In this document: in pieces, positions 1-64,000 of the stretch
Layout: each line of letters begins with the position of its first letter
Position numbering within the stretch: the first letter of the stretch is position 1
Virus record (IMG/VR): IMGVR_UViG_3300046516_001816
Span: 62,001 to 126,000 of that record
Length of the DNA: 64,000 bases
Direction: 5' to 3' (one strand)
Notes under the pieces: model-generated
Told to the model about the DNA's origin: nothing
Databases searched by the model: none
The model's input: the letters and a program-made list of their open reading frames with translations, nothing else
Position numbers and translations under genes: made by a program

Positions 1-4
1 TGTG

Positions 5-37
5 CCTAGTCATCCCCCCGGGTGACTAGGTCTTTTT
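5..37 (+). terminator. Intrinsic terminator of the upstream (out-of-window) unit
   Basis: Stem CCTAGTCAT(5-13)/GTGACTAGG(22-30) followed by TCTTTTT. Confidence 0.8.
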
Positions 38-59
38 GCCGGCATGTGGTTGATTAGTA

Positions 60-430
60 TAAAACTTATCGCGTTTGTATATGTTACGACGGAGTGCCAT
101 GCTCCGTGTAGGAAGGGTGTTGATGCGTGCTCCTCGGGCTTTTGGTGGCGGGCGCGGGCAGCAACACTAATGGGATCGGCTAAACCCATTTGCTAAGTGT
201 CGAAAGATGACGACAGCGAGAATCTCGTTGGGGAACGAGAAGACGCCAACCAGGAAGGGTTGAAGCTGGTTTCTTTAAAGGTGGTGTGCCAAGGCTTTTC
301 CTTGGGGCATGCGGTGCATCACTGAACACGGGGCTGATCGCGCCCTCGTGAAGGAGAAGCTAAGCTCCCGTTCCTGTTTTTCACGTTGGGGAGGGTCTTT
401 CGGGAACCCTCCCCTTCTTTTTTCCTTTTA
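60..430 (+). ncRNA. Candidate structured non-coding RNA of unknown family
   Basis: No credible ORF; about nine consecutive hairpins; bounded by a terminator at 5-37 and its own terminator at 388-430; ends approximate. Confidence 0.45.
388..430 (+). terminator. Intrinsic terminator
   Basis: GGGAGGGT(388-395)/ACCCTCCC(405-412) followed by a long T/C tract. Confidence 0.8.
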
Positions 431-493
431 TGCCGTCTCGCTTATTTTTACCGTCCGGGTGTACCTTATGAGAATAAGACAAGGAGTTCCCCC

Positions 494-2629
494 GTGGCAT
501 TTGACAACCCCTTTGCTTTACAGGCTAATGAATACGTCCGCGATCTGGACGTGTTCAAGCATTACGTGAATCAGACCGTGACGTACCTCGTGAAGATGAC
601 CGGGTGTACGGAAGACGAAGCGAAAGAGTACGTGAAAAAGAACCTCGGTCCCGACGGCAAGTTCCCGTTCAAGGATCCGAAGGTGTGGTATCTCGAGCGC
701 AATGAGCACGGCGATCGGGAAAAGAAAGAAGGCACGCTGGCGCAGTATATCGGTGAGGCGATTCAGAAGGAGCAGTTGATTGCCCCGACCTTCACCACGT
801 ATTTGCCGGTCAAGCAAAAGCAGTCGCTGCTCGCCATGTTCATTGACGCGAACGTGAAGCGACGCAAGGTGGCTAAGCACGCCATGTTCGAAGCCAAGAT
901 GGCGGGTAACGAAGTGCTGCGAATTTTGAAGGATAACGAGCAGACCAATATGAAGCTCTCGAACAATGCTTGTTCGGGCGCGCACGTGTCGGCCTCCACG
1001 CCGCTGTATAACAAGACCGCTCACTCGACGCTGACCTCTAACTGCCGGGTGACCGCAGGCTATGGCTCGGCCAATAACGAGAAGTTCCTGAACGGCAATC
1101 GGCACTATTGGTCGCCGGACATCGTGAAGTACAATATCACCTCGATCATCAACAACACGGACTATGTGGCGATTCGCCATGCGATGGATAAGTTTGACAT
1201 TCGCAATCCGTCGGTCGAAGAAGTGATGGACTGCATCGAGTATTCCACCAAGCTCTACTGGTGGGATAAGCGCCATATGCAGTTGATTCGTCAGTATGTG
1301 GAAACATTGACGCCGATCGAGCGCGCGGCGTTTGTCTACACAGGTGACCTGTACCACCTGATGAAATACAACGACGGCGTGGCCCGTACCTTTATCGAAC
1401 GCTTGTCGTTGCCGGTGAAGGTGGCGCATCCAGAACCGGGTCCGGTGATCAAGAACGCCCACGAGGATCATCTGGCGCTGGCTAAACAGTTGCTGCCTGA
1501 TCTGATGCGCGGCAAGAAGTTGGAAGACATCAAGGGCACGGAAACGGAAGGCATTCTGGCGTCGACCGTGCAGCATGTGGCCGATACCGTGACTGCATAT
1601 GCAGATCTGATCAAAGCGTTTTGGGTCACGAAGAATGTCCCGGCGTCGCTTGCGCGCTTTCCGGAATCCATTCGTCGTTCCGCACTGATGGGTGACACCG
1701 ACTCGACCATCTTTACCGTGCAGGATTGGGTGAGCTGGTACAACAACGGTCGTATTGGGTATGATGATCGTTCGTCGGGGGTGGCAGCTACGATGATCTT
1801 TCTGTCAGCCCAGGCCATCGTGCACTTGCTCGCCCGAATGTCGGCGAACTTTGGCGTGGAAGAAAAGCGGACGTTCCAGACCGCGATGAAGAACGAGTAC
1901 AAGTTTGACGTGTTCGTTCCGACGCAGGTGGCCAAACACTACTATGCGCTGATCGGCTGTCAGGAGGGCAACCTCTACAAGGAGTTTGACACCGAAATCA
2001 AGGGCGTGCATTTGAAGTCGTCGAATGCGCCGCGTGCGGTGATGGCCAAAGCGAAGACGATGATGGTGGAGATCATGAACACCGTCATGCGTGAGGAAAA
2101 GATTTCGATCCATAAGTACCTGAAGGAAGTGGCGGACCTCGAACGCGACATCAAGGACTCGATCCTGTTGCGCTCCAGCTACGAGTACTTCCGTTTAGGA
2201 CAGGTCAAGACGGCCGAGTCGTACACCCTGCCGCCGGAGAAATCGAACTTCGCGCACTACACCTTCTGGAACGAAACGTTTGGTTTGAAGTACGGCCAGA
2301 TGCCCCCGCCACCCTTTGGCACGGTGAAGATCTCCGTGAAACTGGACAGCACGACCAAGGTGCGCAAGTGGCTCGCCAAGATGGAAGACCGGCAACTGGC
2401 CAAAAACATCGAAGAGTGGATGATCAAATTCAATAAGAAAGCGATCACGACCTTCCATGTGCCGGAGCAGGTGATTCAGTCGATTGGGATTCCGCCGGAG
2501 ATCATGAGCGAGATTGATATCCGTAAGATCCAGATCGATACGGTGAACGTCTTTTATTTGATACTTCAAAGTTTAGGAATCTATTGCCAGACTGATAAAA
2601 GTCTTCAGCTGGTGAGCGATTTCTATTAA
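494..2629 (+). CDS. Split family-B DNA polymerase, catalytic (palm/thumb) subunit, phiKZ gp50-like
   Basis: PolB motif B-like KLSNNACSG and motif C MGDTDS; GTG start at 494 after SD AAGGAG (481-486); the ORF-track start at 386 lies inside the terminator. Confidence 0.88.
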   Translation: MAFDNPFALQANEYVRDLDVFKHYVNQTVTYLVKMTGCTEDEAKEYVKKNLGPDGKFPFKDPKVWYLERNEHGDREKKEGTLAQYIGEAIQKEQLIAPTFTTYLPVKQKQSLLAMFIDANVKRRKVAKHAMFEAKMAGNEVLRILKDNEQTNMKLSNNACSGAHVSASTPLYNKTAHSTLTSNCRVTAGYGSANNEKFLNGNRHYWSPDIVKYNITSIINNTDYVAIRHAMDKFDIRNPSVEEVMDCIEYSTKLYWWDKRHMQLIRQYVETLTPIERAAFVYTGDLYHLMKYNDGVARTFIERLSLPVKVAHPEPGPVIKNAHEDHLALAKQLLPDLMRGKKLEDIKGTETEGILASTVQHVADTVTAYADLIKAFWVTKNVPASLARFPESIRRSALMGDTDSTIFTVQDWVSWYNNGRIGYDDRSSGVAATMIFLSAQAIVHLLARMSANFGVEEKRTFQTAMKNEYKFDVFVPTQVAKHYYALIGCQEGNLYKEFDTEIKGVHLKSSNAPRAVMAKAKTMMVEIMNTVMREEKISIHKYLKEVADLERDIKDSILLRSSYEYFRLGQVKTAESYTLPPEKSNFAHYTFWNETFGLKYGQMPPPPFGTVKISVKLDSTTKVRKWLAKMEDRQLAKNIEEWMIKFNKKAITTFHVPEQVIQSIGIPPEIMSEIDIRKIQIDTVNVFYLILQSLGIYCQTDKSLQLVSDFY

Positions 2630-2647
2630 CACGTATCCGTGACTAAA

Positions 2648-2773
2648 ATGAAGGGAATAAGAAAGCACTATAGTACGGGGGTAGGCGCCATCCTGGTGGT
2701 GTCCTGCGTAACAATCATTGAAGTGGATGCCCATCGGTACATCGCGTATCTTGGCATGAAACGTTTTCGTTGA
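2648..2773 (+). CDS. Small hypothetical protein (41 aa, hydrophobic core)
   Basis: Hand-translated MKGIRKHYSTGVGAILVVSCVTIIEVDAHRYIAYLGMKRFR; tiles the gap after the polymerase; weak SD. Confidence 0.35.
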   Translation: MKGIRKHYSTGVGAILVVSCVTIIEVDAHRYIAYLGMKRFR

Positions 2774-2783
2774 GGAAGCAGTG

Positions 2784-2912
2784 ATGCATTGGGTCATTGG
2801 TGGGGGGATTTGGCTGGTTTGTTGCGCGCTGTTTGTCGCACGGTGGGATTGGGGTCGGAATAACCCCGAGCCGAAGTCATGTGCGGAAGGAAAATGTACA
2901 TGCTGCGGTTAA
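2784..2912 (+). CDS. Small putative membrane protein with Cys-rich tail (42 aa)
   Basis: Hand-translated MHWVIGGGIWLVCCALFVARWDWGRNNPEPKSCAEGKCTCCG; SD GAGGA upstream. Confidence 0.5.
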   Translation: MHWVIGGGIWLVCCALFVARWDWGRNNPEPKSCAEGKCTCCG

Positions 2913-3034
2913 CGCTGACGAAGGTGCCCTTGGACGAACAAAACCGGATGCTCCGTGCCGGCTTTGGGAAAAACAAGGGTGCCTGGTTTGTACGGGTGGA
3001 TCTCTGGTGGGCAGGCTGGCGTCTGACCAAGTAA
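2894..3034 (+). CDS. Small hypothetical protein (46 aa, basic/aromatic)
   Basis: Hand-translated MYMLRLTLTKVPLDEQNRMLRAGFGKNKGAWFVRVDLWWAGWRLTK; SD GGAAGG; followed by hairpin 3045-3063. Confidence 0.55.
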   Translation: MYMLRLTLTKVPLDEQNRMLRAGFGKNKGAWFVRVDLWWAGWRLTK

Positions 3035-3076
3035 ACGGCATACAGCCCGGGACGAACCCGGGCCGAGGGAGAAACA

Positions 3077-3478
3077 ATGAAAACTGCGTACGCAATGCGC
3101 AAGCAATTGCCCCACGAGGATCGTCCGATCGAGACGAACAACCTGGAGTCGGGCTGGACGGAAACCTTGATCGCCTTGATCGAACGCGGTCCGGTGGATG
3201 ATGGTGATATCCCGAGCAAGCGTGCACGGGATTCGTTGTTGCATCACGGCTTTGCTTGCAAAGCGATTGTCCATCAGCAAGAAGCAGGGAACCTGGCCAC
3301 GTATCGGGGCCGTGAACTCTACAAGCAACTCGTGGACGCGCCGAGCCTGAAAGAGGCGATTGCCAAGCGACAAGCCAATCCGAACTTCCTGAATGACTTG
3401 TGGAAGTCGCAGCAACCGAAGCCGGCATGTGGTTCGTGCGGCTACACAGCGGATCCGGCCTGCGTGGCCTGCAATTAA
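3077..3478 (+). CDS. Hypothetical protein with C-terminal CxxC-x7-CxxC
   Basis: SD GAGGGAG; C-terminus CGSCGYTADPACVACN. Confidence 0.7.
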   Translation: MKTAYAMRKQLPHEDRPIETNNLESGWTETLIALIERGPVDDGDIPSKRARDSLLHHGFACKAIVHQQEAGNLATYRGRELYKQLVDAPSLKEAIAKRQANPNFLNDLWKSQQPKPACGSCGYTADPACVACN

Positions 3479-4626
3479 AACAAGTAAGCCGAGCTACGGA
3501 CACCGAGATCATTCTGCGAGGGGTTAGCCTTTCGCAGGATGGCCTCTATGTCCTGTATGACGTCTGCCTGCATATCGGCGGGCATGTGACCTTCGAAGAT
3601 CCGGCTATAACGCCAGCGCTCAAACATGCGATTGAGGTTATTGACTTCCGCCTGATTCTTGGTCGCCGGGGTGACGTGCGCCTGACTCAGGATAAAGTCC
3701 AGCATGGGCAACCGCGCAATCGCCAGACCCCACATCACTTGTCGCGTGGGTGCGACGTCCGGCACGCGCATGGCCTGCTCCATATTCTCACGGGTGGCCG
3801 CGGGAACGCTTTGGAGAATCCCCACGAGATTCTTTTCCTGATGCGCCAGATTCGTGAGCACCTCCTTATACACCGCATTGACTTTCGGAATATAGTCAAT
3901 CAAGGCAAATGGTTGACGCCGCACGCCAATCGGTTCGTTCTTACCCTGCGATAGATTCACGAGCCGGTTAAAGAGGGCCTGATCCAGATGGCTGAACAGC
4001 ATATTCGGTAGCACGTACATATGCACGAACATCTGATCGGTCTTGTCGTTATGCGCCTGCGGCTGATCGTCACTGATCCAGTACGACTGACGGAAACAGT
4101 AATACTGCACCATCAGCAACGGAATGTTAATGGCAATCACGGCGATCCCGGTCTCCGTCGTATTGCGAATGCCATCGGGTAGGTTCAGGTTGAGATCGCT
4201 TTTCGCATGACGGAGAACCCGGACCGGAGTCACATTCTGCCAGTCTTTGCGCGCCTTGTCAAGATCAAAGCTGTCGTTGTGCGCGATGATGATTTCCTGA
4301 CTACCCGGCCCATAGAACACGCCATTAAAGACCTGCCCCTTGGCCAAGGCTGAGGTTAATTTTAACACCGAGGCGAGATCTAGTGAGACGTCATCGGCGA
4401 TGGCGTAGTACCGTTCGAAATCGACGGACGTGGACACGCCGAGATTCTGAATGAGTTTAACTAGCAGGTGCTCGGATTTCACCGCTTGCGGGTTGGCGCG
4501 ATAGTACCGCACGACCTGACCTAAGTTGGCTTGCAGGCCGCGTTTGACATACGGCCACAGAGTGGGGTGCTGGATGCCTTGCTGTGCTCGGGGCTCCAGA
4601 TTGAAAAGCGTATGCATGCTTAGCAT
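3475..4626 (-). CDS. Virion structural protein (phiKZ gp52-like by synteny)
   Basis: 383-aa ORF on the opposite strand between polymerase and chimallin, the position of phiKZ gp52. Confidence 0.6.
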   Translation of the reverse strand: MLSMHTLFNLEPRAQQGIQHPTLWPYVKRGLQANLGQVVRYYRANPQAVKSEHLLVKLIQNLGVSTSVDFERYYAIADDVSLDLASVLKLTSALAKGQVFNGVFYGPGSQEIIIAHNDSFDLDKARKDWQNVTPVRVLRHAKSDLNLNLPDGIRNTTETGIAVIAINIPLLMVQYYCFRQSYWISDDQPQAHNDKTDQMFVHMYVLPNMLFSHLDQALFNRLVNLSQGKNEPIGVRRQPFALIDYIPKVNAVYKEVLTNLAHQEKNLVGILQSVPAATRENMEQAMRVPDVAPTRQVMWGLAIARLPMLDFILSQAHVTPATKNQAEVNNLNRMFERWRYSRIFEGHMPADMQADVIQDIEAILRKANPSQNDLGVRSSAYLF

Positions 4627-4649
4627 CCAGTAATGAAAGGGTCATAAAA

Positions 4650-4817
4650 TTGAAAACAATTGCAGAGTACAACACCTCGCAAGAAGAAATTGAGATGCTC
4701 AAGCGTGAGGCCGTGGAAGCAGAGCCTTGCACCGAGGAACCGGATACGCGTGGTGAGTCGCGCTATAAGCGCGGTCGTCGCTGGTGGGAGCAATCGAAAT
4801 GGGAGCGTCGTCGATGA
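4650..4817 (+). CDS. Small hypothetical protein (55 aa) with RRWWE tail
   Basis: Hand-translated from TTG: MKTIAEYNTSQEEIEMLKREAVEAEPCTEEPDTRGESRYKRGRRWWEQSKWERRR; stop overlaps next ATG (ATGA). Confidence 0.55.
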   Translation: MKTIAEYNTSQEEIEMLKREAVEAEPCTEEPDTRGESRYKRGRRWWEQSKWERRR

Positions 4818-5218
4818 GAACATTTCAACAAACCATCGATCAGCTTCTCGACTACGATAAGCTCAAGCCGGGTTGGGGTGGATCGCTGAGTCTGCCGCCG
4901 CGCGCGGGGATGGTGCAATTGGTGGCGTGTTTTGTGAACGGCATTCCGCAGGATCTGCCCCCTCCGAAACCGATGATTTCCTCGAGCGGAGTGATTGGTC
5001 TGTACTGGGACGAGCCGCGCAGTTATATCGACATTGAGTTCCGCTCGCAAGAAGACATCAGTGTCTTTGTGGTGTACGACAAACAGGACAAGACGAAAGA
5101 CCGCTGGTTTCCGCATATGACGGTGCCGGAGTTCACGCACCAGTTTTTTCTTGACCACTTTCAACAACTCAAAGAAGAAGCACCATGCGCAACAGCCGAA
5201 GCCGTCACGCCCACTTAG
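4814..5218 (+). CDS. Hypothetical protein
   Basis: ATG at 4814 with SD GGGAG, coupled to the upstream stop; in frame with track ORF 4784. Confidence 0.7.
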   Translation: MRTFQQTIDQLLDYDKLKPGWGGSLSLPPRAGMVQLVACFVNGIPQDLPPPKPMISSSGVIGLYWDEPRSYIDIEFRSQEDISVFVVYDKQDKTKDRWFPHMTVPEFTHQFFLDHFQQLKEEAPCATAEAVTPT

Positions 5219-5418
5219 CCGCGTTGGTGAATCTGATCGCGGTGACCGGCACCGCCAGTCAACACGACGTGGGACTGTATGGCATGGATGAAACGACCAA
5301 CACTATTGGACCCATGAACAACGTCTACGATCCTCGGGCCTTCCAAGGCAATCGTGCCGAACGGCGGGGTCAGCGGAACCGATCGAATAAGCGGGGGAAG
5401 TGGTGGGACAAAAAATAG
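5185..5418 (+). CDS. Small hypothetical protein with basic KWWD tail
   Basis: 77-aa ORF overlapping neighbours in an operon-like tiling. Confidence 0.55.
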   Translation: MRNSRSRHAHLAALVNLIAVTGTASQHDVGLYGMDETTNTIGPMNNVYDPRAFQGNRAERRGQRNRSNKRGKWWDKK

Positions 5419-5807
5419 AAGACTTCTTTAATCCGAGCTGGTTGCCGCATCGTACCCCGTCCGGTAAGACCATGATGATCGTCACGCCCAGTGGTCGCGA
5501 CAATGCTGAGTTTATCCGCAAGCTCTATCGCGATCATTATCATCAGCCAGTCTGGGACGAAGTCATTTGGCCGATGACGGCAGTCAGTAATACGCAGCCC
5601 TTAGCGCTCTTCCAAGGCCATGGTACAGCCATGGTGCGCAATCTACTGGAGCTGCATAAACAAACCTTCGTGTCGCCCTATACGTCACCCGAGTGGGTGC
5701 TGCATGATACGGATCCAAGACGCAAGAACAAAATCGCACGCAAGAACCGAGATGGGGTGAAAGCGTCGCAGAATGCCACAGGGAGAAAATGGTGGGAACA
5801 CCGCTAA
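5400..5807 (+). CDS. Hypothetical protein with basic KWWE tail
   Basis: 135-aa ORF; GTG start inside the WW codons of the previous gene. Confidence 0.65.
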   Translation: MVGQKIEDFFNPSWLPHRTPSGKTMMIVTPSGRDNAEFIRKLYRDHYHQPVWDEVIWPMTAVSNTQPLALFQGHGTAMVRNLLELHKQTFVSPYTSPEWVLHDTDPRRKNKIARKNRDGVKASQNATGRKWWEHR

Positions 5808-6655
5808 ACGAATACGGGCAGATTATCGTGCATCAGGTCCCGCAAGCTGTGCTCGAGCATTTTCCGGAAGAACACAGAAAAGACTTTGATCTGCGACCGA
5901 TTGAAATGCTGCCTGAGACGACCGAGGAAACGTACAACGATCGTGTGTATCCGAGAGAAGCATTTCCGGTGGTGCAGGGCAATCAATGTTGGGTGGAGCG
6001 CGTGACACCGCGAGATGCCGTCACCGTGCAGCCACTGATGGATCCCGTGCCCTTGATTTTCTCAATGGGACGTAACACGGGTAAGTCGTTAACGACGGCG
6101 GATATCTTCGATAACATCGTGAGCGATGAGCGTCCCATGGATGCGTTGGAGAACTTCTTCACCGGCTTCTATAAGCGACTCAACGGTACCTTGAATGGAT
6201 ATATGGGCGAAGCCCGGCCGCGCAAGGTAAGCTTTAACTGGGAGCCGGAACTTACGATCATTGGTCGTAAGCGCTTTTGGTTGTATCCGACCTACACCTC
6301 GTTGATTGGTCCCAATGGCAAGGATATCATGCGCGTTTGCGTACCCGCTCGCCGCCGCGCCGGGTTTGCTGCGTACAAGAGCATGAAACGACAGGACCTG
6401 CAAATCCTGAAACCCCCTAAGCCACTGGATTGGTCGTTTGCGCTTTTCGAAGAAGAAGTGCGCAACTGGTACCGACCGGCTTACGGACCGGATGGTCTTA
6501 TCTTGCTGAAGCAACTTCAGCCGGGCCAGCGCGTCACGGTGACCTATTCGTTCGGTACCTTGCGCTTTGTCGATCCGTACAAGGAACGCCCGTCTGAACG
6601 CCGTGCTCGGCTCTCGAGCACGGCCGATTCAAATGGCAAACCAAGGAGGAAGTAA
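5789..6655 (+). CDS. Hypothetical protein
   Basis: 288-aa ORF, SD GGGAG, overlaps previous gene. Confidence 0.7.
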   Translation: MVGTPLNEYGQIIVHQVPQAVLEHFPEEHRKDFDLRPIEMLPETTEETYNDRVYPREAFPVVQGNQCWVERVTPRDAVTVQPLMDPVPLIFSMGRNTGKSLTTADIFDNIVSDERPMDALENFFTGFYKRLNGTLNGYMGEARPRKVSFNWEPELTIIGRKRFWLYPTYTSLIGPNGKDIMRVCVPARRRAGFAAYKSMKRQDLQILKPPKPLDWSFALFEEEVRNWYRPAYGPDGLILLKQLQPGQRVTVTYSFGTLRFVDPYKERPSERRARLSSTADSNGKPRRK

Positions 6656-7077
6656 TGGCAGGTGAACTGGTTCTACCGGGTCAGCTTGATTTGATTGCCA
6701 AGATTGACATCGACCGGCATCAACGTAAACACACGGGCTTGCCTGTGTCCTACGCCGCCATTCGTCGTGCCAGGGGATTGCTCGAACTCTTGCCGCAGCG
6801 CATGGCTGCCGCACGGGTCAATGAAGGACAAGACGGCTCGGTAGAATTTACATGGGAGCGTCATGATGAGGTAGTGGACGCTACCTTGCGTTTGTGCGCG
6901 CAACCTCACGGCGGTGTGAAGTACTACTACAAGGTAGGTGGTAGAAACGGCGGTGAGGCAGGGGGCTTTCTGAAACCGGATCAATGGGATACGGAAGTCA
7001 TCGGCATCGTGAGACACGTGGTCGCCGTGCTCACACCCGCGCCCGCACGCACCGGGTCAATTCCGCGATTGGAGTAG
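6655..7077 (+). CDS. Hypothetical protein
   Basis: TAATG coupling, SD AAGGAGG. Confidence 0.75.
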   Translation: MAGELVLPGQLDLIAKIDIDRHQRKHTGLPVSYAAIRRARGLLELLPQRMAAARVNEGQDGSVEFTWERHDEVVDATLRLCAQPHGGVKYYYKVGGRNGGEAGGFLKPDQWDTEVIGIVRHVVAVLTPAPARTGSIPRLE

Positions 7078-7085
7078 TTCGAGTA

Positions 7086-7115
7086 AAAATTTACCGAGAT
7101 ACCCCTATGGTATAG
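7086..7115 (+). promoter_or_regulatory. Putative middle-type promoter upstream of chimallin
   Basis: AAAATTTAC (7086-7094) fits the published phiKZ middle-promoter motif AAanntTAC; followed by GGTATAG. Confidence 0.4.
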
Positions 7116-7246
7116 TGAAGAGCACGTCTCTTCATGCCGATCCCATCTGTCTAGGGGTCGGAAGGAAACCCCGGTAATTCCCTTGGACAGTTTTGTAGTA
7201 CTCGTTTTGCCCCAAGGACGCTGCGCGATTCAAAGACGAAATAGGC

Positions 7247-7255
7247 ATATATCAC
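7247..7255 (+). promoter_or_regulatory. Putative early (virion RNAP) promoter core ATATATCAC
   Basis: Motif recurs at 6 intergenic sites; resembles the phiKZ early TATTAC element. Confidence 0.6.
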
Positions 7256-7329
7256 CTATCTGACACTAATACGAGAGTGTAGTGTTCGCGCGATCATTAA
7301 CTCTGTTTAAAACTGAAGGAAACGAAATC

Positions 7330-9297
7330 ATGGGCATCAACTCCCCGGAAAACAATCAAGCACAAACGTCGATGGGTCAGGCACTCGGGCGCGCCCAGGA
7401 ACAGGCCGCCGGTTCGAATGCTGGCACGACCCAGCAACAGACGTTTAACCAGCCGCGTGGTCAAGCGGGTCAGGCTCGTCCGCGTCTGGCAGACTTCGGC
7501 CGTGTTTCGCGTGCGGCGTTCAGCCGTAACCCGCAGAGCGACGTCATCACGAAGCTCAGCAACGCGCTCACCGAAATCTACAAGAACGGCGCGCAGATCG
7601 ACAAGTCGTTCGACGTGACGCTGATCCCGATCGACTACAACAACACGCGTACGCTGGTGAAGTCGTGTATCGTCGTCGCGGTTCGCGATCTGCAAAACCC
7701 GGACAACGGCGTCGCGTACCACACGCTCGTGCTGGAAGGCTCGAGCGAGCCGATCCAGAACGACTTCCAGATGATCGGTAACACGAACATCGAAATCACG
7801 AAGGTGACGGGCGACGTGTGGACGCCGGTGTTCCAGGGCGAAGTGCAGGAATGGGTGCAACGCGCATTCCCGGGCAAGAACCTGCTGCCGGTCGACGCAG
7901 AAGTCGTGTACAGCAACTTCGACGTCGAAAACCACAACCGCGTGCATCAGCTCGCGATGAACGCACTGGCCGCTTGCGCGACCGAGCTCGACATCCGTGC
8001 GGGTGGCGTGGACATCGACCTGGGTGCAGTGGACCAGGACAACACGCTGACCGTGCAAATGTCGTTCAACAACGCGCAGACGGAAGACGTCGCAGGCATG
8101 CCGCTGCGTTCGGACATCGTGATCGACTTCCGCGCAGGCGGCCAGCCGATCCCGAATCAGCCGGGCTCCAACACCCGTGTGTCGACGCTGTCGCGCATCT
8201 CGGGCTTCATGGATCTGGTCTGGATGCCGGCGCAGCCGCAGCAGCAAGCGTTCAATCCGTGGGTCGCGCAACAGCAAGTCGCGCCGTCGCCGGACGAGTT
8301 CAAGCGCTACATCCCGCGTTTCGTGATGACCGATCTCGAATCGCAAACGCTGCTCACCACGCGTGCTGAACTCCTGGCACTCGTGACGGCGTTCACGCTG
8401 CGTGAAAACAACGCGTGGGTCGAGTCGTTCCGTCCGTCGCCGGTGCAGGTCGAAGGCGTGGACTGGAAGGACATCGGCGCCGTGGGTATCGAGGCGAACT
8501 TCGATCGCAACCCCAACGGCTTCGGCTCGCGGATCGACACGAAGAGCGACCAGTTCCAACGCGGTCAGAACTCGGCAGCCGACTACCTGATGCGTCTCGT
8601 CGCATCGGTGTTCCAGCCGAAGCTGATGCTGTCGCTCGACATCCCCGAGTGCGGTCCGCAAACGTGGTTCACGTCGGTGTTCGCCGCAGCTGGCGAAACG
8701 CAGAACGCGAACAGCGCGCATGCGACGGAGTTCATCATCAAGGAAGCGGACAAGCTCACGCATGGTCGTTTCCTGAAGCACTTCCCGGCAAACGCGCGCG
8801 TCACGGTCGATGAAAACAACCGCATCTTCAAGGGCTACTGGATCGACCGCAACGGTCACATGCGCAGCCTCGACGAGATCGATTACCTGGCCGTGCTCAA
8901 CATGGTCGGCGATCGCGATCCGGAACTGGCACGCGAATGGTCGGACAGCTTCGCGCTCACGGGCGTGCCGCTCGAGATCCGTCTGGACAAGCGCCGTAAG
9001 ATCATCAACGGCATCCTTGGCCAGAACAACGTGCACATCAAGGGCTTCGCACGCCGTGTCACCTTCGAGCCGGCATTCGTCGACGCGTTGGTCGCAGCAT
9101 GCAAGGAAGTGGGCCTCACGATGCGCACGATCGCACCGTACGCAGAGCTGAACACGTACGAGCGTGGCGTGAATCCGTACGCCGCACAAGCAGCGCTGGA
9201 CGCATCGGGCTACACGTCCGGTCTGTTCAACCGCGGCTTCGCGGGCTCCAACCAGGGCCAGTTCGGCAACCGCGCAGGCTTCTCGCGCTGGGGTTAA
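7330..9297 (+). CDS. chmA: Chimallin, major phage-nucleus shell protein (phiKZ gp54/PhuN-like)
   Basis: 655 aa with disordered Q/G-rich N-terminus and aromatic/Gly C-tail (FGNRAGFSRWG); extreme high-expression codon bias; immediately upstream of nvRNAP beta-prime-N as in all chimalliviruses; ATG at 7330 after SD GAAGGA. Confidence 0.85.
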   Translation: MGINSPENNQAQTSMGQALGRAQEQAAGSNAGTTQQQTFNQPRGQAGQARPRLADFGRVSRAAFSRNPQSDVITKLSNALTEIYKNGAQIDKSFDVTLIPIDYNNTRTLVKSCIVVAVRDLQNPDNGVAYHTLVLEGSSEPIQNDFQMIGNTNIEITKVTGDVWTPVFQGEVQEWVQRAFPGKNLLPVDAEVVYSNFDVENHNRVHQLAMNALAACATELDIRAGGVDIDLGAVDQDNTLTVQMSFNNAQTEDVAGMPLRSDIVIDFRAGGQPIPNQPGSNTRVSTLSRISGFMDLVWMPAQPQQQAFNPWVAQQQVAPSPDEFKRYIPRFVMTDLESQTLLTTRAELLALVTAFTLRENNAWVESFRPSPVQVEGVDWKDIGAVGIEANFDRNPNGFGSRIDTKSDQFQRGQNSAADYLMRLVASVFQPKLMLSLDIPECGPQTWFTSVFAAAGETQNANSAHATEFIIKEADKLTHGRFLKHFPANARVTVDENNRIFKGYWIDRNGHMRSLDEIDYLAVLNMVGDRDPELAREWSDSFALTGVPLEIRLDKRRKIINGILGQNNVHIKGFARRVTFEPAFVDALVAACKEVGLTMRTIAPYAELNTYERGVNPYAAQAALDASGYTSGLFNRGFAGSNQGQFGNRAGFSRWG

Positions 9298-9328
9298 TCG
9301 GTCGCTTGTTGGGACTGAGTAGCTGATC

Positions 9329-9380
9329 ACATAGGCGGGGGCCTTCGGGTCCCCGTTTATGACGTCAGCTTTTCTTTTGT
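9329..9380 (+). terminator. Terminator after chimallin
   Basis: GCGGGGGCC-TTCG-GGTCCCCGT, flanked by CATA...TATG, then a T tract. Confidence 0.8.
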
Positions 9381-9394
9381 ATCAGCACTCAGCC

Positions 9395-9403
9395 ATATAT
9401 CAC
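9395..9403 (+). promoter_or_regulatory. Putative early promoter core ATATATCAC
   Basis: CTCAGCC-ATATATCAC-TGAGG-TG upstream of the RNAP subunit. Confidence 0.6.
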
Positions 9404-9512
9404 TGAGGTGAACAAGATACTCCGTAAAAAACTACAGATCGGGTTCATTTCATGCAGTACCCTCTCAGGACCGAATAAGTAGGACGAATTAAACCAAGGA
9501 AAGGAGAAGTCA

Positions 9513-11048
9513 ATGGGCATTCACATGGAGATCATCAGCCATGATCAGATCTTCGACCAGTATCTCTCCAAAGAGCCAATCATCATCAACGATCTGTCCG
9601 ACATTTCCGAGACGGATCGGGAACGTAACGATCGCCTCATTTTCACGAAGTACGACCTGATTAACTCCGATCTGCTGTCGAACATCCCCTCGTGCGATTG
9701 CGGTAATACGATTGGCGCCGATAAACTGGGCAATGGGAAGGACATCCCGCCCGTGGAGTGTCCGGACTGTCACAAGCCGGTGAAAGAGCTGCATCAGCAA
9801 GACCTCGAGCCCCTGATCTGGTTGCGTGCGCCCATGGGCGTGAAAGCGCTGATCAACCCGATCATCTGGACCATGCTCGCGGGCAAGAACGGGTTCGAGA
9901 AATCGAACTTCGATGTGGTACGCTGGATCTGCGATACGTCGTATAAACCGCAGGCGGTCAAAGAGCCGCCCGTGGTGGACTACATTCGTAAGGCCGGGAT
10001 TCCGCGCGGCTACAACAACTTCGTCGAGAACTTCGACGAGATCATGGACTTCATGTTTAACCTGAAGTTCTACAGCAAGAAGAAGTTGGCCCCCTTGAAG
10101 CAGCTGATCAAGGAGTATCGGCATGCGGTCTTTAGCACGCATTTGCCGCTACCCAACCGCTCCTTGCTGGTGCTGGAAGAAACGAACCACGGCACCTACG
10201 TGGACCCGACTGCACCGATTGCAGTGAATGCGATTCGCATGATGGTGGGCATCGATGGGCCGCTGTCGGTCCATACGCCGCGGGTGAAGGAAAACCGCAC
10301 GATCAAGATGATCATCGAGACGGCGAACTTCTACGACGAGAACAGTCGCACCGTGCTCGCCAAGAAGGAAGGCATCTTCCGTAAGCATATCTTCGGCACC
10401 CGGTCGCACTTCAGCTTCCGCGCCGTGATTTCTTCGCTCACGGATAACCATCGCTACGACGAAATCCACATCCCGTGGGGCATCGGGGTGGCGGTGTTCG
10501 AGCTGCATTTGCAGAACATGCTCAGGCGCCGCGGCTACACTCCGTCGCAAGCCAATGCGTTCTTGGCTGAACATACGCAGAAGTACCATCCGATGTTGGA
10601 TGAGATGTTCAACCTGATCATCAGTCGTTCGCCCATTGGTGGCGGCGTGCCGTGCGTGCTGCAACGTAATCCGTCGCTCGCGCGTTCATCTGCTCAAGCC
10701 ATGTTTATCACGAAGGTGAAGACCGACGTGAACATCCCGACGATCAGTATGTCGATTTTGTCGGTGGTGGGCTTCAATGCGGACTTCGACGGCGATCAGC
10801 TGAACTGCACGTTGTCGCTCGATCACGTGACGGCCAACGATCTGTACCGCCTGGCACCCCACCAGTCGGCTTTCGATCTGAACGCCCCGCGTACCATCTC
10901 GCGCAACCTCTCGAAACCGAAGACGGCGATTGCCACCTTCTCGAACTGGCTGCACTGGGACCAACCTGAGACGCCGGACCCGGCGATCCTGCAACGGATG
11001 AATATGATTCCGGAGTGTGATCCGTACGTGGCCCCGACGATTCATTAA
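9513..11048 (+). CDS. Non-virion RNA polymerase beta-prime N-terminal subunit (phiKZ gp55-like)
   Basis: Zn-binding CDCG...CPDC, catalytic NADFDGD, LQRNPSL motif. Confidence 0.92.
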   Translation: MGIHMEIISHDQIFDQYLSKEPIIINDLSDISETDRERNDRLIFTKYDLINSDLLSNIPSCDCGNTIGADKLGNGKDIPPVECPDCHKPVKELHQQDLEPLIWLRAPMGVKALINPIIWTMLAGKNGFEKSNFDVVRWICDTSYKPQAVKEPPVVDYIRKAGIPRGYNNFVENFDEIMDFMFNLKFYSKKKLAPLKQLIKEYRHAVFSTHLPLPNRSLLVLEETNHGTYVDPTAPIAVNAIRMMVGIDGPLSVHTPRVKENRTIKMIIETANFYDENSRTVLAKKEGIFRKHIFGTRSHFSFRAVISSLTDNHRYDEIHIPWGIGVAVFELHLQNMLRRRGYTPSQANAFLAEHTQKYHPMLDEMFNLIISRSPIGGGVPCVLQRNPSLARSSAQAMFITKVKTDVNIPTISMSILSVVGFNADFDGDQLNCTLSLDHVTANDLYRLAPHQSAFDLNAPRTISRNLSKPKTAIATFSNWLHWDQPETPDPAILQRMNMIPECDPYVAPTIH

Positions 11049-11072
11049 CGAAGAACAACCAAGGAAATCATC

Positions 11073-11318
11073 ATGGCAGGTGAATATGGTTATGGGCGTG
11101 AGCTCAATGTCGACCACATGACGTTCCCGTCGTCGACCGAAGATGGACCTTTCATCCCTCCGAGTGCGCAACTCAGCTTCAAGCGTTACACGCCGGAAGC
11201 CGTGGAGTTCGGCGCGCGCGACATGCCGCTCAATCTGTACGGCGACAAGGATGACTACAAGCCGTTCGATCCGACGGGTCCTTCCCGTGATGATATCCTC
11301 GACGCATTGAAGAGGTAA
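11073..11318 (+). CDS. Hypothetical protein
   Basis: 81 aa, SD AACCAAGGAAA. Confidence 0.7.
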   Translation: MAGEYGYGRELNVDHMTFPSSTEDGPFIPPSAQLSFKRYTPEAVEFGARDMPLNLYGDKDDYKPFDPTGPSRDDILDALKR

Positions 11319-11321
11319 GTC

Positions 11322-11939
11322 ATGGTCATGATTGTCCAAGGCGACACCAATGTGTTCAATGCACTTGTGTATGGAGCGGAGCGTCATCCGAATACCATGC
11401 AGTATTTGCAGAACCAGGCGTCGCAGTTCTCGGGGGCGCTCACCGAGTTCGGGCAAACGTTCATGCAAGGCGCGCAGCAGCTTTACGAGACCTTTAACAG
11501 TTCGGAAGCCATGCGGGCCGCGCGAGCGGCAGTTCGGAAGTTCGATGCAATCTTCTTACCTGATCGCATCCAGATGTTGGAGACGATTGGGAACTTGCAG
11601 CATGCGCCGTTAACCATGCAGCGATACATCATGGCGGAGCCCACCGTACGTCGGTATTTCTTGACGCAGCGCGTGGACGGTTACTCAGATACGTATCAGA
11701 ACGTCTGGGGCAATGACTGGAAAGTCGATCACTACGATTGGCGCCAGATTCATAACGGCGTGATGGAAGAGACGGAAGAAGGCCATGTGATGCATCACTG
11801 GCTGGACGATGTCTTGGAAGGGGATCGGCCGCTGCACTTTGGCGAGAAGGTGGACGCCATTCACAGTGGCGAGTCGGCGGCAGCCTACATCGAACTCGGA
11901 CGGGAAGACCCGACCGATAAGCGTAACAATAAGCTGTAA
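11322..11939 (+). CDS. Conserved chimallivirus hypothetical protein
   Basis: 205 aa, SD GAGG, core-block position. Confidence 0.75.
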   Translation: MVMIVQGDTNVFNALVYGAERHPNTMQYLQNQASQFSGALTEFGQTFMQGAQQLYETFNSSEAMRAARAAVRKFDAIFLPDRIQMLETIGNLQHAPLTMQRYIMAEPTVRRYFLTQRVDGYSDTYQNVWGNDWKVDHYDWRQIHNGVMEETEEGHVMHHWLDDVLEGDRPLHFGEKVDAIHSGESAAAYIELGREDPTDKRNNKL

Positions 11940-11984
11940 CATAAGGGAGGGCCGCGCGCCCTCCTTTATGACTTCTCTTTTTTT
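11940..11984 (+). terminator. Terminator
   Basis: CATAAGGGAGGGC/GCCCTCCTTTATG stem then T tract. Confidence 0.8.
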
Positions 11985-12035
11985 GTCCTACTCACAGTGG
12001 AATTTTATGTTTAACCTCCAACCTGTGAGTAGAAC

Positions 12036-12479
12036 ATGGCAACTCCTGTACCGACACTGTCGTCCGCTGGTTGGGTGGTCACCCCTGCCCAGAAGGCCGA
12101 CTACCTCATGGCACACTTCTATGAGGCGATGAATAACCAGTCTTACATCTTTCCGGGAGAAGTCTCCAGCATTCAGTATGTGATTGAAAAGAATGCGGGT
12201 GATATCCCGGCAACCTGTCAGGCGATCCAGCAAGTGTTGGAGAAGTACCTGTCGCGTTACTACCCGAATACGACCGTTCAGGTGAGTAGCGATGACACTT
12301 CGGGCAACACCAGCAGCCAGGTGAACCTGACGATTTATATCTCGGCGCTCGAAGCAGGCGAGACGTATGCCTTCACGTCGCTGATCCAGATGGCGAACTC
12401 GAAGTTTGTGAAAGCCATTAACCTTAACAACACCGGCCAATCGGTGGCCGCTTCGGTGGTTCAACAAATTACATCATGA
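12036..12479 (+). CDS. Conserved protein, possibly T4 gp25-like baseplate/sheath-initiator fold
   Basis: 147 aa; helix-strand pattern IQQVLEKYLSRYYPNTTVQVSS...VNLTIYIS recalls GPW/gp25; fold call is inference. Confidence 0.5.
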   Translation: MATPVPTLSSAGWVVTPAQKADYLMAHFYEAMNNQSYIFPGEVSSIQYVIEKNAGDIPATCQAIQQVLEKYLSRYYPNTTVQVSSDDTSGNTSSQVNLTIYISALEAGETYAFTSLIQMANSKFVKAINLNNTGQSVAASVVQQITS

Positions 12480-13099
12480 ACGAAGCAGAACAAACCGTAT
12501 ACGAAGACCGCGACGCTCCTCAAGGTCAACGCCGCCTGGATGCCCCGAGCCCGGGTTGGCTCGACTCGGCCATGCGCCGGATCAATGATTCGATTCTTCA
12601 GGTGATCATGCACGAGCAGCATGAGTACCTCGAGAACAAACGCCTGCCGCATACGCTCAAGCAAAGCGATGCGCTGGTGAAGCCGTACCTGCTTAAAGAC
12701 GGACAGGTCATCGTCGCGACCGTGTTTCCGGTGGCGAGCGAACACAACTACGTGTGCTGCTTCACGCCGATCTACGACCGCGGCTACAGCATCTTCGACA
12801 ACGCCAAGATTCCCGAAGACGTCGCCGTGCTGGGCTACAATCTGTTCGTCTACAAGGAAAACGGCCCGCTCGCGGTGAACAACCAGCCGATCCAGATGGC
12901 CGATTATGTGCAGGAAGAACTCTGCCGGATTGCGCGTGAGATGAAGCTGCGCTACAGCCAGTTCGTCTATTTCACGTTGCTCACCCCGCGGGTGGCGGAC
13001 GGCTTTGAAGACCCCCACAACAACTTGGCGAATCTTATTCCGCGGACCCATACTGTGGAAGAGAAGGCTGCCCCGGCTCAGCCGACGCCGATCGACTAA
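12476..13099 (+). CDS. Hypothetical protein
   Basis: 207 aa, ATGA coupling. Confidence 0.7.
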   Translation: MNEAEQTVYEDRDAPQGQRRLDAPSPGWLDSAMRRINDSILQVIMHEQHEYLENKRLPHTLKQSDALVKPYLLKDGQVIVATVFPVASEHNYVCCFTPIYDRGYSIFDNAKIPEDVAVLGYNLFVYKENGPLAVNNQPIQMADYVQEELCRIAREMKLRYSQFVYFTLLTPRVADGFEDPHNNLANLIPRTHTVEEKAAPAQPTPID

Positions 13100-13111
13100 G
13101 GAAGACTGAAC

Positions 13112-13741
13112 ATGTTGAGAAGAGGACACGATTGGCGCGCCGCTCATCAGCGCGCGACTCATGGTCGTGACGAAGGCAAAGCGGATTATATTTTGCAGTG
13201 CGCCAGTGCGCTCAGCCAAGTCGCCAATGAAGACGTGGCCCGCTTGCCGGAAGACATCTTTGTGAAGGTGTTCTTGCCGCTGTTTGCCGGCGAAACGCTC
13301 GAGTTCCCCAAGGAAGCAACGATCGCCGGCTGGATCAGCATCGCGGGTTCGCCCTACAAGGAAGTCGACGTCTTCAACAAAGAAACGGGTGCGACCGTGT
13401 TCCGCTGCCCCCCATTGTTTGATTACAATGGTGTGGACCCGGTTCGCAATCTGAAGGATCGTACGCAGCGTCCCATCGCCGATATTGTGCAGATGGCCGA
13501 CAAGCTGATGAACATCCATCCGAACCAAAGCATCGCGTTTCTGCAACGGGAGTTGGGCCAACGGGCCAACAAGATGAACACCGGTGCAAAGCTTATGCCG
13601 AACCTGATCCGCTGGAACGAAGTGTTTGCGCGCTACGGCCGCAAGCCTTTGGTCGAGGGGCTGCCAGGCGGCACGAGCTCTGCTGACCCTCAGCAAGCCC
13701 AATCGGGCCCTGAGCCCGACGCGGAATATGAAGACTTCTAA
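13112..13741 (+). CDS. Conserved hypothetical protein
   Basis: 209 aa, SD AAGGAAG. Confidence 0.72.
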   Translation: MLRRGHDWRAAHQRATHGRDEGKADYILQCASALSQVANEDVARLPEDIFVKVFLPLFAGETLEFPKEATIAGWISIAGSPYKEVDVFNKETGATVFRCPPLFDYNGVDPVRNLKDRTQRPIADIVQMADKLMNIHPNQSIAFLQRELGQRANKMNTGAKLMPNLIRWNEVFARYGRKPLVEGLPGGTSSADPQQAQSGPEPDAEYEDF

Positions 13742-14849
13742 ACTTAAGCTGGCGAGTGCGAGTGATATCCACCTCGGTGGAAAACGCACGGACACGCGCC
13801 ACATCATCAAGAACTTACGCGCGGCCTTCCCGGATAACGAGGAGACCGCGCAGTTGGACCTCATCTGCTTGGCGGGTGATGTGTTCGACACCTTGTTGAA
13901 CCTGAATGACAATGATTTGATGGAGATCGATCTCTGGGTCGGCTACATGCTGAGGTTGTGTGTCAAGTATGACATCATCCTCTACGTGTTGGAAGGCACA
14001 CCGTCTCACGACTGGTGGCAATCCGCCCGGTTCCTCACCATCAATGAAGTTGCAGGCATTGGCGCTAAACTCCGCTACGTTAAAGACATTTCCGTTGAGT
14101 ACGAACCTGACCTAGACATCTGGGTTGGGTTCGTACCTGACGAAAGTGCCCCGACAACCGACCAAACACTCAGCCAATTCAAAGCCCTGCTCGAAGCCAA
14201 AGGGCAAGATAAAGTCGATGTAATGTTCATGCACGGGCAATTTGAGTATCAATTACCCCCGGTGGTGAAAGCCCCCAAGCATTCCAGTGTCGAGTATTTG
14301 GCCCTGGTGCGATACATTATCTCGATTGGTCATGTGCACGTCTACTCGTCCTACGAGCGGATCTACGCACAGGGTTCGTTTGACCGGCTCAGTCACGGGG
14401 AGGAAGATCCCAAGGGGCATATTCGGGCGACGCTGTATAACACGCCCGACTATGACTACGAAGTGGTGTTTGTGGAAAACGAAGGCGCCAAGAAGTTTGT
14501 CACGGTCTACGTGGGCGACATGCCCGTGGATGACGCACTGATCGTGATTGAGCGCAAGGTGCGGGAACTGCCGTTTGATTCGTCGGTACGGATCGAAGCG
14601 GCGAAGGATCACCCCCTGTTCTCGGACATGGAGTCCTTGATCCGGATGTATCCGATGTTCACGTGGGCGAAAAAGCCCATCGACAAGGAAGAAGAAGAAA
14701 ACGAGCTGGAAGATGATGAAACGGTGTTCGTGCCGATTACCATCAACCGGGACAATATCACGAAGCTCCTCTTGGAACGCCTAGCGTCCCGGGGGCTTCC
14801 TGCGGACATCTTGGCGATCGCGGAGGCAAAGATCAATGAGGTGAAATGA
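13728..14849 (+). CDS. SbcD/Mre11-like metallophosphoesterase nuclease
   Basis: Motifs SDIHLG, GDVFD, GTPSHD, MHG, GHVH; start moved to ATG 13728. Confidence 0.88.
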   Translation: MKTSKLKLASASDIHLGGKRTDTRHIIKNLRAAFPDNEETAQLDLICLAGDVFDTLLNLNDNDLMEIDLWVGYMLRLCVKYDIILYVLEGTPSHDWWQSARFLTINEVAGIGAKLRYVKDISVEYEPDLDIWVGFVPDESAPTTDQTLSQFKALLEAKGQDKVDVMFMHGQFEYQLPPVVKAPKHSSVEYLALVRYIISIGHVHVYSSYERIYAQGSFDRLSHGEEDPKGHIRATLYNTPDYDYEVVFVENEGAKKFVTVYVGDMPVDDALIVIERKVRELPFDSSVRIEAAKDHPLFSDMESLIRMYPMFTWAKKPIDKEEEENELEDDETVFVPITINRDNITKLLLERLASRGLPADILAIAEAKINEVK

Positions 14850-15739
14850 TGTTTACGCAGGCGATCTTCAGTGAAGGAACAGATATAATGTTTAAAGAAG
14901 GCATTGCCGAGCGTGCTGTCGGCCAATACCCGCTCTCGATCCCAACGAGCTTGGCAATTGAAAGCGCGAATGGGATCCATCCTGAGATCCCTGTGGAGAC
15001 GCCTCCGATCCTGAAGTTCGACGAACTCTGGATTAATCTGCGCACGCTGCACCGCAACTTTATCGGCTCGCTCGATAAGCTGACCGCAGAGCTGATCGAC
15101 GGCTACGAAGCAGCGGACGTGGTATCTGAGGAGATGGAGCACATCCAGTCCATCATCCAGGAAACCGCGCCCAATTGCCAGGTGCGCTTCTACGTGAGCA
15201 ACTACGCACGCATGGAGCAGACCTACCCGAAGGCCACGATCCGGCGCGATAACACCGTCAAGCAAAAGCATTTCACGCAGACGATGACCGCCTCGATTGC
15301 GAAGCTGCTCAAGGACCACGAGCATCAACCGTACCTGAGTGTTTTCGATCGCAAGCTGAAACACGTGGGGGAGGGCTTTCCGAAAGTCCTGATCGTCACG
15401 CATATCCCTTACGACCTGTTGTCCGCCAAAGCGTTTAAAGAACTCGTGTTGCTGGAATCCCACACGGGCTCGTTTAAGCGTCGGGCCTTGTGGTACACCA
15501 AGTTCTACAATGGCAAGGAACTGGTGCAGATTCCGTTTCGGGAAGACATGCTCCAGATCTTTGGCGACAATGAAACCTTCCACCCGATGGACATTCGTCT
15601 ACGCAAGGAGATCCTCGACATCGCGAATACTTACAACTGGTCTCAGGTCACCACCACCGACCGGATACGGCTCTCACTGGAAAACATGAAGAACCATTGG
15701 GCGCTGGAACAGATCAAACCCCTGCTGAAAAGCGAGTAA
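14846..15739 (+). CDS. Conserved chimallivirus protein
   Basis: 297 aa between the SbcD-like gene and ChmC-like gene. Confidence 0.75.
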   Translation: MMFTQAIFSEGTDIMFKEGIAERAVGQYPLSIPTSLAIESANGIHPEIPVETPPILKFDELWINLRTLHRNFIGSLDKLTAELIDGYEAADVVSEEMEHIQSIIQETAPNCQVRFYVSNYARMEQTYPKATIRRDNTVKQKHFTQTMTASIAKLLKDHEHQPYLSVFDRKLKHVGEGFPKVLIVTHIPYDLLSAKAFKELVLLESHTGSFKRRALWYTKFYNGKELVQIPFREDMLQIFGDNETFHPMDIRLRKEILDIANTYNWSQVTTTDRIRLSLENMKNHWALEQIKPLLKSE

Positions 15740-15836
15740 TAGGATAGGGGCAATTTTTACATCCCAGGCCTATTTTCTGCATAGCCCCAATTAAATTCAG
15801 AAAAGCTACAAACAGCCTGACAATTAAGGAAAAACC

Positions 15837-16643
15837 ATGAGCGATTTTCAACGTGCTCCGCGCAAAAAGAATGCACTGGACAACCGTAAGCTGCATCTGT
15901 CGGCGCCGTGCCCCACGGCCAAAGGCAAGTGGTCCAGCTTCCAAGTGAACGTGTTCACCGCGGAAAAGACCGGCGAACCGAACCCGCGTATCACGGTGTA
16001 CACGCGTGACCCGGAAGATCAGGGCGAGTCGAAGAACTACGGCAAGATCCAGGCCAACCTCGACCCGGTCGTGTTCATGGCGCTGATGGTCAAGCTGCGC
16101 TGGATCATCGAAGGGCGTCCGGGCACGGAAGCCGAGCCGATCAAGGCTGACGGCGAAGACAAGGTGAAGATGGAGAACAAGAACTTCATCTTCCCGGGTG
16201 GCCGCAAGTCGGAAGAACCGGTCGTCGTGTCGGAAATTCACCTCGGCAAGGACGCTGACGGCGTGATCTGGATCTCGGTCACGGCCAAGGATCGTCCGCG
16301 CATCAAGTTCACGTTCGGCCCGAACCAGTTCCACAACCTGTTCCACAAGACGGGTGAACAGTTCAGCAAGGGCGAAGCGTCGCAACTGTGGGCACTCGGC
16401 TGGTGTCGTCTGATGGAAGAGATGATTCCGGAGTTCCTGATCAGCGACTACGTGGACATCCCCTACGATCCGAACGCAGCCAAGGGCGGCGGTGGCGGTG
16501 GCTTCAATCGCGGCGGTGGTGGCGGTGGCGGTTACAACCGCGGTGGCGGCGGTGGTGGCGGCGGCGGTGATCGTCCGTACAACAAGGGCAACATGTCGGG
16601 CACGAACGACACGGCCACGAGTGACGACGACATCCCCTGGTAA
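15837..16643 (+). CDS. chmC: ChmC-like nucleus-associated RNA/ssDNA-binding protein (phiKZ gp67-like)
   Basis: Directly upstream of the gp68/PicA pair; beta-rich N-domain plus Gly/Arg-rich disordered tail ending DDDIPW; high-expression codons. Confidence 0.7.
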   Translation: MSDFQRAPRKKNALDNRKLHLSAPCPTAKGKWSSFQVNVFTAEKTGEPNPRITVYTRDPEDQGESKNYGKIQANLDPVVFMALMVKLRWIIEGRPGTEAEPIKADGEDKVKMENKNFIFPGGRKSEEPVVVSEIHLGKDADGVIWISVTAKDRPRIKFTFGPNQFHNLFHKTGEQFSKGEASQLWALGWCRLMEEMIPEFLISDYVDIPYDPNAAKGGGGGGFNRGGGGGGGYNRGGGGGGGGGDRPYNKGNMSGTNDTATSDDDIPW

Positions 16644-16680
16644 GCCGTGTAGTAACATAACGACATAGCAGGTACGGGGT

Positions 16681-16712
16681 AGCCGGGTGCGTGGGGTTCT
16701 TCGCATCCGGCT
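16681..16712 (+). terminator. Hairpin/terminator after ChmC-like gene
   Basis: AGCCGGGTGCG/CGCATCCGGCT stem; weak U tract. Confidence 0.55.
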
Positions 16713-16748
16713 CGTAGGACCAATAACGAATCCAAACCAAACACAGTT

Positions 16749-16757
16749 ATATATCAT
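16749..16757 (+). promoter_or_regulatory. Putative early promoter core ATATATCAT
   Basis: ACAGTT-ATATATCAT upstream of the gp68-like gene. Confidence 0.55.
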
Positions 16758-16850
16758 CTCCTAGAGTAGTATCCCCGATCTATTTAGGAGCTGATGTGTA
16801 ATGACCAAGGAAGCAGCACTGATGTACGTTCCTTTTAGGAGGCCGGTAAA

Positions 16851-18419
16851 TTGGAACTGCAAATAAGCAAGATTAGTCTATCCGAGACAAGCCGTTCGGA
16901 AGTGAGTATTCTCCATCGTGGTCAGCAGCTCGACTTCAATGTCTCTGACTACAAAGGGATCATGCGTGATCTCAAGCATGACATCTTCGGCGAAATCAAC
17001 GCCTTCTGGTCCTGGCTACCGTTGCCAGAGCAAGACGCCATCTTTGCGGCTTACCGCGACATCAAAAACGTTTTTCAGGAATACCCCAGCAATGAGCAAC
17101 TGATGCTTCGGTTGTTCGGGCTGGTCGCGAAGCTGGTCAACCTGCACCAGCTCGACAAGATCAAGCACTGGATGGATTTTCACGAGAAGATCTATTACCC
17201 GCCGGATCTGAAGCAAGTGTTCATTCAGCATGAAATGCCGGGCACGGCAGAAGGCACGTACCTCTTCGAGGACTATGCGTGGCTCGTCGGCCTGTCGATC
17301 GTGCTGCGGCCGATGTTTCCGGTGTGGGGCGAATTTATCGCCTACATCAAAGAAGACTTCGGCCCGAACTGGAAAGAGTATTACGCGTTCCAGTTGTTGT
17401 CCCAGTCGTATCTGGCGCACTCGATTCCGATGGAGCGTCTGCGGGTGTATGTGAAATCGATGGTGGCCAGCGAAAAGAAGGTGGACGTGGCCAATTCGGC
17501 GCACATCTTGCATGGCGGCGTGTCGGTGGAAGATTACCCGGAATGGGTGATTGGGCTGGTGTTGGTGCGCAAGCTGATCATCGGGGACGTGAAGGGCATG
17601 GATCCGAAGGCGCATTTGGCCAGCCAGATCTTTAACTTCATCAAGTACAAGACCAAGCCGCGCAGCGATAACGGCTTCTCGGGCATTGTGCGTGAAAAGC
17701 GCCTGGAAGGTCAGGGGCAGGGTGACGAGAATCAGCAGTCGAAGCTCGAAGCCAACAAGGTGAAAGCCCCGGTGTCAGAAGGCCGGATTGCCCCGATCCT
17801 GTACTACGCGCGCGATATGCGTCACGTGGCTTTGCAGATCTGTCCGGATCTTCCGCTCGATATGCTGGAGCAGTCGTTCGAGTCGATCATGCATCGGGGG
17901 TTTGAGATTCATCACAAGCACCAGGCCGTGCTCTTGATGTATATCTTGAAGTACCGCAGCCAGATCAGTCCGCGCTCGATTCACCACTTCATCTTCAATG
18001 CCAAGCGCGAAGCCATGGCAGCTGCGCAAGCCATCTATTGGCATAAGGGCTACTACGAACTGGCGGGTCTCGTCAGTGCCGTGGCACGGCCCAATATCGA
18101 TGAGCATACGGCAGCCGAAGGCGGTCCTCGCCAACGCCTGTCGCAAGCGACCATCGAAGAACTGACGAAGTGGTTCCCCCACCCGCGTCGTCAGGGCGGT
18201 AAACAAAAAGCACAGCGGCTGCCGACCTCGGCCGAAGTGTCCATCGAATTGGTCGATAAAGGGTTGTCGGAACACGCGTGGGTGCTCACTCTTCCCCAGG
18301 AGTGGGTCGGGATTCTGAAACAGAACCCCGGTACCAACGATCGTAGCTATGGTGTACCCGGCAACCTCAAAGTAAAACTCGCGCAACTCGCAATTGCGTT
18401 TGCCTCAAGGAGCTTCTAA
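16851..18419 (+). CDS. nvRNAP promoter-specificity (sigma-like) subunit, phiKZ gp68-like
   Basis: 522 aa, TTG start with SD AGGAGG; size and position match gp68. Confidence 0.75.
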   Translation: MELQISKISLSETSRSEVSILHRGQQLDFNVSDYKGIMRDLKHDIFGEINAFWSWLPLPEQDAIFAAYRDIKNVFQEYPSNEQLMLRLFGLVAKLVNLHQLDKIKHWMDFHEKIYYPPDLKQVFIQHEMPGTAEGTYLFEDYAWLVGLSIVLRPMFPVWGEFIAYIKEDFGPNWKEYYAFQLLSQSYLAHSIPMERLRVYVKSMVASEKKVDVANSAHILHGGVSVEDYPEWVIGLVLVRKLIIGDVKGMDPKAHLASQIFNFIKYKTKPRSDNGFSGIVREKRLEGQGQGDENQQSKLEANKVKAPVSEGRIAPILYYARDMRHVALQICPDLPLDMLEQSFESIMHRGFEIHHKHQAVLLMYILKYRSQISPRSIHHFIFNAKREAMAAAQAIYWHKGYYELAGLVSAVARPNIDEHTAAEGGPRQRLSQATIEELTKWFPHPRRQGGKQKAQRLPTSAEVSIELVDKGLSEHAWVLTLPQEWVGILKQNPGTNDRSYGVPGNLKVKLAQLAIAFASRSF

Positions 18420-18421
18420 TA

Positions 18422-19951
18422 ATGTTCGCACAAGCCACCACCCGTATTGGTATCAAGCGTCTGGTTCTGATGGAAACCGGCCGTTACGACACGCAGTTCC
18501 GGCGCCCGTATCAGTATCAAGCCACGGGCCATGCCATCAATGCGCTCACCGAAGCCGTCGGCGGGGCCCAGAAGTTCACCGCGAGTCAGCTCGCGGGGGT
18601 TGCTAACCAGATCGTCGCGCCGTCGGCGCAAGCCGAATCCACCATTCAGATCGGTGGCGTGTCGTGGAATGAACGCCGACTGCGCTTCATGATGGAAGTC
18701 GAGTGCAAGCAGCTGGCCGGCGGCTCGATCATGGTGACGGTGTTGGGTTATACCGACTACCCCGGCGTGATCGTGCATTCGGCCGCGATCGATCCGAACA
18801 TGACGTTCTATATCAACTCGATTGTGAGCGTGCGTCGGACCATCGAAACCACCCCGCTGGGTGCGCAAACGTATTCGAATATCGTCGACAATTCGCACGT
18901 GCTCGTCGATCCGAATTACGGGGGCGTGCACCAGATGAATCCCGCGCACAAAATGCGTCCGGAAGACGTCTATGCGACGATGTCGATGTCGCATCTGGGC
19001 GGGCTCTCTAATGCCGTGGATCTGCGTACCGTGCTCGATCATCAACCGATCGCCTCGAAGCGCAGCAACTCGGTGGCGGCCAGCTACGCCGCGGACATGC
19101 TGAGCGGCTTTACGCGCGCAGCCGTGGATGCGAACTTCGGCATGAACAAGCCGGAAGACATCTTCGAGAATGCCCGTGGCTATACGCAGGAATCGATGCT
19201 CACGATGAATCCGTTCTTCAAGGCGATCACCACCTTCCGTGATGGTTTCGTGTCGAACTTCTTCTCGTGGCGCGATCTGCAAGCGCTCGACCCGAACGTG
19301 GATAACGTGACGGTGGTGACGATGCTGGGCCAAACGCAGATGACCGCGTCGAGCCAACTCACCGCATACGACTGCACGATGGGTGGTGCTGCGCCCTGGG
19401 GTGCCTCGGATCGTCAGACGATGGTCGCGACGATTCTGTCGCAATCGATTCCGTCGTTGATGGCGGACTTCGGTCTCACGGTGGTCGCGTTTGCGACGAC
19501 CAATCGGCGGGTGTTTGCCGATGCGATCAATGCTGCGGGGCCGTTCTCGATGCAAAGCCGGATCTCGACGCGTATTGCCGACATCCAAAGCTTCGCGGAA
19601 TTCGACATGGCGCCGTATATGGATCACTTCGTCGCGAAGTTGGAGAAACTCGTCTTTACCGACGTGTCCTTCAATAACGAAACGGACTTCTATATCGAGA
19701 TGCGGGCCGACATCCTGGGTGAAACCTGGATCAAGCTCTCGCTCGACGGCGGCATGGAGTACACGTTTGTGACGCCAAGCTTTGCCGACGCGCTGATGGC
19801 CCCGGTTGTGACGACCAACAATCAGCTGCACTCGGAACTCTCCTCGGGAATGGAGGCGGTCCTGCATCACGTGGCCGATCACTCGGGCATGGGTTTCTCG
19901 GTCAACAACGGCACTCAGGCAGCACCGGCAAATCTGTTCGGTGTCATCTAA
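18422..19951 (+). CDS. picA: PicA/Imp1 nuclear protein-import factor (phiKZ gp69-like)
   Basis: 509 aa immediately after the gp68-like gene; assigned by synteny and size. Confidence 0.68.
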   Translation: MFAQATTRIGIKRLVLMETGRYDTQFRRPYQYQATGHAINALTEAVGGAQKFTASQLAGVANQIVAPSAQAESTIQIGGVSWNERRLRFMMEVECKQLAGGSIMVTVLGYTDYPGVIVHSAAIDPNMTFYINSIVSVRRTIETTPLGAQTYSNIVDNSHVLVDPNYGGVHQMNPAHKMRPEDVYATMSMSHLGGLSNAVDLRTVLDHQPIASKRSNSVAASYAADMLSGFTRAAVDANFGMNKPEDIFENARGYTQESMLTMNPFFKAITTFRDGFVSNFFSWRDLQALDPNVDNVTVVTMLGQTQMTASSQLTAYDCTMGGAAPWGASDRQTMVATILSQSIPSLMADFGLTVVAFATTNRRVFADAINAAGPFSMQSRISTRIADIQSFAEFDMAPYMDHFVAKLEKLVFTDVSFNNETDFYIEMRADILGETWIKLSLDGGMEYTFVTPSFADALMAPVVTTNNQLHSELSSGMEAVLHHVADHSGMGFSVNNGTQAAPANLFGVI

Positions 19952-19997
19952 CAATTAAAACAAGGCGGGCTGTGAGACAATTGCAGCCTGAACAAAT

Positions 19998-21587
19998 ATG
20001 GCAATGACTTTGCTCGAGTTGTATAAGAGCATGATGGACACCGCGGGCATGATCGTCACGGAAGACCATCTGGTGTCCGGCGTGGTGCGCACGAAGGAAG
20101 ATGGTAAGCTGCACACCAACATCATGCCGGTGACGATCAAGGGCAAGCGGCTCGCGCTGCCGGCCCAGTCGATCCTGTCGATTCCGGACAAGAGCGGCAT
20201 CGTCGTGTTTCATCCGCTGATGGAACCGGTCGGGCGGGGTGAATCGGAAATCCTCGAGAAGTATCGCAACGCGTTGATGTATCGCCTCAATGACGTGGCG
20301 GCTTCGCAACTCGTGGAACTGACGGTCATCACCGGTGACGTGAACGGGCAATCGACGATGACCCCGGATCAGACGGAATTCCTGATGAAGGTGAAGGGCG
20401 TCGATGACGAGTTTCTCAAGAAGCTCGGCAAGATCCTCAACCAGATGCCGCACGATCAGACCGCGCGCCGTATCGTCACGTTCTTCCTGAAGAAGACCGG
20501 CACGGTCAACGACAAGCGCTACAAGCGTGTGGGCGTGGTGACGTTCCCGCTGTATGAGGAACTGCACAAACCCCCGACGGTCACGGTGATTCCGGCGACC
20601 AAGAAGGGCGAGAAGGACACGAAGAAGACGGAGTACGACGTCTACGGCGTGAAGTGTCGCGTGAAGGATCGCGAACTCCTGATCGCGCTGCTCGAGTATA
20701 TGTTCCCGAACATCGCGGTGCCGGGCGCATACAACAAGGGCAGTGATTCGGATATTGCGGCGAATCTGGATGCCCTGATGCACGCAGCGTTGGGCGTGAT
20801 TGAAGCGCTCAATTCGGTCACGGAAATCTTCGAAGACCGGATCCCGAAGGAAGAGGATCTGTTCATCAACGCGGACTGGAAAGAGACGTTCTTCAATCTG
20901 GACGTGATGCTGAACGCGATTCGCATGGTGCCGATGCAAGCGGGCAATGAAGGCACCACTGCCGACGAACCCGCCGGTCATCAGAAGGTTCAAGCACCCG
21001 TGCCGCACGCGGGACTGCATGTACCGACTCCGCCTGCCTATGCGCCGCCGCCGATTGTTACGGCACCCACGGCACCCACGGCACCGGTGCATCAGCCCAC
21101 CAACGCACCGGTTCAAGCTGCGCCGTCCGCATCTGCGAGCAATGGCACGGCACTCGATAGCTTTTTGGCGCAACGCGAGCAAGAACGTGCGCGTCAGCAG
21201 CAACTCGAACAGGGCTGGAAAGCCGTGACGCATATGGGGTCCGCACCGGTTCCGTCGGTTCAGCCTCCGTACAATCCGGCAGCAGCTTTCATGCCGCCGG
21301 GCGCACAAGGCTATTATCCGCAAGCGCCGATGATGCCGGTGGCGCAACCCGTGCATACGGGTCGTGGGTTGGACTTCGGTAGTGTGCTCGCGACCAATCC
21401 GGCCGTGCTGTACGCGTCGGGCGGTCCGCAAGTGGGGATGATGCAAGGTCAGCCCCAGCCGCAAACGTCACGCTACTTCTCCCAGTTCACGGGGCAGCAG
21501 CCGATGATGCAGCAACCCATGCAACAGCCCATGCAGCAACCGGGCTATTACCCGCAGCAACCGATGGGCTATCAACGCACCATCTAA
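19998..21587 (+). CDS. Conserved chimallivirus protein (phiKZ gp70-like) with P/Q/M-rich disordered C-terminus
   Basis: 529 aa after PicA; C-terminal ~200 aa low complexity. Confidence 0.7.
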   Translation: MAMTLLELYKSMMDTAGMIVTEDHLVSGVVRTKEDGKLHTNIMPVTIKGKRLALPAQSILSIPDKSGIVVFHPLMEPVGRGESEILEKYRNALMYRLNDVAASQLVELTVITGDVNGQSTMTPDQTEFLMKVKGVDDEFLKKLGKILNQMPHDQTARRIVTFFLKKTGTVNDKRYKRVGVVTFPLYEELHKPPTVTVIPATKKGEKDTKKTEYDVYGVKCRVKDRELLIALLEYMFPNIAVPGAYNKGSDSDIAANLDALMHAALGVIEALNSVTEIFEDRIPKEEDLFINADWKETFFNLDVMLNAIRMVPMQAGNEGTTADEPAGHQKVQAPVPHAGLHVPTPPAYAPPPIVTAPTAPTAPVHQPTNAPVQAAPSASASNGTALDSFLAQREQERARQQQLEQGWKAVTHMGSAPVPSVQPPYNPAAAFMPPGAQGYYPQAPMMPVAQPVHTGRGLDFGSVLATNPAVLYASGGPQVGMMQGQPQPQTSRYFSQFTGQQPMMQQPMQQPMQQPGYYPQQPMGYQRTI

Positions 21588-21593
21588 GCTAAC

Positions 21594-21631
21594 GGCATAA
21601 AGGGGCGCCTCTCGGGGCGCCCTTTTCTTTT
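21594..21631. terminator. Bidirectional terminator between convergent genes
   Basis: AAAGGGGCGCC/GGGCGCCCTTT with T tract. Confidence 0.75.
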
Positions 21632-21633
21632 GT

Positions 21634-21999
21634 TCAAGACGAGATAATGCTGCTCGTCATATAGGCCGAACGCAGTTGTTCGAGAATCGTGATCGAAGCG
21701 ACCAGCAGTGCACCGGGACCCGGCGGGACAAATTGCTCTGGACCCGTTAGATTGTTCAGGCGCATATTCACCCAATGAAACTGGGGCGCCATATTGATTT
21801 GCTGAAAGTAGCCAAAGAGATCTTTCTCGTTTTCCCACACGTCCTGAGCGGAGACGCTGATGACCTGAGTACTCTGATGCGTGCGTAACCACGCCATATG
21901 GTCTTCGAGCACTTGCCGAAAACCGTCATCATAGTACTCAGCGGGGCCCGGATTAAACATCAAGTTGTTAATCGGGGCGCTACTGGTAGTCGTGGCCAT
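21634..21999 (-). CDS. Conserved small protein, probably virion/baseplate associated
   Basis: 121 aa; HWVNMRLNNL...P pattern loosely recalls the T4 gp53/LysM-like wedge motif (inference). Confidence 0.55.
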   Translation of the reverse strand: MATTTSSAPINNLMFNPGPAEYYDDGFRQVLEDHMAWLRTHQSTQVISVSAQDVWENEKDLFGYFQQINMAPQFHWVNMRLNNLTGPEQFVPPGPGALLVASITILEQLRSAYMTSSIISS

Positions 22000-22024
22000 G
22001 TTGTTCCTCTAAATAACTTCAGTG

Positions 22025-22033
22025 ATATATCAT
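22025..22033 (+). promoter_or_regulatory. Putative early promoter core ATATATCAT
   Basis: TCAGTG-ATATATCAT upstream of nvRNAP beta-C. Confidence 0.55.
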
Positions 22034-22104
22034 CTTCGTAGACGCATTCACAGAATGATGTCGCTGAAGCAAACAATCTGTAACTAAACCAAGGAAACAT
22101 CATC

Positions 22105-24366
22105 ATGCTTGAGACCCATTCGACACCCATCGCCCAAGCTGTACGGCGACGCGGTGTCCTTCGTGATGAACCCAATGAGCTTTCCCCCGAGCTCTTGAAC
22201 GTGTGCGGGATGAATCCCCTCGACCAGCACAACTCCTCGTCTCGAAAGCAGATGTTCGCCTCGCACTTGGGACAGTGCCTGGTGATCAACGGCGCCACCG
22301 AGAAGCGCTTGCAATCGGGCACCGAGCGTGAGTTCGGTAAGTATACGTTTTCGACGAAGATTCCCGTGGGCTGCAAAGTCATCAAGGTGATCAATCGTTA
22401 TCGGGAAACCTGGGGCCAGGATTCGGTCCTGAAAGACAAGAACGACAATCCCGAGACGGTCATCATTTACGAAGACGTGCAGACCAAAGAAGTCGGCTCC
22501 GTGTCGGTGAAACAGTACACGTCGAACCACTCGTATTTCGGCTTCAAGAACAAGATCAACCCGGTGGTCAACCGCGTGCACCAGGACGACCATTTGCCGG
22601 CGGGTACGATCCTCACCAATTCGCCGTCGGTGACGATGACTGAAGGCGAGAGCCCGATCATCAAGTCGTACAACTATGGGCGCGAATGCAATATCGCGTA
22701 CATGAGCCATCCGGCGACGTCTGAAGATGGGATTTTGATTAGCCAGAAGGTGCTGCGCGAGTTCGGGTTCAAGAAGTACGAAACGCGCGTGGTGGAGTTC
22801 GGCAACAAGAGCTTTCCGCTGAACACCTACGGCGACGAGAATGTCTTTAAGGCGTTCCCGGATATTGGCGAGCCGATCCGGCCCGATGGCTTATTGATGG
22901 CGTTTCGTCCGTACGAGAAAACCGATCAGAGCTACGATCGTGAACTGGCCTTGGTCGAGCAATCGATCTATGACCTGATGGAGATCGATCATGTCTTCGA
23001 CAAACTGGTGTATGCAGACGGCCCCGGTGGGCGTGTCGTGGACATCCGTGTGCATCATGACACGAAGGCCACGAATTCGCCGACACCGATCGGCATGGAC
23101 ACGCAAGCCATGCGTTACGATGCTGCGCGTCGCATCTTCTATCAAGACATCGTCGCGGAATGGCGTCGTCTTGAACGAGATCGCCGTGAATCGCTGCGTA
23201 TCACGCCGGAATTCCATCGCCTGGTGGTCGAAGCGTTGGCAGTGGTGCACGAAACGCAAGAGCGCGTGTTCAAGCTTTACCGCAAGGCGCCGCTTGACGA
23301 TTGGCGCATTGAGTTTGTGATCGAGTACGATGTCATTCCGACGATCGGCTTTAAGCTGACCGATAGCGCCGGTGGTAAGGGCGTCATCTGTCATGTGGTG
23401 CCGGACGACTGGATGCCGACGGACGCCGATGGGAATCGTGCGGACATCGTGATGGATCCGAACTCCACGGTTTCCCGGATGAATCTGTCCCGGAAATACG
23501 AGCAGTATATCAACGCGCACAGTCGTGACGTGACCAAACAGATTCGTAGCTGGTTTGGCATCGAAGCGAAAGATCGGGAAATCATCCACAAGGTGCAGAC
23601 GATCGAGCGTCAGAACAAGCCGCTGTTTGATCAGGCTTGGAAGTATCTGATGCGCTACTACGAGATCACCACGCCGATCATGCAGTCGTGGTTTGAAGCG
23701 GGCGGCTATATGAAGACCGCGGCCGAGCATCTGGCCGAGATCATCAAAAACGGGATCAGCCTGTGGAAGCCGACGAACTGTCCGCGCGAGAGCTCGGACA
23801 TCGTGCGCATGCTCGAAGCGGAGTATCCGTCGACCTATGGACCGGTCACCTACGTGGGCAATTCGGGCCGCCGAGTCACGACCAAGGTGAAGGTGCGCAT
23901 TGGCAGCGTGTATATCATCCTGTTGGAGAAGACCGCAGACGATTGGTCCGCGGTGTCCTCCGGTCGCACGCAGCATTACGGCGTGTTGGCGCAAGTGGGC
24001 AACCAGGACAAGTATACGCAGCCGTATCGCAGCCAGCCGATTCGTGCCTTTGGTGAAGCTGAAATCCGGATTGCGGCGTCCTACGCCGGCCAGCGGGTCA
24101 CCGCGGAAATCATGGACCGTAACAACAATCCCGAGACGCACAAGGCGATTGTCGAAGCGATTCTGGATGCGGAGGAACCGAGCAATATCTACAACGCCGT
24201 GGACCGTGCGAAGATCCCGTACGGCGGCTCGAGACCGCTGCAACTCGTTAAGCACATCCTGGCGTGTTACGGCGTGCGGTTTGTGTATACCCCGTACAAC
24301 GCACCGAAGGTCGATTATCGGACCTTGCCGCAGCAGACGGGTCATGCGTCGTTGACCGCGCACTAA
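22105..24366 (+). CDS. nvRNAP beta C-terminal subunit (phiKZ gp71-73-like), uninterrupted
   Basis: GFKLTDSAGGKGVI, MPTDADGNRADIVMDPNSTVSRMN, FGEAE motifs of RpoB. Confidence 0.92.
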   Translation: MLETHSTPIAQAVRRRGVLRDEPNELSPELLNVCGMNPLDQHNSSSRKQMFASHLGQCLVINGATEKRLQSGTEREFGKYTFSTKIPVGCKVIKVINRYRETWGQDSVLKDKNDNPETVIIYEDVQTKEVGSVSVKQYTSNHSYFGFKNKINPVVNRVHQDDHLPAGTILTNSPSVTMTEGESPIIKSYNYGRECNIAYMSHPATSEDGILISQKVLREFGFKKYETRVVEFGNKSFPLNTYGDENVFKAFPDIGEPIRPDGLLMAFRPYEKTDQSYDRELALVEQSIYDLMEIDHVFDKLVYADGPGGRVVDIRVHHDTKATNSPTPIGMDTQAMRYDAARRIFYQDIVAEWRRLERDRRESLRITPEFHRLVVEALAVVHETQERVFKLYRKAPLDDWRIEFVIEYDVIPTIGFKLTDSAGGKGVICHVVPDDWMPTDADGNRADIVMDPNSTVSRMNLSRKYEQYINAHSRDVTKQIRSWFGIEAKDREIIHKVQTIERQNKPLFDQAWKYLMRYYEITTPIMQSWFEAGGYMKTAAEHLAEIIKNGISLWKPTNCPRESSDIVRMLEAEYPSTYGPVTYVGNSGRRVTTKVKVRIGSVYIILLEKTADDWSAVSSGRTQHYGVLAQVGNQDKYTQPYRSQPIRAFGEAEIRIAASYAGQRVTAEIMDRNNNPETHKAIVEAILDAEEPSNIYNAVDRAKIPYGGSRPLQLVKHILACYGVRFVYTPYNAPKVDYRTLPQQTGHASLTAH

Positions 24367-24417
24367 AAAGAACAAAGGGGTGTCAGATGGCCATAGGCAC
24401 CCCGCGAACAAGGAAAC

Positions 24418-26433
24418 ATGATGAAACGATTCTCTGCGAGAACACTGATCGGGATGAGCACCGAGCAGTTGTGGGAAAGTCTCTGGGGCGATTTCATCGT
24501 CGTCTTTGATGACGGTGAGCTCGTCACCAATCACCGAGAAACGATTTACTCGAGCTACGTCTGGGACTTGCTGCGTGAGTTCCCGGCCACGCCCGTACTG
24601 ATGCGTCATCACGTCAGAACGGTGCTCGGTGATAAGCTGCTGGGCTCCAACACCCACCTGGACCTGCTCGGCAACGTGGTGTGGGATGTGGCCGATGCGT
24701 ACGAAAATGATCAGGTGGTCACACAAGACCGCTTGATGAAACGTACGTATGAGATCGTGAACCATATGTACAACGAGCTCACGTATCGCCTCGAAGAATA
24801 TGTGGTGTCGCTTGACATCACCGACTTCGTCGATATGCTGGACCATCCGGGCCTGATCGCGGCCAAGCAACCGCTCTACGACGTCCCCCTGGAAAAGGTG
24901 ACGGACAAGATGATCGGCGAGTGCTACGCGAAGATGGGCGAAGTGATCAAGGCGGACCCCTCGCTGATGGGTAACCCTTTGGCGCGTGCGGCGCGTGCCG
25001 GGACGGTGAAGTTCGATCAGCTGCTGCAATGCGTGGGACCGCGTGGTAAGGTGACCGACATCGACTCGACCCAGTTCGATCAAGTCATCCTGCGCAGCTT
25101 TACCGAAGGCTATCGCAACTTCCGCGATTCGTTGATTGAGTCGCGTTCGGCGGCGAAATCGCTGATCTTCTCGAAGACGCCGCTGCAACAGGCTGAGTAT
25201 TTCTCCCGACGTCTGCAACTGATGTCGATGAATATCCAGCACTTGCATCGCGGCGACTGCGGCACGACGAAGTTCATCGAATGGCCGGTGCGCAAGAAGG
25301 ACCTGAAGCGCCTCGCGGGCAAGTACTATCTGGACGACACGCGCAATCAGCTGCGCGCGATCACGGGGAAGGAAGACCACCTCGTGGGCAAGCGCGTGAA
25401 GTTGCGCTCGGTGATGGGTTGCGCACACCCGGATCCGGTGGGCGTGTGTTCGACGTGTTTCGGCGCACTGGCAAAATCGGTGCCGGACTACACGAATATC
25501 GGCCACATGTGCTGCATGTTGCTCACGGAAAAATCCTCGCAGTCGGTGCTCTCGGTCAAGCACTTGGATAGTTCCGCGACGATCGAGGCGATTGTCCTGG
25601 GTCAGGATGACAAGCTCTTCCTGAAGGTGGGGGTGGATGATAACTCTTATCTGATGGCCGACCAGCTCCGCGGAGTCAAGGTCAAACTTGTCATTGCGGC
25701 TGAATCGATTCCGAACATCAACGACGTCAATGAAGTCGACGACGTGGATAATCTGACGATCAGTCGCTTCTCCGAAATCCAGACGATCGGCATTATCGTC
25801 GAGCAGCAATCGGGCGAGAGAAAAGTTATTGAAGGGCGAGATGTTTTGACAGAAGTTGGTGGTCGGTTGGCCTCACTTACGCATGAGATGTTGCATCATA
25901 TTCGTAAGAACAGCTTCGACCTGAACGCGGAAAACAACTACGTGATTGACATGACGGGTTGGGATTGGAGCAAACCAATCCTCGCGTTGCCGCTTCGCCA
26001 TTTCAATATGTCGGATCACTCCCGTGACATCGCCCGCATGCTCGAATCGTCGGTGCGCATGATGCAGGAACGGGACAAGAAGTTGCGTCCCAACGATGCA
26101 CTCATCCAGTTGTATGAGTTGGTCAACAGCAAGCTCGACGTCAACCTGACGGTGCTCGACGTGGTGTTGTACGAAGCCATGATCGTGTCGGCCGAACACG
26201 GCGACTACAGTTTGCCCAAACCATGGACGGCGGAAGGCTTTGGGGTGATGTCGATGTCGATGTTGCATCGCTCGCTCTCAGCGGCCATGGCGTTCGAGGA
26301 CCATCGGGACACGATTGTGAACCCGGTCAGCTACACGTCCAAGAATCGCCTGGACCATCCGTTCGATGTGTGCATCTGTCCGCAAGAAGTCTTGACAAGC
26401 CAAAACCAACAATACGCGGCCGTCGCTGCGTAA
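24418..26433 (+). CDS. nvRNAP beta-prime C-terminal subunit (phiKZ gp74-like)
   Basis: DCGT, LRS...C...CSTCFG Zn site, trigger-loop-like EKSSQSVLSVKH. Confidence 0.9.
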   Translation: MMKRFSARTLIGMSTEQLWESLWGDFIVVFDDGELVTNHRETIYSSYVWDLLREFPATPVLMRHHVRTVLGDKLLGSNTHLDLLGNVVWDVADAYENDQVVTQDRLMKRTYEIVNHMYNELTYRLEEYVVSLDITDFVDMLDHPGLIAAKQPLYDVPLEKVTDKMIGECYAKMGEVIKADPSLMGNPLARAARAGTVKFDQLLQCVGPRGKVTDIDSTQFDQVILRSFTEGYRNFRDSLIESRSAAKSLIFSKTPLQQAEYFSRRLQLMSMNIQHLHRGDCGTTKFIEWPVRKKDLKRLAGKYYLDDTRNQLRAITGKEDHLVGKRVKLRSVMGCAHPDPVGVCSTCFGALAKSVPDYTNIGHMCCMLLTEKSSQSVLSVKHLDSSATIEAIVLGQDDKLFLKVGVDDNSYLMADQLRGVKVKLVIAAESIPNINDVNEVDDVDNLTISRFSEIQTIGIIVEQQSGERKVIEGRDVLTEVGGRLASLTHEMLHHIRKNSFDLNAENNYVIDMTGWDWSKPILALPLRHFNMSDHSRDIARMLESSVRMMQERDKKLRPNDALIQLYELVNSKLDVNLTVLDVVLYEAMIVSAEHGDYSLPKPWTAEGFGVMSMSMLHRSLSAAMAFEDHRDTIVNPVSYTSKNRLDHPFDVCICPQEVLTSQNQQYAAVAA

Positions 26434-26445
26434 CATAACGAATAG

Positions 26446-26478
26446 GCGGGGGACAGTGGTTGGTGCTGTCCCTGTTTT
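26446..26478 (+). terminator. Terminator
   Basis: GCGGGGGACAG/CTGTCCCTGT then TTT. Confidence 0.6.
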
Positions 26479-26504
26479 GACCACACTTATTTTGCGGTGC
26501 ATTG

Positions 26505-28073
26505 ATGGCAGAGCTCTTAATCAAACAGCGATCTCACCACTATGTGTGCTTACCGACGACACCTCTGGCGCGTGAGGTTGTAACGTCTTTTGGTAAGCGC
26601 TTTGTGCATTTTAAACCTGGCCGGTCGGTTAATCCCCGATTCGCCCATCTTCAGCCCCCGCCTAAGCGGTTCGCCTCGGGGTGCACCAAGAAGAATGAGT
26701 TTCGGTTTCATGCGAACACGCTGGCTGACTTTAAACGTCATCTGGAGATGTATCGGGTGGGGCCGAACTTCGCGCAGTTTGAAGAGATTTATCTTCCGGC
26801 TGCCGTGGAAGTCGATCTGCCGGTGCGTGAGTGCAAGCTCGGCACCGACGACAAGATCGAACTCAGGGAGGATGAAAACAACAAGCAGGTCTCCGCTGTC
26901 GAGTATATGACCACGGGTGTACCGCCTGTGACCAAACTCGTTGGCTTGCAAACTGGTAAGGGCAAAGGCATCGTCACGATGTTCTCTCTGTCCCGCATCG
27001 GGCTGCGGCCGCTGGTTGTTGTGCTGCCACGGTATGTCGAGAAGTGGTGCGACGAACTCGTGGAGATTCTGGATATCGACCGCAGTGAGATCATGGTCAT
27101 ACGCAGTGGGAAACATCTGCAAGCGTTGACGGTGATGGCTGCGGCCGGTGAGTTGGAGTCCAAGATCGTGGTGATGGCCAATACCATCTATCGGGACTGG
27201 ATCAAGCTGTATAAGCAGCTCGGCGATGAAACGCTGGACGTGGGCTATTCGTGTTTGCCGGATGAATTGATGGCGAATCTGGGTGCCGGCGTACGCGTGA
27301 TTGACGAGGTGCATCAAGAGTTCCACCAGTGCTTTACGCTGGACCTGTATACAAACTGCATGTACTCGTGGGCCATGTCGGCAACGCTAGAGACGAAGGA
27401 TCCCTTCCTCATGCGCATGTACGACCTGGCCTACCCCGTGCAGGATCGCTTCAAAGGCCCGGCCTACGACAAATACGTCAACTACACCGCGTGGACGTAT
27501 CGCTTTAATGATCCGGACAAAATCCGGTACACCGAGCGGGGATCGACGAGTTACTCGCACAACGTGTTCGAGGAATCTGTCATCAAGCAGCCGAGGGTTC
27601 TGGCCAACTATCTGGATATGCTGAACGTGAATATCCAGGCGAAGTATTTGAGGAACTACGAACCCGGCGAGAAGTTGATTGTCTTCGCTGCCTCCATCGA
27701 GATGTGTACGATCATGACGGAGTACTTGAAACATAAGTATCCTGAAATGGATGTACGTCGCTATGTGGGGGAAGATCCTCGAGAGAACCTCTTCGTGCCC
27801 GACATTCGTGTCAGTACGATTGGGTCCGCTGGTACCGCGCATGATATTCCCAACCTGACTACGGTGATTCTGACGACCGCTATTAATAGCATCGCCGCGA
27901 ATCTCCAAGCGTTTGGTCGCCTGCGTAAGCTCAAATCGGGTAAGACACCCGAGGCGGTGTATTGGACGAACGCAGACAATGAGAAGCATCTGGTGTATCA
28001 CGAAGATAAGGTGCGACTGCTCGATGGGCGGGCGCTGCACCTGATCATGGTACCGGCGCCGCAGTTGGTGTAA
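26505..28073 (+). CDS. Superfamily 2 (UvsW-like) helicase, phiKZ gp75-like
   Basis: QTGKGKG, IDEVH, SAT, QAFGRLR motifs. Confidence 0.88.
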   Translation: MAELLIKQRSHHYVCLPTTPLAREVVTSFGKRFVHFKPGRSVNPRFAHLQPPPKRFASGCTKKNEFRFHANTLADFKRHLEMYRVGPNFAQFEEIYLPAAVEVDLPVRECKLGTDDKIELREDENNKQVSAVEYMTTGVPPVTKLVGLQTGKGKGIVTMFSLSRIGLRPLVVVLPRYVEKWCDELVEILDIDRSEIMVIRSGKHLQALTVMAAAGELESKIVVMANTIYRDWIKLYKQLGDETLDVGYSCLPDELMANLGAGVRVIDEVHQEFHQCFTLDLYTNCMYSWAMSATLETKDPFLMRMYDLAYPVQDRFKGPAYDKYVNYTAWTYRFNDPDKIRYTERGSTSYSHNVFEESVIKQPRVLANYLDMLNVNIQAKYLRNYEPGEKLIVFAASIEMCTIMTEYLKHKYPEMDVRRYVGEDPRENLFVPDIRVSTIGSAGTAHDIPNLTTVILTTAINSIAANLQAFGRLRKLKSGKTPEAVYWTNADNEKHLVYHEDKVRLLDGRALHLIMVPAPQLV

Positions 28074-28260
28074 CGTGGGTGTAGGACGGGGTACGGGGGT
28101 ACCCCGGTAGGACGGCAGTAGAGGAAAGAATTTTATATTTATAAAGATTATAACTCGACCATCAAGCCAGCGGATAGGGCTTGGTAGCAGAACAGGTCTT
28201 TTTAGGACAGGAAACTTGAACTCTTCTTAAACTTTAAAACTTCAATGAAGGACGGTACAA

Positions 28261-28713
28261 ATGAACCAGGTAGTGATTAACCGCGTTACGCCCATCGGAA
28301 CAGCTGTCGCAGAAATGCTGTACATGATGATTCATACCGGCGAAGCACTTCGTGGCAACACGACGATCACCCAGCATGCTGAACAATCCGTGCGCATCAC
28401 TCGCTTTAAGATGTGCCTGAATGAGCAGTCTGGCCATTCCAAGCACTACGGCTGTCGTAACGCGTGGGTGTGCGAAACTGACGACGCTCAGTTTCGTTTG
28501 TATCTGACGGATTACGAAGACACTATCGAGTTGTTCAAAACGCATGAAAGTTTCGAGCAAGGGCTGGAGCGCATCGCGCACTACAGCTACTCGCTGCCCG
28601 AGATCTATCAGGCGTGCTTGGATATCTCGTCCTTTCTTCGGGACGAGACGCTACCGGTGCGCAGTGCGGGGTTTGCTGAACAACCTCGCTTTCGCGCCCG
28701 CATCGCGGCTTAA
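28261..28713 (+). CDS. Hypothetical protein
   Basis: 150 aa, SD GAAGGA, followed by terminator. Confidence 0.7.
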   Translation: MNQVVINRVTPIGTAVAEMLYMMIHTGEALRGNTTITQHAEQSVRITRFKMCLNEQSGHSKHYGCRNAWVCETDDAQFRLYLTDYEDTIELFKTHESFEQGLERIAHYSYSLPEIYQACLDISSFLRDETLPVRSAGFAEQPRFRARIAA

Positions 28714-28736
28714 GGTGTAGGGGAAAGAAGGTCAGT

Positions 28737-28800
28737 CATATTTGCCAGGCAGGGGTGCTTCCCTTGCCTGGCTTCTATGCCATCGACCTTCTTTTTTTGC
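28737..28800 (+). terminator. Terminator
   Basis: GCCAGGCAGGGG/CCCTTGCCTGGC, CATA...TATGCC flanks, T tracts. Confidence 0.75.
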
Positions 28801-28830
28801 CCTTTTTGCCCAATGAAAATAATCTCAGCA

Positions 28831-28839
28831 ATATATAAT
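28831..28839 (+). promoter_or_regulatory. Putative early promoter variant ATATATAAT
   Basis: CTCAGCA-ATATATAAT-CGCCA-TG. Confidence 0.5.
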
Positions 28840-28868
28840 CGCCATGAACCCTACTCTAGGAGTGAATC

Positions 28869-29219
28869 ATGGAACAAGACAAAGGCGGTTATCTGTACCC
28901 GTTTGGTCGTTTGGAGCGAAGCAGCCTGGAAGTAGATCGACTGTTCCATACGGACGAACCCGTCACCAAACTGCTGGAACGTTTGGACCGGATCCAAGGT
29001 TACCTCAATCGCTTGATCAAGATGGGTAACGACGGTAGCCGATCCTTGCAGGCGGACTCGGATCTGATCAAGGAAATTCACGATTTGATCGTAGCTCGGG
29101 CCCGGGCGCTGGTGCCGGTGGAAGAAAAGCTGGCGAGCATTCACCCCAGTTTGAAACAGTTGATGACCACGCGGCTGGGTATTTGGGACTGTGATGTGAA
29201 AGGAGACTACAATGTTTAA
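28869..29219 (+). CDS. Hypothetical coiled-coil protein
   Basis: 116 aa, SD AGGAG. Confidence 0.7.
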   Translation: MEQDKGGYLYPFGRLERSSLEVDRLFHTDEPVTKLLERLDRIQGYLNRLIKMGNDGSRSLQADSDLIKEIHDLIVARARALVPVEEKLASIHPSLKQLMTTRLGIWDCDVKGDYNV

Positions 29220-29553
29220 TTTGCCGGGTCGGTTGTTGCGTTTGCCGCAAGGGGCGATGTGTGAGAGCGAGGGTCACGCGAATGTGCCTGCCACGCACTG
29301 TATTCAAGGGGAGACGGATAGCTTCGGTTACGAAGAAATCTGTAAGTGCACCCCCTGTTACGAGCAGTATCGTGCGAAAGCCGATGAACCGCAGGATGGC
29401 TACTGTGAGTTTCACAAAGGCGAGGGCACTGATATCCGACCGTTCCGGGATATCGATGAGGGTTTCAGTGGTCCGGTCTACGACGTGTGTCAGTCGTGCC
29501 GCAGGGCGGCGAACAAACGCGTCCAAGAAGAGCTGGACGAATACGGTGACTAA
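29212..29553 (+). CDS. Cys-rich putative zinc-binding protein
   Basis: C/H clusters: CESEGH...HC, CKCTPC, CEFH, CQSC; SD AGGAG. Confidence 0.7.
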   Translation: MFNLPGRLLRLPQGAMCESEGHANVPATHCIQGETDSFGYEEICKCTPCYEQYRAKADEPQDGYCEFHKGEGTDIRPFRDIDEGFSGPVYDVCQSCRRAANKRVQEELDEYGD

Positions 29554-29566
29554 TTAGGAGACAGGT

Positions 29567-29959
29567 ATGAACTTGAAGGATATGATGGAAGCCGCCGACG
29601 TGATCAAAGCCGTGATCACCAAAGTGCGGAATCACCCCGATTTTATCGCGACGGTGATCAAGCGTGGCGCTCCCAATCCCAGGACGGGGGCGTATTTGTT
29701 GACGATGTCCTCGGACGGCTGGGAAGACCGTGCCTGGCTCTACAGTGATCTGCAAGCGGAAGTTGACGCGGTGCCAGCACTACTGGAAACGTTAGTCTTT
29801 CCGATGAGCAATGAGGAAAACCTGATGGTATCGCTCGATGCCATCCGGATTCTCAAAGCGCATGGCGTCACGGTGGTCGTGGATATTGATACGGATAGTC
29901 CCCGTCCGTTTGTCGCGTTGGGTGTGTTTGATGTGAGCAAGACCCGGTTGTCTTTCTAA
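29567..29959 (+). CDS. Hypothetical protein
   Basis: 130 aa, SD AGGAG. Confidence 0.7.
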   Translation: MNLKDMMEAADVIKAVITKVRNHPDFIATVIKRGAPNPRTGAYLLTMSSDGWEDRAWLYSDLQAEVDAVPALLETLVFPMSNEENLMVSLDAIRILKAHGVTVVVDIDTDSPRPFVALGVFDVSKTRLSF

Positions 29960-29966
29960 TCCTGAT

Positions 29967-29985
29967 AATAACTACTCTAAACCAA
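29967..29985 (+). repeat. 19-nt intergenic repeat, copy 1 (AATAACTACTCTAAACCAA)
   Basis: Identical to 32967-32985; directly upstream of an SD. Confidence 0.85.
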
Positions 29986-29996
29986 ATCAAGGACCG

Positions 29997-30326
29997 ATGA
30001 TGAAAACGTATACTCCGCCGCGCTTTAGTGAAAAGCAACGCATCATTCTCGAGATGCTCGCCGCTGAGCCGATCGAGTCGGAAATGGATTACAACGCCGC
30101 CCGTGCGTATTTCATTGCCATTTCGCTAGCCAAGACTCAGCAGACCAATGAACTGGGTGGGTTCTGGGATTTGATGGACATGCAGTTGATGCTGGCCGTG
30201 GGCAAGCGCCTGGCCCTGTATCGCGGGGTGCCTGAAGCCGTGCGCGGTGGCATCAGTGCCGCGCTGTATCAGGTCGGAGAAATCCATCCGGCCTTAGCCA
30301 CGGTGAAGTCGGAGTTTCTCGAGTAA
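29997..30326 (+). CDS. Hypothetical protein, paralog family A member 1
   Basis: 109 aa; aligns by eye with 30391 and 32623 ORFs. Confidence 0.7.
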   Translation: MMKTYTPPRFSEKQRIILEMLAAEPIESEMDYNAARAYFIAISLAKTQQTNELGGFWDLMDMQLMLAVGKRLALYRGVPEAVRGGISAALYQVGEIHPALATVKSEFLE

Positions 30327-30390
30327 AAATCTATCCCGCTCCCTATTAGTATAGGACGATCAGTCCGTACAACAAAAAAGGGAGCGGTTG

Positions 30391-30687
30391 ATGGAACGAC
30401 TACGAATGTCCGACGACCAGCGACGGGTTCTGGCGATGTTCATCGATTATCCGCCCACCGATCGCTTGGGGTTGCAGTGCGCCCTGGAGTACCTGTACGT
30501 CATCAATGACTACATGCGCGACACGCTCGCCGAAGGGTACTTCTGGGAACAGAAAGATGTCGATTTGATGTCAACGATGTCCAAGGTGTTACGCAAGTCC
30601 GCCGTGGCATTTATTGAAGATAAAGTATTCTGGGCACGGTTGGAAACACAACTGGCCCAAGTCCATCCGGAGCTTCGGCCCCGATAA
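30391..30687 (+). CDS. Hypothetical protein, paralog family A member 2
   Basis: SD GGGAG; shared SxxQRxxLxM...P...AxxY...FW...DxxLM pattern. Confidence 0.7.
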   Translation: MERLRMSDDQRRVLAMFIDYPPTDRLGLQCALEYLYVINDYMRDTLAEGYFWEQKDVDLMSTMSKVLRKSAVAFIEDKVFWARLETQLAQVHPELRPR

Positions 30688-30701
30688 AACTATAAACCGT
30701 A

Positions 30702-30738
30702 GGCAGAATGGGGAGAGCACCGGCTCTCCCTCTATGCC
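30702..30738 (+). terminator. Hairpin terminator-like element
   Basis: GGGGAGAGC-ACCG-GCTCTCCCT followed by TATGCC; no U tract. Confidence 0.55.
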
Positions 30739-30766
30739 GTCTACTAAACTAAACCAAGGAAACAAA

Positions 30767-31258
30767 ATGAATAAGCTCTATGAGAAACTGGCAGTCGCGA
30801 TCCTTAACAAATACATTCCCCCGCCTCCGCCAGCACCCAAACCCGTGGATGTCGCGAATGCTCCACGCGACGCCAAAGGGCGTGTGATGGCGATTCGTGC
30901 CTACGGTGAAAGTGAACTCCGTGGTCCGGATCTCTCCCCGCTGATGCCGGCGTCCTTTGTCCAGCGCACTTTCCTCTACGGTTCGCACCACCAACGCGTG
31001 GCCATGAAGCGAGCCTTGGAGTTGTCGGCCAAGAATTTCTATTTGCTGCGTTCTCTATACTTCATGGACGGTGCGTGTCCGTTCGTGTATTACTCGGCAG
31101 AACTGGCGGCGGTGCGTGGTCAGCGTGACGCCACCAAGCTGCGCAAGAAAAAGGAACGCAAGCAGTTCCGCATTGCATTTCAAACGGGTAAGCCGTTGCC
31201 CCAGAAGCGCGACCTTCGTGATTTCAATTACATGCATTTCCTTACAAACCAATCATGA
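30767..31258 (+). CDS. Hypothetical basic protein
   Basis: ATG 30767 after AACTAAACCAAGGAAACA; in frame with track ORF 30614. Confidence 0.7.
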   Translation: MNKLYEKLAVAILNKYIPPPPPAPKPVDVANAPRDAKGRVMAIRAYGESELRGPDLSPLMPASFVQRTFLYGSHHQRVAMKRALELSAKNFYLLRSLYFMDGACPFVYYSAELAAVRGQRDATKLRKKKERKQFRIAFQTGKPLPQKRDLRDFNYMHFLTNQS

Positions 31259-31836
31259 ACAAAATCGAACAACGCTCAGCCGATTCCCTCCAAGGGTTAT
31301 CCTACATCGAACAGGACATGCGGCTAAAGGATGCGGCGTGGACGGAGTTTCTCGATCAGCTCTTTTCGGATACGGCCAAGAAGTTGCCGTTTACCAAAGA
31401 GAACGTACAGGCCTTGCGTTTTATCACGCACATCACCCCGGGCTTCGAGAACCAAGCCGTGTGTCAGACGCGTAAGATCGCCTCGTATCTGAACACGGTC
31501 AAGTTGCCTGGAACGATCCTCGCGTTTCTGGTGTGCGGCGTAGTGCCGTCGGACGTCGCACCCTCGGTAGCCACGTCTTTCAAGTTGTTCACGGGTGAGC
31601 TCGTCACGCCCGCGCATCCGCAAGTCCGGGATGCCTTCTGGGTGATGCGGCGCTGGCACCGCGCCGAAGAGAATACGGGCCTGGTGGACTGGGTTGAGTT
31701 CTTTGCCTGGTGTCAAGAGAACGACATCGACACGAACTACTTGCGCTATATGTGCGAGCTCACCGCAACCGGTCAGAAGCATGTGTTTGGGGATCTACCC
31801 CTAAAGGAGCTGGTGAAATATGGCCACCACTTCTGA
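31255..31836 (+). CDS. Hypothetical protein
   Basis: 193 aa, ATGA coupling. Confidence 0.7.
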   Translation: MNKIEQRSADSLQGLSYIEQDMRLKDAAWTEFLDQLFSDTAKKLPFTKENVQALRFITHITPGFENQAVCQTRKIASYLNTVKLPGTILAFLVCGVVPSDVAPSVATSFKLFTGELVTPAHPQVRDAFWVMRRWHRAEENTGLVDWVEFFAWCQENDIDTNYLRYMCELTATGQKHVFGDLPLKELVKYGHHF

Positions 31837-32251
31837 GGAGCGTAAGATCCGCGCAGCACTGATGGCGAGCGACATGAAAGAGCTGACCCAGAAGCATCCG
31901 AAGCTCGTCGAACAGCTGATGAGCGCAGGCTACAAGGTGCGCTTGTGTCGGGACTCCTGGGTGTATGCGAAAGCCGGCCGGGTGTTACACGAGCACACCG
32001 CGTTTCAAAAGCAGGTGATCACGGAGCATAAAGGCTGGAAGCATCACTACGACATCTCTTGTGTGATTATCGACCCGTGCGATATTTTCAATCCAGCCGA
32101 CGTCGGGGTGAGTTTTGTAGTGTCCTACGGGATGGGGAGGGCTACGATGTGTACGTTGGAAAAAGCCTACTCCCATCCTAACATCCCGCTCGAGCAAATC
32201 GAGCAAATGTTCCATCGCGTGTTTGAAGCCACGCAACTTTTAGGAGAGTAG
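31820..32251 (+). CDS. Hypothetical protein
   Basis: 143 aa, SD AAGGAG. Confidence 0.7.
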   Translation: MATTSEERKIRAALMASDMKELTQKHPKLVEQLMSAGYKVRLCRDSWVYAKAGRVLHEHTAFQKQVITEHKGWKHHYDISCVIIDPCDIFNPADVGVSFVVSYGMGRATMCTLEKAYSHPNIPLEQIEQMFHRVFEATQLLGE

Positions 32252-32255
32252 TAAG

Positions 32256-32549
32256 ATGCAAGGCACGAAGACCATCATGGGTATCGGCAAGAGCAGCGTC
32301 CTAAAGGCACTCACCGAGCTCCAGTCGGAGACACGCAGCCCCCTCACCGCTGAAGAACGTGCGCTGTTGGACACGGACTTCGCGTTGGACGCTGACATGC
32401 TCGACGACAAGTACAACCCGAATGGCGATGGTCAGCACCCGGTCTTCTTACGAGAACATTGGCGGGGTCATGTTGCACAGCAGAACACTCTTGCCGGGTA
32501 TTGGCAATGGGTGGAACACAGTCTGAATAAGTATCACGAAATCGCGTAA
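32256..32549 (+). CDS. Hypothetical protein, paralog family B member 1
   Basis: SD AGGAG; motif KY...GxHPVxxRxxW...YxxWV shared with 33185. Confidence 0.7.
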   Translation: MQGTKTIMGIGKSSVLKALTELQSETRSPLTAEERALLDTDFALDADMLDDKYNPNGDGQHPVFLREHWRGHVAQQNTLAGYWQWVEHSLNKYHEIA

Positions 32550-32558
32550 GGGTGTAGC

Positions 32559-32588
32559 GGCCTGGGAGCAATCCCAGGCCAGTATGCC
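32559..32588 (+). terminator. Hairpin terminator-like element
   Basis: GGCCTGGGA-GCAA-TCCCAGGCC then AGTATGCC. Confidence 0.55.
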
Positions 32589-32622
32589 CTTATTCTAACC
32601 TATCCCAACCAAGGAAACTATC

Positions 32623-32919
32623 ATGCCGCAAGTTCTGTCGGAAACCCGTTTACATTTGATCAAGATGATGATCCAGCATCCTCCCCTGTCCAAGGAAGCC
32701 CTGCATGCTGCGTTCTGTGCCTACCAGACCTCGGTGGAAGAAGTGCAGCAGGCGTTGGCCGCTGGCGTATCGGAGGAGGCGCTCAACGAAGAAATGGAAG
32801 CTCTGGCTGAACTCTTCCAGGTGCTGATCCCGCACATTGAGTTGTACGGTCTCGCCATGTTGATGGGTGTTTACAAGCCGGGGACGTTCTCGGTGGAAGG
32901 CAATACCACGCTTCACTAA
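32623..32919 (+). CDS. Hypothetical protein, distant paralog family A member 3
   Basis: SD AACCAAGGAAA; LSETRLHLIKMMIQHPP...AxxxY pattern. Confidence 0.68.
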   Translation: MPQVLSETRLHLIKMMIQHPPLSKEALHAAFCAYQTSVEEVQQALAAGVSEEALNEEMEALAELFQVLIPHIELYGLAMLMGVYKPGTFSVEGNTTLH

Positions 32920-32937
32920 CGAAAAAGATCTCAGCCC

Positions 32938-32945
32938 TATATAAC
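32938..32945 (+). promoter_or_regulatory. Putative early promoter variant TATATAAC
   Basis: CTCAGCCC-TATATAAC-CGCTG-TG. Confidence 0.5.
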
Positions 32946-32966
32946 CGCTGTGATCTAAGTAAGATC

Positions 32967-32985
32967 AATAACTACTCTAAACCAA
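32967..32985 (+). repeat. 19-nt intergenic repeat, copy 2
   Basis: Identical to 29967-29985. Confidence 0.85.
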
Positions 32986-33000
32986 GTAAGGAGCTTTACC

Positions 33001-33174
33001 ATGAACGATTTCGCTATCAAGAACTACGCATCGAAGAAGAACGGTAACAAGGCTACGATCCGTGGCTTTCTGATCACCTTGATGTTTATCGCTGGTGGTC
33101 TGTCGATCGTCATCGCCGACCACGTTGGTCACACCCTGCAACAAGAACGCGCCGTCGACGTCGCGGCTCGCTAA
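33001..33174 (+). CDS. Small single-pass membrane protein (57 aa), absent from the ORF track
   Basis: MNDFAIKNYASKKNGNKATIRGFLITLMFIAGGLSIVIADHVGHTLQQERAVDVAAR; SD TAAGGAG. Confidence 0.72.
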   Translation: MNDFAIKNYASKKNGNKATIRGFLITLMFIAGGLSIVIADHVGHTLQQERAVDVAAR

Positions 33175-33184
33175 GGAGTTTAAG

Positions 33185-33445
33185 ATGCCCACATTGAATG
33201 GGAAAGAGCTAACCGAGAAGCAACGGGTGCAGCTCCTGGCTGATCATAAGCTCGGTGGTGCGGGCGTCCTGAAGAAGTACAAGACGGACCAAGGCGGCGA
33301 GCATCCAGTTCTCACCCGAGCGGCTTGGGAAGAGAATTACCAACGGATGCCGAAGGACAACCCGTTCCGATATAAGCGACCGTATCCCGAATGGGTGTGG
33401 GTGCGTATCGCTTTTGTGGCTAACGCGATTCTGCAAAACGACTAG
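33185..33445 (+). CDS. Hypothetical protein, paralog family B member 2
   Basis: ATG 33185 after TAAGGAG; GGEHPVLTRAAW...YPEWV. Confidence 0.7.
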   Translation: MPTLNGKELTEKQRVQLLADHKLGGAGVLKKYKTDQGGEHPVLTRAAWEENYQRMPKDNPFRYKRPYPEWVWVRIAFVANAILQND

Positions 33446-33447
33446 AC

Positions 33448-33497
33448 GGCATAAGGGGAGGGCGCGAGCCCTCCCTCTATGACGTTACTTCTTTTTT
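33448..33497. terminator. Bidirectional terminator between convergent genes
   Basis: GGCATA-AGGGGAGGGC-GCGA-GCCCTCCCTC-TATGAC, T tract. Confidence 0.75.
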
Positions 33498-33949
33498 TGG
33501 TTCTTTTCCGGGGACAAACAGATATGAACCGGAATCGGGAGCGGATCCAGATGCTGCATGATCAAGGGATAGACGTATTCCCAACGCAGCCCGCCTTCGC
33601 CACAACCGATCATGGGCATCGCCAAGGAGGTGATACCCAGTTCTTCGTAGCGCTGCGCCAGCCGCGTGAGTCCGCTTTCAATCAATTCCAGTGGAGAGGG
33701 ACGTCGCCAGTGATACTTGGTGGCAAAGAGCAACGTGTACTGACCATTGCCCACGCCCACCATGGAGAGACCTTGATAGTCAAACACGTGGTTCTTACAG
33801 GCAATCTGATACGCCTGATCCAACCCCGGGTAACGGAGCTTAAAGGCTTTCGCCAGTCCTTTCCCCATCGTGCCCACCATATTCACCGGACACACCAGCG
33901 TCTGCGCTGGCGCCGTAAAGATGTCCCGCACCTCCACTGTCTTGATCAT
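33485..33949 (-). CDS. Macrodomain (ADP-ribose processing, DarG-N-like) protein
   Basis: DIFTAPAQTLVCPVNMVGTMGKGLAKAFK, FATKYHWR, SLAMPMIGCGEGGL macrodomain signatures. Confidence 0.88.
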   Translation of the reverse strand: MIKTVEVRDIFTAPAQTLVCPVNMVGTMGKGLAKAFKLRYPGLDQAYQIACKNHVFDYQGLSMVGVGNGQYTLLFATKYHWRRPSPLELIESGLTRLAQRYEELGITSLAMPMIGCGEGGLRWEYVYPLIMQHLDPLPIPVHICLSPEKNQKKK

Positions 33950-34320
33950 TGATCCTCTCCATTCATGCGTTCCACTTCTGCCTGTATGTCGGCCGCTACC
34001 CGAGACGTCTTGGCCTGTTCCTTGGCTGAGAATTCCAGCAGGTAGGTCAGGATGTCCGTGGGCAGCTCCAGGAACTCCACCAGATTCAGTCCCCAGTACT
34101 TCTTGACTTCGCGCTCATGATACTGCCTGATGCGCTCGTATTGCAGCCCGCCCGAACCAATGTCCTCGGCCTCTCGCATGGCGACCAGAGAGAGCGCATC
34201 TGCCTCAGTCTCGTGCGAGTGGTCGTGGATGCCAAAGGTCGTTTCATACACGTCACGCAGCGCGATTTGCAAGTCCGATGAATTTATGATGGGAGAAGCT
34301 AAGTCCATCACGCGTTTCAA
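33946..34320 (-). CDS. Small conserved protein; candidate frameshift-extension (T/E-prime-like) segment
   Basis: No clear SD; YWGLNLVEFLELP motif; frame open back to the slippery site in the upstream gene. Confidence 0.65.
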   Translation of the reverse strand: MKRVMDLASPIINSSDLQIALRDVYETTFGIHDHSHETEADALSLVAMREAEDIGSGGLQYERIRQYHEREVKKYWGLNLVEFLELPTDILTYLLEFSAKEQAKTSRVAADIQAEVERMNGEDQ

Positions 34321-34376
34321 CGGATTGTCGTCCGCAATATGCGCGCCGAAGTCCGGCCGCGCGACGTGTACTAACG

Positions 34377-36053
34377 TTACAGCCTCTGGCTGATTCGGAT
34401 CGCCTTCTGCTCGAGCAGGGTAAAAAAAGTGTGCTCGACATTCAGCGGCAGCAAGTGCGGGAATTTCGGGAAGCTGTTCTCTTCCTCCTGCACTGCCGCA
34501 GGCGTCGCGATCAGCGCGATCGTCTTGTCGTCGATGAACTTCTGCACCTCATTGAAGAAGGTGCTGCGCAGATCATCGTCACCCGACAGTTCGTTGAGCG
34601 TGCTCTCGATGGTTTCCCGATCGACGATTTCAGCGCGGCCCGCATGGATGGTTTCCACGTAGTGCGTGTACTGACGCATGGACGTAGCCTTGCCTTGCTG
34701 GACAATGAAGTCCGCCCGACGACCATCACCCGGCTCCAGAGCAAACGCTTCGTCCACCGTCTTGGTGATTTCACCAATCCAGTCGTAGCCCGCCTTCACG
34801 TACTCGTCGCCCGAAGGCGCGCGCAGCGTCACCGCGATGTCCTTGGTCAATTGCACCTTACGGGGCTGACCGCGCAGGAAGTCATCCCGATAGCGCTTGA
34901 CCATATCGACCGACATCGAACCGCTCGAGCGATTGCCCATGTGGCTGATCTGACGCGCCGTGAGTGACTTGGTGTCCACCCACAGCAGCTTGCCGACCGA
35001 GAGCTTCTGCTTCAACAGCTTTTGCTCTTTGGTCTTCGGATCCAGATACGGACGCGCGTACTGGAAACCACGCGGCCAGATCGCGCAGGCCAGACCCCAG
35101 AACAGAATCGGCAAGTCCGCCGCCTGAATCATGGAGCGCACCACCACCGGGTCCTTCACTTGCAGCGACGTGTCGTACACATACTGCATGACGAAGTCGA
35201 GAATCCAACCCGTCATGAACGACGACGTATTGGCAAACGCCAAGCCGTTCGTGGTCCGACCGATGACGATCTTCTCGTCCATCATGCGGTTGTTCAGGTT
35301 GATCTGCGCGGTGTCACCCGGCGCCTTGATCGTGACATGAAAACCCGAATGCCACAGCGGCACTTGAATGACGCTACCCAGACCCGCCAAGGCCCGGACT
35401 TGGAGCACCGCCTTCTCGCCCGCGACCTTGCCTTCGCCGACGTTCTTGAAGTTCAATGCCCCCATGTTGATCTTGCCGCGCTCGGACTCGATCGTTTGCA
35501 GCCAGAGCGAACCTTCGCGGTCCACCGTGTCTCGCCACTGATCTTTGTTCGGCGCGATATTGATCGCTTCACGTTGGTAGTCGACCCACTCGCGACCCGA
35601 CTCCGTGCCGGTCAGATCGAGATTGGGCAAGGCTTCCAGCGCTTTTTGCGTACGCTCTTGCGTGTCGGCTTGACCGACCAGGAACACGCCTGCGTCATTC
35701 CACTCGCCTTCGAGCGGGAAGAACACTTCGTGATCCTGACGCACGGTTGTCGACGGCGGCAAGAAGCCGACGCCGGTACCTTCTTCCTCGTCCTCGTCCT
35801 TCTTCTCTTCGTCTGCCGGTGCGGCGACCGGCGCGCTCGGTGCTTGTTCTTCGAGAGCTTCCGCCGGGATCTCATCGAACCCGGCGTCGCTCGGCGTACC
35901 GCTCACGTCCAGCACCAGATCGGTCGTGAGACCGTTGGCGGCTGCCCCGGTTTGCGGTGCGGTTTCTGCGCCGACGGACGTGTTGGTGGCGATCGCGCCC
36001 ACCAGGGCGCTGCTACCATGCGGGTCCATCGGCAGTTCGTTATGTTGAGACAT
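34377..36053 (-). CDS. Conserved chimallivirus protein, candidate tail/baseplate assembly chaperone
   Basis: 558 aa with acidic disordered N-terminus; function inferred from the frameshift architecture. Confidence 0.6.
   Translation of the reverse strand: MSQHNELPMDPHGSSALVGAIATNTSVGAETAPQTGAAANGLTTDLVLDVSGTPSDAGFDEIPAEALEEQAPSAPVAAPADEEKKDEDEEEGTGVGFLPPSTTVRQDHEVFFPLEGEWNDAGVFLVGQADTQERTQKALEALPNLDLTGTESGREWVDYQREAINIAPNKDQWRDTVDREGSLWLQTIESERGKINMGALNFKNVGEGKVAGEKAVLQVRALAGLGSVIQVPLWHSGFHVTIKAPGDTAQINLNNRMMDEKIVIGRTTNGLAFANTSSFMTGWILDFVMQYVYDTSLQVKDPVVVRSMIQAADLPILFWGLACAIWPRGFQYARPYLDPKTKEQKLLKQKLSVGKLLWVDTKSLTARQISHMGNRSSGSMSVDMVKRYRDDFLRGQPRKVQLTKDIAVTLRAPSGDEYVKAGYDWIGEITKTVDEAFALEPGDGRRADFIVQQGKATSMRQYTHYVETIHAGRAEIVDRETIESTLNELSGDDDLRSTFFNEVQKFIDDKTIALIATPAAVQEEENSFPKFPHLLPLNVEHTFFTLLEQKAIRISQRL
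34422..34428 (-). other. Candidate -1 programmed ribosomal frameshift site T TTT TTT
   Basis: In-frame ACT TTT TTT ACC; the -1 frame is stop-free for 34 codons and continues into ORF 33946-34320. Confidence 0.55.
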
Positions 36054-36079
36054 TGCTAACCTTTTTCTTGTGGTGTCGT

Positions 36080-36970
36080 TCAGGCGCCGTGATGCACGTG
36101 CTTGTGGTGCTCACCGTGATGCGCCTGAACGGGGTTGAGTTCCTCGAGCGGAACGAACCCAGCTTCGTCGATCTGACCCACGACGGACGTTGCGCCACGT
36201 ACCGACCCGGCTTGCTCCAGGAAGGCATCCATGACTTCCGGCTTCGAGGCTTCGAGACCGGCATTGACCGAAGCTTGCAGATTCAGCGTCTTGCCGTCGG
36301 CCACTTCCCGTACTTCGACGTCGGTGATCGTGTTGACGTCGAGTACGCCGGCGTCGAGGTTCTCGACCGGGTTCGCTTCTTGTTGGGCGGCACGGGCTGC
36401 CTGACGACGCAGTTCAGCCTGATTCGTTTGCTCGAGGATGTGCATGATGGTGGGCTTGACGACGCCGTCGTGCTTCGTCATCCACAGTTTGTACTGTTCG
36501 TAGACAGCAAACGAGTGCAGCACGACTTCCGGGTCTTCCGAGCCGCCGGTCTTATCGGCGTGCAGTGCGCGCAGTTGTTGCAGCTCGCCATTCATCTGAA
36601 CGAGGTCCGCTGCGAATTGCTTGATGTTGGCGTCGAACGTCACGGCGTCGTCGATAAAGCCGACGAGTTCCTTGTCGTTGAGCACCTGCGTGACTGCGGT
36701 GTGTTGGAACAGCATGCGGGCACATTCGCGATAGACGCCCATCAGGTCGTCCCAGCACGTGTTGACTTGCTTCTGCTCTTTGGGCACCAGACCCAGGCCT
36801 TGTCCGCATTCAGCCAGAATGCGATCGGCGGCCGTGACCTTGTACCCCCCGTTTTCCGTAGCTTGCATCGGCTGACGACTCACCGGGGAGATGTTCGTGG
36901 TGGTCCCCGTCGCGCGGCGCTTGCCGGCTGCGATGTCGCGTTGGATGCGTGCTGCGCTCTTCTTGGTCAT
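36080..36970 (-). CDS. Conserved hypothetical helical protein
   Basis: 296 aa, phage-like codon bias, His-rich C-terminus. Confidence 0.7.
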   Translation of the reverse strand: MTKKSAARIQRDIAAGKRRATGTTTNISPVSRQPMQATENGGYKVTAADRILAECGQGLGLVPKEQKQVNTCWDDLMGVYRECARMLFQHTAVTQVLNDKELVGFIDDAVTFDANIKQFAADLVQMNGELQQLRALHADKTGGSEDPEVVLHSFAVYEQYKLWMTKHDGVVKPTIMHILEQTNQAELRRQAARAAQQEANPVENLDAGVLDVNTITDVEVREVADGKTLNLQASVNAGLEASKPEVMDAFLEQAGSVRGATSVVGQIDEAGFVPLEELNPVQAHHGEHHKHVHHGA

Positions 36971-37142
36971 GATCTGTTTAACCTGTAAATGTAGTTATCG
37001 ACTTTTATCGATTCATCATTTGACCCGACTTGTATATAGTCGAATCGAATTCTTCTCACGGATTCGATCATCCGTGTGGCTGACTGTGTCCGCTACAAAA
37101 TGGTCAGATCCGATATTTTGTTACATAAGTGAGACACTATCC

Positions 37143-38021
37143 ATGCTGGACATTCTCCAAACGTATTTAAACGATGCGGCGTCTCCCGATTTTGTCCAGA
37201 TGATTCGGGAAGCGCATGCGGCACTCGATCTCCTTGGTGTCGAGCATTACCAAGATGACTTCGTCCAGATCCTGATGGTCGATAGTGAGCTGGACCAGGG
37301 CGAAACCCTCCAAAACATTTACGCCACAACGCAGGATTGGCTGATCAATGTGATCAAACTGCTGGGGGTGGTCCCGGCTGACGAGATCCGTGTGGAACAC
37401 CTCACGCGCCTGCTCAAGACGGTCCATGCGATCGAACATTTCGAAGATCCCCAGAAGATCCTCGAGAAAGCGACGCTGGAACTTGAACCGGTGGAGCTGC
37501 TGGCGGAGATGCTCTCGGTGGCCGGTGACGCCCCGCCCGAAGAGTGGCTGGTCGATATCCATGACGTCTCCCGGCGCACGATTGCCAAGATCATTGAGCT
37601 CTCCACCGAAGCCCTGGCCTTTAAGGTCCAGCACGGTGAGCAAGATATGTTGCACCGGCAGACCTTGATTGCCACCTACAAGACGTTCAAGAACTTCTTG
37701 CGCGACAAGGCCGTGAAAGCGACGTTGCTGATGGACGACTTCTTCAGCCAAGGCATGGACGTGGGCTTTCCGTTCGTGATCTATTTGAATCTGGTCGGCC
37801 AGCCGATTGCCTCGCTCGGCACTGTTGAGGCGGCAGCCAACCTGATCTCGATGGCACTGATCTCCACCGACGGTCATGCGTCGCCGCGTGAAGTGATCAA
37901 GTTGCACCTCGAACACTATTTCCAGGATCTCGATGCGTTGACCAAGGTCGACATGATGGTAAGCGAGTTGCTCGTTCGCTTCGAGAGCTACAAGACCAGC
38001 GGAGTGAAAATCAATGGATAA
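37143..38021 (+). CDS. Conserved protein (phiKZ gp79-like by synteny)
   Basis: Start moved to ATG 37143; overlaps the vRNAP subunit gene. Confidence 0.68.
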   Translation: MLDILQTYLNDAASPDFVQMIREAHAALDLLGVEHYQDDFVQILMVDSELDQGETLQNIYATTQDWLINVIKLLGVVPADEIRVEHLTRLLKTVHAIEHFEDPQKILEKATLELEPVELLAEMLSVAGDAPPEEWLVDIHDVSRRTIAKIIELSTEALAFKVQHGEQDMLHRQTLIATYKTFKNFLRDKAVKATLLMDDFFSQGMDVGFPFVIYLNLVGQPIASLGTVEAAANLISMALISTDGHASPREVIKLHLEHYFQDLDALTKVDMMVSELLVRFESYKTSGVKING

Positions 38022-39345
38022 GCGCGAGTTCTTTCTGAAGGCGATGCACGCAGGGGAGTATAAGCGTCGCGCCTGGGTGATCAGTGCCTTCAGTCTGGTG
38101 AAGGAAATTCCAGACGCCTGGAAAAAGGATCCGTATCCCTACCGGGTGGTACAGACGCCGGCGGGACACTTCTTTATCGATCCGGAGAACGGCCACCAGC
38201 TCACCAAGATCGACGGGGCGTTGGGTGGACTCCCGCCGCTCAGCTTTAAGGATCGGATTGAACTCCATCCCGGTCAGGTCCCCAACGTCTACGAGACAGT
38301 CGAGACGAACTACGGCAATGTGCTGTTTAACTTCACCTGCCTGATCTTCCCGTTTGGCAATCGCGTGAAGTTTCTCACGGGCCGGGTCGATGCGGGTAAG
38401 CTGGAGCAGACGGTCCTGGATCGTACAGTCGATCGCCCGAAGAATCTGAGCCCGGAGCAGCAGCCTGACGGACCGGACGCCAAGCTCTACACGGACGAGT
38501 ATATCAAGTTCTGTGAAGCCATGTTCCATATGGCGGGCTACACCCAGTTGTGCGTGCCGGCCAAATCCGAAAAGGAAATGGTGATGGCGCCGGGCATGAA
38601 AGAGCTGCGCCAGCAGCTGCTCGAAAAGAATAAGGACCGCTTGCATGATCCGGCCGTGATTGCGGCGATCAACAAGGAACTGATCGACTTCGACAAAGCG
38701 TACCTCAAAGACGACTCGGCTGCGGGCTTCTTGGGACCGTCCGCGGGCAAGTCCTACGGCGTGGTGCGCTCCAAGCTCTTTAACATGCACGGCATGGAAA
38801 TGGGGTTTGGCGAAGGCACCAAACCGCAGCTTGTGCAGAACTCCCTCTCGGAAGGTTGGGACATCGAGAAGTTCCCGATCATGATGGACTCGCTGCGCTC
38901 GGGCTCGTACTTCCGGGGCGCAGAAACCATGCTGGGCGGCGAAGCGGTGAAGTGGCTGCTGCGTGCATCGACCAATATGGCGGTCGTCCAAGAAGACTGC
39001 GGTACCAGTCTCGGTCTGCCCATGGAAGTCACCAAGAAGAACCTGTATAAGCTCCCGGGCTTTACGGCGATTCTCGGTCAAGGCGTCACGGAAAAGATCA
39101 AGGATGCCGAGCAAGCGGGTCAGTATCTGGGCAAACAGATCATGCTGCGCAGCCCGATGTTCTGCAAGCTAGACAAAACTGACTATTGCGCGACATGTGT
39201 TGGAGAACGTCTGTCGATTAATCCCACGGCACTGTCCGCGGCGATTTCCGAATACGGCTCGACCTTCATGCTGATTTCGATGAAAAAGATGCACGGCACG
39301 AAGCTCGAGACTCACCGCATGAATTATCAAACTGCACTCTTTTAA
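38014..39345 (+). CDS. Virion RNA polymerase beta-prime C-terminal fragment (phiKZ gp80-like)
   Basis: GSYFRG...EDCGT...LRSPMFC...YCATCVG RpoC Zn-site pattern; 443 aa. Confidence 0.85.
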   Translation: MDKREFFLKAMHAGEYKRRAWVISAFSLVKEIPDAWKKDPYPYRVVQTPAGHFFIDPENGHQLTKIDGALGGLPPLSFKDRIELHPGQVPNVYETVETNYGNVLFNFTCLIFPFGNRVKFLTGRVDAGKLEQTVLDRTVDRPKNLSPEQQPDGPDAKLYTDEYIKFCEAMFHMAGYTQLCVPAKSEKEMVMAPGMKELRQQLLEKNKDRLHDPAVIAAINKELIDFDKAYLKDDSAAGFLGPSAGKSYGVVRSKLFNMHGMEMGFGEGTKPQLVQNSLSEGWDIEKFPIMMDSLRSGSYFRGAETMLGGEAVKWLLRASTNMAVVQEDCGTSLGLPMEVTKKNLYKLPGFTAILGQGVTEKIKDAEQAGQYLGKQIMLRSPMFCKLDKTDYCATCVGERLSINPTALSAAISEYGSTFMLISMKKMHGTKLETHRMNYQTALF

Positions 39346-39357
39346 CCTGGAGTAACA

Positions 39358-40365
39358 ATGAGCGACATCAACGCAAACCAAGAACAACCAGTAGGTGAGC
39401 AGGGAAACGTCCAAGCGCCGCCGTCATCCGACCAGCCCAATTCGAATGCTGGGGACCCGGCGCTGTCGACACCGGCAAACGACGTGAATTCTTCGCCCGC
39501 AACGCAGCAGGACAATTCGTCCACTACGGAGTCGGCGTCGTCCACACCTTCGAACCCCAGTGACCTGGGAAACGCTGTGAGTGGTGCCTCTACCACAACG
39601 GCTGCTTCGGGCACGTCTGCCACGCCTGGTGCTGAGGGAAACGGTACGTCCGCGGTTGGCGCTGGCACGATTTCACCCGCTACCTCGGTGCCCGCCACGG
39701 ACTCGTCCAGCTCCCTGTCTGGTCAGACGAACTCGATCCCCCAAGGGACGCTGGTGAATGGCAATGTGGTGAATACGGCCGCGCCCGTGATCGCGCCCGT
39801 CTCGACGCAGGGCCTCGTGCCCCCGGGCGTGAGCACGGCAGTCACCCCGACACCCGTTGTCCCGGCTGCCCCCGCTGTCAACTTCGTGCAAACCGGCATC
39901 AATGAAGTCGACCAGATTGTCGAGCGCCTGATGAAGGACTGCTCGATCGAGGCCAAGATCGCGATCAACACGATCAAGGACTACGTCGTGAAGATGAAGC
40001 CGGGCAAGATCGTCGCGACCAGCGTCGGCGCGCAAGCACAAGTCTCGTTGTACCAGTCGTTCCTCACCGTGATCAACAACATCGAAGGCAGTGATTTCCG
40101 CCCGGCGATGCAGTCGATTCTGGCCCTCCTGCACGCACACCGTGACGGCGCGTTTCGCGAAACGCACATCTTCCGTTTCGTCGAACACGTGCCGCTTTCG
40201 GCTGAGCACCGCAAGGGTTTCCAGAAGGTCACCACGATCCTCAAGACGCTGGCCAACCCGGCCACCCGGCAAGATCTCGTGCGTCAGATCAACTTCGATC
40301 CGGTGCTGAAGTATGGCGTGACCGAGCGCGGGCGCACCAAGCTCGCGGCGTTCTTCGGTAAGTAA
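39358..40365 (+). CDS. Conserved protein with long S/T/A/P-rich N-terminal extension
   Basis: 335 aa; SD GGAG; ~170-aa low-complexity N-terminus then a helical domain. Confidence 0.72.
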   Translation: MSDINANQEQPVGEQGNVQAPPSSDQPNSNAGDPALSTPANDVNSSPATQQDNSSTTESASSTPSNPSDLGNAVSGASTTTAASGTSATPGAEGNGTSAVGAGTISPATSVPATDSSSSLSGQTNSIPQGTLVNGNVVNTAAPVIAPVSTQGLVPPGVSTAVTPTPVVPAAPAVNFVQTGINEVDQIVERLMKDCSIEAKIAINTIKDYVVKMKPGKIVATSVGAQAQVSLYQSFLTVINNIEGSDFRPAMQSILALLHAHRDGAFRETHIFRFVEHVPLSAEHRKGFQKVTTILKTLANPATRQDLVRQINFDPVLKYGVTERGRTKLAAFFGK

Positions 40366-40390
40366 AAAGTCACATCTATCCTGTGACCAC

Positions 40391-40435
40391 CCTCAACTCC
40401 AGAGGCCCGTCTCATTGGGTTCTCTGGGGTTGGGG
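40391..40435 (+). terminator. Long hairpin terminator
   Basis: CCTCAACTCCAGAG.../...CTCTGGGGTTGGGG then CTTT. Confidence 0.6.
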
Positions 40436-40480
40436 GCTTTACTCCGTCACGTCACTTTTTGTACACCAGGATAGATAACC

Positions 40481-41308
40481 ATGAGCGCGCTGCCGAGCGG
40501 GACGACCAACGCCCAAGCCAAACTGATTCAACGGGCACTCAACGAAAAAACCGGCCTGAACCTGACTGTCGATGGCAATTTTGGCCCGATGTCGGTGAAC
40601 GCCTTGAAAGCGTACCAACAACTGAACCATCTGCCGCAAACGGGCATCTACGATGCAGCCACTCAGGGGCTCTTGGCGCCCTTCATCGCGCAGAAGTACC
40701 TGACCCTTGCCGACTATCAGCAAGCGGCTCAGGCGCTCTCTCTGGACGTCGCAGCGGTACAAGCAGTCTGCACCGTCGAGACCAGCGGCGCGGGCTTCTT
40801 CAATAACGGCCAATGTACGATTCTTTACGAGCGCCACCAGATGTTTCGCACGCTCGGCACGGTGATGTCGCCCGCTCAGGTGCAGCAACTCTCCGCGCAG
40901 TATCCGAACCTGGTGAACGCAACCCCCGGCGGGTATATCGGCGGCGCCGCTGAGTGGGGTCGTCTCACGCAGATGGAATCGATCCTCACCGGCATGGGTC
41001 TGGACGAAGGCCTGGCGATGCGCTGCTGCTCGTGGGGGTTGTTCCAGATCATGGGCTATTACTACATCCAGTGCGGCTATCCGAGCGTGAAGGAATTCGT
41101 GGCGGCCCTGCAAGTCTCCGAGCACAACCAGTTGCTCGCGTTCGTCGAATACCTCAAGGACATGAACGGCGGCTCGATGCTCACGGCCTTGCGTAACCAT
41201 GATTGGACCGGGTTTGCCAATCAGTACAATGGCCGCAACCAGCACGCCCAGAACAACTACGACGGCAAGATGGCAGCGGCGTATCAGGCGCTCGCCGGTC
41301 ACGCGTAA
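40481..41308 (+). CDS. Modular endolysin: PG_binding_1 plus DUF3380/N-acetylmuramidase domain
   Basis: N-terminal IQRALN...VDGNFGPMSVNALKAYQ; catalytic VETSGAGF, ILYERH, SWGLFQIMG, FANQYNG. Confidence 0.88.
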   Translation: MSALPSGTTNAQAKLIQRALNEKTGLNLTVDGNFGPMSVNALKAYQQLNHLPQTGIYDAATQGLLAPFIAQKYLTLADYQQAAQALSLDVAAVQAVCTVETSGAGFFNNGQCTILYERHQMFRTLGTVMSPAQVQQLSAQYPNLVNATPGGYIGGAAEWGRLTQMESILTGMGLDEGLAMRCCSWGLFQIMGYYYIQCGYPSVKEFVAALQVSEHNQLLAFVEYLKDMNGGSMLTALRNHDWTGFANQYNGRNQHAQNNYDGKMAAAYQALAGHA

Positions 41309-41315
41309 GCTTCAC

Positions 41316-41351
41316 GGCATAAAGGCCCGGCTGCGTGCCGGGCTTCTATGC
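41316..41351. terminator. Bidirectional terminator-like hairpin
   Basis: GGCATA-AAGGCCCGGC/GCCGGGCTTC-TATGC between convergent genes. Confidence 0.7.
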
Positions 41352-41358
41352 TGTCTCT

Positions 41359-41604
41359 TTACAGTAGCGCCGCTTGGACGTGCAGCTCCGCCATATACGC
41401 GCGCTCCGCCACCGCGGCTGCCTTGCGGTGAAATTCGGCCTGACTCAGCGTTTTAGTGACGATCGAGTCGCCTTCGTCATCGGGCTGGCCTTTATAGAGT
41501 TCGCGTTGCCGCGCGGCCTTCTGTTGAAAACATTGCTCCTGAGCTCGGTGCCAGAGGGCGAGATCTTGCAGGTCGTTCATCGGTGCATCAGTCATGCTGT
41601 TCAT
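41359..41604 (-). CDS. Hypothetical protein
   Basis: 81 aa helical ORF, coupled to neighbours. Confidence 0.55.
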   Translation of the reverse strand: MNSMTDAPMNDLQDLALWHRAQEQCFQQKAARQRELYKGQPDDEGDSIVTKTLSQAEFHRKAAAVAERAYMAELHVQAALL

Positions 41605-41866
41605 AAGGGGTCCTTATTTTTTTGGTTAGTTCTGTTTCCAGTACCGCGACAATCCGCTGATGAAAACGCAACTGACTTAGGTCGGCTTTGAGCCGGTTGC
41701 GCTCACTGGTAAAGCCTTTGGGATTGCGCGTCGCCGCCAGCCGTTCGAAACGCTGGACCTGAACCTGATGCCAGTTCCGTACATCGCGCAGCGTCTCCAT
41801 CGGAATCTCGTCACGGAGCGTTTTGGTCATGGGAGCGATCTCCGGTTGGATTTGTTTACGTAACAT
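41588..41866 (-). CDS. Hypothetical protein
   Basis: 92 aa; TGATG coupling to the polymerase exonuclease gene. Confidence 0.6.
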   Translation of the reverse strand: MLRKQIQPEIAPMTKTLRDEIPMETLRDVRNWHQVQVQRFERLAATRNPKGFTSERNRLKADLSQLRFHQRIVAVLETELTKKIRTPYEQHD

Positions 41867-43701
41867 CAGTCTCCGGCTTCCACTTCGTCGTTGTCGTAAT
41901 CTTCCTCTTCGTCTTCTTCAAACGGATCGGAACCCAGCGGATCATCCGAGACATCACCCACGATCAGATGCTGATAGACCGGAATCTCCACGACTTGTCC
42001 GCGCTCGGCCGCAAACTCTCGCAGCCACTCGTCCATGCTGGGCATCTTAAAGAGATCCACACAAACTTCGTACGCATTGGTGGCGCCGCCCGACAGGTTG
42101 ATGCCTTGCACGCGTTGCGTCCGGTTGGTGACCCCTTCGATCTTGACCAGCTCCTTCGCGGTGGTTTCTTTCGAGACGTTGAAGGTACACTCGCCATTCG
42201 GATAACTGGCCGAGACATCCAAGTCACCGACGTGGGCCCGGATATTGGTGCGCAGCATGCCGTTTTCTTCAATCACCTGAAGGCCGTTATCGGCGACCAA
42301 GTGCGCCGGCAGCGTCACGATCCAGTTCGACAGCGTCGCGGTAAGATCATCGAGCTCCGTCTTCATCTCCGGTGACGTCGTGCCAATCACGTGCAGGTGA
42401 CCGTCACATTCGTTTTCCATACAGAAGTAATGGAGCTTGTCGACCAGACGGCGCGGCTGCGAGTTGAAGTGACAGAAGTCGGTCCACTCGGCAAACGAGG
42501 GCATGGTGAGTTGCAAGTCCTTGATCTTCTCATCGAGGAGTTCCATTCCCACACAGTCGAACACGTTATACACCACGTATTCAAACTTGAACTCGCTTTG
42601 CATCAGCTTGTGCCAGTCGATGCCGCGCTTATGGTTCGCGCCTTCGAACTTCAGCTTGCGGATCTCGCCCTTGAAGGTCTTCTGGAGAATCGCGTCCAGG
42701 GCATACGACGGATCCTTGCCCTTCTGGGAGCGCAGGTTCCAGTACACGCACATCGCGTCAATGAAGTAGAAGCTCGCCGGACAGAACACCGTATGCCATT
42801 GCGCTTGCGGCGGAATCGGCATGCGCTTGCCCGAGGCCGTCACCTTCATGTTCTGGCCTTGCTTGTAATAGAAGTGCCGGTACTCCAAGGGCACGGTCGG
42901 GTCCGAGAACACATCCTCGTCCTTGTAGCCAGCCCGAGCAATCGCGGCGCGCATCTTGGACAAGTCGAAGTCGATGTTCCAGATCGCCACAAAGTCCGGC
43001 TTCCATTCGTGGGCCTTGTTCATGCAATCCACAACCACGTCAATCTCCCGATCGACGATCTTCAATTCCCACTTGATCTTGCGGTCCGCGTAGACGTCGC
43101 CGATGTACTGGTCGAAAATCTGCTTCATGCGATTTTCAACATCCAGCAAGCCGTCGAAATAACTCTTTTGCACGGCCGTGAACACGCGGTCCCGATACGA
43201 GAGTGTCGCCATGATAATCTCGTTGGTCCCATGCACCACGTCCGTCTCAATATCGAAGGCGGCCACGTCATAGATGGAATTCAGTCCAGGGAACTGATCC
43301 ATGTACGTTTTCTTTAGCACGCACGTCGAGAGGATATCACTGCCGTACAGATACGGGCTGGCTTTGAGTTCTCGGGGATCGCCCCGGTGCCAGGTCATCC
43401 CGAGGGCCTTCTTGATATTCCATTCCATCTCCGACTGCGAGGTCATGAACTTATCCAGCCGGCTGATCTTCTCCCACTCTTTCTTGTCCTTGTGATTCTG
43501 ATAGCCTTTCTTGGTCACCCACACCGGGCGCTTAAAGTTCTTCCAGAGGCGCACATTGGGCTTGGTGGTGCCGTCAGCCATGTGAATTGTTTCTTTCACG
43601 AGATGGTAGTCATCTCGCCCGCCCTTAGGCGGCGGGCAATAGACGGCAAACTTTGCCTGCATGCCAACCACGCCATCGGGGAGTTTCTTTTGCTCTGACA
43701 T
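41866..43701 (-). CDS. Split family-B DNA polymerase, 3'-5' exonuclease plus motif A subunit (phiKZ gp82-like)
   Basis: ExoI FDIETD, ExoII WNIDFD, ExoIII YNVFD, motif A DLDVSASYP; acidic tail; start likely ATG 43701. Confidence 0.88.
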   Translation of the reverse strand: MSEQKKLPDGVVGMQAKFAVYCPPPKGGRDDYHLVKETIHMADGTTKPNVRLWKNFKRPVWVTKKGYQNHKDKKEWEKISRLDKFMTSQSEMEWNIKKALGMTWHRGDPRELKASPYLYGSDILSTCVLKKTYMDQFPGLNSIYDVAAFDIETDVVHGTNEIIMATLSYRDRVFTAVQKSYFDGLLDVENRMKQIFDQYIGDVYADRKIKWELKIVDREIDVVVDCMNKAHEWKPDFVAIWNIDFDLSKMRAAIARAGYKDEDVFSDPTVPLEYRHFYYKQGQNMKVTASGKRMPIPPQAQWHTVFCPASFYFIDAMCVYWNLRSQKGKDPSYALDAILQKTFKGEIRKLKFEGANHKRGIDWHKLMQSEFKFEYVVYNVFDCVGMELLDEKIKDLQLTMPSFAEWTDFCHFNSQPRRLVDKLHYFCMENECDGHLHVIGTTSPEMKTELDDLTATLSNWIVTLPAHLVADNGLQVIEENGMLRTNIRAHVGDLDVSASYPNGECTFNVSKETTAKELVKIEGVTNRTQRVQGINLSGGATNAYEVCVDLFKMPSMDEWLREFAAERGQVVEIPVYQHLIVGDVSDDPLGSDPFEEDEEEDYDNDEVEAGD

Positions 43702-43823
43702 TGTTTTCTCGTCTTTAAATTGGGGCAAGCCGTAAATCTCTATGAACCACTAGCAGATCCTGGCTGAGTACACAGCATGGGGACTCTAGGTTAGTTTTCA
43801 CATTCTCGAAAAGGATCCCTGCC

Positions 43824-45104
43824 ATGTGGCACAAAAAGACCCCGCTGACCGCGGCGCTGGAGATGATTGACTTCCAGACGAACGGTGCTTTATTCAAGGA
43901 ACTGTGCGCGCTCACGCGCTCGCTCGGCAAGGTCGATGCCAAGACCATGGCCGACCACGACATCGCCCAACAGCTGCCGGCGGTGATCAAACACCACACG
44001 GGTCTGAACGTGCAGGTCTGGTTTGGCGCGCATGATTTCGCCATGGTGGCGCCGCTCGTCAATCAGAACAATCCGCTACTCAATGCGCTCACAATGGAAG
44101 ATCGGGAGTTTATGCCCAATGCGGACGCCGATCAGATTCTGGCGCGCGTGGACAAAGCCCCGATTGGGCGGGTGAGCTTGAAGACGGGGATGGTGTCGGG
44201 CGTGTTCTCAGCGTTCCCCTCCATTCTGACCCTGCCCACCGAAGTGCTGGGCAGCGCACGCTTCACAGCCGAAGAAAAAGCGGCGGTCGTGCTCCATGAG
44301 CTCGGTCACATGTTCTCGTACTTCGAGTTCCTGGCCAACACGCATTCGACCAACCAGATCCTGGCGGCGATTTCGCGCAAGTACGATCAGACGACGAGCG
44401 TGAAGGAACGCGAATACGTCCTCACGAAGATCAAGTCGATGATGCAACTGAACGACTTGAACGCTGAAGCGCTGGCCCAATCCAACGACAAGAAGGTCGT
44501 GCAGATCGTGGTGGTGGCGTCGCTCGTGCGCCAGATCGAATCGGAGCTCGGCTCGAACCTCTACGACATGAATACGTGGGAACAGCTCGCCGATCAGTAC
44601 GCCACACGCCAAGGCGCAGGCCGTCATCTGTTGACCGCCCTCGACAAGATGTACCGCCTGGACAATCACCTCAATTTCCGCAGCACGCCGTCGTTCCTCT
44701 TTATCGAAGCCGTGAAGCTATGCCTGGCTGCGTTCGGTCCGCTCACGATGGGTGCGTCCTGGATCACCTGGTTGGCCATGTGTGGCATGGATGCCTCGGC
44801 CCCCGATGCCGGCTACGATAGCCTGAAGAATCGCTACGGCCGCGTGCGCGATCAGATCGTCGAAGCTCTGAAGGATAAGACACTGAAGCCCGAAGACGTC
44901 GACAGTCTCACGCAAGATCTGGCGGCCATCGATGAGCTGCTCAAGGGTGTGAAGGATCGTCAGCAGCTCTTTGGCTATTTGATCGACTTCCTGAGCCCGT
45001 ACCAACGCAAGCGCATCAGCCAGGAAAAGATGCAGCGCGAACTCGAACGCCTGGCCCACAACGATCTTTTTGTTCACTCGGCGAAGCTCAAGCAGCTGGC
45101 CTAA
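43824..45104 (+). CDS. Virion protein with zincin metallopeptidase-like motif
   Basis: LHELGH and downstream EQLADQYA...LLTALDKM; N-terminal AALE protease-site-like motif. Confidence 0.7.
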   Translation: MWHKKTPLTAALEMIDFQTNGALFKELCALTRSLGKVDAKTMADHDIAQQLPAVIKHHTGLNVQVWFGAHDFAMVAPLVNQNNPLLNALTMEDREFMPNADADQILARVDKAPIGRVSLKTGMVSGVFSAFPSILTLPTEVLGSARFTAEEKAAVVLHELGHMFSYFEFLANTHSTNQILAAISRKYDQTTSVKEREYVLTKIKSMMQLNDLNAEALAQSNDKKVVQIVVVASLVRQIESELGSNLYDMNTWEQLADQYATRQGAGRHLLTALDKMYRLDNHLNFRSTPSFLFIEAVKLCLAAFGPLTMGASWITWLAMCGMDASAPDAGYDSLKNRYGRVRDQIVEALKDKTLKPEDVDSLTQDLAAIDELLKGVKDRQQLFGYLIDFLSPYQRKRISQEKMQRELERLAHNDLFVHSAKLKQLA

Positions 45105-45122
45105 CTTTATTCAGGACTTACC

Positions 45123-45566
45123 ATGAACGTTCGTTTCCTTGACTTCGTGCGCGCCTGCGCTGAATTCGAAGCTGCTCCCGGTGACCGTAGCTGTGTGATC
45201 GCCGCGGGCGTGGCGCTCGCGATTGCCCGTCATCTGCCGCTGCCCTCGGCCCCGGTGGACGCGCCGAGCAACTTCTACAACTTCACCAACCTGCAAGCAG
45301 CGAAGGATCTCGTCGCGCAATTCAACGAGCAGATCGTCTTCAACGTGAAGGAAGCGCTCGAAGAAACCCGCAACAACTGGATGCTGCGCTACAACGCCGC
45401 CCATCCGCCGCGTTTCCCCGTGATCAACCCGGAGATCGGCTACTACGACAACCTGCTCGGCGTCGCGAAGTACGTCGACAAAGAGACGCACTGCTTTAAC
45501 AACCAGTACAAGCTGCCGATCTTCTTGCTCGCGCAGATCGCCACGCAAGTCATCAACGAGTGCTAA
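45123..45566 (+). CDS. Virion structural protein
   Basis: 147 aa, SD CAGGA, start of structural block, high-expression codons. Confidence 0.65.
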   Translation: MNVRFLDFVRACAEFEAAPGDRSCVIAAGVALAIARHLPLPSAPVDAPSNFYNFTNLQAAKDLVAQFNEQIVFNVKEALEETRNNWMLRYNAAHPPRFPVINPEIGYYDNLLGVAKYVDKETHCFNNQYKLPIFLLAQIATQVINEC

Positions 45567-45569
45567 GCC

Positions 45570-46955
45570 ATGTGGAACCAGCGCCTGGATGAGTCGCTGG
45601 ACTTCGATGCGGATTGGGAGCTGGTGCCTCAGATCGTGGAAACGGTCGGTACGGGCGCAGCACCTGATCACTCGGAAGAACTCGATGCGTTTGTCTCGTT
45701 GGAGTCGCGCATCGAGGACTTGCTAGTCCTGCGAGAAAGTATTCTGGAAACCTCCGGCATGAGTCAGAGCTTCGCGCTCGAAGCCCAGCGCTTGTGGCCG
45801 GAATTCGATAACAAGAACCCGATCGGTTTTTACACCGTGGCGCCCAGTGCCACGCGCTACGCTGTCGCCATTGAAGAGTTGTCCAGTGGCATCTGGACCC
45901 TGATCGCTGCCGGGATTGCGGCGGTCATCGCCCTCATTGTCAAGTTTATGAAGTGGCTGGGCAAGGGCAAAGAAGAAGATGCGGTGGAGGAGACCAGGAC
46001 CACCATGGAGAAGCTGGAAGACGCCAAGCGACTGCTGGCTGAATGCGATCGCTTGATTGCAGAAGGTCGTGAGCAGATCACGGGCAAGCATGTCTACATG
46101 GATGATGAGCGGCGCCAGGAACACAACACGCTCGATCAGCTGGTGCGCAGCTATATGGCGGATGAAACGCACGGCAAGCGGATCAAAGAGTTCCTCCAGA
46201 CGAAGGATCCGTTCTTCCACGATTTGATCAACCATGGGCCGTACACTAAGGAGATGGCGGGCATGGCTGTCGTCTTCAAGAGCCTTCAGCTGATCCTGCG
46301 TCAGCGCCTGAACGCATTGGAAGCCGTCAGTCAGTTGGACTTGACTGAAGACTCCCTCACGTCGAATATGACGAATGTGAAGACGCTCGCGGCTCTGAAG
46401 GACCCCGTGCAGGTTTCCTACCAGGGCAAGGAGCATACCCTTCAGGAGATCAAGACCAGTGTTTCCATGGTTACGCGCGAAGTGGAAAGCCAGCAGGTAT
46501 CGGGTGATCTTTCATTTGATCATCTGTTCGGATCAATGGCGCAAGCCCTGAGCAATAGCGAAGTGACGGTGGCCTTGAAAGAGCTCACTACCCTCACGCC
46601 GATGATTGACCAGATGCGCCATAAGCTGCAAGCCTTGGAAGCGAAGGCGGGTAGCTTTAAGACCGACGGGAGCCCGGGCAAGCACACGACGATGATCGGC
46701 ACAGATCTGCGCCACGCCATCTTCGTGCTCGGCACGGACCTCTCGGCCTTGCAAGCCTTGACCGCAGAAGTGATGCAGTACCAGCATCGTATTCTGTTCC
46801 TCTCCAACAATGCAGCGTCGTTTGCGGAATCGGTTGCCCAGAAGATCGCCTCGAGTGCGCGCACTGAAGATGGTGCCCACCTGGATAAGTTCCGGGAGAT
46901 CGCCAGGAAGTTGGGTGAGCGTCGCAAAGAACTGCATAGTCTCTACGCCCGCTAA
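45570..46955 (+). CDS. Internal head (ejection) protein-like
   Basis: Acidic propeptide with SLE/ALE/AIE sites followed by amphipathic IWTLIAAGIAAVIALIVKFMKWL helix. Confidence 0.65.
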   Translation: MWNQRLDESLDFDADWELVPQIVETVGTGAAPDHSEELDAFVSLESRIEDLLVLRESILETSGMSQSFALEAQRLWPEFDNKNPIGFYTVAPSATRYAVAIEELSSGIWTLIAAGIAAVIALIVKFMKWLGKGKEEDAVEETRTTMEKLEDAKRLLAECDRLIAEGREQITGKHVYMDDERRQEHNTLDQLVRSYMADETHGKRIKEFLQTKDPFFHDLINHGPYTKEMAGMAVVFKSLQLILRQRLNALEAVSQLDLTEDSLTSNMTNVKTLAALKDPVQVSYQGKEHTLQEIKTSVSMVTREVESQQVSGDLSFDHLFGSMAQALSNSEVTVALKELTTLTPMIDQMRHKLQALEAKAGSFKTDGSPGKHTTMIGTDLRHAIFVLGTDLSALQALTAEVMQYQHRILFLSNNAASFAESVAQKIASSARTEDGAHLDKFREIARKLGERRKELHSLYAR

Positions 46956-46957
46956 GC

Positions 46958-46996
46958 GGCATAGTAGCCCGGGCTTTTGGCCCGGGCCCTTATGCC
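46958..46996. terminator. Bidirectional terminator-like hairpin
   Basis: GGCATA...GCCCGGGC-TTTTG-GCCCGGGC...TATGCC between convergent genes. Confidence 0.7.
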
Positions 46997-47009
46997 GTCA
47001 GCTTACTGC

Positions 47010-49979
47010 TTACTGCCCTTTGGGGTTGTACACCGCGAACGAGACAGTGACTGCTTCTTGCACGCTGAGCGTACCGTTGGCATTCACGATCAGGTTCTTG
47101 GCAATCCCCAGCTGCGTCGAATCATCCACCAGCTCCACGGTCGACAGGTTGGCGGCACCCCCCAAGCCCGAGAACGTAAAGCTGATGACGTCATTGCCGT
47201 AGACATTGCGCAAGGCCGTGGTGATCATGTCGTTGGAGACCACCGTTTGGGCGATCACCGAACTGATGGTGCTGATCGTCGCTTGCTGGAGTTGCTGCTT
47301 CAGCGTCTCGCTGGCAAACACCGCCTTGCTCACGTAGCAGACCACGTTAAACTGTTGGCCCGCATCCACGTTGTACTTCAAGCCATCCTGCCCGTACACT
47401 TCCACGCTGCCGATATTGGCCACTGGGTAGTAGTAGAGCGACGTTTCTTCCAGCAGCTGTTGATTGAGCGTTTCAAACTGCCCCGTCAACCAGCCCACCA
47501 CCGTAGTGATCAGTTGCGTCATATACGCCGGCGCGACCGTGTCATTGGCAAAGCGGTACGCGGCTTCGATCATCATGATGTCGAGGTTACGCGTGACGCC
47601 GCGCGGGGAGATCGGCACCGGGTTATTCTGTCCATCCAGAATCACATCCCCCACACGGAACTGATAACTCACGCTGCCGTCGGCATTGAGGACTGGATCG
47701 CCCTTCTTGTGCACGATCGTGAACTGCGGTGCCCCATTGACAATGGTAAACTGCTGGCCCGTCGTCGGATCGATCTCGTACACGTCAGCCTGGTAGTAAT
47801 ACGGCACGTCGACCTGGTAGGTCTGGTACTGTACGGTCGAGACAATCGTGCGCGCATTTGCCCAGAGGGTATCCAGGTAATCGCCAAACTTACAGACCAG
47901 CTGCTCGTTGGTGATCCCGCGACTATTGCCCGGCAGCGTAAAGCGACCCAGCATCGTATCGACAGCCGAGGCGACCCACGTCGAGGGCATCGCAGCGGTC
48001 GTGCCATACACCACGTCAAACGTCGTTTCCAACGGCGCGGCGGTTAGCTGACCCGGATTCAGGTTGTACATGAAGAACTTCGTCAGGTACAGATTGCTCG
48101 CCGCATCCACGTTGTAGTTGGTCGACAGATCGAACTGCCATACGCGCTCACCGGTGCTCGTCTTGCCCTGGAGCGTGCCGTTGAGATACGCCCGTGCCGA
48201 CTGACCCGGCGGGATAAACGAGAGCTGACAGAAGAGCGTGTCATCCGAGAGCGCTTGATACGCACTGTTGGACGACGTCGCCAGCGTGAGCTGATAGCCC
48301 GTCGCCGTGGTGACGAACTGATACGTGGCCGTGGAGACGTTGAGCTGCGTGGTGTCATTCTCGCCCACCCAGAGCTTGGTCTCGACCGCCGGGGCATCCA
48401 GGTAGTACGGTCGCAGCGCCAGTTCATTGTTCGTCATATCGACGACGTAATAGAACGGGCTGAAATAGTAGTTCCCCGAATTGATTGCCAGCGCCAAATT
48501 GGTTGGCGACATGGCTTTCAGCTGCGCCAGCACTTCATCACTCACCATCGACACCACACCGTTGATGTTCTGGTAGAGCGCGCGCGGCGTAATCGTCACG
48601 CTGGTCTTGTTATCAATCACCGCACTGTTGGTGACGGCTTCGGCCACCGACATTGCCACGGTTTCAATCGTCGAGCACGCCGCGGTGATCAGTGCGCTAT
48701 CCACCGGCTGGGGCATCGGGCTCGTGGCCAGGTACGCCCGGTTGGTGATATTGTCGACGTTCTTCACCACGCCAAAGCCATCTTGCGCGAGTGTGTCTTG
48801 CAGCTGACTCGGCGTAATCGGCAAGGACTGTGCGCCTACCGAGTTATCAATGACCTGTTGACGCAGTGCGGCAAACGTCTGGGCGGCTTCCCCGCCAATC
48901 ACCACTTGATCCGAGAACGGAATCACGGTCGAGAAGTTCGACAGCGGCGCGGTGAAGATCGTCTTGTCATTCTGATCGATCGGATCGAACGTCGCACTGA
49001 AGGCACTCGCATCGTACTGCGAGAGGTTCATGTTCAGTGGTCCCTGCGTTTCATACACGTCAATGCGCAGGCTCGTGTTGAGCAAACCCGTGCTGGTGTA
49101 GACTTGCGGGACCATTACGTTCAGCTGCGTCACACCCGAGGTCACGTTCGTATCCAGCGTGAGCACCGCGGTTGGGGTCAGCGGATCGTAGATCTCGGTG
49201 GAGTACGTGGTCTGAAGTTCGCGCCAGGTACCCGCGCTCGTCTTGGCGTAGACACGGCAGTAGTAGAACGCGTTCTTCAACGGTACCGTCAGCTGGAACA
49301 TCTTCGAGGGCGAACACGTACCCGTGCGCGTGATGATGTCAAACTGTTGCAGCGGGAATTCCAGATACACCCAGGTCTGGTCGGCGGCCTGGCGATACTC
49401 CCACGTCACTTCGTTGGTGGAGAGCGTTTGCAGCGGAGAGACTTGGCTGGTGTCGTAATTGATCGAGAGTCCACCGTGCGCCATCTGCTGGATCACGATC
49501 GGATACTGCAAGCCAAAGTTCACACCCCCCACCACAAAGTTCGAGTTGCGCGGGATGACCAGCTTCTTCAGCCCCGTGGCCGGATCCACCACCATCTTGT
49601 TGAGCAGCTCATTCTCGCCAAACATCAACGACCAGGTACACTGCGCTGGCGTGGCAAAGCGGTTCGCGTAGTCGGTGTCCGACATATGCGTGTAGAGATC
49701 GGCTTGGGTGAGCGCCGAGACGGGGTACTGCTTGCGCCACAGGGCTTGCACCTTTTGCATAAACGCTGCGGTGTTCACCGCCGACGTTTCGATCGAGTGC
49801 ACATACGGGTTGGTCGGGTCCACGATACTGACCACGCCTCCGGTGACTTCATTCAGATAGTTAAAACCGACTTGCGCAATCCCGGCCGGATGATACTGGT
49901 ATTGCAGGATGTTGTTGATCAGGTCCGTGATCGTGGGCGAACCCGACGGAACGGTCAAGGCTGCGACGCTTGTTGCCAT
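47010..49979 (-). CDS. Large virion structural protein, probable baseplate wedge component (phiKZ gp87-like)
   Basis: 989 aa, T/N/V beta-rich; synteny in structural block. Confidence 0.62.
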   Translation of the reverse strand: MATSVAALTVPSGSPTITDLINNILQYQYHPAGIAQVGFNYLNEVTGGVVSIVDPTNPYVHSIETSAVNTAAFMQKVQALWRKQYPVSALTQADLYTHMSDTDYANRFATPAQCTWSLMFGENELLNKMVVDPATGLKKLVIPRNSNFVVGGVNFGLQYPIVIQQMAHGGLSINYDTSQVSPLQTLSTNEVTWEYRQAADQTWVYLEFPLQQFDIITRTGTCSPSKMFQLTVPLKNAFYYCRVYAKTSAGTWRELQTTYSTEIYDPLTPTAVLTLDTNVTSGVTQLNVMVPQVYTSTGLLNTSLRIDVYETQGPLNMNLSQYDASAFSATFDPIDQNDKTIFTAPLSNFSTVIPFSDQVVIGGEAAQTFAALRQQVIDNSVGAQSLPITPSQLQDTLAQDGFGVVKNVDNITNRAYLATSPMPQPVDSALITAACSTIETVAMSVAEAVTNSAVIDNKTSVTITPRALYQNINGVVSMVSDEVLAQLKAMSPTNLALAINSGNYYFSPFYYVVDMTNNELALRPYYLDAPAVETKLWVGENDTTQLNVSTATYQFVTTATGYQLTLATSSNSAYQALSDDTLFCQLSFIPPGQSARAYLNGTLQGKTSTGERVWQFDLSTNYNVDAASNLYLTKFFMYNLNPGQLTAAPLETTFDVVYGTTAAMPSTWVASAVDTMLGRFTLPGNSRGITNEQLVCKFGDYLDTLWANARTIVSTVQYQTYQVDVPYYYQADVYEIDPTTGQQFTIVNGAPQFTIVHKKGDPVLNADGSVSYQFRVGDVILDGQNNPVPISPRGVTRNLDIMMIEAAYRFANDTVAPAYMTQLITTVVGWLTGQFETLNQQLLEETSLYYYPVANIGSVEVYGQDGLKYNVDAGQQFNVVCYVSKAVFASETLKQQLQQATISTISSVIAQTVVSNDMITTALRNVYGNDVISFTFSGLGGAANLSTVELVDDSTQLGIAKNLIVNANGTLSVQEAVTVSFAVYNPKGQ

Positions 49980-49991
49980 GTTATCAAGTCC

Positions 49992-51254
49992 TTATGTATT
50001 CGGAGACGAATCCGGTGCGGTTTGGATCGCCGTGCCTGTCGTTTGCAGTTTCACCGTCGGCTGACTGAAGGCCCGGTTATACACGCTTTCGTTATTGCTC
50101 GAGGCTTGCGGAATCTGTCCGGTTGGCAGCGGAGGCGTAGCCAGTCGATTGGTTTGCGCGGTCACCACCGGAATCAGGGTCTGGTAGGTGCGGTTATCGA
50201 TCCACCATTCGAGCTCCCACGTATCTGGATTGATGCGCGGATAGCCCCGGTTATTAAAGAGCTGCAACGCCGCCATCGGAATCTTCGTGTAGTGCGACTC
50301 GCGCATGCCATCGGCCATCGTGTCGTTAGCGCTACACACCGTTTGGTTGAACGACCACAGCAGAATCGGATCCTGATAGATCGCCCCCTGACAATGAAAC
50401 GGAATCGAGATCTGGTGATTCGCGTCGTTGTAGGGTTTCTCGTTGGTGTAGTCAAACGCGCTGGAGCCGATCGGGGCAGCCGTCGGAAAGGCCGCGCCAC
50501 ACGCGGCGATCTTCTGCACCTTGGTGCGCGTGGGGTCCAACACCAGCCGATAAATACGGGTTTCGTAGTCCTTTTCGTTCTCCACGATCATGTCCGGGTG
50601 CGGCATCATCGTACCCCGGAAGACATGGCTCATGTAGTGCGACCAATAAAAGAACATGGCGGTGATCGGATCGCCCGGAATGTTGCGGAAATTGGCGGTG
50701 ATATCGTATGCCGAAAGGTTTTCCGTCACCCCGTCGACCAGGGAAAACACCTCCTTATGTGTACCTTCTTGAGAGGTGCGATAAGGGACCATCAAGTCCG
50801 GCCACCCCGAAATATTGTTTAGCGTATTCGTCAAGACCGGCAGAAAAGCATTTTGCGGGTCAACGAACGGCGAGGTGATTCCGTACTCGGGACTGCGTGG
50901 ATCGAGGTAACACCGGATAATTCTTTGAAGCGTCTGAGCATTGGTCGTGGTCAAGGGATTAAACAAGCGCACGGCGCGCAGGTTGCCCAAGGCCAGATTC
51001 AGGTTCGGCCGCGTGAAGAACGTCAGGCCATAGTGGTCCTTGTTAATGGGGATCGCATTGGGGGTTTGCCGATGGTTGATCCCGTAGTAGGCGCTAGCGA
51101 TTGCGTTGGTGTTGCGTGTGCCTTGCGGCGTATTCAATAACAAGTTATCCACCGCTTGCGCCGCAGTGGTGTTGGCCTGTGTAAACACATCGGAGACGTC
51201 CAGGGCATTAGCTGTGCCATTGGGATTGTCGGACGATCCGCCATTGATGGTCAT
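49992..51254 (-). CDS. Virion structural protein (phiKZ gp88-like), possibly tube-initiator fold
   Basis: 420 aa; FTRPNLNL motif; synteny. Confidence 0.6.
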   Translation of the reverse strand: MTINGGSSDNPNGTANALDVSDVFTQANTTAAQAVDNLLLNTPQGTRNTNAIASAYYGINHRQTPNAIPINKDHYGLTFFTRPNLNLALGNLRAVRLFNPLTTTNAQTLQRIIRCYLDPRSPEYGITSPFVDPQNAFLPVLTNTLNNISGWPDLMVPYRTSQEGTHKEVFSLVDGVTENLSAYDITANFRNIPGDPITAMFFYWSHYMSHVFRGTMMPHPDMIVENEKDYETRIYRLVLDPTRTKVQKIAACGAAFPTAAPIGSSAFDYTNEKPYNDANHQISIPFHCQGAIYQDPILLWSFNQTVCSANDTMADGMRESHYTKIPMAALQLFNNRGYPRINPDTWELEWWIDNRTYQTLIPVVTAQTNRLATPPLPTGQIPQASSNNESVYNRAFSQPTVKLQTTGTAIQTAPDSSPNT

Positions 51255-51292
51255 TTTTAAACCTCTTCTTTGTATAACTAAGGACTAGCGCG

Positions 51293-53035
51293 ATGAGTAC
51301 GATCGGCGAGAAAGTCAGTCATGCGGCAGGCGCGACTGCTGAGTTTATCTTCAATCCTGCTACAGCTGCCCAGGTCGTTGGTCGTGACGCAATCGCCATG
51401 ATCATCGATCGCGCGATGGCGGTGGGCCAGGCCAACAGTTCGTTGGTGGGCTATACGCAAGCGGCGCGCGTGGAACCGTTGTGCCTGGTCGACACGGATG
51501 CATTGTTCGTGGAAGAGCTGCATGACGTGCTGCAATCGATGCAGTCGATTTTTGCAGGTTACTATCTGCAAGCCGTGCAGCTCGATTCGAGCATCGGTCA
51601 CGTCAAGGTCCTCGAGACGCTCCAGAAGTTCAATCCGAACCGCCCCGTGGGTTCGCACATCGGTAGCCTGACCAATGCAGTTGGCCAAACGCTGGGTCAC
51701 GCCATTGGCGTGCGTCAAGCGGGTCACGGCATCGGCCCGGGTGCATTGGGTGACAGCGCATTGGCAAGTGCGGGCGGTCTGGCCGCTGGCATCCATCATC
51801 TCACCGCTGCACAAGAGGCATTCGAAGACGCACTGCCGAGTTACGCATTCGATAGCGTCGCGCTCGAAGCGACCGCGCCCAAGGGTAGCAAACGTCAGAT
51901 CCAAGTCGATCCGGCCTTCGCTGATGACGCCGCGTTCAAGAACTGGAAGCAGCACCGCGAACTCGCTCGCGCCAAGCAGCAGGACCAGCAGCACCGCGAA
52001 CGCGTGAACGATCGTCGGGCCCAGAAGGACGACAAGAAGGAAGAGAAGCGCCTGCGCGAAGAAGACCGGGACCTGCGCCGTGGTCAACTGCAAGAGCAAG
52101 CCAATCGCCAGAAGGCACAGGACGAACGTCAAGCCCAGCTCGATCGCGAACGTGCGGAAGATCGTCGCAAGCAAGACGAGCGCGCGAACAAGCAGGACAA
52201 GCGTCAAGAGACGCAAGAAGACGAACGCAAGCGCAACCAGTCCTGGCAGAACCAGCGTCAGTTGCAACAAGACGCTGAGCGCGAAGCCGATCGTCTGAAG
52301 CAAGAACAACGTGAGCAGGCTGAAGCCGCTTCGAAGGCTGCTGACGACGCTCGCGTGTCGACAAGCTTCGGTTCGGACGCGCTGCGCGAGATCAAAGAAG
52401 CGAGCAATCTGGCTGTGGGCAAGATGCTCCAGCTCGAGATCAAGCACGCGGGTCAAGTCTTCCAGGTGCCCGTGGCCCTGCGGCTCGTGGTGAACACGAT
52501 TCCGAGCGCGCAACTGACTCATATTTTATCGCTCTCCAACGAGATCATCACCGGCAAGGAACGCTTCCATGCCTGGAAAGCGGGTCGTCTGGAGTTCGTG
52601 AAGGATCTGATCTTCTGCCGTGACTTGGTCGATGCCCATCGTCGCAACCTGATGAAGGATGCCGACAGCGTCTACGCACGGGTCGTGAAGAACGAGAGCA
52701 AGAGCTTTGCAGCAGCGATTCTGTCGGGCGTGCCCTCGGTGGCGGCGGCCTCCAACATGATCGTCACCACGACGCACACGATCGAAGAAGTCGAACTGTC
52801 GATGCCCGGCAAGTTCAGCGACTTCCATGCGCGCGAGAAGATCTTCGAGCACACCTCGCTCATGATCGTCGCCGTGATCGACAAGGAATGGAACCGCGTC
52901 ACGTTCTACCACCGCGGCATTGCGGATGCGACCGAAGTGTCGTTCCGTGATCTGAAGGCAGCGGGCAAGGGCAGTGGTCCGGACGTCAGCGACATTCTCA
53001 AGGCTTACACGCTCGGTAACGCACCGCGTCTGTAA
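51293..53035 (+). CDS. Inner-head protein (phiKZ gp89-like) with a charged helical insertion
   Basis: 580 aa; VALE site; ~130-aa Q/E/R/K/D-rich stretch. Confidence 0.62.
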   Translation: MSTIGEKVSHAAGATAEFIFNPATAAQVVGRDAIAMIIDRAMAVGQANSSLVGYTQAARVEPLCLVDTDALFVEELHDVLQSMQSIFAGYYLQAVQLDSSIGHVKVLETLQKFNPNRPVGSHIGSLTNAVGQTLGHAIGVRQAGHGIGPGALGDSALASAGGLAAGIHHLTAAQEAFEDALPSYAFDSVALEATAPKGSKRQIQVDPAFADDAAFKNWKQHRELARAKQQDQQHRERVNDRRAQKDDKKEEKRLREEDRDLRRGQLQEQANRQKAQDERQAQLDRERAEDRRKQDERANKQDKRQETQEDERKRNQSWQNQRQLQQDAEREADRLKQEQREQAEAASKAADDARVSTSFGSDALREIKEASNLAVGKMLQLEIKHAGQVFQVPVALRLVVNTIPSAQLTHILSLSNEIITGKERFHAWKAGRLEFVKDLIFCRDLVDAHRRNLMKDADSVYARVVKNESKSFAAAILSGVPSVAAASNMIVTTTHTIEEVELSMPGKFSDFHAREKIFEHTSLMIVAVIDKEWNRVTFYHRGIADATEVSFRDLKAAGKGSGPDVSDILKAYTLGNAPRL

Positions 53036-53046
53036 TTTCATCATCG

Positions 53047-53078
53047 GCGCTGGGGGTTCGCTCCCAGTGCATTTCTTT
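53047..53078 (+). terminator. Terminator
   Basis: GCGCTGGGGG-TTCG-CTCCCAGTGC then ATTTCTTT. Confidence 0.65.
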
Positions 53079-53095
53079 AAGGGTTGGTCTTCACC

Positions 53096-53983
53096 ATGAA
53101 GATTGAGAAATACGTCGCCACGCTGATGCCGAGTATCCGGAAGGACAAGGTGCTCGAAGACATCGCGGTGGTGCGCAAGGAGTTGCGCGACGCGACCATT
53201 CCGTCGTATGCGGCGATCATCGGCTTTTTCGGCAAGCGCAAGTGGACGAGCAAGGAAATGCAGTCGTTTGCGCAGACCTTCGCCCGTCTGGTGCATGGTG
53301 GCAATCTGGTGGAAATCATCGGCAAGGGTCTGGATGAAATGGACAAGGCTCTCGATGTCGCCGAAGCCTACATCACCAAGGCCTTCAACGAAGAAACCGT
53401 CAGCGCAGCGATCACGTACAAGAAGGCCGGCGTGCTTCAGTACGTTGACGCCATCGCGTTCCTGACCCGCTACGCCCGTCGTCTGGCTAACTATATGCTG
53501 GTCTGCGAGACGGCGACCGAAGACAGCGACACGAAGCTGGCGGACTCGTTCGCGCCGGCCGAGCTCGCCTATCTCAACGGCAATGCGCTGGTCTTCTGTC
53601 AGGCCTTCAAGGCGATCGCGATTCCGGCGACGGCCGTCGAGAAAGCTATCGAAGCGATGCCCGAGATCGTCGTGAAGGCAGCCGCAGCAGGTGTCGCGGA
53701 AGAGATCCATGGCGCGAAGAAGATCGACGCGTTTGGCATGGGCCTGATCCCGGCCAAGTGGAACTTGTTCTACCACGTCGGCAAAGCGTTCGCCGAGTGG
53801 CAGGTGAGCAACTACAACGCGGCCAAGGAAGAGATGCAGCTCGTGCAGATGCGCAAGCTCTACCTGGAAAAGATCCTCGCGAAGAAGCCGGACGCTGCGC
53901 TGCAAACCGAGATCCAGTACACCGAAGGTCGCCTGCTGAATCTGTCGGCGAAGATCGGCAAGATGGAGGCAGCATATGCCTGA
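53096..53983 (+). CDS. Abundant inner-head protein (phiKZ gp90-like)
   Basis: 295 aa, strong codon bias, synteny. Confidence 0.62.
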   Translation: MKIEKYVATLMPSIRKDKVLEDIAVVRKELRDATIPSYAAIIGFFGKRKWTSKEMQSFAQTFARLVHGGNLVEIIGKGLDEMDKALDVAEAYITKAFNEETVSAAITYKKAGVLQYVDAIAFLTRYARRLANYMLVCETATEDSDTKLADSFAPAELAYLNGNALVFCQAFKAIAIPATAVEKAIEAMPEIVVKAAAAGVAEEIHGAKKIDAFGMGLIPAKWNLFYHVGKAFAEWQVSNYNAAKEEMQLVQMRKLYLEKILAKKPDAALQTEIQYTEGRLLNLSAKIGKMEAAYA

Positions 53984-54587
53984 CGCCCGTCAAGTGATGG
54001 GCTTCAAGCTGTATCCGCGAGGCTTCGTGGGTGGGGATCTCCCCATCCGGCTCGCGGTGCAACCGAAGCCCTACGAGATCCGCATTCGTGCGCCGATCCG
54101 TGTTGGTGTGATCGAACCGCAGCGTACCACGGTAGATGCGAACCTCGTCATCGAGACGCTCTACTCGCAGTACATCAAGCGCAGCGCTGATACGCAATCC
54201 TTTGAGTTCCGCGAGTCGGTCCTCATTGCTGCGCTGGCCGCCTTCGGTAGCCGGAACTTCTTCACCTGGTATCAAGCTCAGTTGCTCTCGCCCGCCTGTG
54301 GCGAATACCATCTGCGCTTTCTCGGTGATACGTGCCGGTTTCTGATGACGGGTCAACGCGAGATGCGCCTGGAGACGTGGTCGCATCTGCTGAAACCGAC
54401 GGAAGAAGTGGCAACACCGGCCAAGCCTTGCGAAAGCGCGGCGGGGTACTTCTGCCTCGGGGGTCGCGCGATGCCGACGGACCCGCAGCAATTCAATCTG
54501 GTGGAGACGATTCAGCGCTGGGTGTCGCATCCCCAAGGCCTGGAAGATCTCCTCGGCACACTACATCTGCTATTTGGTAACCTGTAA
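53976..54587 (+). CDS. Virion-associated protein (phiKZ gp92-like by synteny)
   Basis: 203 aa, SD GGAGG. Confidence 0.58.
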   Translation: MPDARQVMGFKLYPRGFVGGDLPIRLAVQPKPYEIRIRAPIRVGVIEPQRTTVDANLVIETLYSQYIKRSADTQSFEFRESVLIAALAAFGSRNFFTWYQAQLLSPACGEYHLRFLGDTCRFLMTGQREMRLETWSHLLKPTEEVATPAKPCESAAGYFCLGGRAMPTDPQQFNLVETIQRWVSHPQGLEDLLGTLHLLFGNL

Positions 54588-54725
54588 TTACCAATAGTAT
54601 AGTTGATGCACTTTGCACGTGCGTCAGTGACAAGATCTTGGGCGCTGTGCTCAAACACGGGCCCTAGAGGTACCGCGCGGGTACTTGTAGTTCCATCAAA
54701 AACCTAAGCTTAGGAGTAGTACATC

Positions 54726-56186
54726 ATGCGTCGTCTGCAAGCACGTGGCATTTTCGCCGCTCTGGAAAACGAAGAACTGAACGTTCCCCCGGTCGAAGAA
54801 GCACCGGTCGAACTGCCGAACCACTCGGAATCGGTCGAAGCCGATCTGGCCGATCTGAACGCTGAACACGCCGACATCGCCGAGCACGACGCTCAGATCG
54901 ACGAAGCGGAAGAAACCGTCGAAGCACTCGAAGCGATTCGCGAGCAACTCATCGAAGCCGACAAGGAAGGTGGTCTGAGCCGTTCGGGCGCAGCGATCCT
55001 GAAGATCTCGCTCGAGCACATGTACGGCCGCCTCGGCCTGGCCAGCGACCGTGTCGTGCCGGCGATGGAATCGTTCGGCGGCGCGGCTTCGCGCCAAGAA
55101 TCCACGCAGATCGCGCTGGAAACGATCGGCGAAACGATCAGCAAGGTGTGGGCTGCGATCGTCGAAGCTGCGAAGAAGGCCTGGGAATGGATCAAGGGCT
55201 GGTACAACAAACTGTTCGACACCAACACGAAGGTGACGAACCGTGCGAAGGCACTGAAGGAAGCCGCAGCGAAGCTGGGCACCGACGCGCCGAAGACCAC
55301 CGAAATCCAGAACGAAAGCCTGACGAAGGCGCTGATGCTGACGGAACACGGCGGCTCGGCTGAAGCAGTGCTGTCGGCAGTCGAGAAGTTCGCTGGCGAA
55401 TTCTCGGGCGGCGCAGGCAAGTACTTCGCGAACCTCGAAAAGCTCGCGAACTCGGTCAAGGAAGGCCACGCGGTCGACCTGCGTCCGGAAGAAATGTCGC
55501 TCGGCCTGAAGCACGTCGAAGGCGACGCTGCACGCAAGATCAAGTTGTCGGTCGGCGCAGGCTCGACGGTGTTCGCATCCGACGAACTGCCGGGTGGCAA
55601 GTACTTCGTGTCGGCCTGGTCCGGCAAGACGGAAGGCTCGTTCGCAGGCATGGCTGAAGGTTCGGCTGCGCACAGCGAGAAGGCCCTGCCGGTCGCTGAC
55701 AAGGCTCTCATCGAAAAGATCGCAGAAGCGGTCGAATCGATCAGCGGCAAGGTTGCTTCCACGAAGTCGGATCTCGACGCAGCGGGCAAGGTGCTCGAAG
55801 CGCTGATCGCCTCGGGCGAAGCGCACATGAAGGCAGCTGGCAAGGAACAAGACGAACAGAGCAAGGCTTCGGTCGAACTCGCGCGCGTCTGCCAGAAGCT
55901 GATCACGGGCGCTGCTACGTCGGCGAACAAGTACCTGCTCGACACCTGCCAGTCCATGCTGGCCTGGGGCGAACAGTCGGTGTCGGCCCACACGGGTACG
56001 GCGCTCGGCAACGCTGCTGAGAAGGTCGGCGAGAAGGTCGGTGCTGCTGCTGACGCTGTGAAGGAAAAGGCGGGCGCGGCTGCTGACGCTGTCAAGGGTG
56101 CCGCTGGCGCCGCAGCTGACAAGGTCAAGGGTGCCGTGAACTCGGCAGCCTCGAAGGTCGCTGACAAGACCAAGAAGGCTGAATAA
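54726..56186 (+). CDS. phiKZ-type internal head protein (gp93-97 paralog family)
   Basis: Acidic propeptide with AALE/PAME/IALE sites then KVWAAIVEAAKKAWEWIKGW helix; very strong codon bias. Confidence 0.8.
   Translation: MRRLQARGIFAALENEELNVPPVEEAPVELPNHSESVEADLADLNAEHADIAEHDAQIDEAEETVEALEAIREQLIEADKEGGLSRSGAAILKISLEHMYGRLGLASDRVVPAMESFGGAASRQESTQIALETIGETISKVWAAIVEAAKKAWEWIKGWYNKLFDTNTKVTNRAKALKEAAAKLGTDAPKTTEIQNESLTKALMLTEHGGSAEAVLSAVEKFAGEFSGGAGKYFANLEKLANSVKEGHAVDLRPEEMSLGLKHVEGDAARKIKLSVGAGSTVFASDELPGGKYFVSAWSGKTEGSFAGMAEGSAAHSEKALPVADKALIEKIAEAVESISGKVASTKSDLDAAGKVLEALIASGEAHMKAAGKEQDEQSKASVELARVCQKLITGAATSANKYLLDTCQSMLAWGEQSVSAHTGTALGNAAEKVGEKVGAAADAVKEKAGAAADAVKGAAGAAADKVKGAVNSAASKVADKTKKAE
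56040..56138 (+). repeat. Three 33-bp coding tandem repeats (GAAADAVKEKA / GAAADAVKGAA / GAAADKVKGAV)
   Basis: Direct reading of the sequence. Confidence 0.85.
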
Positions 56187-56219
56187 GTCTCGCGGTCCTA
56201 ACGCACTCTCGCGTTAACT

Positions 56220-56256
56220 GGGCTACCATGGTCTTCGGGCCGTGGTAGCCCTTTTA
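56220..56256 (+). terminator. Terminator
   Basis: GGGCTACCATGGTC-TTCG-GGCCGTGGTAGCCC-TTTTA. Confidence 0.8.
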
Positions 56257-56279
56257 TTCAGTTCAGAAGAGGAAGAACC

Positions 56280-57593
56280 ATGCGTCAAGGTTTATTGGCC
56301 CAACGCGCGGCCCCCCAGCAAGACCCTGTGAGCGTCACGCATCCGGCTGATACCATCACGCTGGAGCAGGCTGCGCTGATCATGGGTGACAAGGCTGAGT
56401 TGATCGGCAGCATCCGTCGTGATCTCGCGGAATCGGAACGTCTCATCCAGTTGTCCGATGCGCTTGAATCGATTGCCGATGTGGCGCGCAGCATTCAAAA
56501 TGCCACGCCCAACGAGCTGCGTTTGCTCGAGCTCTGCGGTCAGCTGGCAGTGGCGGGTAGTGACGTCGAACCGGATCGGATCGTGCCTTCGCTTGAATCG
56601 TTCCTCGAAGGCGAGATCGCCCTCGAAGCGGTGGACGGCATGGTGAGCACGGCCAAGAAGATCTGGGAAGCGGTGCTGATGTTCGTGCGTCGCGTCTGGG
56701 AAAAGATCCGCAACTTCTGGAGCTCGGGTGTCACGATCTCCAAGTACAAGAAGACCATCACGGATCTGAAGGCCGAACTCCAACGCGCGGGTGATGCCCA
56801 TCCCGAGAAGCCGACGTTTGCGGTGTCCGGTGTGTCGCACGGCCTGATGCTCGACATGAGCACGACGGGCAGCTGGGAACATCTGCTCGAAGAACTCAAG
56901 CGTCTGGAAACGGTGGACGATGCGATCTTCAACGACTACTCCAAGTGGGTGTTGGAACGCGGCGCAGAAACCGCCCGTGCCCTGCGTGACTTCGATCCGA
57001 AGACCCCCGAGAAATCGGCGGGCGCCCTGAAGGATCGTCTGATCGGCATGCATCTGCCCGAGTACGGCGATGTCACGACCAAGGCGTTCCTCGGTGGCGG
57101 CAAGATCGAGAACCAGGCGTACGACAAGATGGGTGGGGAAGATCCGGCGATTGCGCTGGAGCGTCTGCGCCTGTCGGGTCTGAAGTACAAGAAGGTGGAA
57201 GTTGCCTCGACGATCGAGCATGGCAAGGATGAGCTGCACGGCATCCCGGCAGGCTCGCACGCTCAGATGGAAGAAGCCCTCACCGGCTGCGAGAAGCTGC
57301 TCGACATGCTCGATGCGTTCTACTCGCACAAGACGGCGGACTTTGACAAGACGGGCAAGGAAATCGAATTGGCGTCCAACGCGGCGACCGAAGCGATGGG
57401 TCGGCTCGACAAGGCCGAGTTTGGCGCGAAGTCGCTCGAGTACTACCGCGTGTTGATTAACTTCAACAAGGCCTTTGCGGACTGGGCGAACGAACCGTTC
57501 CTCTCGATGCAGCATCACACCGAGCGCGTCGTCAACAGCATCGCACAACTCGTGCGCGGCTCGATGACCTGCTACAAAAGTAAGCCTGAATAA
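56280..57593 (+). CDS. phiKZ-type internal head protein paralog
   Basis: PSLESF...IALE then KKIWEAVLMFVRRVWEKIRNFW helix. Confidence 0.78.
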   Translation: MRQGLLAQRAAPQQDPVSVTHPADTITLEQAALIMGDKAELIGSIRRDLAESERLIQLSDALESIADVARSIQNATPNELRLLELCGQLAVAGSDVEPDRIVPSLESFLEGEIALEAVDGMVSTAKKIWEAVLMFVRRVWEKIRNFWSSGVTISKYKKTITDLKAELQRAGDAHPEKPTFAVSGVSHGLMLDMSTTGSWEHLLEELKRLETVDDAIFNDYSKWVLERGAETARALRDFDPKTPEKSAGALKDRLIGMHLPEYGDVTTKAFLGGGKIENQAYDKMGGEDPAIALERLRLSGLKYKKVEVASTIEHGKDELHGIPAGSHAQMEEALTGCEKLLDMLDAFYSHKTADFDKTGKEIELASNAATEAMGRLDKAEFGAKSLEYYRVLINFNKAFADWANEPFLSMQHHTERVVNSIAQLVRGSMTCYKSKPE

Positions 57594-57601
57594 GGCCTAA
57601 A

Positions 57602-57635
57602 CATAGGGGCGGGGCTTCGGCCTCGCCTTTATGCC
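57602..57635 (+). terminator. Terminator-like hairpin
   Basis: CATA-GGGGCGGGGC-TTCG-GCCTCGCCTT-TATGCC. Confidence 0.7.
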
Positions 57636-57678
57636 GCTGGTTCGCGCGATTTTATGTATCAGTCTTAGAGAGACCATC

Positions 57679-59229
57679 ATGCCAACCCTCGTGTTACCTG
57701 TGCCGGAAACTTACGACAGCGTCACGCGTCCGGTGATTTACGATGTAACGCGTAAGCTCTTCAAGTGGACGGGCTTGCACGAGAACACGCCGATCATGTA
57801 CATGTCGCCCAATGGCGCGACCATGCAACCGGGCAGCACGCTGCTGCACAATCCCGAAGACAGTGACTTGGCCTTTGATGACCAGGTGACTGTAGAAGTC
57901 GAAGAAGACACCGAGATGGATCGTATCCTCTCGACCGCCGTGGTCCAACCCGAGAACCTGTTTGTGTTCAATGATCCACGGGTGGAAACCGTGATGAAGC
58001 CGGCGTACTCGTCGACGCAGATCAGTATCAATTTCAAGTTTCGTGCGATCGACGAAGTGAAGGCCAAGCGCTGGCGCGATCAGATCCGCATGCGCATGAG
58101 CCAGATGCGCGACCTGGTGATGCTGGACCTGCGCTACTCGTATCAAGTCCCCGGTCAAGCCATGCACATCCTGGAGGAGATTCATCGCCTGATGGAAAAC
58201 GTGGCGGGCTACGGCGAGTCGTTTGCGCAGTGGTTTAAGAATGGCTCCAGTCCCACGATGAGCGTGGTGTCGAACTTCTCGGGCACGCAAAAGCAACCCG
58301 CGATCAGCGAGCATCAGGGTGAGATCGTCGGGTACTGGGACTTCGAAGGCGAACCGGAAAAGGGCAACAAAGAAGACGAAGGCGAAACCTGGACCGTATC
58401 GTTCTCGTTTAAGTTCAAATACGACAAGCCGCTCTCGGTGGTGTTGCAGTATCCGCAGGTGATCCATAACCAGGTCATCAAGTACAAAGACACCAAGCTG
58501 CCGCATAACCCGAATCAGATCCAGAAGAACTTTACGCTCTCCAAGTACTTCTTCGATCACTTCGATCGCACGCGTGCGTTGGATCGCGCCGGCTTTACCG
58601 GCAACCAAGGTATCATGCTGCCGGCCTGGGACGAATTCTTACCCGACCATCTGCCGCCGTACTATCTGAAGATCTTGAGTGGCATGACCACGCTCGATCT
58701 GAGTGCCGGGGGCAACCCGCGCCTGCTGATGAATCTGGATCAGCTCTCAGAAGGTTGGTTCATGGATGACGCGATGAAAGCGTTTATCATCGGCGAAGCG
58801 CCGTATATGACCCAGCAGTTTCAGTCGGTGTTCACCTGCAATCTGTATATGGGCAAGTTCCTGCGCCCCGATGGCTCGATTGTGGTGGACTCGAATTTGA
58901 ACGTGAGCACCACCTTCAATCCCAATCCGCGTGCGCGCTGGCATGTGCTCTTTGGTCTGTGCTGGAACTGGAGTGTGCTCAGCCCCGACGCCATTACGCG
59001 TCTGCGCATGAACTATCCGATTCTGGCTCGCCTGATCCAGGCACTGTGGCCGTGGTGGAAGTACGATATCAAGACCATCAGTCGCACGGGGCCCGGCGCG
59101 AACATCGTCACCAAGGGTTCGATGGACGGCCTTTTGGGGATGAACCCGACATTGATCAAGAAGGTCCAGTTTAACACTGTGGCCTCGTTCTATATTCAAG
59201 CCATGGAGCCCACCAATGCCGCTGGTTGA
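57679..59229 (+). CDS. Virion structural protein (phiKZ gp98-like)
   Basis: Start moved to ATG 57679; synteny. Confidence 0.62.
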   Translation: MPTLVLPVPETYDSVTRPVIYDVTRKLFKWTGLHENTPIMYMSPNGATMQPGSTLLHNPEDSDLAFDDQVTVEVEEDTEMDRILSTAVVQPENLFVFNDPRVETVMKPAYSSTQISINFKFRAIDEVKAKRWRDQIRMRMSQMRDLVMLDLRYSYQVPGQAMHILEEIHRLMENVAGYGESFAQWFKNGSSPTMSVVSNFSGTQKQPAISEHQGEIVGYWDFEGEPEKGNKEDEGETWTVSFSFKFKYDKPLSVVLQYPQVIHNQVIKYKDTKLPHNPNQIQKNFTLSKYFFDHFDRTRALDRAGFTGNQGIMLPAWDEFLPDHLPPYYLKILSGMTTLDLSAGGNPRLLMNLDQLSEGWFMDDAMKAFIIGEAPYMTQQFQSVFTCNLYMGKFLRPDGSIVVDSNLNVSTTFNPNPRARWHVLFGLCWNWSVLSPDAITRLRMNYPILARLIQALWPWWKYDIKTISRTGPGANIVTKGSMDGLLGMNPTLIKKVQFNTVASFYIQAMEPTNAAG

Positions 59230-60571
59230 TACCGCTACGGCGCCGCCGATGCCGCGGCCCAATACGATCCGCATCACGGATCCGCACTACAAGGGCATTT
59301 GCGTCGATACGCGCTACGTACCGACCACGGACCTCCTGACTCACGTCGAAGGGGCTGCTTGGACGGTGGACTACTACTCGCAGATCCTGGATGAAGATAA
59401 CGGGATTGCGGGTCAGTCGGTGAACAAACCCGCCCAGTTGCAGCAGTACTGGCGCGTGAAGCAGATGGAGTTGAAGGTCACCAGTCCGCTGGTACCGATG
59501 CAGGACCCCGCCACCAAGAAGATGTCGTACAAGGGTGGGGCTAACGTCTACCCGGTGCTGATCCCGAATCAGGGCGACATGTTTATCGCCCAGCTCGACG
59601 ACGGTCGCTACGCGATCTTCATGATCACGAGCTCGGAGCGCAAGTCCTTCTATAAGGACTCGGTCTTTGCGATCGAGTACCAGATGCAGGACTACGCGGT
59701 GCCCGAACGCACGCGCGATCTGGAAACGAAAACGATCCGGACCTACGAGTACGTCAAGGACTATCTGCAAGCGGGTCAGAACCCGTTGATTGAAGCCGCG
59801 GAGTGGCAGAACCTGGCGAAGCTTCATCAGCGGTACGACTCGATCTTGCAAACGTACACCAAGCAGTTCTTTAGCCGGGAGTTCATGACGTTCCTGGTGC
59901 CGGGGCAGCCGTACGCCACCTACGACGCCTGGCTCACCAAAGCGATGCCGTCTTTGTTCGGTGCGGACACCACGCCGGAACTCTTGAACCTGACCGTGCT
60001 CGACTGTGACGACCAGGAATCGATGCGCGTGCCCACGCTCTGGGACATGCTGCTTCAGAAAGATCCGGCGATGCTGAAGTTCATCAACCGGCAGCAAGGG
60101 CTGGTGTGGGTGAATCGCTTTACCCGCAACCCGATGCTCAACGGCATTCGCTGGTCAGGCATTGCACAAGTCGTGTTCCCTTTGAACCCGGAGCTCAGCC
60201 CGGATCAGGAACTGCGCGGCCTGGCCCCGATGACGGACTCAGCCTTGGTAGAAGTGGCCTCGCGCCCGGGTGCGCTCGCTGATTTGATTGCCAAAGTCGA
60301 TTTGGAGGGCTTGCCGTATAGCAAGGCGCCGCTGATTCACCCGGTCCTCGTCGACGACTACTACGTGCTCTCCCAAGCCTTCTACACGGGCGATACGGCC
60401 AGCATGAGTCAGCTCGAATTGCTCGTGCTGGATTACTTGGCCGGTAACGCACTCAATCATCAAACGCTCTTCGCTTTCTGCGACACGTGGCACGGCTGGC
60501 CGCGCTTGGCCATGTACTACTACACGCCGATCGTGCTGCTGTTGATCAACGCGGCGATGCGACGAGCATAA
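59216..60571 (+). CDS. Virion structural protein (phiKZ gp99-like)
   Basis: 451 aa, SD GGAG; synteny. Confidence 0.62.
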   Translation: MPLVDTATAPPMPRPNTIRITDPHYKGICVDTRYVPTTDLLTHVEGAAWTVDYYSQILDEDNGIAGQSVNKPAQLQQYWRVKQMELKVTSPLVPMQDPATKKMSYKGGANVYPVLIPNQGDMFIAQLDDGRYAIFMITSSERKSFYKDSVFAIEYQMQDYAVPERTRDLETKTIRTYEYVKDYLQAGQNPLIEAAEWQNLAKLHQRYDSILQTYTKQFFSREFMTFLVPGQPYATYDAWLTKAMPSLFGADTTPELLNLTVLDCDDQESMRVPTLWDMLLQKDPAMLKFINRQQGLVWVNRFTRNPMLNGIRWSGIAQVVFPLNPELSPDQELRGLAPMTDSALVEVASRPGALADLIAKVDLEGLPYSKAPLIHPVLVDDYYVLSQAFYTGDTASMSQLELLVLDYLAGNALNHQTLFAFCDTWHGWPRLAMYYYTPIVLLLINAAMRRA

Positions 60572-60587
60572 ACCAACGAGGTTCGTT

Positions 60588-61280
60588 ATGAAGCAACGCA
60601 TGAAACCCACTAACCCGGTTGTCGTCCCTCGAGCCAGTAGTTGGGTGCCGCCTGAGAAACGGGATACGGCTTGGTGGCTCTTCCACGAGTTGTTTCACTG
60701 CCGAGCCCAACGCATCCAGCTGATGTCAATGGATGAGATGCGCGAGTACGGGACGCCGACCTCTGGCGACCCTGACTTCGATGCCCAGATGCGCAATGAA
60801 CGCGTGGACGTAATGCTCACGATCGCTGGCCCCAACAGCATGATGCATTACTGGGACCAGGGCATTACCATTGGGGTGGTCAATGAAAAGGACACCAAGC
60901 GCATTTATGAGATGATCGCCAATCACCTCGATGCCTGGCGTCACCACCTCACCACCGATCTGAACAACCGGGGTGCCCCGCTCGACGAACTGATCAAGCT
61001 CGATAAGTTTGCCAGTGTGGTGTACGCCCATGCCAAGTTCCATTTCCCGAAAGACTTTGTCGACTCGATCCTGGCGCGGCAAGTCACCCAGTCGCGGGTG
61101 TCGCGGGCGAACCTCAACGCCGCCTACGAGCCAAAGCCGATCAAGGTCAACGAGGAAACTGGCGAGGAACAAATCGATCATGCCAAGGTTATCGCCGAAC
61201 AGTATCCGGATCGGGTCAGTATGGCCGATGCCTTTAAGCGTGGTCAGAATAGCGGTGGCGTGAGCAACCGCTGGAGATAA
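60588..61280 (+). CDS. Conserved hypothetical protein
   Basis: 230 aa, SD GAGG. Confidence 0.65.
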   Translation: MKQRMKPTNPVVVPRASSWVPPEKRDTAWWLFHELFHCRAQRIQLMSMDEMREYGTPTSGDPDFDAQMRNERVDVMLTIAGPNSMMHYWDQGITIGVVNEKDTKRIYEMIANHLDAWRHHLTTDLNNRGAPLDELIKLDKFASVVYAHAKFHFPKDFVDSILARQVTQSRVSRANLNAAYEPKPIKVNEETGEEQIDHAKVIAEQYPDRVSMADAFKRGQNSGGVSNRWR

Positions 61281-61289
61281 GGAGGTCGT

Positions 61290-62669
61290 GTGGAATTTGA
61301 ACAATCGGCCTTGATGTTTGAAGTGAACCAGATTCTGAATGGTGGCGCCAAGCCCGTGCAGTATAACTTGAGCGCCGAGATTCTGGTGAATACCACGGGG
61401 AGCGTGACGAGTCCGCTGAAGATTTTGAGCGTGGACTTAAAGCGCAATTACCTCGATGAGTATTCGGATGTCTTGATTGTGGAGATGGCCATTCCTGCGG
61501 GTCAGTATGCTTCGCTGATCTACCCGTATAAAAACAATCTGGACATTTCGCTGACCTACACGCCACTGAATGAAACCGGCGACGCCACCAACACGGCTTT
61601 AGCGCCGAAGTCGGAAACGTTTACGGCTACGCTCGTGGATACGGGGTCGCCGATCATGGAACAAAACGGCTTTAATACCCCGACCGCATACAACCTGGAC
61701 TTGGCGAACATCGTGAACGTCAAGTTCCAGTTGGTCAATAAAGCGCTCGAGCAGATGCGCATGATTGAAGTCGGGCAGATCTTTCGGGGCGCCACCGTCG
61801 ATGACGTGATCAAGACGGTGCTCACGAATGCATCGCAAGCCACCAGTGTCGATGGGCAGCGTACCGTCCAGGGCGTCACGATGCACAAGTCGTCCAACCA
61901 GACGCCGCGTGAGCACATTGTGATTCCCCACGGCGTGAAGCTCGTGGACGTGCCGCAGTATATCCAGAAGTATTGTGGAGGAGTCTACAATGCAGGCATG
62001 GGCTACTATTTGCAAGGCAATCAGTGGCATGTCTATCCGGCGTTGGACACCACGCGCTTTAACCAAAGCGAGACCACCCTTACGCTCATTAATCTCCCGC
62101 AGAACAAGTTCTCAAATGTTGAGAGGACTTATCGCGTCTCAGGTGGAAACCTGGTGGTGATGGCGACTGGTAATGTGAAGTTCCGCGACCCGAGCAATCA
62201 GCATCAGCTGAACGCCGGTAACGGGATTCGCTTTTCCGATGCCAGTAAGTTCATGGGCGGGTTTGTCGATGTGCTGAAAAATAAAGCACTCGCCTCACGG
62301 GGTGGCAATAACAATGAGTTCGTGGGCTTTCAGCGACCCAATGGCAATAACAATGTGTCGCGCTCCACGAACCCTATTACGTCCAATTCCCTGGAAGAGT
62401 ATTCCAAGGTTGCGCGGGCGATGGGCTCGGTGATTCAATTGGAGTGGCAGCATTCCAATCCCGATCTGATTACGCCCGGCTTGCCGACCGAGATTCTGTA
62501 TATGGATCACGACACGATTCAGCAGCTCTCGGGTGTCGTGGTGGGCGTCCATCATTACACACATCTCATGGGGCAGGGCTTCTCGGCCATGCGGTATGGC
62601 ACCGTCAGTACCATCGCTGTGTTTATCCAGCCTGCCGATCAATCCGGTTCTACCAATAGCACACCTTAA
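61290..62669 (+). CDS. Virion structural protein, probable baseplate hub (phiKZ gp101-like)
   Basis: 459 aa, SD TAAGGAGG; beta-rich; hub assignment from synteny and recalled literature. Confidence 0.58.
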   Translation: MEFEQSALMFEVNQILNGGAKPVQYNLSAEILVNTTGSVTSPLKILSVDLKRNYLDEYSDVLIVEMAIPAGQYASLIYPYKNNLDISLTYTPLNETGDATNTALAPKSETFTATLVDTGSPIMEQNGFNTPTAYNLDLANIVNVKFQLVNKALEQMRMIEVGQIFRGATVDDVIKTVLTNASQATSVDGQRTVQGVTMHKSSNQTPREHIVIPHGVKLVDVPQYIQKYCGGVYNAGMGYYLQGNQWHVYPALDTTRFNQSETTLTLINLPQNKFSNVERTYRVSGGNLVVMATGNVKFRDPSNQHQLNAGNGIRFSDASKFMGGFVDVLKNKALASRGGNNNEFVGFQRPNGNNNVSRSTNPITSNSLEEYSKVARAMGSVIQLEWQHSNPDLITPGLPTEILYMDHDTIQQLSGVVVGVHHYTHLMGQGFSAMRYGTVSTIAVFIQPADQSGSTNSTP

Positions 62670-62680
62670 GTGGAGTCAAT

Positions 62681-63244
62681 ATGTCTCTCGATTTGACCAA
62701 GAGCGCAGCAGAGATTTTGCTGCAACAGATCAACGCTGATCTCGGCACCAGCTTCACGGCCGACCAAGTCACGTTCGGCCCCGTGATGAAGAATATGGAC
62801 GCGGACTCCGGCACGTTCGAAGCCGCCGTGCAAATCACGGGTGTGCCGGGCGTGGGTCCGAATGGTACCGTCGTCTACAAGTACAACCGTATCGATCTGT
62901 CGTCGATCTTCAACGGCGCCAACAGTTCCTACAGCGTGGACGGCGGCATCACCTACGCGCAGCTGCTCGCGAATATCAACGCTGCGATCGGCACGAACAT
63001 GTCGCTCTCGACGTTGCCGGATAACGACACGAACCAGCTTTACGTGCAAGGCGACGTTACGCCCACGCGCAAGATGCCGTTCCCGGCTCCGGGCAAGACG
63101 AGCGTGCAGTTCATTCTGACCGCCGATCCGAACTCGCTGATCTATAAGGGTGAAGCGATGCTCACCGCAGTGACCGCCAAGCAAAGCCTCGCGTCGTATT
63201 TCACAGCACCGTCGACGGGTCTGGCCTACACGGCGCCGGCCTAA
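62681..63244 (+). CDS. Virion structural protein with YKYNRIDL motif
   Basis: 187 aa; paralog of the next ORF. Confidence 0.65.
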   Translation: MSLDLTKSAAEILLQQINADLGTSFTADQVTFGPVMKNMDADSGTFEAAVQITGVPGVGPNGTVVYKYNRIDLSSIFNGANSSYSVDGGITYAQLLANINAAIGTNMSLSTLPDNDTNQLYVQGDVTPTRKMPFPAPGKTSVQFILTADPNSLIYKGEAMLTAVTAKQSLASYFTAPSTGLAYTAPA

Positions 63245-63254
63245 GGAGTAAGCA

Positions 63255-63701
63255 ATGTCGCTCGCCCTAGACTTTACTCAGCCTGCGGCGAGCGTGCTGC
63301 TCGCCCAGATCAATTACGATAACGCCACGCAGATCACCCCGGACCAGTACCGGATTGATGAAGTCGCGGCGCTCTCGGATGGCTCGGGCTATAACACGAT
63401 TGTCTTTGTGTCCGGCACCCAGGGTGCGCAGTTCGAAGGCCAGGAGTACTTCAAGTACAACCGCATTGATATTGCGACGGTGCCGGGTGCGCGGACCAAG
63501 GTCTTCAATCGAGGTGCCGCGGTGCTGCTCTCGGACCTGTTGCCGCAGATTAATGCCGCGTGGTCCCTGAACCTCACCAAAGCGGACATCGTCAATGGCG
63601 TGTTGCCCGCCAGCCTCGATGGCAATCCCGTGGCGTTCTATATGCAGATGGCGCCCGGTGCAGTGTTGTGGAATAACCAAGTCGAAATCGGGATCCAGTA
63701 A
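63255..63701 (+). CDS. Virion structural protein with FKYNRIDI motif
   Basis: 148 aa; SD TAAGGAG; N-terminus LDFTQPAASVLLAQIN matches LDLTKSAAEILLQQIN of previous ORF. Confidence 0.65.
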   Translation: MSLALDFTQPAASVLLAQINYDNATQITPDQYRIDEVAALSDGSGYNTIVFVSGTQGAQFEGQEYFKYNRIDIATVPGARTKVFNRGAAVLLSDLLPQINAAWSLNLTKADIVNGVLPASLDGNPVAFYMQMAPGAVLWNNQVEIGIQ

Positions 63702-63838
63702 TGGAAGCAGAAGACGTTGAGGAGACAGCCCCACTTAAAAAGCATTGGACGGACGGATTGATCCGCTGCTGGTGGTGCATGCATTGGAAAGAAAAAGACG
63801 CGGTGTGTTGCGACCCTAGAGAGAAAGCGAACTTATAA
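63701..63838 (+). CDS. Small Cys/Trp-rich protein (45 aa)
   Basis: MEAEDVEETAPLKKHWTDGLIRCWWCMHWKEKDAVCCDPREKANL; TAATG coupling at both ends. Confidence 0.55.
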   Translation: MEAEDVEETAPLKKHWTDGLIRCWWCMHWKEKDAVCCDPREKANL

Positions 63839-64000
63839 TGAAAGCAAACGAAACCAGCATCAAGTTTAAATATGCCCTGTCCGCCGCCCTCGCCAATCCG
63901 GGTCATGACTATCCGGAAGACTTCGAACACGAGAACGGCATGTACATGAGCGTCTGTATTCGGACCGATTGTCGCCAGAAGTTTACCGGGGGCAAGTATC
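63838..64000 (+). CDS. Partial ORF (runs off window), putative Zn-binding small protein
   Basis: MKANETSIKFKYALSAALANPGHDYPEDFEHENGMYMSVCIRTDCRQKFTGGKY... Confidence 0.5.
   Translation, partial: MKANETSIKFKYALSAALANPGHDYPEDFEHENGMYMSVCIRTDCRQKFTGGKY

Follow-up and report, generated by a model that had tools for sequence, protein, structure and literature searches.

A structured RNA without a known family, inferred from covariation, between the SH3DP and DNA polymerase genes of nucleus-forming-type jumbo phages

In a jumbo phage of the nucleus-forming type, the spacer between the SH3DP gene and the divergent family-B DNA polymerase gene contains a gene for a heavily folded non-coding RNA, with an inferred length of about 350 nt, which matches no known RNA family, is maintained by base-pair covariation in seven related phages, and carries an invariant loop complementary to the ribosome-binding sites of the phage itself. 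The analysis was carried out on a 64,000-nucleotide stretch (positions 62,001 to 126,000 of the IMG/VR record IMGVR_UViG_3300046516_001816; hereafter, the window), belonging to a 285-kb genome in which this RNA gene is single-copy. Positions 46-443 of the window are non-coding and have homologues in six other jumbo-phage contigs (loci L005, L006, L007, L009, L011 and L037), always downstream of the SH3DP gene (PF20287) and upstream of the polymerase gene (PF20286). A preliminary description, made from the sequence alone, had pointed to a hairpin-dense candidate RNA lying between two + strand terminators without a credible ORF, and this observation is confirmed here.

Regarding the borders of the element, the upstream intrinsic terminator (4-37, + strand) has a 12-bp stem (4-31) followed by CTTTTT, and it ends the transcript of the SH3DP gene (PF20287, E 6e-31), which finishes 110 nt before the start of the window. 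The second one (388-426, +), the predicted terminator of the RNA, consists of a stem at 388-415 with a UUCG-type loop followed by TTCTTTTTT, with the U-tract at 416-426. Although a consensus terminator scan did not call this second structure, it is evident in the sequence and in the predicted folds, and its stem covaries among the homologues. Immediately after it, TTTATGCCGTC (427-437, +) is a late-promoter-like motif of the TATG type for the polymerase gene and is not part of the RNA. The word TTATGCCG occurs 39 times in the genome, nearly always just after a GC-rich hairpin and upstream of genes, the same type of hairpin as that of the RNA terminator preceding most of these sites. Taking into account that phiKZ late promoters are T(-3)ATG(+1) (PMC7598289), this motif fulfils the sequence rule of that class, its promoter activity being predicted only. 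The polymerase gene follows at 494-2629 (+), with a GTG start, an AAGGAG ribosome-binding site at 481-486, and a match to PF20286 with an E value of 3e-247.

No reading frame in the region is credible, the longest stop-free frame being 59 aa. No peptide is conserved among the seven homologues, substitutions are spread evenly over the three codon phases, and the indels are 1-2 nt long, so that a small protein-coding gene is not supported. The presence of a minus-strand gene using CCAAGGAA (the complement of UUCCUUGG) as its ribosome-binding site was also considered and dropped, since the frames are short or shifted between close relatives. The folding energy is modest and not strand-specific (z = -2.5 on the + strand, -2.6 on the - strand, and -2.1 for the core 86-380), and thermodynamics alone would not carry the claim, whereas covariation does.

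Two covariance models support about 100 base pairs organised in two domains. The first model (R1) was built from the window plus L005, L007 and L037, and it finds L006, L009 and L011, which had been left out, at E values of 5e-5 to 1e-3. In the resulting alignment (A8), which covers the 3' domain, 88.6% of the cells are paired, against 37-49% in slid controls, and 32 of 49 pairs change on both sides, against 11-14. The second model (R2) was built only from L005, L007 and L037, and it finds the window, L006, L009 and L011 at E values of 5e-4 to 7.5e-3. In its alignment (A11), covering the 5' domain, 94.5% of the cells are paired, against 36-47%, and 26 of 51 pairs change on both sides, against 2-5. 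None of 500 shuffles reached these values in either case. Overall, 58 of 100 model pairs show changes on both sides, as expected for a conserved structured non-coding RNA. The structure contains 99 G·U cells, which would be mismatches on the other strand, and pairing falls to 75-79% when it is read from the - strand, indicating that the RNA is read from the + strand.

The 5' domain comprises hairpins P1 to P5. P1 (86-109) is formed by 89-95/101-107, extended by 86-87/108-109, with a GCCAU loop closed by U·G; 98% of its cells are paired and 6 of its 9 pairs change on both sides. P2 (117-167) is a long irregular hairpin (117-122/162-167, with an inner helix at 125-130/148-153) whose length varies between lineages. 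P3 (171-188; 171-174/185-188) is 98% paired, with 5 of 7 pairs changed on both sides. P4 (189-220) is a two-tier hairpin (189-194/215-220 and 199-202/211-214) followed by the conserved GAA at 220-222. It has to be noted that the model left window positions 195-220 as an insert, and the pairs of P4 were read from the sequence and from the minimum free energy folds, although the homologous helix covaries in the other six sequences. P5 (223-240) presents an invariant GGGG tetraloop (230-233), it is paired in 100% of the cells, with a compensatory change between GUU/AAC and GAU/AUC, and UGGGGA.CG is invariant in all seven sequences.

The 3' domain (251-376) is a multi-branch structure closed by two long-range helices, P6 (251-259/367-376, with G370 bulged) and P7 (264-267/363-366 plus 268-276/353-361), in which 7 of 9 and 8 of 13 pairs, respectively, change on both sides; for instance, the pair 267:363 is U-A, G-C or C-G depending on the lineage. 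Inside it, the long hairpin P8 (280-323), with 7 of 7 pairs changed on both sides in one of its two model helices, carries at its apex the invariant UUCCUUGG (298-305). P9 (327-350), with a conserved UGAUCGC loop (335-341), is present in the window and in L005, L007 and L037, but deleted in L006, L009 and L011. The invariant nucleotides of the RNA are concentrated in loops and junctions.

Seven of the ten helices of the preliminary description are supported. Helices 90-95/101-106 (P1), 116-122/162-168 (P2), 169-174/185-190 (P3), 223-229/234-240 (P5) and 327-334/342-350 (P9) agree with the covariation-supported structure, 198-202/211-215 (inner P4) rests on the fold of the window and on its covarying counterpart in the other six sequences, and 126-132/150-156 and 287-294/300-309 (the apex of P8, whose register differs between lineages) are partly supported. 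However, 248-253/266-271 and 353-356/365-368 are not supported, and their strands form instead the long-range helices P6 and P7. The 9-mer AGGAAGGGT, described as repeated (110-118 and 252-260) and able to pair with 371-376 through either copy, occurs exactly twice in the genome, but only the second copy matters structurally, being the 5' strand of P6 and pairing, as suggested, with 367-376; the first copy is not conserved. Of the two promoter-like elements proposed, TAGTATA lies inside a conserved AT-rich block, whereas TATATGTTAC is not conserved in the relatives.

This AT-rich block (54-70, +), TTAGTATAAAACTTATC, is conserved in all seven homologues directly 5' of the first covarying hairpins, and resembles the AT-rich, -10-centred early promoters of phiKZ-like phages, such as TATATTAC (PMC7598289, PMC7058600). 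It is promoter-like only by sequence, and the transcription start is inferred about 10 nt downstream, near 72-78. It is not a widely reused motif in this genome, and TAAAAnTTAYC, considered as a general promoter class, was discarded because it occurs at about the chance rate, with only a few intergenic look-alikes; a sigma-70 promoter scan found none. The extent inferred for the RNA is 72-426 (+), the 5' limit coming from where conservation begins and the 3' limit from the terminator, whereas models R2 and R1 cover the core 86-376.

With respect to its classification, the RNA belongs to no described family. A permissive search with the 4,227 models of Rfam 15 (including riboswitches, T-box, 6S, RNase P, tmRNA, group I/II introns, GOLLD, ROOL, HEARO and OLE) gave no match at E<=10 in window positions 1-500, and none at E<=1 in 42 kb from five relatives' loci (L003, L004, L005, L009 and L015), and ARAGORN detected no tRNA or tmRNA gene in the whole 64-kb window. 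The resemblance of CCGUUGGGGAACGG to E. coli 16S helix 45, and that of GGGUGGUA to the T-box core, were considered but are not supported by Rfam and were dropped. BLASTN searches with the RNA from three lineages against 50,697 GenBank phage records gave only chance hits of 35-45 nt, a 22-base gapped motif scan of IMG/VR returned only four loci already in the set, and a metagenome scan with the polymerase added one homologue, L037. R1 and R2 gave nothing significant against the isolates RP12, FLC4-3B and FLC9 and about 25 other polymerase loci, the best hits, in the spacer of locus L008, having E values of 0.7-1.4.

As for the interpretation given in the preliminary description, an independently transcribed structured phage RNA that could not be assigned to a known family, it is supported only in part: the structure, the strand and the absence of a family are sustained by the data, independent transcription is plausible but inferred, and for the roles suggested (a sponge for a host RNA-binding protein, a ChmC ligand or a nuclear scaffold RNA) there is no evidence for or against, although the GGA-rich AGGAAGGGT repeats that might suggest a sponge are not conserved as sequence. 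The autonomy of the RNA is suggested by the conserved AT-rich block, by its own terminator, and by the promoter-like motif of the polymerase located after that terminator. Moreover, opposite-strand genes are inserted before the RNA in L006 and after it in L009 and L011, but never inside it. In addition, a rhizosphere metatranscriptome (run X1) contains one 201-nt contig matching window positions 165-365 with 3 differences, and nothing from the other 3.4 kb compared, including the flanks of the RNA and the polymerase sequence. However, this contig is shallow (word depth 2.8) and has no direction, DNA carry-over cannot be excluded, and it maps no transcript ends.

Taken together, the analysis itself establishes the non-coding nature of the region, the two-domain covarying fold (P1-P5 and P6-P9) on the + strand followed by an intrinsic terminator, and the location of this single-copy gene between the same two genes in seven related jumbo-phage genomes, whereas its exact ends, its transcription from the block at 54-70, its accumulation as a stable, discrete RNA, and any function, including pairing with mRNAs and effects on translation, are inferred.

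Our best, although tentative, proposal is that the RNA acts in trans, this being the weakest step of the interpretation. The invariant UUCCUUGG at the apex of P8 has a second copy at the P4 apex in three relatives, and a further copy lies just upstream of the window, in the SH3DP 3' UTR. In this view, this anti-Shine-Dalgarno-like motif would pair with the (CC)AAGGAA ribosome-binding regions of the phage's own mRNAs, about 40 of which carry exactly CCAAGGAA, the preferred ribosome-binding site of the phage, and pairing would mask or organise these leaders and so tune translation, while the elaborate covarying fold would present these loops and probably also binds a protein partner. Several data are in agreement with this idea. 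TTCCTTGG is invariant in all seven sequences, with two copies in L005, L007 and L037; AAACCAAGGAAA-type words are among the most over-represented 9-mers; 42 of 81 CCAAGGA sites sit 2-14 nt before an ORF of at least 50 aa; and CCAAGGAA is found 41 times against 6 for the control in this genome, and 35 against 9 in the genome holding L007. Furthermore, TTCCTT is present in 12 of 17 SH3DP/polymerase spacer lineages, against 3.8±1.6 in dinucleotide shuffles (0 of 300), and in the window's family and in the two other aligned spacer families it sits at a hairpin apex.

However, several considerations put this mechanism in doubt. The genome holding L011 keeps UUCCUUGG but shows only weak enrichment of CCAAGGAA (19 against 9, on both strands), and there the complementarity reduces to the generic AAGGA(A/G) core. 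The motif was picked after looking, the 17 lineages are not independent, a few of the hits lie in terminator U-tracts, and the register of the apex helix differs between lineages. Eight bases of complementarity to a very common word is weak specificity, and about 100 conserved base pairs is far more structure than a simple antisense RNA needs. Moreover, UUCCUUGG and the GGGG loop are both invariant, and they could instead form an internal loop-loop contact (GGGG with CCUU) or be protein-binding sites.

Almost as possible is that the RNA is a protein-binding scaffold or a component of a ribonucleoprotein, a reading that covers the sponge and scaffold ideas, in which the conserved fold and the invariant loops (GGGG, UUCCUUGG, UGAUCGC and GCCAU) would be docking sites for one or more proteins, without base-pairing to mRNAs. 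Candidates include a phage RNA-binding protein such as ChmC, the neighbouring SH3-fold protein, a host RNA chaperone or a ribosomal protein. About 100 covarying base pairs and a multi-branch architecture are typical of RNP or ribozyme-class RNAs rather than of simple antisense RNAs, and the SH3DP gene, whose product has a fold related to nucleic-acid-binding SH3 domains (PMC7824862), is always the upstream neighbour. Nevertheless, no partner is identified, and the GGA-rich repeats that would suggest a CsrA/RsmA-type sponge are not conserved.

A replication-linked function is less likely. The RNA would be a transcript that primes or marks the origin of phage DNA replication, or a cofactor of the SH3DP/polymerase machinery, taking into account that it sits between the two genes of the polymerase module, that long structured spacers at or next to this module recur in many lineages, and that phiKZ-like phages with the divergent polymerase lack both DnaG-type and AEP primases yet keep RNase H1, priming by their RNA polymerases having been proposed (PMC7824862). 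However, the RNA ends at a strong terminator rather than running into an unwinding element, cumulative GC skew mostly follows gene orientation and shows no clear turning point at this locus, being uninformative as an origin marker, cargo genes can separate the RNA from the polymerase gene, and synteny may simply reflect descent.

It is also doubtful that the element is a cis-acting leader of the polymerase mRNA, a long 5' UTR whose terminator or anti-SD sequence would control polymerase expression by attenuation or by masking the polymerase ribosome-binding site. In four of the seven genomes it lies directly upstream of the polymerase gene and ends in a terminator, and UUCCUUG can pair with the polymerase site CAAGGAG, giving 7 pairs including one wobble. 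Against this, the TATG-type promoter-like motif recurring genome-wide lies between the terminator and the polymerase gene, two opposite-strand ORFs separate the RNA from this gene in L009 and L011, no riboswitch or T-box match was found in Rfam, and the X1 contig covers the RNA but no polymerase sequence, so that a riboswitch or attenuator co-transcribed with the polymerase gene is not supported. Finally, a DNA-level element made of hairpins (a protein-binding or recombination site) or an unrecognised small protein gene is very unlikely, since, although the folding z-score is similar on both strands and some relatives have long stop-free minus-strand frames, the G·U pattern favours the + strand RNA, frames are not conserved (L005 and L007 differ by 1-2 nt indels) and show neither codon periodicity nor a conserved peptide, and the covariation of helices spanning more than 100 nt is hard to explain for duplex DNA.

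Among described systems, the large ornate RNAs GOLLD and ROOL are also carried by phages and prophages, are several hundred nucleotides long, have many covarying helices in multi-branch domains, and are stand-alone genes with no agreed function, for which cryo-EM shows RNA-only assemblies (bioRxiv 10.1101/2024.12.08.627333). The RNA described here does not match their Rfam models at E<=10, is smaller (about 350 nt against roughly 580-800 nt), occupies a fixed position in a replication gene module of phiKZ-like jumbo phages, and carries an anti-SD-like apical motif. The sRNAs reported in the phiKZ and 201phi2-1 transcriptomes, for example sRNA005, the 5'UTR sRNA of the gp182 homologue, are likewise encoded by jumbo phages and conserved by genomic position across genera (PMC11512511), but they are under 250 nt, mostly derived from 5' UTRs by premature termination, lie at another locus (a tail gene), and are supported by a sequence alignment and single-sequence folds instead of covariation over about 100 pairs. 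Trans-acting antisense sRNAs and cis anti-SD elements that occlude Shine-Dalgarno sequences, such as RNA-OUT and the fourU/ROSE thermometers, share a short pyrimidine-rich sequence exposed at a hairpin apex and complementary to the SD region; here, the complement is the consensus leader shared by dozens of phage genes and not one target, the RNA is much larger and more structured, and regulation is only hypothesised. Primer or origin transcripts, such as ColE1 RNA II and the T4 and T7 origin transcripts, are structured transcripts of a few hundred nucleotides next to replication genes, as is this RNA in a phage group that lacks a primase (PMC7824862), but the latter ends at an efficient-looking intrinsic terminator, GC skew gives no evidence of an origin at its locus, and it has no sequence or structure relation to RNA II.

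The relevance of this RNA lies in the fact that nucleus-forming jumbo phages, although under intense study, have been examined almost entirely for their proteins, the non-coding RNAs reported for them so far being short and mostly derived from 5' UTRs. RNAs this large and this tightly constrained usually turn out to be ribozymes, RNP cores or RNA-only assemblies. If the motif acts on Shine-Dalgarno sequences, this would be a new way for a virus to control translation, and if the RNA serves replication, it would bear on the question of how these primase-less phages prime DNA synthesis.

The same locus holds unrelated, independently alignable structured spacers in other lineages of jumbo phages, in which UUCCUU-type motifs recur, suggesting a conserved function with rapidly diverging sequence, although nhmmer profiles link the spacer families only through the terminator and promoter segment. 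A more speculative and rather unlikely possibility, not excluded by the data, is that the SH3DP-polymerase junction of a broad clade of phiKZ-like jumbo phages of the nucleus-forming type would be a reserved slot for a fast-evolving, highly structured RNA whose one constant feature would be an exposed anti-Shine-Dalgarno-like loop (UUCCUUGG here; UUCCUUUCCUC, CUUUCCUUUA and even CCUCCUUUCU in other lineages). Such an RNA would act as a global mimic of the 16S rRNA tail or as a decoy for Shine-Dalgarno sequences, reprogramming which mRNAs reach ribosomes during infection, or, alternatively, would be the missing priming RNA of a primase-less replication system.

Two minor observations complete the description of the locus. 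The word TTAAGTG, initially considered as an early-promoter word, corresponds to a stop/start gene junction, and soil and rhizosphere sequencing runs contain more relatives, one of these runs (run X5) containing an 821-nt contig that spans the locus.

The virus record, of which bases 62,001-126,000 form the window, is 284,983 bp long. Its polymerase is 68-71% identical in protein to those of uncultivated jumbo phages, and about 68-71% identical in DNA to those of Ralstonia phages RP12/RP31/FLC4-3B/FLC1-1B and Burkholderia phage FLC9. These are phiKZ-related jumbo phages (PMC5468394). The gene starting at window position 494 (GTG start, with ribosome-binding site AAGGAG at 481-486) is the divergent family-B DNA polymerase (PF20286, E 3e-247), whereas the gene that ends 110 nt before the window is SH3DP, the small SH3-fold protein usually encoded next to that polymerase (PF20287, E 6e-31; PMC7824862). 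The element studied therefore sits in a spacer of about 600 nt inside a conserved two-gene module.

The observation made in the preliminary description, a hairpin-dense stretch without credible ORFs between two + strand terminators, was confirmed: both terminators are present and nothing in between looks coding. However, the folding energy is only modestly better than that of shuffled sequences, and equally so on both strands, with z-scores of -2.5 on the + strand and -2.6 on the - strand for 60-430, and of -2.1 for the core 86-380. A folding energy no better than shuffles had been set beforehand as a refuting condition, and by this criterion thermodynamics would leave the case open. A permissive search of Rfam covariance models and a tRNA/tmRNA search with ARAGORN found nothing.

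Although BLASTN sees no relatives, nhmmer showed that the stretch is homologous to non-coding DNA in five IMG/VR loci (L005, L007, L006, L009 and L011) and in one metagenome locus (L037). Together with the window, these sequences form three lineages: lineage A, the window itself; lineage B, comprising L005, L007 and L037, which are 74-84% identical to each other; and lineage C, comprising L006, L009 and L011, which are 89-95% identical to each other. In every case the element follows the SH3DP gene, and in the window and lineage B it directly precedes the polymerase gene. In lineage C, opposite-strand cargo flanks the RNA: in L006, a 260-aa minus-strand ORF (L006:2569-3351) lies between SH3DP and the element, whereas in L009 and L011 a pair of overlapping minus-strand ORFs of 102 aa and 120 aa (L009:3196-3863) lies between the element and the polymerase gene. 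Insertions thus occur on either side but never inside, as expected for a self-contained unit. The element is single-copy in the genome.

No translated frame is conserved beyond short stretches that mirror the conserved nucleotide blocks. Substitutions between close relatives are spread evenly over the three codon phases, and indels are 1-2 nt long. A tempting minus-strand reading takes CCAAGGAA, the complement of the conserved UUCCUUGG, as a ribosome-binding site, but this reading fails, since the window has only a 5-codon frame after it and the frames in L005 and L007 are shifted relative to each other by a 4-nt indel.

Taking into account that MAFFT alignments were too unreliable across lineages, two covariance models were built and all sequences were realigned with Infernal. 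The first model, R1, covers helices P5 to P9 (window 217-379) and was built from the window plus lineage B, with a hand-set structure. It recovers all three lineage-C sequences, which had no part in building it, at E 5e-5 to 1e-3 and at the right place, hairpin P9 being cleanly deleted in them. On the resulting alignment, 88.6% of cells form standard pairs, against 37-49% when the 3' partners are slid by 1-3 columns, and 32 of 49 pairs show changes on both sides, against 11-14 when slid and 19.1±2.4 in shuffles, with 0 of 500 shuffles reaching the observed values. The second model, R2, covers P1 to P5 and was built from lineage B alone, using its RNAalifold consensus. It recovers lineage C and the window (window 84-244) at E 5e-4 to 7.5e-3, and on that alignment 94.5% of cells pair, against 36-47% when slid, and 26 of 51 pairs change on both sides, against 2-5 when slid, again with 0 of 500 shuffles reaching the observed values. 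It has to be noted that these alignments are fitted to the models and so lean towards the structure, although the held-out lineages and the slid controls argue that the signal is real. The structure contains 99 G·U cells, and pairing drops to 75-79% when it is read from the minus strand, so the + strand is the RNA.

In window coordinates, the 5' domain begins with P1 (89-95/101-107, loop GCCAU), followed by P2 (117-122/162-167, with inner pairs), P3 (171-174/185-188) and P4 (189-194/215-220 and 199-202/211-214). The pairs of P4 were read from the sequence and the single-sequence folds, because the model left this stretch of the window as an insert. After a conserved GAA comes P5 (223-229/234-240), with an invariant GGGG tetraloop. 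The 3' domain is closed by P6 (251-259/367-376, with G370 bulged) and P7 (264-267/363-366 plus 268-276/353-361), which enclose P8 (280-323), with the invariant UUCCUUGG at its apex (298-305). P9 follows at 327-334/342-350, with the loop UGAUCGC, and the terminator lies at 388-415, followed by a U-tract. The closing helices are the clearest case of covariation. The 5' strand of P6 reads CAGGAAGGG in the window, CAGUUUGAG in L005 and GAAGACGA in L009, each matched by its own 3' strand, and the fourth pair of P7 is U-A, G-C or C-G depending on the lineage. As to the helices listed in the preliminary description, seven are right or nearly right, whereas the local hairpins 248-253/266-271 and 353-356/365-368 lose to P6 and P7. 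The second copy of the repeat AGGAAGGGT does pair with TTCCTG, as had been suggested there for either copy, but the first copy is not conserved.

The terminator hairpin followed by TTTATGCCGTC is not special to this locus. TTATGCCG occurs 39 times in the 285-kb genome, almost always right after a GC-rich hairpin and ahead of genes, which matches the T(-3)ATG(+1) late promoters of phiKZ (PMC7598289). The recurring unit, a GC-rich hairpin plus TTTATGCCG(T/C)C, is found at window 427-437 and also at window 21600 (-), 30733, 33454 (-), 41322 (-), 46990 and 57629, and looks like a combined terminator and TATG-type late promoter, followed by a short leader of the form GCCGTC...CTAAACCAAGGAAA. We read 427-437 as the putative promoter of the polymerase gene itself, so the RNA is not needed as its leader. 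At the 5' side, conservation starts at an AT-rich block (54-70, TTAGTATAAAACTTATC), followed, in lineage B and in L009/L011, by a small covarying hairpin that precedes P1. This places the inferred start site near 72-78. The block also resembles the AT-rich early promoters of these phages, which are centred at -10 and include TATATTAC in phiKZ (PMC7598289, PMC7058600), although it is not a common word in this genome, which leaves the class of the putative promoter unresolved. A look-alike of this block (GTAAAAATTTACC at 7083-7095) begins a second intergenic gap of 219 nt (window 7078-7296), which contains a long CCCTTGG ... CCAAGG hairpin before the gene that starts at 7331, and may be another small RNA or a structured 5' UTR.

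A search for sequencing runs with a 3-kb query listed none, but a 401-nt query listed twelve soil and rhizosphere runs, four of which were compared with 3.6 kb around the locus. One metatranscriptome (X1) holds a single 201-nt contig on window 165-365, with 3 differences, and nothing on the SH3DP gene or on the 1.6 kb of polymerase gene compared. Although this fits an RNA that outlasts the mRNAs of its neighbours, the depth is low, contigs have no direction and DNA carry-over cannot be excluded. A second RNA run (X5) holds an 821-nt contig of a relative, which runs from the SH3DP 3' end to just past the terminator and shows that more homologues exist.

The invariant unpaired or weakly paired letters are GGGG, in the P5 loop, and UUCCUUGG, at the P8 apex. 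A second UUCCUUGG sits at the P4 apex in lineage B, and CCUUGG sits there in lineage C. A further UUUCCUUGG lies in the SH3DP 3' UTR just before the window: at L001:1489-1498 (the window's own locus, window -11 to -2), an extra GTTTCCTTGG, complementary to CCAAGGAAAC, sits in the 115-nt 3' UTR of the SH3DP gene just before its terminator, whereas lineages B and C have no such UTR. UUCCUUGG is the exact complement of the favourite translation-initiation word of the phage. AAACCAAGGAAA-type 9-mers are among the most over-represented in the genome, and 42 of 81 CCAAGGA sites sit 2-14 nt before an ORF of at least 50 aa. These ORFs include RNA polymerase beta-subunit genes: three ORFs (window 9513-11048, 11073-11318 and 22105-24366) match phage multisubunit RNA polymerase beta subunits, and all three use the CCAAGGAA ribosome-binding site. 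Of these, the 81-aa ORF matches only positions 164-233 of the profile that the 753-aa ORF matches in full, so it may be a duplicated or split gene fragment. CCAAGGAA occurs 41 times against 6 for the reversed control in this genome, and 35 against 9 in the genome holding L007. In the genome holding L011 the enrichment is weak (19 against 9), although its ribosome-binding sites still have the AAGGA(A/G) core.

The distance from SH3DP to the polymerase gene depends on how close the polymerase is to that of the window, being 350-600 nt, or more when extra genes intervene, in most loci whose polymerase is at least 42% identical, 80-130 nt in the loci at 35-40% identity, and 201 nt in phiKZ. The phiKZ gp49(SH3DP)-gp50(polymerase) spacer (L057:20378-20578, phiKZ 40377-40577) has a terminator hairpin followed by TTTTATG, then about 100 nt ending in a second hairpin (GGGTACCC...GGGTACCC) followed by AUUCUUUCCUUUUCUUUUUU, and it may be a short counterpart of the spacer RNA. 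Two further families of long spacers near the polymerase gene (e.g., L015:3563-4000, and L003:1842-2278 and L002:1505-1930) align within themselves and carry their own covarying structures and pyrimidine-rich apical loops. In family D (loci L014, L015, L017 and L020), 95.5% of cells pair, against 35-42% when slid, and 38 of 84 pairs change on both sides, although the structure was derived from the same alignment. In family E (RP12, RP31, FLC4-3B and FLC1-1B), 25 of 94 pairs change on both sides, and the spacer precedes a non-SH3DP ORF upstream of the polymerase gene. Neither the covariance models nor sequence profiles link these families to the RNA of the window beyond the terminator and promoter segment, and homology is therefore unproven. 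Even so, TTCCTT is present in 12 of 17 spacer lineages, against 3.8±1.6 in dinucleotide shuffles (0 of 300), although the motif was chosen after looking, the lineages are not independent and a few hits lie in terminator U-tracts. In families D and E, as in the family of the window, it sits at a predicted hairpin apex. Related words appear in other spacers, namely UUCCUUUCCUC in L015, and CCUCCUUUCU in L012, which equals the usual 3' end of bacterial 16S rRNA.

What the analysis shows, with high confidence, is a new, conserved, single-copy, + strand structured RNA gene, whereas how it works, including any pairing with mRNAs or binding of proteins, is inferred. The interpretation offered in the preliminary description, an independently transcribed structured phage RNA outside known families, is partly supported, in that the structured RNA holds while its separate transcription and its role remain inferences. 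No description of this RNA was found: transcriptome papers on phiKZ and 201phi2-1 report only short sRNAs at other loci (PMC8244752, PMC11512511), and two 2026 preprints on mining non-coding elements do not mention jumbo phages. Since it failed every family membership test applied, it is regarded as a new RNA class of unknown function rather than being assigned to a described family. As a tentative first choice, the anti-SD-like loops would pair in trans with Shine-Dalgarno or leader regions, and a purely protein-binding scaffold is possible to almost the same degree. The GGGG and CCUU loops could also contact each other within the RNA, which would explain why both are invariant without any trans target. 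A replication-linked role is attractive because these phages lack a primase but keep RNase H1 (PMC7824862), but it is unlikely; there is no positional evidence for it, and GC skew is uninformative. A cis leader of the polymerase gene is slightly less likely still, and that the region is not a functional RNA at all is very improbable.

Outside the window, crude ORF calling indicates other unusually long gaps (400-577 nt) without ORFs in this otherwise dense genome, at genome positions 204181-204757, 232829-233308 and 224297-224696.

What the first reader, a model, noticed from the sequence alone, without database searches (positions are those of the whole stretch)
16482..16643. ChmC-like protein ends in an RGG condensate tail plus an SSB-tip mimic DDDIPW
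Seen: KGGGGGGFNRGGGGGGGYNRGGGGGGGGGDRPYNKG followed by SDDDIPW-stop. Established: bacterial SSB ends in DDDIPF, which docks genome-maintenance enzymes (RecQ, ExoI, RNase HI, Pol III chi, PriA); ChmC is an RNA-binding, phase-separating protein. Inference: this protein may recruit or sequester host SSB-interacting proteins or phage partners at the nucleus, or double as the phage SSB.
Basis: partly seen in the sequence, partly recalled or inferred. Interest (0 to 1): 0.62.

Follow-up and report, generated by a model that had tools for sequence, protein, structure and literature searches.

The report
Jumbo-phage ChmC carries SSB-like tail
This is the ChmC/Imp6 nucleic-acid-binding protein of a nucleus-forming jumbo phage, and its floppy glycine-rich tail ends in an acidic, aromatic tip almost identical to the docking peptide of bacterial SSB. 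Nearly the whole protein family shares this tip and nobody seems to have reported it, which suggests a simple experiment on how the protein recruits partners.

Summary

The protein is a true orthologue of ChmC/Imp6 (PhiKZ gp67, PhiPA3 gp61, Goslar gp176):
- It matches them by sequence.
- It sits in the conserved order SbcD / FEN-like / ChmC / gp68 / PicA, near chmA.
- Its core is predicted to have a Whirly fold.

The genome is a 285-kb chimallivirus, probably of Burkholderiaceae.

The main new result is that the tip is not peculiar to this phage. Of 125 family members, 108 end in [ILMV]-P-[FW], with Asp at -4 in 101 of those. Fourteen end in DDDIPF, the E. coli SSB tip. The tip is far better conserved than the linker, and RGG is not conserved at all (absent from 53 of 125 tails).

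ChmC is therefore laid out like a bacterial SSB on a different fold: a nucleic-acid-binding core (a tetramer in PhiPA3), a disordered Gly/Asn linker and an acidic docking tip. None of the six chimallivirus genomes searched has an OB-fold SSB.

The papers I could search call this region only an "S/D/E-rich" cluster, and published truncations removed linker and tip together. What the tip binds is untested. I favour phage partners over host mimicry, because the tips of PhiKZ and Goslar are degenerate. The gene is a known kind; the tip motif is a testable new lead.

The parts
15837..16643 (+). chmC/imp6 orthologue, 268 aa plus stop
   Evidence: ORF. phrog_3284, E 2.5e-47. tblastn hits on PHIKZ067, PhiPA3 061 and Goslar_00176. 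BLASTP against PhiPA3 gp61, E 8e-22.
15837..16475 (+). Whirly/PUR-like nucleic-acid-binding core (residues 1-213)
   Evidence: AF2 pLDDT is above 90 over most of residues 9-212. VIA-align best matches: StWhy2 Z 9.1, PBF-2 Z 8.7, MRP1/2 Z 6.7, Pur-alpha Z 6.4. Foldseek's best matches are PURA and WHY2.
16476..16622 (+). Disordered Gly-rich linker (residues 214-262), 44% Gly over the whole tail
   Evidence: pLDDT below 50 for residues 220-267. Composition.
16503..16517 (+). FNRGG aromatic-Asn-Arg-Gly-Gly motif 1
   Evidence: N224 is invariant among five reference ChmCs.
16533..16547 (+). YNRGG motif 2
   Evidence: N234 is invariant among five reference ChmCs.
16623..16640 (+). Acidic C-terminal tip D-D-D-I-P-W (SSB-Ct-like), followed by the TAA stop at 16641-16643
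   Evidence: Family-wide conservation.
16681..16712 (+). Stable hairpin about 40 nt after the stop; no U tract
   Evidence: RNA fold of 16644-16760 gives -34.7 kcal/mol, z -2.36. The simple terminator scan does not call it.
13728..14849 (+). SbcD/Mre11-like nuclease. The ORF is open from 13626; the likely ATG is at 13728.
   Evidence: phrog_100, E 7e-50; Metallophos, E 0.002.
14846..15739 (+). Homologue of PhiKZ gp66 / Goslar gp177 (T4 RNase H/FEN-like according to the Rhc preprint)
   Evidence: phrog_3229, E 1e-82. BLASTP against the Goslar gp177 C-terminus, E 3e-23. Annotation taken from 10.64898/2026.10.01.755736.
16851..18419 (+). [quoted passage not shown]
   Evidence: phrog_3209, E 5e-101. 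Synteny with PHIKZ068 and PhiPA3 062.
18422..19951 (+). PicA/Imp1-like nuclear import factor (PhiKZ gp69 position)
   Evidence: phrog_3141, E 1e-82. Synteny. PhiKZ gp69 binds gp67 directly.
7282..9297 (+). ChmA, the major nuclear shell protein; marks the genome as a chimallivirus
   Evidence: phrog_4795 'nuclear shell protein', E 5.9e-95.

Best explanation
The ORF is the ChmC/Imp6 orthologue of a roughly 285-kb nucleus-forming jumbo phage (chimallivirus), probably of a Burkholderiaceae host.

It is laid out like a bacterial SSB but on a different fold:
- a Whirly-fold core that binds single-stranded nucleic acid (published for PhiPA3 as a homotetramer binding ssRNA better than ssDNA);
- a Gly-rich disordered linker of about 48 residues;
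- a short acidic tip ending Ile-Pro-Trp-COOH.

The tip is a short linear motif shared by the whole family.

My best reading is that the tip works the way the SSB C-terminal tip does. It would be a tethered docking peptide whose terminal aromatic residue and carboxylate sit in a basic/hydrophobic pocket. That would bring partner proteins to ChmC-coated RNA or ssDNA. It would also touch the basic nucleic-acid face of neighbouring tetramers, which together with the linker would drive condensates.

I expect the partners to be mainly phage-encoded proteins at or in the phage nucleus. [quoted passage not shown]

Shown here: identity, fold, disorder, and conservation of the tip. Inferred: that the tip docks proteins, and onto which ones.
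For: Orthology and context.

Fold and disorder: Whirly core and a tail with pLDDT below 50.

Tip conservation:
- 108 of 125 members end in [ILMV]-P-[FW], with Asp at -4 in 101 of the 108; 14 end DDDIPF and 11 DDDIPW.
- Information content is 2.1-4.3 bits per position in the last six residues against about 1 bit in the linker.
- Cultured phages: Proteus phage 10 ends DFDDDIPF, RAY DDLPF, 2050HW DNDIPW, RP12 DDIPW, FLC9 EDLPF.
- Distant IMG/VR relatives keep an acidic run plus a hydrophobic C-terminus: DDLAL, DDLGL, EDLTF.
- Position-specific conservation of Pro and of the terminal aromatic residue at the very C-terminus is what a pocket-docking peptide predicts, not a plain charge cluster.

SSBs of a related host have the same layout (Gly-run linker...MDDDIPF).

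Only ChmC carries such a tip in this genome, so it is not a general import tag.

Literature:
- Deleting linker and tip together abolishes condensates and shell localisation in PhiPA3, and fails to rescue titre in Goslar (PMC11077065).
- PhiKZ gp67 binds Imp1 directly (10.1101/2024.03.27.586873).
- Goslar ChmC co-purifies with Rhc, DNA polymerase and the non-virion RNA polymerase.
- In E. coli SSB the linker drives phase separation, and the tip binds both partner proteins and the OB fold (PMC7584906).
Against: - No binding was measured or predicted here. The one complex prediction gave no answer.
- AF2 does not dock the tail onto the protein's own core; the tail is simply low-confidence.
- The tip varies in the experimentally studied phages: PhiKZ ...MPSF and PhiPA3 ...IPNF have an extra residue before the terminal Phe, Goslar ends ...GLAF, and Vibrio pir03 ends ...DDGWE. 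So either the pocket co-evolves or the motif is looser than SSB-Ct.
- The published AF2 screen of PhiKZ Rhc against all PhiKZ proteins did not flag gp67.
- The Imp1-gp67 complex was obtained with FLAG-tagged gp67. If that tag was C-terminal, a free C-terminus is not needed for that contact. The preprint text is ambiguous on this.
Confidence: 0.55

Rival explanations
1. ChmC is the missing single-stranded-DNA-binding protein of chimalliviruses, in addition to binding mRNA. It would coat ssDNA at forks and recombination intermediates inside the phage nucleus, and its tip would organise the phage replisome as the SSB, T4 gp32 and T7 gp2.5 tails do. This overlaps with the best explanation and is not exclusive of it.
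For: - No PF00436 SSB in this CheckV-complete genome, nor in PhiKZ, PhiPA3, Goslar, RSF1 or RAY; the positive control matched in 10 bacteria.
- No Enc34/gp2.5-like hit.
- The best structural matches are StWhy2 and PBF-2, plant ssDNA-binding Whirly tetramers.
- PhiPA3 ChmC binds ssDNA with Kd 184 nM, was found by proximity labelling with the recombinase UvsX, is among the most abundant early proteins, and its knockdown gives small nuclei.
- Goslar ChmC co-purifies with Rhc and both DNA polymerase subunits.
- The gene lies next to the SbcD-like and FEN-like genes.
- According to the Imp preprint, TopA is the only host protein known inside the phage nucleus, so host SSB is probably not available there.
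Against: - PhiPA3 ChmC prefers ssRNA (Kd 58 nM), and eCLIP finds it on phage mRNAs.
- The published knockdown phenotypes are explained by an mRNA export defect, and replication was not separated from that.
- A very divergent OB-fold SSB detectable only by structure could still be present.
- The gp32 search had no working positive control.
Confidence: 0.3
2. The tip mimics host SSB. It would bind the SSB-Ct pockets of host enzymes such as ExoI, RecQ, PriA, Pol III chi, RNase HI and Topo III, either to sequester them away from phage nucleic acids or to recruit them.
For: - Many tips are identical to the bacterial consensus: 14 end DDDIPF, and Proteus phage 10 ends DFDDDIPF.
- The SSBs of a related host end ...MDDDIPF after a Gly-run linker, much like this tail.
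- PhiPA3 GFP-ChmC is partly cytoplasmic, and the native protein is very abundant. A tetramer carries four tips.
Against: - Phages of hosts with canonical SSB tips have degenerate tips: PhiKZ MPSF, PhiPA3 IPNF, PS119XW IPDF, Goslar GLAF, Noxifer DFVM.
- In E. coli SSB the Pro and the terminal Phe are critical (established knowledge).
- This clade ends in Trp while the SSBs of a related host end in Phe.
- The terminal residue class changes at least 15 times on the family tree, as expected if the pocket co-evolves rather than being fixed by the host.
- No host SSB partner has been reported in ChmC pull-downs.
Confidence: 0.15
3. The acidic end is only an 'electronegative cluster'. It would keep the basic RNA-binding protein soluble and damp non-specific binding, with no specific docking (the published reading).
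For: - Mean net charge of the last 12 residues is -3.4 across the family, against about +1 for the linker.
- Enustun et al. describe an S/D/E-rich subregion and cite electronegative clusters.
Against: - A charge cluster does not need an invariant Pro at -2, an aliphatic residue at -3 and an aromatic residue as the very last position.
- It also does not need to sit exactly at the C-terminus. A composition-driven tract would drift in register, as the linker does.
Confidence: 0.12
4. The resemblance is a chance product of a low-complexity tail, or the ORF is not a real gene.
For: The region is GC-rich, and a 347-aa antisense ORF overlaps it.
Against: - 121 homologues, with E-values down to 1e-157.
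- A confident fold.
- Conserved synteny.
- A family-wide tip.
- A unique occurrence in the genome.
Confidence: 0.01

Closest known systems
ChmC / Imp6 of chimalliviruses (PhiPA3 gp61, PhiKZ gp67, Goslar gp176, 201phi2-1 gp123)
   Same: - Homologous sequence.
- Same gene neighbourhood.
- Whirly-fold core.
- Disordered Gly/Asn-rich C-terminal region followed by an acidic end.
- Encoded by a ChmA-bearing jumbo phage.
   Different: - Only about 30-33% identical to the studied proteins.
- The linker is much richer in Gly (44%).
- The tip is the canonical D-D-D-I-P-aromatic form, without the extra residue seen in PhiKZ and PhiPA3 (MPSF, IPNF) or the divergent Goslar end (GLAF).
- It ends in Trp.
Bacterial SSB (E. 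coli SSB; Caballeronia SSBs in L008/L009)
   Same: - Same three-part layout: a core that binds single-stranded nucleic acid (a tetramer in PhiPA3 ChmC), a disordered Gly-rich linker of variable sequence, and a conserved acidic tip D-D-D-I-P-aromatic at the exact C-terminus.
- Both phase-separate through the tail (PMC7584906; PMC11077065).
- SSBs of a related host end ...MDDDIPF after Gly runs.
   Different: - The core is a Whirly fold, not an OB fold, and has no PF00436 match.
- The published preference is for RNA over ssDNA.
- Trp replaces Phe at the end.
- No partner of the tip is known.
- There is no DNA-level sign that the tail was recently copied from a host ssb gene; only GGC-run matches were found.
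Plant organellar Whirly proteins (StWhy2 3n1h, PBF-2/p24 1l3a) and T. brucei MRP1/MRP2, Pur-alpha
   Same: These are the best structural matches to the core: Z 9.1, 8.7, 6.7 and 6.4 over 130-144 residues. All are binders of single-stranded DNA or RNA, and the Whirly proteins are tetramers.
   Different: - No sequence-profile match to Pfam Whirly.
- The studied ChmC has beta-beta-beta-alpha repeats rather than beta4-alpha.
- The long Gly-rich linker and SSB-like tip are specific to ChmC.
Acidic C-terminal tails of phage SSBs (T7 gp2.5, T4 gp32)
   Same: From established knowledge: these are phage-encoded single-strand binders whose acidic C-terminal tails dock phage replication proteins and also fold back on the protein's own DNA-binding surface. 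The terminal Phe of gp2.5 is essential. T4 RNase H (a FEN) works with gp32, and here a FEN-like gene sits next to chmC.
   Different: - Unrelated folds.
- Those tails do not match the bacterial D-D-D-I-P-F consensus.
- No gp32-like or gp2.5-like gene is detectable in this genome.

Membership tests
ChmC / Imp6 (Chimallin C) | Sequence homology to PhiPA3 gp61, PhiKZ gp67 and Goslar gp176 | tested here: met
   tblastn places the hits on PHIKZ067, PhiPA3 061 and Goslar_00176. BLASTP against gp61 gives E 8e-22. phrog_3284, E 2.5e-47.
ChmC / Imp6 (Chimallin C) | Conserved core gene block of a ChmA-encoding phage (SbcD / gp66 / ChmC / gp68 / PicA, near chmA and the non-virion RNA polymerase genes) | tested here: met
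   Window gene order. The same order holds in the 26 IMG/VR loci wherever the flanking DNA is present and in cultured phages.
ChmC / Imp6 (Chimallin C) | Whirly/PUR-like fold of the core | tested here: met
   AF2 mean pLDDT 83.7, with the core above 90. StWhy2 Z 9.1, PBF-2 Z 8.7, MRP1/2 Z 6.7, Pur-alpha Z 6.4; the next, unrelated rows score 5.3 or less.
ChmC / Imp6 (Chimallin C) | Disordered C-terminal 50-70 residues: a Gly/Asn-rich part followed by an acidic part | tested here: met
   pLDDT below 50 for residues 220-267. Composition and charge.
ChmC / Imp6 (Chimallin C) | Homotetramer | not tested
   Published for PhiPA3.
ChmC / Imp6 (Chimallin C) | Binds ssRNA/ssDNA, forms condensates, binds Imp1/PicA | not testable with these tools
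   Of the six basic residues mutated in PhiPA3, three (K30, R44, K59) align with K31, R51 and K70 here; the other three do not align with basic residues.
Bacterial SSB (PF00436) | OB-fold ssDNA-binding domain | tested here: not met
   No Pfam hit. The fold is Whirly.
Bacterial SSB (PF00436) | Intrinsically disordered linker after the binding domain | tested here: met
Bacterial SSB (PF00436) | Conserved acidic C-terminal tip D-D-D-[IL]-P-F at the exact C-terminus | tested here: met
   The tip here is DDDIPW (Trp for Phe). 14 relatives end in DDDIPF itself. SSBs of a related host end ...MDDDIPF.
Bacterial SSB (PF00436) | The tip binds SSB-interacting proteins | not testable with these tools
   The only complex prediction gave no answer.
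RGG/RG-box RNA-binding proteins | Clusters of closely spaced RGG repeats (di- or tri-RGG with short spacers; definition recalled from the literature) | tested here: not met
   There are two RGG, 7 residues apart. 53 of 125 relatives have none in the tail.
Plant-type Whirly (PF08536) | Match to the Whirly sequence profile | tested here: not met
   No hit for the protein or anywhere in the genome. The similarity is in fold only.

The most novel reading that the evidence does not exclude
ChmC is the chimallivirus substitute for SSB. It would be a Whirly-fold tetramer that kept or acquired the whole SSB tail logic: a linker that drives phase separation and a D-D-D-I-P-aromatic hub peptide. Through that tip it would organise replication, R-loop removal, transcription and the PicA import complex on single-stranded DNA and nascent RNA inside the phage nucleus. 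This would tie together its separately reported roles as RNA binder, condensate former and Imp1 partner.
Probability: 0.3. Interest if true: 0.8.

Novelty: new member of a known kind. Interest (0 to 1): 0.55.

Why it matters
[quoted passage not shown] Its mechanism is unsettled: it has been reported as an mRNA binder and export factor, a condensate former, and a direct partner of the import factor Imp1.

Published truncations removed the linker and the tip together. So every phenotype assigned to 'condensation' could instead come from losing a docking peptide.

Recognising that the last six residues are a conserved SSB-type tip gives a cheap, sharp experiment: delete the tip or mutate single residues in it, and run peptide pull-downs.

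It also raises a concrete answer to an unasked question. These phages replicate in a compartment where TopA is the only host protein known to be present, yet none of the six genomes searched has a recognisable SSB.

If the tip binds host SSB partners instead, it would be a new kind of phage interference with host genome-maintenance enzymes.

Tried and rejected
- **Complex prediction**, Rhc-like RNase HI domain (L006:1138-1869) with ChmC residues 225-268: score 0.00, verdict 'no answer'. This is not evidence either way. In hindsight PicA/Imp1, a published direct binder that I found only later, would have been the better pair; the cap was one job.
- **phmmer of the tail against PDB sequences:** only a Gly-rich stretch of GTPBP10, E 0.18, which is spurious.
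- **blastn of the tail DNA against the ssb loci of a related host:** only GGC-run low-complexity matches, so no sign of recent capture.
- **Megablast of 13000-20000 against phage genomes:** no near relative.
- **Foldseek against the PDB:** only weak hits (best E 1.4e-3), though coherent (PURA, WHY2). The Whirly assignment rests on VIA-align.
- **Sigma-70 promoter scan around the gene:** nothing, as expected for a phage with its own RNA polymerases.
- **gp32 profile search:** no hits, but its control matched nothing, so it is uninformative.
- **Covariation between tip type and PicA, gp68 or FEN residues:** not attempted. Only about 20 distinct paired loci were in hand, and tip type follows phylogeny.
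- **A general nuclear-import tag:** rejected, because no other ORF in the genome carries such a tip.
- **Not used or not seen:** no reads tools, no alternative genetic code, nothing human-like, no broken toxin gene.
Full report
**1. Observation**

The window holds a 268-aa ORF on the + strand at 15837-16643. It has a Gly-rich stretch with FNRGG and YNRGG, then DRPYNKG, a short Ser/Thr/Asn stretch, and DDDIPW followed by a stop. A 347-aa antisense ORF overlaps the gene. I take it for a by-product of the GC-rich sequence.

**2. What the gene is**

- Pfam finds nothing. PHROGs places the protein in phrog_3284, of unknown function, with E 2.5e-47 over its full length.
- tblastn against 50,697 phage records finds 130 jumbo phages of Pseudomonas, Erwinia, Ralstonia, Serratia, Burkholderia, Xanthomonas and other hosts. 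The best is Burkholderia phage FLC9, at 46% identity.
- The hits fall on PHIKZ067, PhiPA3 gene 061 and Goslar_00176. These are the proteins named ChmC by Enustun et al. (PMC11077065) and Imp6 in the Imp preprint (10.1101/2024.03.27.586873). BLASTP against PhiPA3 gp61 gives E 8e-22.
- The window carries the conserved chimallivirus core block. Its genes, in order:
  - DNA polymerase (386-2629);
  - ChmA shell protein (7282-9297; phrog_4795, E 5.9e-95);
  - a non-virion RNA polymerase subunit (9513-11048);
  - SbcD-like nuclease;
  - the gp66/gp177 FEN-like gene;
  - ChmC;
  - the gp68-like gene;
  - the PicA/Imp1-like gene;
  - more RNA polymerase subunits and a helicase.
- The order SbcD / gp66 / ChmC / gp68 / PicA / gp70 holds in 26 IMG/VR loci, down to about 25% identity.
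- The genome is a 284,983-bp IMG/VR record that CheckV rates complete, and the window is 62001-126000 of it.
- A relative with 63% identity lies on a 143.7-kb contig of the Caballeronia arationis LMG 29324 assembly. Another is labelled Paraburkholderia. A Burkholderiaceae host is therefore likely.

**3. Fold**

- AlphaFold2 with a 120-sequence alignment gives mean pLDDT 83.7. Most of residues 9-212 are above 90, and residues 220-267 are below 50.
- An exhaustive structural comparison puts StWhy2 (Z 9.1), PBF-2 (Z 8.7), T. brucei MRP1/2 (Z 6.7) and Pur-alpha (Z 6.4) on top, ahead of unrelated rows at 5.3 or less.
- Foldseek's weak best hits are also PURA and WHY2.

So the core is Whirly/PUR-like, as published for PhiPA3 ChmC, and the tail is disordered.

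**4. The tip is family-wide**

This is the main result.

- A word-index search returned 121 relatives. Together with the window protein, FLC9 and three reference phages (125 sequences), 108 end in [ILMV]-P-[FW].
- Within those 108, Pro at -2 is invariant and Asp is at -4 in 101. Position -3 is Ile in 68 and Leu in 33. The last residue is Phe in 85 and Trp in 23.
- Fourteen end in DDDIPF and eleven in DDDIPW.
- Information content is about 1 bit per position in the linker and 2.1-4.3 bits in the last six positions.
- D265 and P267 are among only 27 columns that are at least 90% conserved in the whole alignment.
- Cultured phages show the same pattern:
  - Proteus phage 10 ends DFDDDIPF, identical to the last eight residues of E. 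coli SSB;
  - RAY ends ADDLPF, 2050HW DNDIPW, RP12 SDDIPW, FLC9 SEDLPF and LucasX DDDIPM.
- The experimentally studied proteins have looser versions:
  - PhiKZ ends FDEDMPSF, PhiPA3 FDDEIPNF, PS119XW FDDSIPDF and Goslar AFDGLAF.
- Very distant IMG/VR relatives keep an acidic run and a hydrophobic end: DDLAL, DDLGL, EDLTF.
- On a tree built from the core only, the class of the last residue (Phe, Trp or other) changes at least 15 times.
- In the whole genome only ChmC has such a tip.
- RGG, by contrast, is not conserved: 53 of 125 tails have none.

**5. Comparison with SSB**

- The Caballeronia assembly encodes SSBs whose tails are runs of Gly with a few Arg, Pro, Ser and Ala, ending in ...FDEMDDDIPF and ...FADMDDDIPF. 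The layout is very like the ChmC tail, except that they end in Phe rather than Trp.
- Harami et al. (PMC7584906) describe bacterial SSB as follows:
  - an OB-fold tetramer;
  - a disordered linker of non-conserved sequence that drives phase separation;
  - a conserved nine-residue C-terminal peptide that binds at least 18 partner proteins and also the OB fold.
- ChmC reproduces this three-part plan on a Whirly core. PhiPA3 ChmC is a homotetramer. It binds ssRNA with Kd 58 nM and ssDNA with Kd 184 nM, and it needs its C-terminal region for condensates.
- I found no DNA-level trace of recent capture from a host ssb gene. Whether the tail is homologous to SSB tails or convergent remains open.

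**6. Is this known?**

- Enustun et al. describe an N/G-rich subregion followed by an S/D/E-rich 'electronegative cluster'. Their text does not contain the word SSB.
- Searches for ChmC with SSB, and for DDDIPF with jumbo, found no relevant paper.
- Two recent reviews and the Imp preprint do not mention SSB.

Within the library I could search, the SSB-like tip of ChmC is unreported. The library misses most subscription journals, including the final Nature version of the Imp study.

**7. Function**

Published facts that bear on the tip:

- PhiPA3 ChmC lacking residues 204-251 (linker plus tip) loses condensates and shell localisation but still forms tetramers and binds RNA. The Goslar truncation supports nucleus growth but does not rescue titre.
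- PhiKZ gp67 forms a SEC-stable complex of about 120 kDa with Imp1/PicA.
- A PhiPA3 ChmC pull-down recovers ChmB, the gp68-type RNA polymerase subunit and a virion RNA polymerase subunit. ChmC was also found by proximity labelling with UvsX.
- A Goslar Rhc pull-down recovers ChmC together with non-virion RNA polymerase subunits and both DNA polymerase subunits.
- chmC is essential in PhiKZ by TnSeq and scores strongly in the antisense screen.
- None of these experiments isolates the tip.

My best reading is that the tip is a docking peptide of the SSB-Ct type. It would serve mainly phage-encoded partners, and it would also make contacts in trans with the basic nucleic-acid face of other tetramers, which would help condensation. 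The reasons:

- The Pro and the terminal aromatic residue are conserved position by position at the exact C-terminus, which is not what a plain charge cluster needs.
- The tip drifts in lineages whose hosts keep a canonical SSB tip, which fits a partner that co-evolves with it.

**8. The 'missing SSB' reading**

- No OB-fold SSB is detectable in this genome or in PhiKZ, PhiPA3, Goslar, RSF1 or RAY, while the control genomes gave hits.
- No Enc34/gp2.5-like protein is found. The gp32 search is uninformative.
- Replication takes place in a compartment where TopA is the only host protein known to be present.

An abundant, early, essential, ssDNA-capable tetramer with an SSB-type tail, encoded between nuclease and polymerase genes, is an obvious candidate for the phage's SSB. 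Against this stand its RNA preference and the eCLIP data. I give this reading about 0.3. It is compatible with the docking reading.

**9. Host mimicry**

This reading is attractive because so many tips are identical to the bacterial consensus and the protein is partly cytoplasmic. It is weakened by the degenerate tips of PhiKZ, PhiPA3 and Goslar, and by the Trp ending in this clade. I give it about 0.15.

**10. What failed**

- The single complex prediction (Rhc RNase HI domain with the tail) gave no answer.
- The tail finds nothing meaningful in PDB sequences.
- I did not attempt a covariation analysis, because there were too few paired loci.

**11. Verdict**

- The protein is a new member of the known ChmC/Imp6 family.
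- The SSB-like tip is real, under selection, family-wide and apparently unreported.
- Its function is inferred, not shown.
- The value of the finding is a precise, cheap experiment that could re-interpret the published truncation phenotypes and test whether ChmC is the SSB-type hub of the phage nucleus.

Noticed in passing
G000 (whole record), ends; L006:1138-1995: The last ~100-150 bases of the 284,983-bp record recur near its start, so the assembly is circular or terminally redundant. The Rhc-like RNase HI-clamp gene (GTG start, about 541 aa) runs across the record end.
   Followed up: partly
L007:3867-4517: In the related phage contig of the Caballeronia arationis assembly, an extra 216-aa ORF sits between chmC and the gp68-like gene. 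It has a weak NUMOD/I-HmuI-like hit (E 4e-4, below the cut-off), so it may be a homing-endonuclease insertion.
   Followed up: partly
window 16681-16712: A stable GC-rich hairpin sits about 40 nt after the chmC stop (z -2.36 for the 117-nt stretch). It has no U tract and the simple terminator scan does not call it. It may be a phage-type terminator or an RNA stability element.
   Followed up: partly
P0052 (metagenomic relative): One relative has an internal ...MDDDIPF followed by a basic extension of about 25 residues. It is either a natural 'capped tip' variant or a missed stop or frameshift in the source contig.
   Followed up: no
L008, L009 (Caballeronia arationis SSB loci): The likely host lineage has at least two full SSB paralogues with Gly-run linkers ending ...MDDDIPF, plus further partial hits. 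The ChmC linker composition seems to track host SSB linker composition (Gly-rich here, Asn/Gly-rich in Pseudomonas phages). This was not tested systematically.
   Followed up: no
window 13626-14849 and 14846-15739: The SbcD-like nuclease and the FEN-like gp66/gp177 homologue overlap by 4 bases and lie directly upstream of chmC in nearly every locus examined. chmC thus sits at the boundary between a DNA-metabolism pair and the RNA polymerase/import genes.
   Followed up: partly
window 15714-16757 (- strand): A 347-aa antisense ORF covers the whole chmC gene. It is very Arg/Val/Ala-rich, typical of the reverse strand of a GC-rich gene, and I take it for an artefact.
   Followed up: no
L017 (Vibrio phage pir03), L020 (Noxifer), L005 (Goslar): A few cultured chimalliviruses have tips that depart strongly from the consensus...EDDGWE...DFDDFVM and ...FDGLAF. 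These are natural variants that could be used to map what the tip needs.
   Followed up: no

What the first reader, a model, noticed from the sequence alone, without database searches (positions are those of the whole stretch)
33946..36053. Candidate programmed -1 frameshift giving a G/GT-type tail-assembly-chaperone pair in a chimallivirus
Seen: 14 codons before its stop the 558-aa ORF reads ACT TTT TTT ACC, a T TTT TTT heptamer (34428-34422, minus strand). Slipping -1 gives YPARAEGDPNQPEAVTLVHVARPDFGAHIADDNP with no stop and runs in frame into ORF 33946-34320, predicting a 702-aa fusion. That ORF has no clear SD. A small hairpin (CTGC-TCGA-GCAG) starts 4 nt after the heptamer. Established: lambda G/GT and P2 E/E-prime tail chaperones are made by -1 frameshifts, and P2 uses a T-run site. 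The downstream YWGLNLVEFLELPTDIL segment recalls the Wxxx(E)xxxL/M motif of such extensions. Inference: an unannotated recoding event in a conserved jumbo-phage gene pair. Caveat: these genes are not between tube and tape-measure genes as in canonical loci.
Basis: partly seen in the sequence, partly recalled or inferred. Interest (0 to 1): 0.82.

Follow-up and report, generated by a model that had tools for sequence, protein, structure and literature searches.

The report
Conserved −1 frameshift in jumbo-phage gene
A run of seven T's near the end of a conserved jumbo-phage gene (the phiKZ gp77 family) very probably makes some ribosomes slip back one base and add a 158-residue tail, and the same signal is kept in 34 of 35 related phage loci checked, phiKZ included, where it is not annotated.

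Summary
ORF1 (34377-36053, minus strand, 558 aa) reads ACT TTT TTT ACC fourteen codons before its stop. The -1 frame is open from that T7 run (34428-34422) into ORF2 (33946-34320), predicting a 702-aa fusion.

In this window alone this is no more than chance would give. Comparison makes the case. In 34 of 35 related loci (20-86% protein identity, phiKZ, PhiPA3, 201phi2-1, Goslar and a Bacillus phage included), ORF2 lies in the -1 frame, that frame is open from a T5-T8 run at the same Phe-Phe site, and the first Phe codon is always TTT.

A conserved H-V-x-x-P-D-F-G motif lies between the ORF1 stop and the first possible ORF2 start. That spacer evolves like coding sequence.

Eleven independent assemblies carry the identical T7, so it is not a sequencing error.

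The tail-chaperone (G/GT) family label is not supported. ORF1 has no chaperone-family match but shows weak, repeated similarity to the T4 gp26/gp51 baseplate-hub assembly chaperones. The proposed hairpin is not conserved or significant.

I found no paper or annotation describing this recoding. It is a new variant of a known kind.

The parts
34377..36053 (-). ORF1, 558 aa. Member of the phiKZ gp77 / 201phi2-1 gp136 / PhiPA3 gp074 family (phrog_4585). Residues 1-92 are predicted disordered; residues 93-558 form a confident mixed alpha/beta fold.
34422..34428 (-). Slippery heptamer T_TTT_TTT (zero frame ACT TTT TTT ACC), covering the conserved Phe543-Phe544.
34321..34422 (-). -1-frame linker of 34 codons. 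The first 14 overlap the ORF1 tail; the rest fill the apparent intergenic spacer. It contains no ATG, GTG or TTG.
34345..34368 (-). Conserved H-V-x-x-P-D-F-G motif in the -1 frame. It lies after the ORF1 stop and before any start codon.
33946..34320 (-). ORF2 body (phrog_12109), a helical C-terminal domain of the predicted fusion. Its stop overlaps the start of the macro-domain gene (ATGA).
34407..34418 (-). Small hairpin CTGC-TCGA-GCAG, 3 nt after the heptamer. It is present but not supported as a stimulator.

Best explanation
ORF1 and ORF2 form one recoded gene.

Most ribosomes read ORF1 to its stop and make the 558-aa protein. A minority slip back one base on U_UUU_UUU while tRNA-Phe occupies the P and A sites; both tRNAs re-pair perfectly with UUU. 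Those ribosomes then read YPAR..., cross the ORF1 stop in the -1 frame and finish at 33946. The result is a 702-aa protein in which the last 14-residue helix of ORF1 is replaced by a 158-residue extension.

The site sets a fixed ratio of short to long form, as in lambda G/GT and P2 E/E+E'. The protein is probably a non-virion assembly factor distantly related to the T4 gp26/gp51 baseplate-hub assembly chaperones.

Shown:
- the signal is conserved;
- the linker is under coding constraint;
- many lineages have no start codon upstream of conserved extension sequence.

Inferred:
- that the slip is ribosomal rather than transcriptional;
- its efficiency;
- the assembly role.
For: 1. In 28 loci analysed together, ORF2 is in the -1 frame, that frame is open from the T-run, the run-to-stop extension is 154-177 aa, and the first Phe codon is TTT in every one. 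This holds although TTC is preferred elsewhere (window: 3 TTT, 17 TTC; GC3 up to 0.82). Seven further loci at 20-25% identity, phiKZ among them (its near-identical relative fMGyn-Pae01 is already in the 28), show the same. That makes 35 of 36 loci counting the window, or 34 of 35 relatives.
2. Rough products over 18 deep lineages are 10^-11 for TTT, 10^-28 for the stop-free span and 10^-8.6 for phase.
3. The first possible start in the -1 ORF lies after the conserved H-V-x-x-P-x-F-G motif in the window and many others. It is 85 codons downstream in phiKZ and 88 in Bacillus phage AgentSmith, both about 36% GC.
4. In the spacer, pairwise differences are 0.22, 0.24 and 0.53 at -1-frame codon positions 1, 2 and 3. 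Y1, P2, H19, P23, F25 and G26 of the extension are invariant.
5. Eleven independent assemblies share ACTTTTTTTACCCTNCTCG.
6. An hmmsearch with the extension profile finds 1075 clusters. The top 150 are all 97-191 aa, and their N-termini scatter over profile positions 1-58, as expected when there is no real start.
7. No promoter-like or terminator-like site lies between the ORFs, and no SD-like tetramer precedes the candidate starts.
8. P2 E/E+E' uses T_TTT_TTG seven codons before the E stop, read directly from the genome.
9. For function: BFVD fold hits to T4-like baseplate-hub assembly proteins (E about 3e-3, target-normalised TM 0.5-0.56); PF12322 in 3 of 39 members; phrog_150 'baseplate hub' in 3 of 38; 45 of 100 ESM Atlas feature hits are PF12322 clusters. 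gp77 is not named in the phiKZ virion atlas, and gp80-gp82 are not named in the Goslar virion paper.
Against: - There is no direct evidence: no junction peptide, reporter assay or ribosome profiling.
- No conserved downstream RNA structure or upstream SD-like stimulator was found.
- U_UUU_UUU is a weaker shifter than A_AAA_AAG in E. coli (PMC5009743), so efficiency may be low.
- Four lineages have G or A before the run, and one has only T5.
- Some lineages do have an in-frame start upstream of the motif (RP12, Psa21, 201phi2-1), so ORF2 could also be made separately there.
- The link to T4 gp26/gp51 is weak. Profile-profile comparison gave only 37 columns at 19% probability, and PDB fold search gave nothing.
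- Churi proteomics lists the gp077 homologue among early-detected proteins (PMC11849849), which fits poorly with a late tail-assembly role.
Confidence: 0.7

Rival explanations
1. Transcriptional slippage. The phage's (or host's) RNA polymerase adds one extra U on the A7 template run, so a fraction of mRNAs carry ORF1 and ORF2 in one frame and are translated normally into the same fusion.
For: The signal is a pure homopolymer of T5-T8 whose length varies between lineages. No RNA stimulator was found. Xanthomonas phage RTH11 has T7 where its sister LucasX has T8, which puts even the normal ORF1 tail out of frame; if real, that is easier to tolerate under polymerase slippage. These phages transcribe with unusual split multisubunit polymerases, which the window also encodes.
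Against: Runs of 5-7 are short for efficient polymerase slippage, from my own knowledge of bacterial cases, which use about 9. In every lineage at least one Phe codon is preceded by T in the zero frame, as tRNA re-pairing requires. P2 uses the same heptamer class, and the record annotates it as a translational shift. Sequence alone cannot separate the two mechanisms.
Confidence: 0.17
2. There are two ordinary genes. ORF2 is translated independently from a weak or non-canonical start, and the -1 phase and open overlap are incidental.
For: Every database annotates two genes. TTG, GTG and ATG exist at 34320-34308. Some relatives have ATG or GTG starts upstream of the conserved motif. About a third of the window's genes also lack an SD-like tetramer.
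Against: Conserved coding sequence lies upstream of every possible start in the window and in many relatives, by 50-88 codons in SNUABM54, SNUABM37, phiKZ and AgentSmith. Phase, open frame and the TTT wobble are conserved in 34 of 35 relatives. Called N-termini scatter over 58 profile positions.
Confidence: 0.08
3. The window shows an assembly or sequencing error in a homopolymer, or a recently broken gene.
For: The window is a metagenome-assembled viral contig, and a T8 run would fuse the two ORFs.
Against: Eleven independent assemblies have the identical T7. Cultured phages sequenced by many laboratories have the same two-frame layout. No in-frame fusion appears among 56 ORF1 relatives or the top 150 ORF2 relatives.
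Confidence: 0.02

Closest known systems
Bacteriophage P2 E / E+E' tail-gene frameshift
   Same: A -1 shift on T_TTT_TTN a few codons before the stop of the upstream ORF (P2: GGT TTT TTG, seven codons before the stop). It gives a C-terminally extended second product in a contractile-tailed phage. Erwinia phage pEa_SNUABM_54 has exactly T_TTT_TTG at the homologous site.
   Different: P2 E is 91 aa and sits between the tube and tape-measure genes. Here ORF1 is 558 aa, belongs to another family, and lies among RNA polymerase, helicase and head genes. No sequence similarity was found.
Lambda G / GT tail assembly chaperones
   Same: The logic is a short and a long form sharing an N-terminal part, with their ratio fixed by a low-level -1 shift near the end of the first ORF. 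Neither lambda product is in the virion (PMC5009743). gp77 is likewise not named in the phiKZ virion atlas.
   Different: No Pfam tail-chaperone match. The heptamer differs (lambda uses G_GGA_AAG, from my own knowledge). Size and genomic position differ. Binding to a tape-measure or tube protein is untested.
T4 gp26 / gp51 baseplate-hub assembly chaperones (Pfam PF12322)
   Same: There is weak but repeated fold, profile and language-model similarity of ORF1 to this family. T4 gp51 is needed for assembly but is absent from the particle, and both proteins are listed as hub-assembly chaperones (PMC3004832). T4 gene 26 also yields two products, 26 and 26'.
   Different: T4 makes its second product by internal initiation, not frameshifting. 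The T4 proteins are 208-249 aa. Profile-profile comparison is not significant. The ORF2 domain has no detectable counterpart in gp51.

Membership tests
Programmed -1 ribosomal frameshift site (X_XXY_YYZ type) | A slippery heptamer in the correct zero-frame phase that allows P-site and A-site tRNA re-pairing. | tested here: met
   T_TTT_TTT in phase. T_TTT_TTN occurs in most relatives, and every lineage has at least one Phe codon preceded by T.
Programmed -1 ribosomal frameshift site (X_XXY_YYZ type) | The -1 frame is open and under coding constraint from the site onward, and this is conserved in relatives. | tested here: met
   34 of 35 relatives; codon-position differences 0.22/0.24/0.53 in the spacer; invariant motif.
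Programmed -1 ribosomal frameshift site (X_XXY_YYZ type) | A downstream stimulatory RNA structure or an upstream SD-like element. | tested here: not met
   z = -0.24; consensus structure -1.25 kcal/mol with no covariation. This feature is not obligatory for phage sites.
Programmed -1 ribosomal frameshift site (X_XXY_YYZ type) | The trans-frame protein is actually made. | not testable with these tools
   This needs mass spectrometry, a reporter assay or ribosome profiling.
Lambda G/GT - P2 E/E' tail assembly chaperone families | Sequence or profile membership in a tail-assembly-chaperone family. | tested here: not met
   No Pfam family for ORF1, ORF2 or the 158-aa extension. A Foldseek hit to a tail assembly chaperone has only E = 1.2.
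Lambda G/GT - P2 E/E' tail assembly chaperone families | Position between the tail tube and tape-measure genes. | tested here: not met
   The neighbours are a macro-domain gene, a gp78-like gene and RNA polymerase, helicase and head genes.
Lambda G/GT - P2 E/E' tail assembly chaperone families | Two products sharing an N-terminus through a -1 shift near the 3' end; products absent from the virion. | tested here: inconclusive
   The layout is met. Virion absence is inferred only from gp77 not being named in the phiKZ atlas, and gp80-gp82 not being named in the Goslar virion paper.
Lambda G/GT - P2 E/E' tail assembly chaperone families | Binding of the tape-measure and tube proteins. | not testable with these tools
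   This needs experiment.
T4 gp26/gp51 hub-assembly chaperones (PF12322) | A significant profile match to PF12322. | tested here: inconclusive
   3 of 39 members, best E = 0.0067, none above the curated cut-off. phrog_150 in 3 of 38 members at 1.2e-4. hhalign probability 19% over 37 columns.
T4 gp26/gp51 hub-assembly chaperones (PF12322) | A shared fold. | tested here: inconclusive
   BFVD hits at E 3e-3 to 3e-2 with target-normalised TM 0.5-0.56. An ESM Atlas structure row has TM 0.51, and 45 of 100 feature hits are PF12322 clusters. No solved structure exists to compare with.
Chimalliviridae | The genome encodes chimallin. | tested here: met
   PF25677 at 7282-9297(+), E = 3e-43.

The most novel reading that the evidence does not exclude
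The two isoforms may not be tail chaperones at all. The gene would then encode an early-acting, non-virion factor of nucleus-forming phages, whose short-to-long ratio is set by slippage. That slippage could be by the phage's own unusual RNA polymerase rather than the ribosome. The module would be self-sufficient enough to have been captured intact in a bacterial island beside conflict-system genes.
Probability: 0.15. Interest if true: 0.8.

Novelty: new variant of a known kind. Interest (0 to 1): 0.66.

Why it matters
- Every phiKZ-like jumbo phage checked appears to encode an unannotated protein of about 690-700 aa. This includes the model phages phiKZ, PhiPA3, 201phi2-1 and Goslar.
- More than a thousand database clusters of 'small hypothetical proteins' then look like mis-called C-terminal extensions.
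- It extends the rule of ratio-setting frameshifts in tail or assembly genes to a phage group where none had been found.
- It ties that frameshift to the poorly understood T4 gp26/gp51-like hub-assembly family.
- It gives a sharp, cheap test: look for one junction peptide in existing phiKZ proteomics data.

Tried and rejected
1. The hairpin as a stimulator: not significant and not conserved.
2. Solved structures by sequence and by fold: nothing for either piece.
3. Natural in-frame ORF1-ORF2 fusions: none among 56 ORF1 relatives or the top 150 ORF2-profile hits. The 686-687-aa BFVD relatives are probably longer at the N-terminus, judging from the offset of the phrog_8054 match; I did not inspect those proteins directly.
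4. The idea that the short form resembles gp26 and the long form gp51, with ORF2 matching the gp51 C-terminus: a tempting local similarity (FLxLPxDI versus LLxNPDEIF) is not significant, with hhalign probability below 1%.
5. Single-sequence hhalign of the ORF1 profile against T4 gp51 and gp26: nothing.
6. The AlphaFold model of the extension is poor (pLDDT 63.5). Only its last ~70 residues are a confident helical unit, and fold search returns only orthologues.
7. Literature searches linking phiKZ, gp77, Chimalliviridae or jumbo phages with frameshift, slippery or transcriptional slippage found nothing relevant. Several 'gp77' hits refer to other phages' numbering.
8. The P2 frameshift paper (PMC135442) is not held, so I read the P2 site from the genome instead.
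Full report
**Observation.**
The window carries chimallin (7282-9297, PF25677, E = 3e-43) and split RNA polymerase genes, so it is a chimallivirus. It is IMG/VR contig UViG_3300046516_001816, 284,983 bp.

ORF1 (34377-36053, minus strand, 558 aa) ends ...VEHTFFTLLEQKAIRISQRL*. The codons ACT TTT TTT ACC give a T7 run at 34428-34422. The -1 frame reads YPARAEGDPNQPEAVTLVHVARPDFGAHIADDNP and joins ORF2 (33946-34320), whose first possible starts are TTG 34320, GTG 34311 and ATG 34308. None of these has an SD-like tetramer upstream, whereas 26 of 40 long ORFs in the window do.

Taken alone this is unremarkable. T7 runs occur 5 times in the window against 5.8 expected. A 34-codon stop-free -1 stretch has a probability near 0.4 in this GC-rich gene.

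**Comparative test.**
ORF1 belongs to the phiKZ gp77 / 201phi2-1 gp136 / PhiPA3 gp074 family (phrog_4585). ORF2 belongs to phrog_12109. I collected three sets of relatives:
- 18 GenBank phages;
- 9 metagenomic or isolate-assembly relatives at 35-64% identity, plus three short contigs at 82-86%;
- 6 very distant phages and phiKZ itself.

In 28 loci analysed together, ORF2 is in the -1 frame and that frame is open from a T-run at the homologous Phe-Phe site. The run-to-stop extension is 154-177 aa. The first Phe codon is TTT every time, although TTC dominates elsewhere (window: 3 TTT, 17 TTC). Goslar, Kwan, Phobos, Halocynthia phage JM-2012, two Vibrio phages and phiKZ behave the same at 20-25% identity.

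Most run contexts are T_TTT_TTN (N = T, C, G or A). Four lineages have G or A before the run, and one has T6 shifted by one base. Every one keeps a Phe codon preceded by T.

Rough products over 18 deep lineages are 10^-11 for the TTT wobble, 10^-28 for the stop-free span and 10^-8.6 for phase. Lineages are not fully independent, but indels have changed the linker length repeatedly without breaking the frame.

**The linker is coding and has no start.**
An H-V-x-x-P-D-F-G motif (34368-34345) lies between the ORF1 stop and the first possible ORF2 start. Y1, P2, H19, P23, F25 and G26 of the extension are invariant in the window's clade. Recognisable versions occur across the family.

In the spacer, pairwise differences among 11 sequences are 0.22, 0.24 and 0.53 at -1-frame codon positions 1, 2 and 3.

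The first ATG, GTG or TTG in the -1 ORF falls after the motif in the window and many others. It is 85 codons downstream of the run in phiKZ and 88 in Bacillus phage AgentSmith, both about 36% GC, where such open stretches do not arise by chance.

A profile of the extension finds 1075 clusters in a 1.8-billion-protein library. The best 150 are all 97-191 aa, and their first residues fall anywhere between profile positions 1 and 58. That is the signature of gene callers choosing arbitrary starts.

**Not an error.**
Eleven independent assemblies share the invariant ACTTTTTTTACCCTNCTCG. No in-frame fusion exists among the relatives.

The single exception is Xanthomonas phage RTH11. It has T7 where its sister LucasX has T8, and its annotated ORF1 runs into the third frame. 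This is unexplained: it may be a homopolymer error or a real change.

**Mechanism.**
U_UUU_UUU lets tRNA-Phe re-pair perfectly in both ribosomal sites. P2 E/E+E' uses T_TTT_TTG seven codons before the E stop, which I read directly from the genome.

No stimulatory structure is supported. No promoter-like or terminator-like site separates the ORFs.

Polymerase slippage on the A-run template would give the same protein and cannot be excluded from sequence. I rate it at about 0.17.

**Function.**
The ORF1 model is good (pLDDT 79.5; residues 93-558). The slip site sits in the first turn of the terminal helix. Nothing in the PDB matches by sequence or fold.

Four weak, independent signals point to the T4 gp26/gp51 family (PF12322):
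- BFVD hits to 'baseplate hub assembly' proteins at E about 3e-3 and target-normalised TM 0.5-0.56;
- PF12322 in 3 of 39 members;
- phrog_150 'baseplate hub' in 3 of 38 members;
- 45 of 100 ESM Atlas feature neighbours.

Both T4 gp26 and gp51 match PF12322 and are listed as hub-assembly chaperones. gp51 is absent from the particle (PMC3004832). Profile-profile comparison is not significant, so the relation is plausible, not shown.

gp77 is not named in the phiKZ virion atlas (PMC13250141), and gp80-gp82 are not named in the Goslar virion paper. Against a late tail role, Churi proteomics lists the gp077 homologue among early-detected proteins (PMC11849849).

The extension is helical and matches only orthologues. 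No tail-assembly-chaperone family matches either piece.

**Is it known?**
phiKZ RefSeq annotates PHIKZ077 and PHIKZ076.4 as separate genes with a 218-nt gap and no slippage. None of the 25 annotated phage records I inspected for this locus carries a joined CDS. Searches of the paper library found no description. The 2016 recoding review does not mention phiKZ or jumbo phages in the portion held, the first 300,000 of 449,034 characters.

**Verdict.**
This is a real, deeply conserved recoding signal. It is a new variant of the known phage 'short/long form by -1 shift' device, in a different protein family and phage group. Its function is probably assembly-related but remains open.

Noticed in passing
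L035:8176-13136 (Paraburkholderia adhaesiva GCA_021390575.1, contig JAJEJQ010000004.1): An intact gp77-like ORF1 plus -1-frame ORF2, with the T7 site kept, sits in a 492-kb bacterial contig. Its neighbours are a Tn3 transposase, a DUF3701 integrase, CSD and H-NS-like genes, a GAAD/GASH/DO-GTPase/GAP1 conflict system and ParD. It could be a captured phage fragment or a chimeric contig.
   Followed up: partly
L009:2743-2755 (Xanthomonas phage RTH11): The run is T7 where the sister phage LucasX has T8 in the same phase. The annotated 627-aa ORF1 therefore runs into the third frame. This is either a homopolymer error or a real run-length change that would need slippage even for the normal product.
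   Followed up: partly
window 33946-33949 and 33485-33949: The ORF2 stop overlaps the start of a macro-domain gene (ATGA). The macro gene follows the pair in the closest relatives (L021-L025) and in Goslar.
   Followed up: no
Protein-library hits P0067-P0216: The ORF2 family comprises 1075 clusters at 50% identity. The called proteins begin at scattered positions of the profile, so database entries for this family are systematically truncated.
   Followed up: partly
L017, L012, L019, L038, L039, L041 (about 20-35 codons upstream of the FF site): A CxxC zinc-ribbon-like motif precedes the slip site in phiKZ, Psa21, 201phi2-1, JM-2012 and Vibrio phages. It is absent from the window's clade.
   Followed up: no
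P0006, P0015 (L023, L025): Close relatives (about 58-63% identity) come from Caballeronia arationis and Paraburkholderia sp. BCC1886 isolate assemblies, on contigs of up to 74 kb and 286 kb. This suggests a Burkholderiaceae host and jumbo phages carried in cultures.
   Followed up: no
window 35778-36053 (ORF1 residues 1-92): The N-terminal ~92 residues are predicted disordered (pLDDT below 50) and include an acidic stretch (DEEKKDEDEEE). Their length varies widely between relatives.
   Followed up: no
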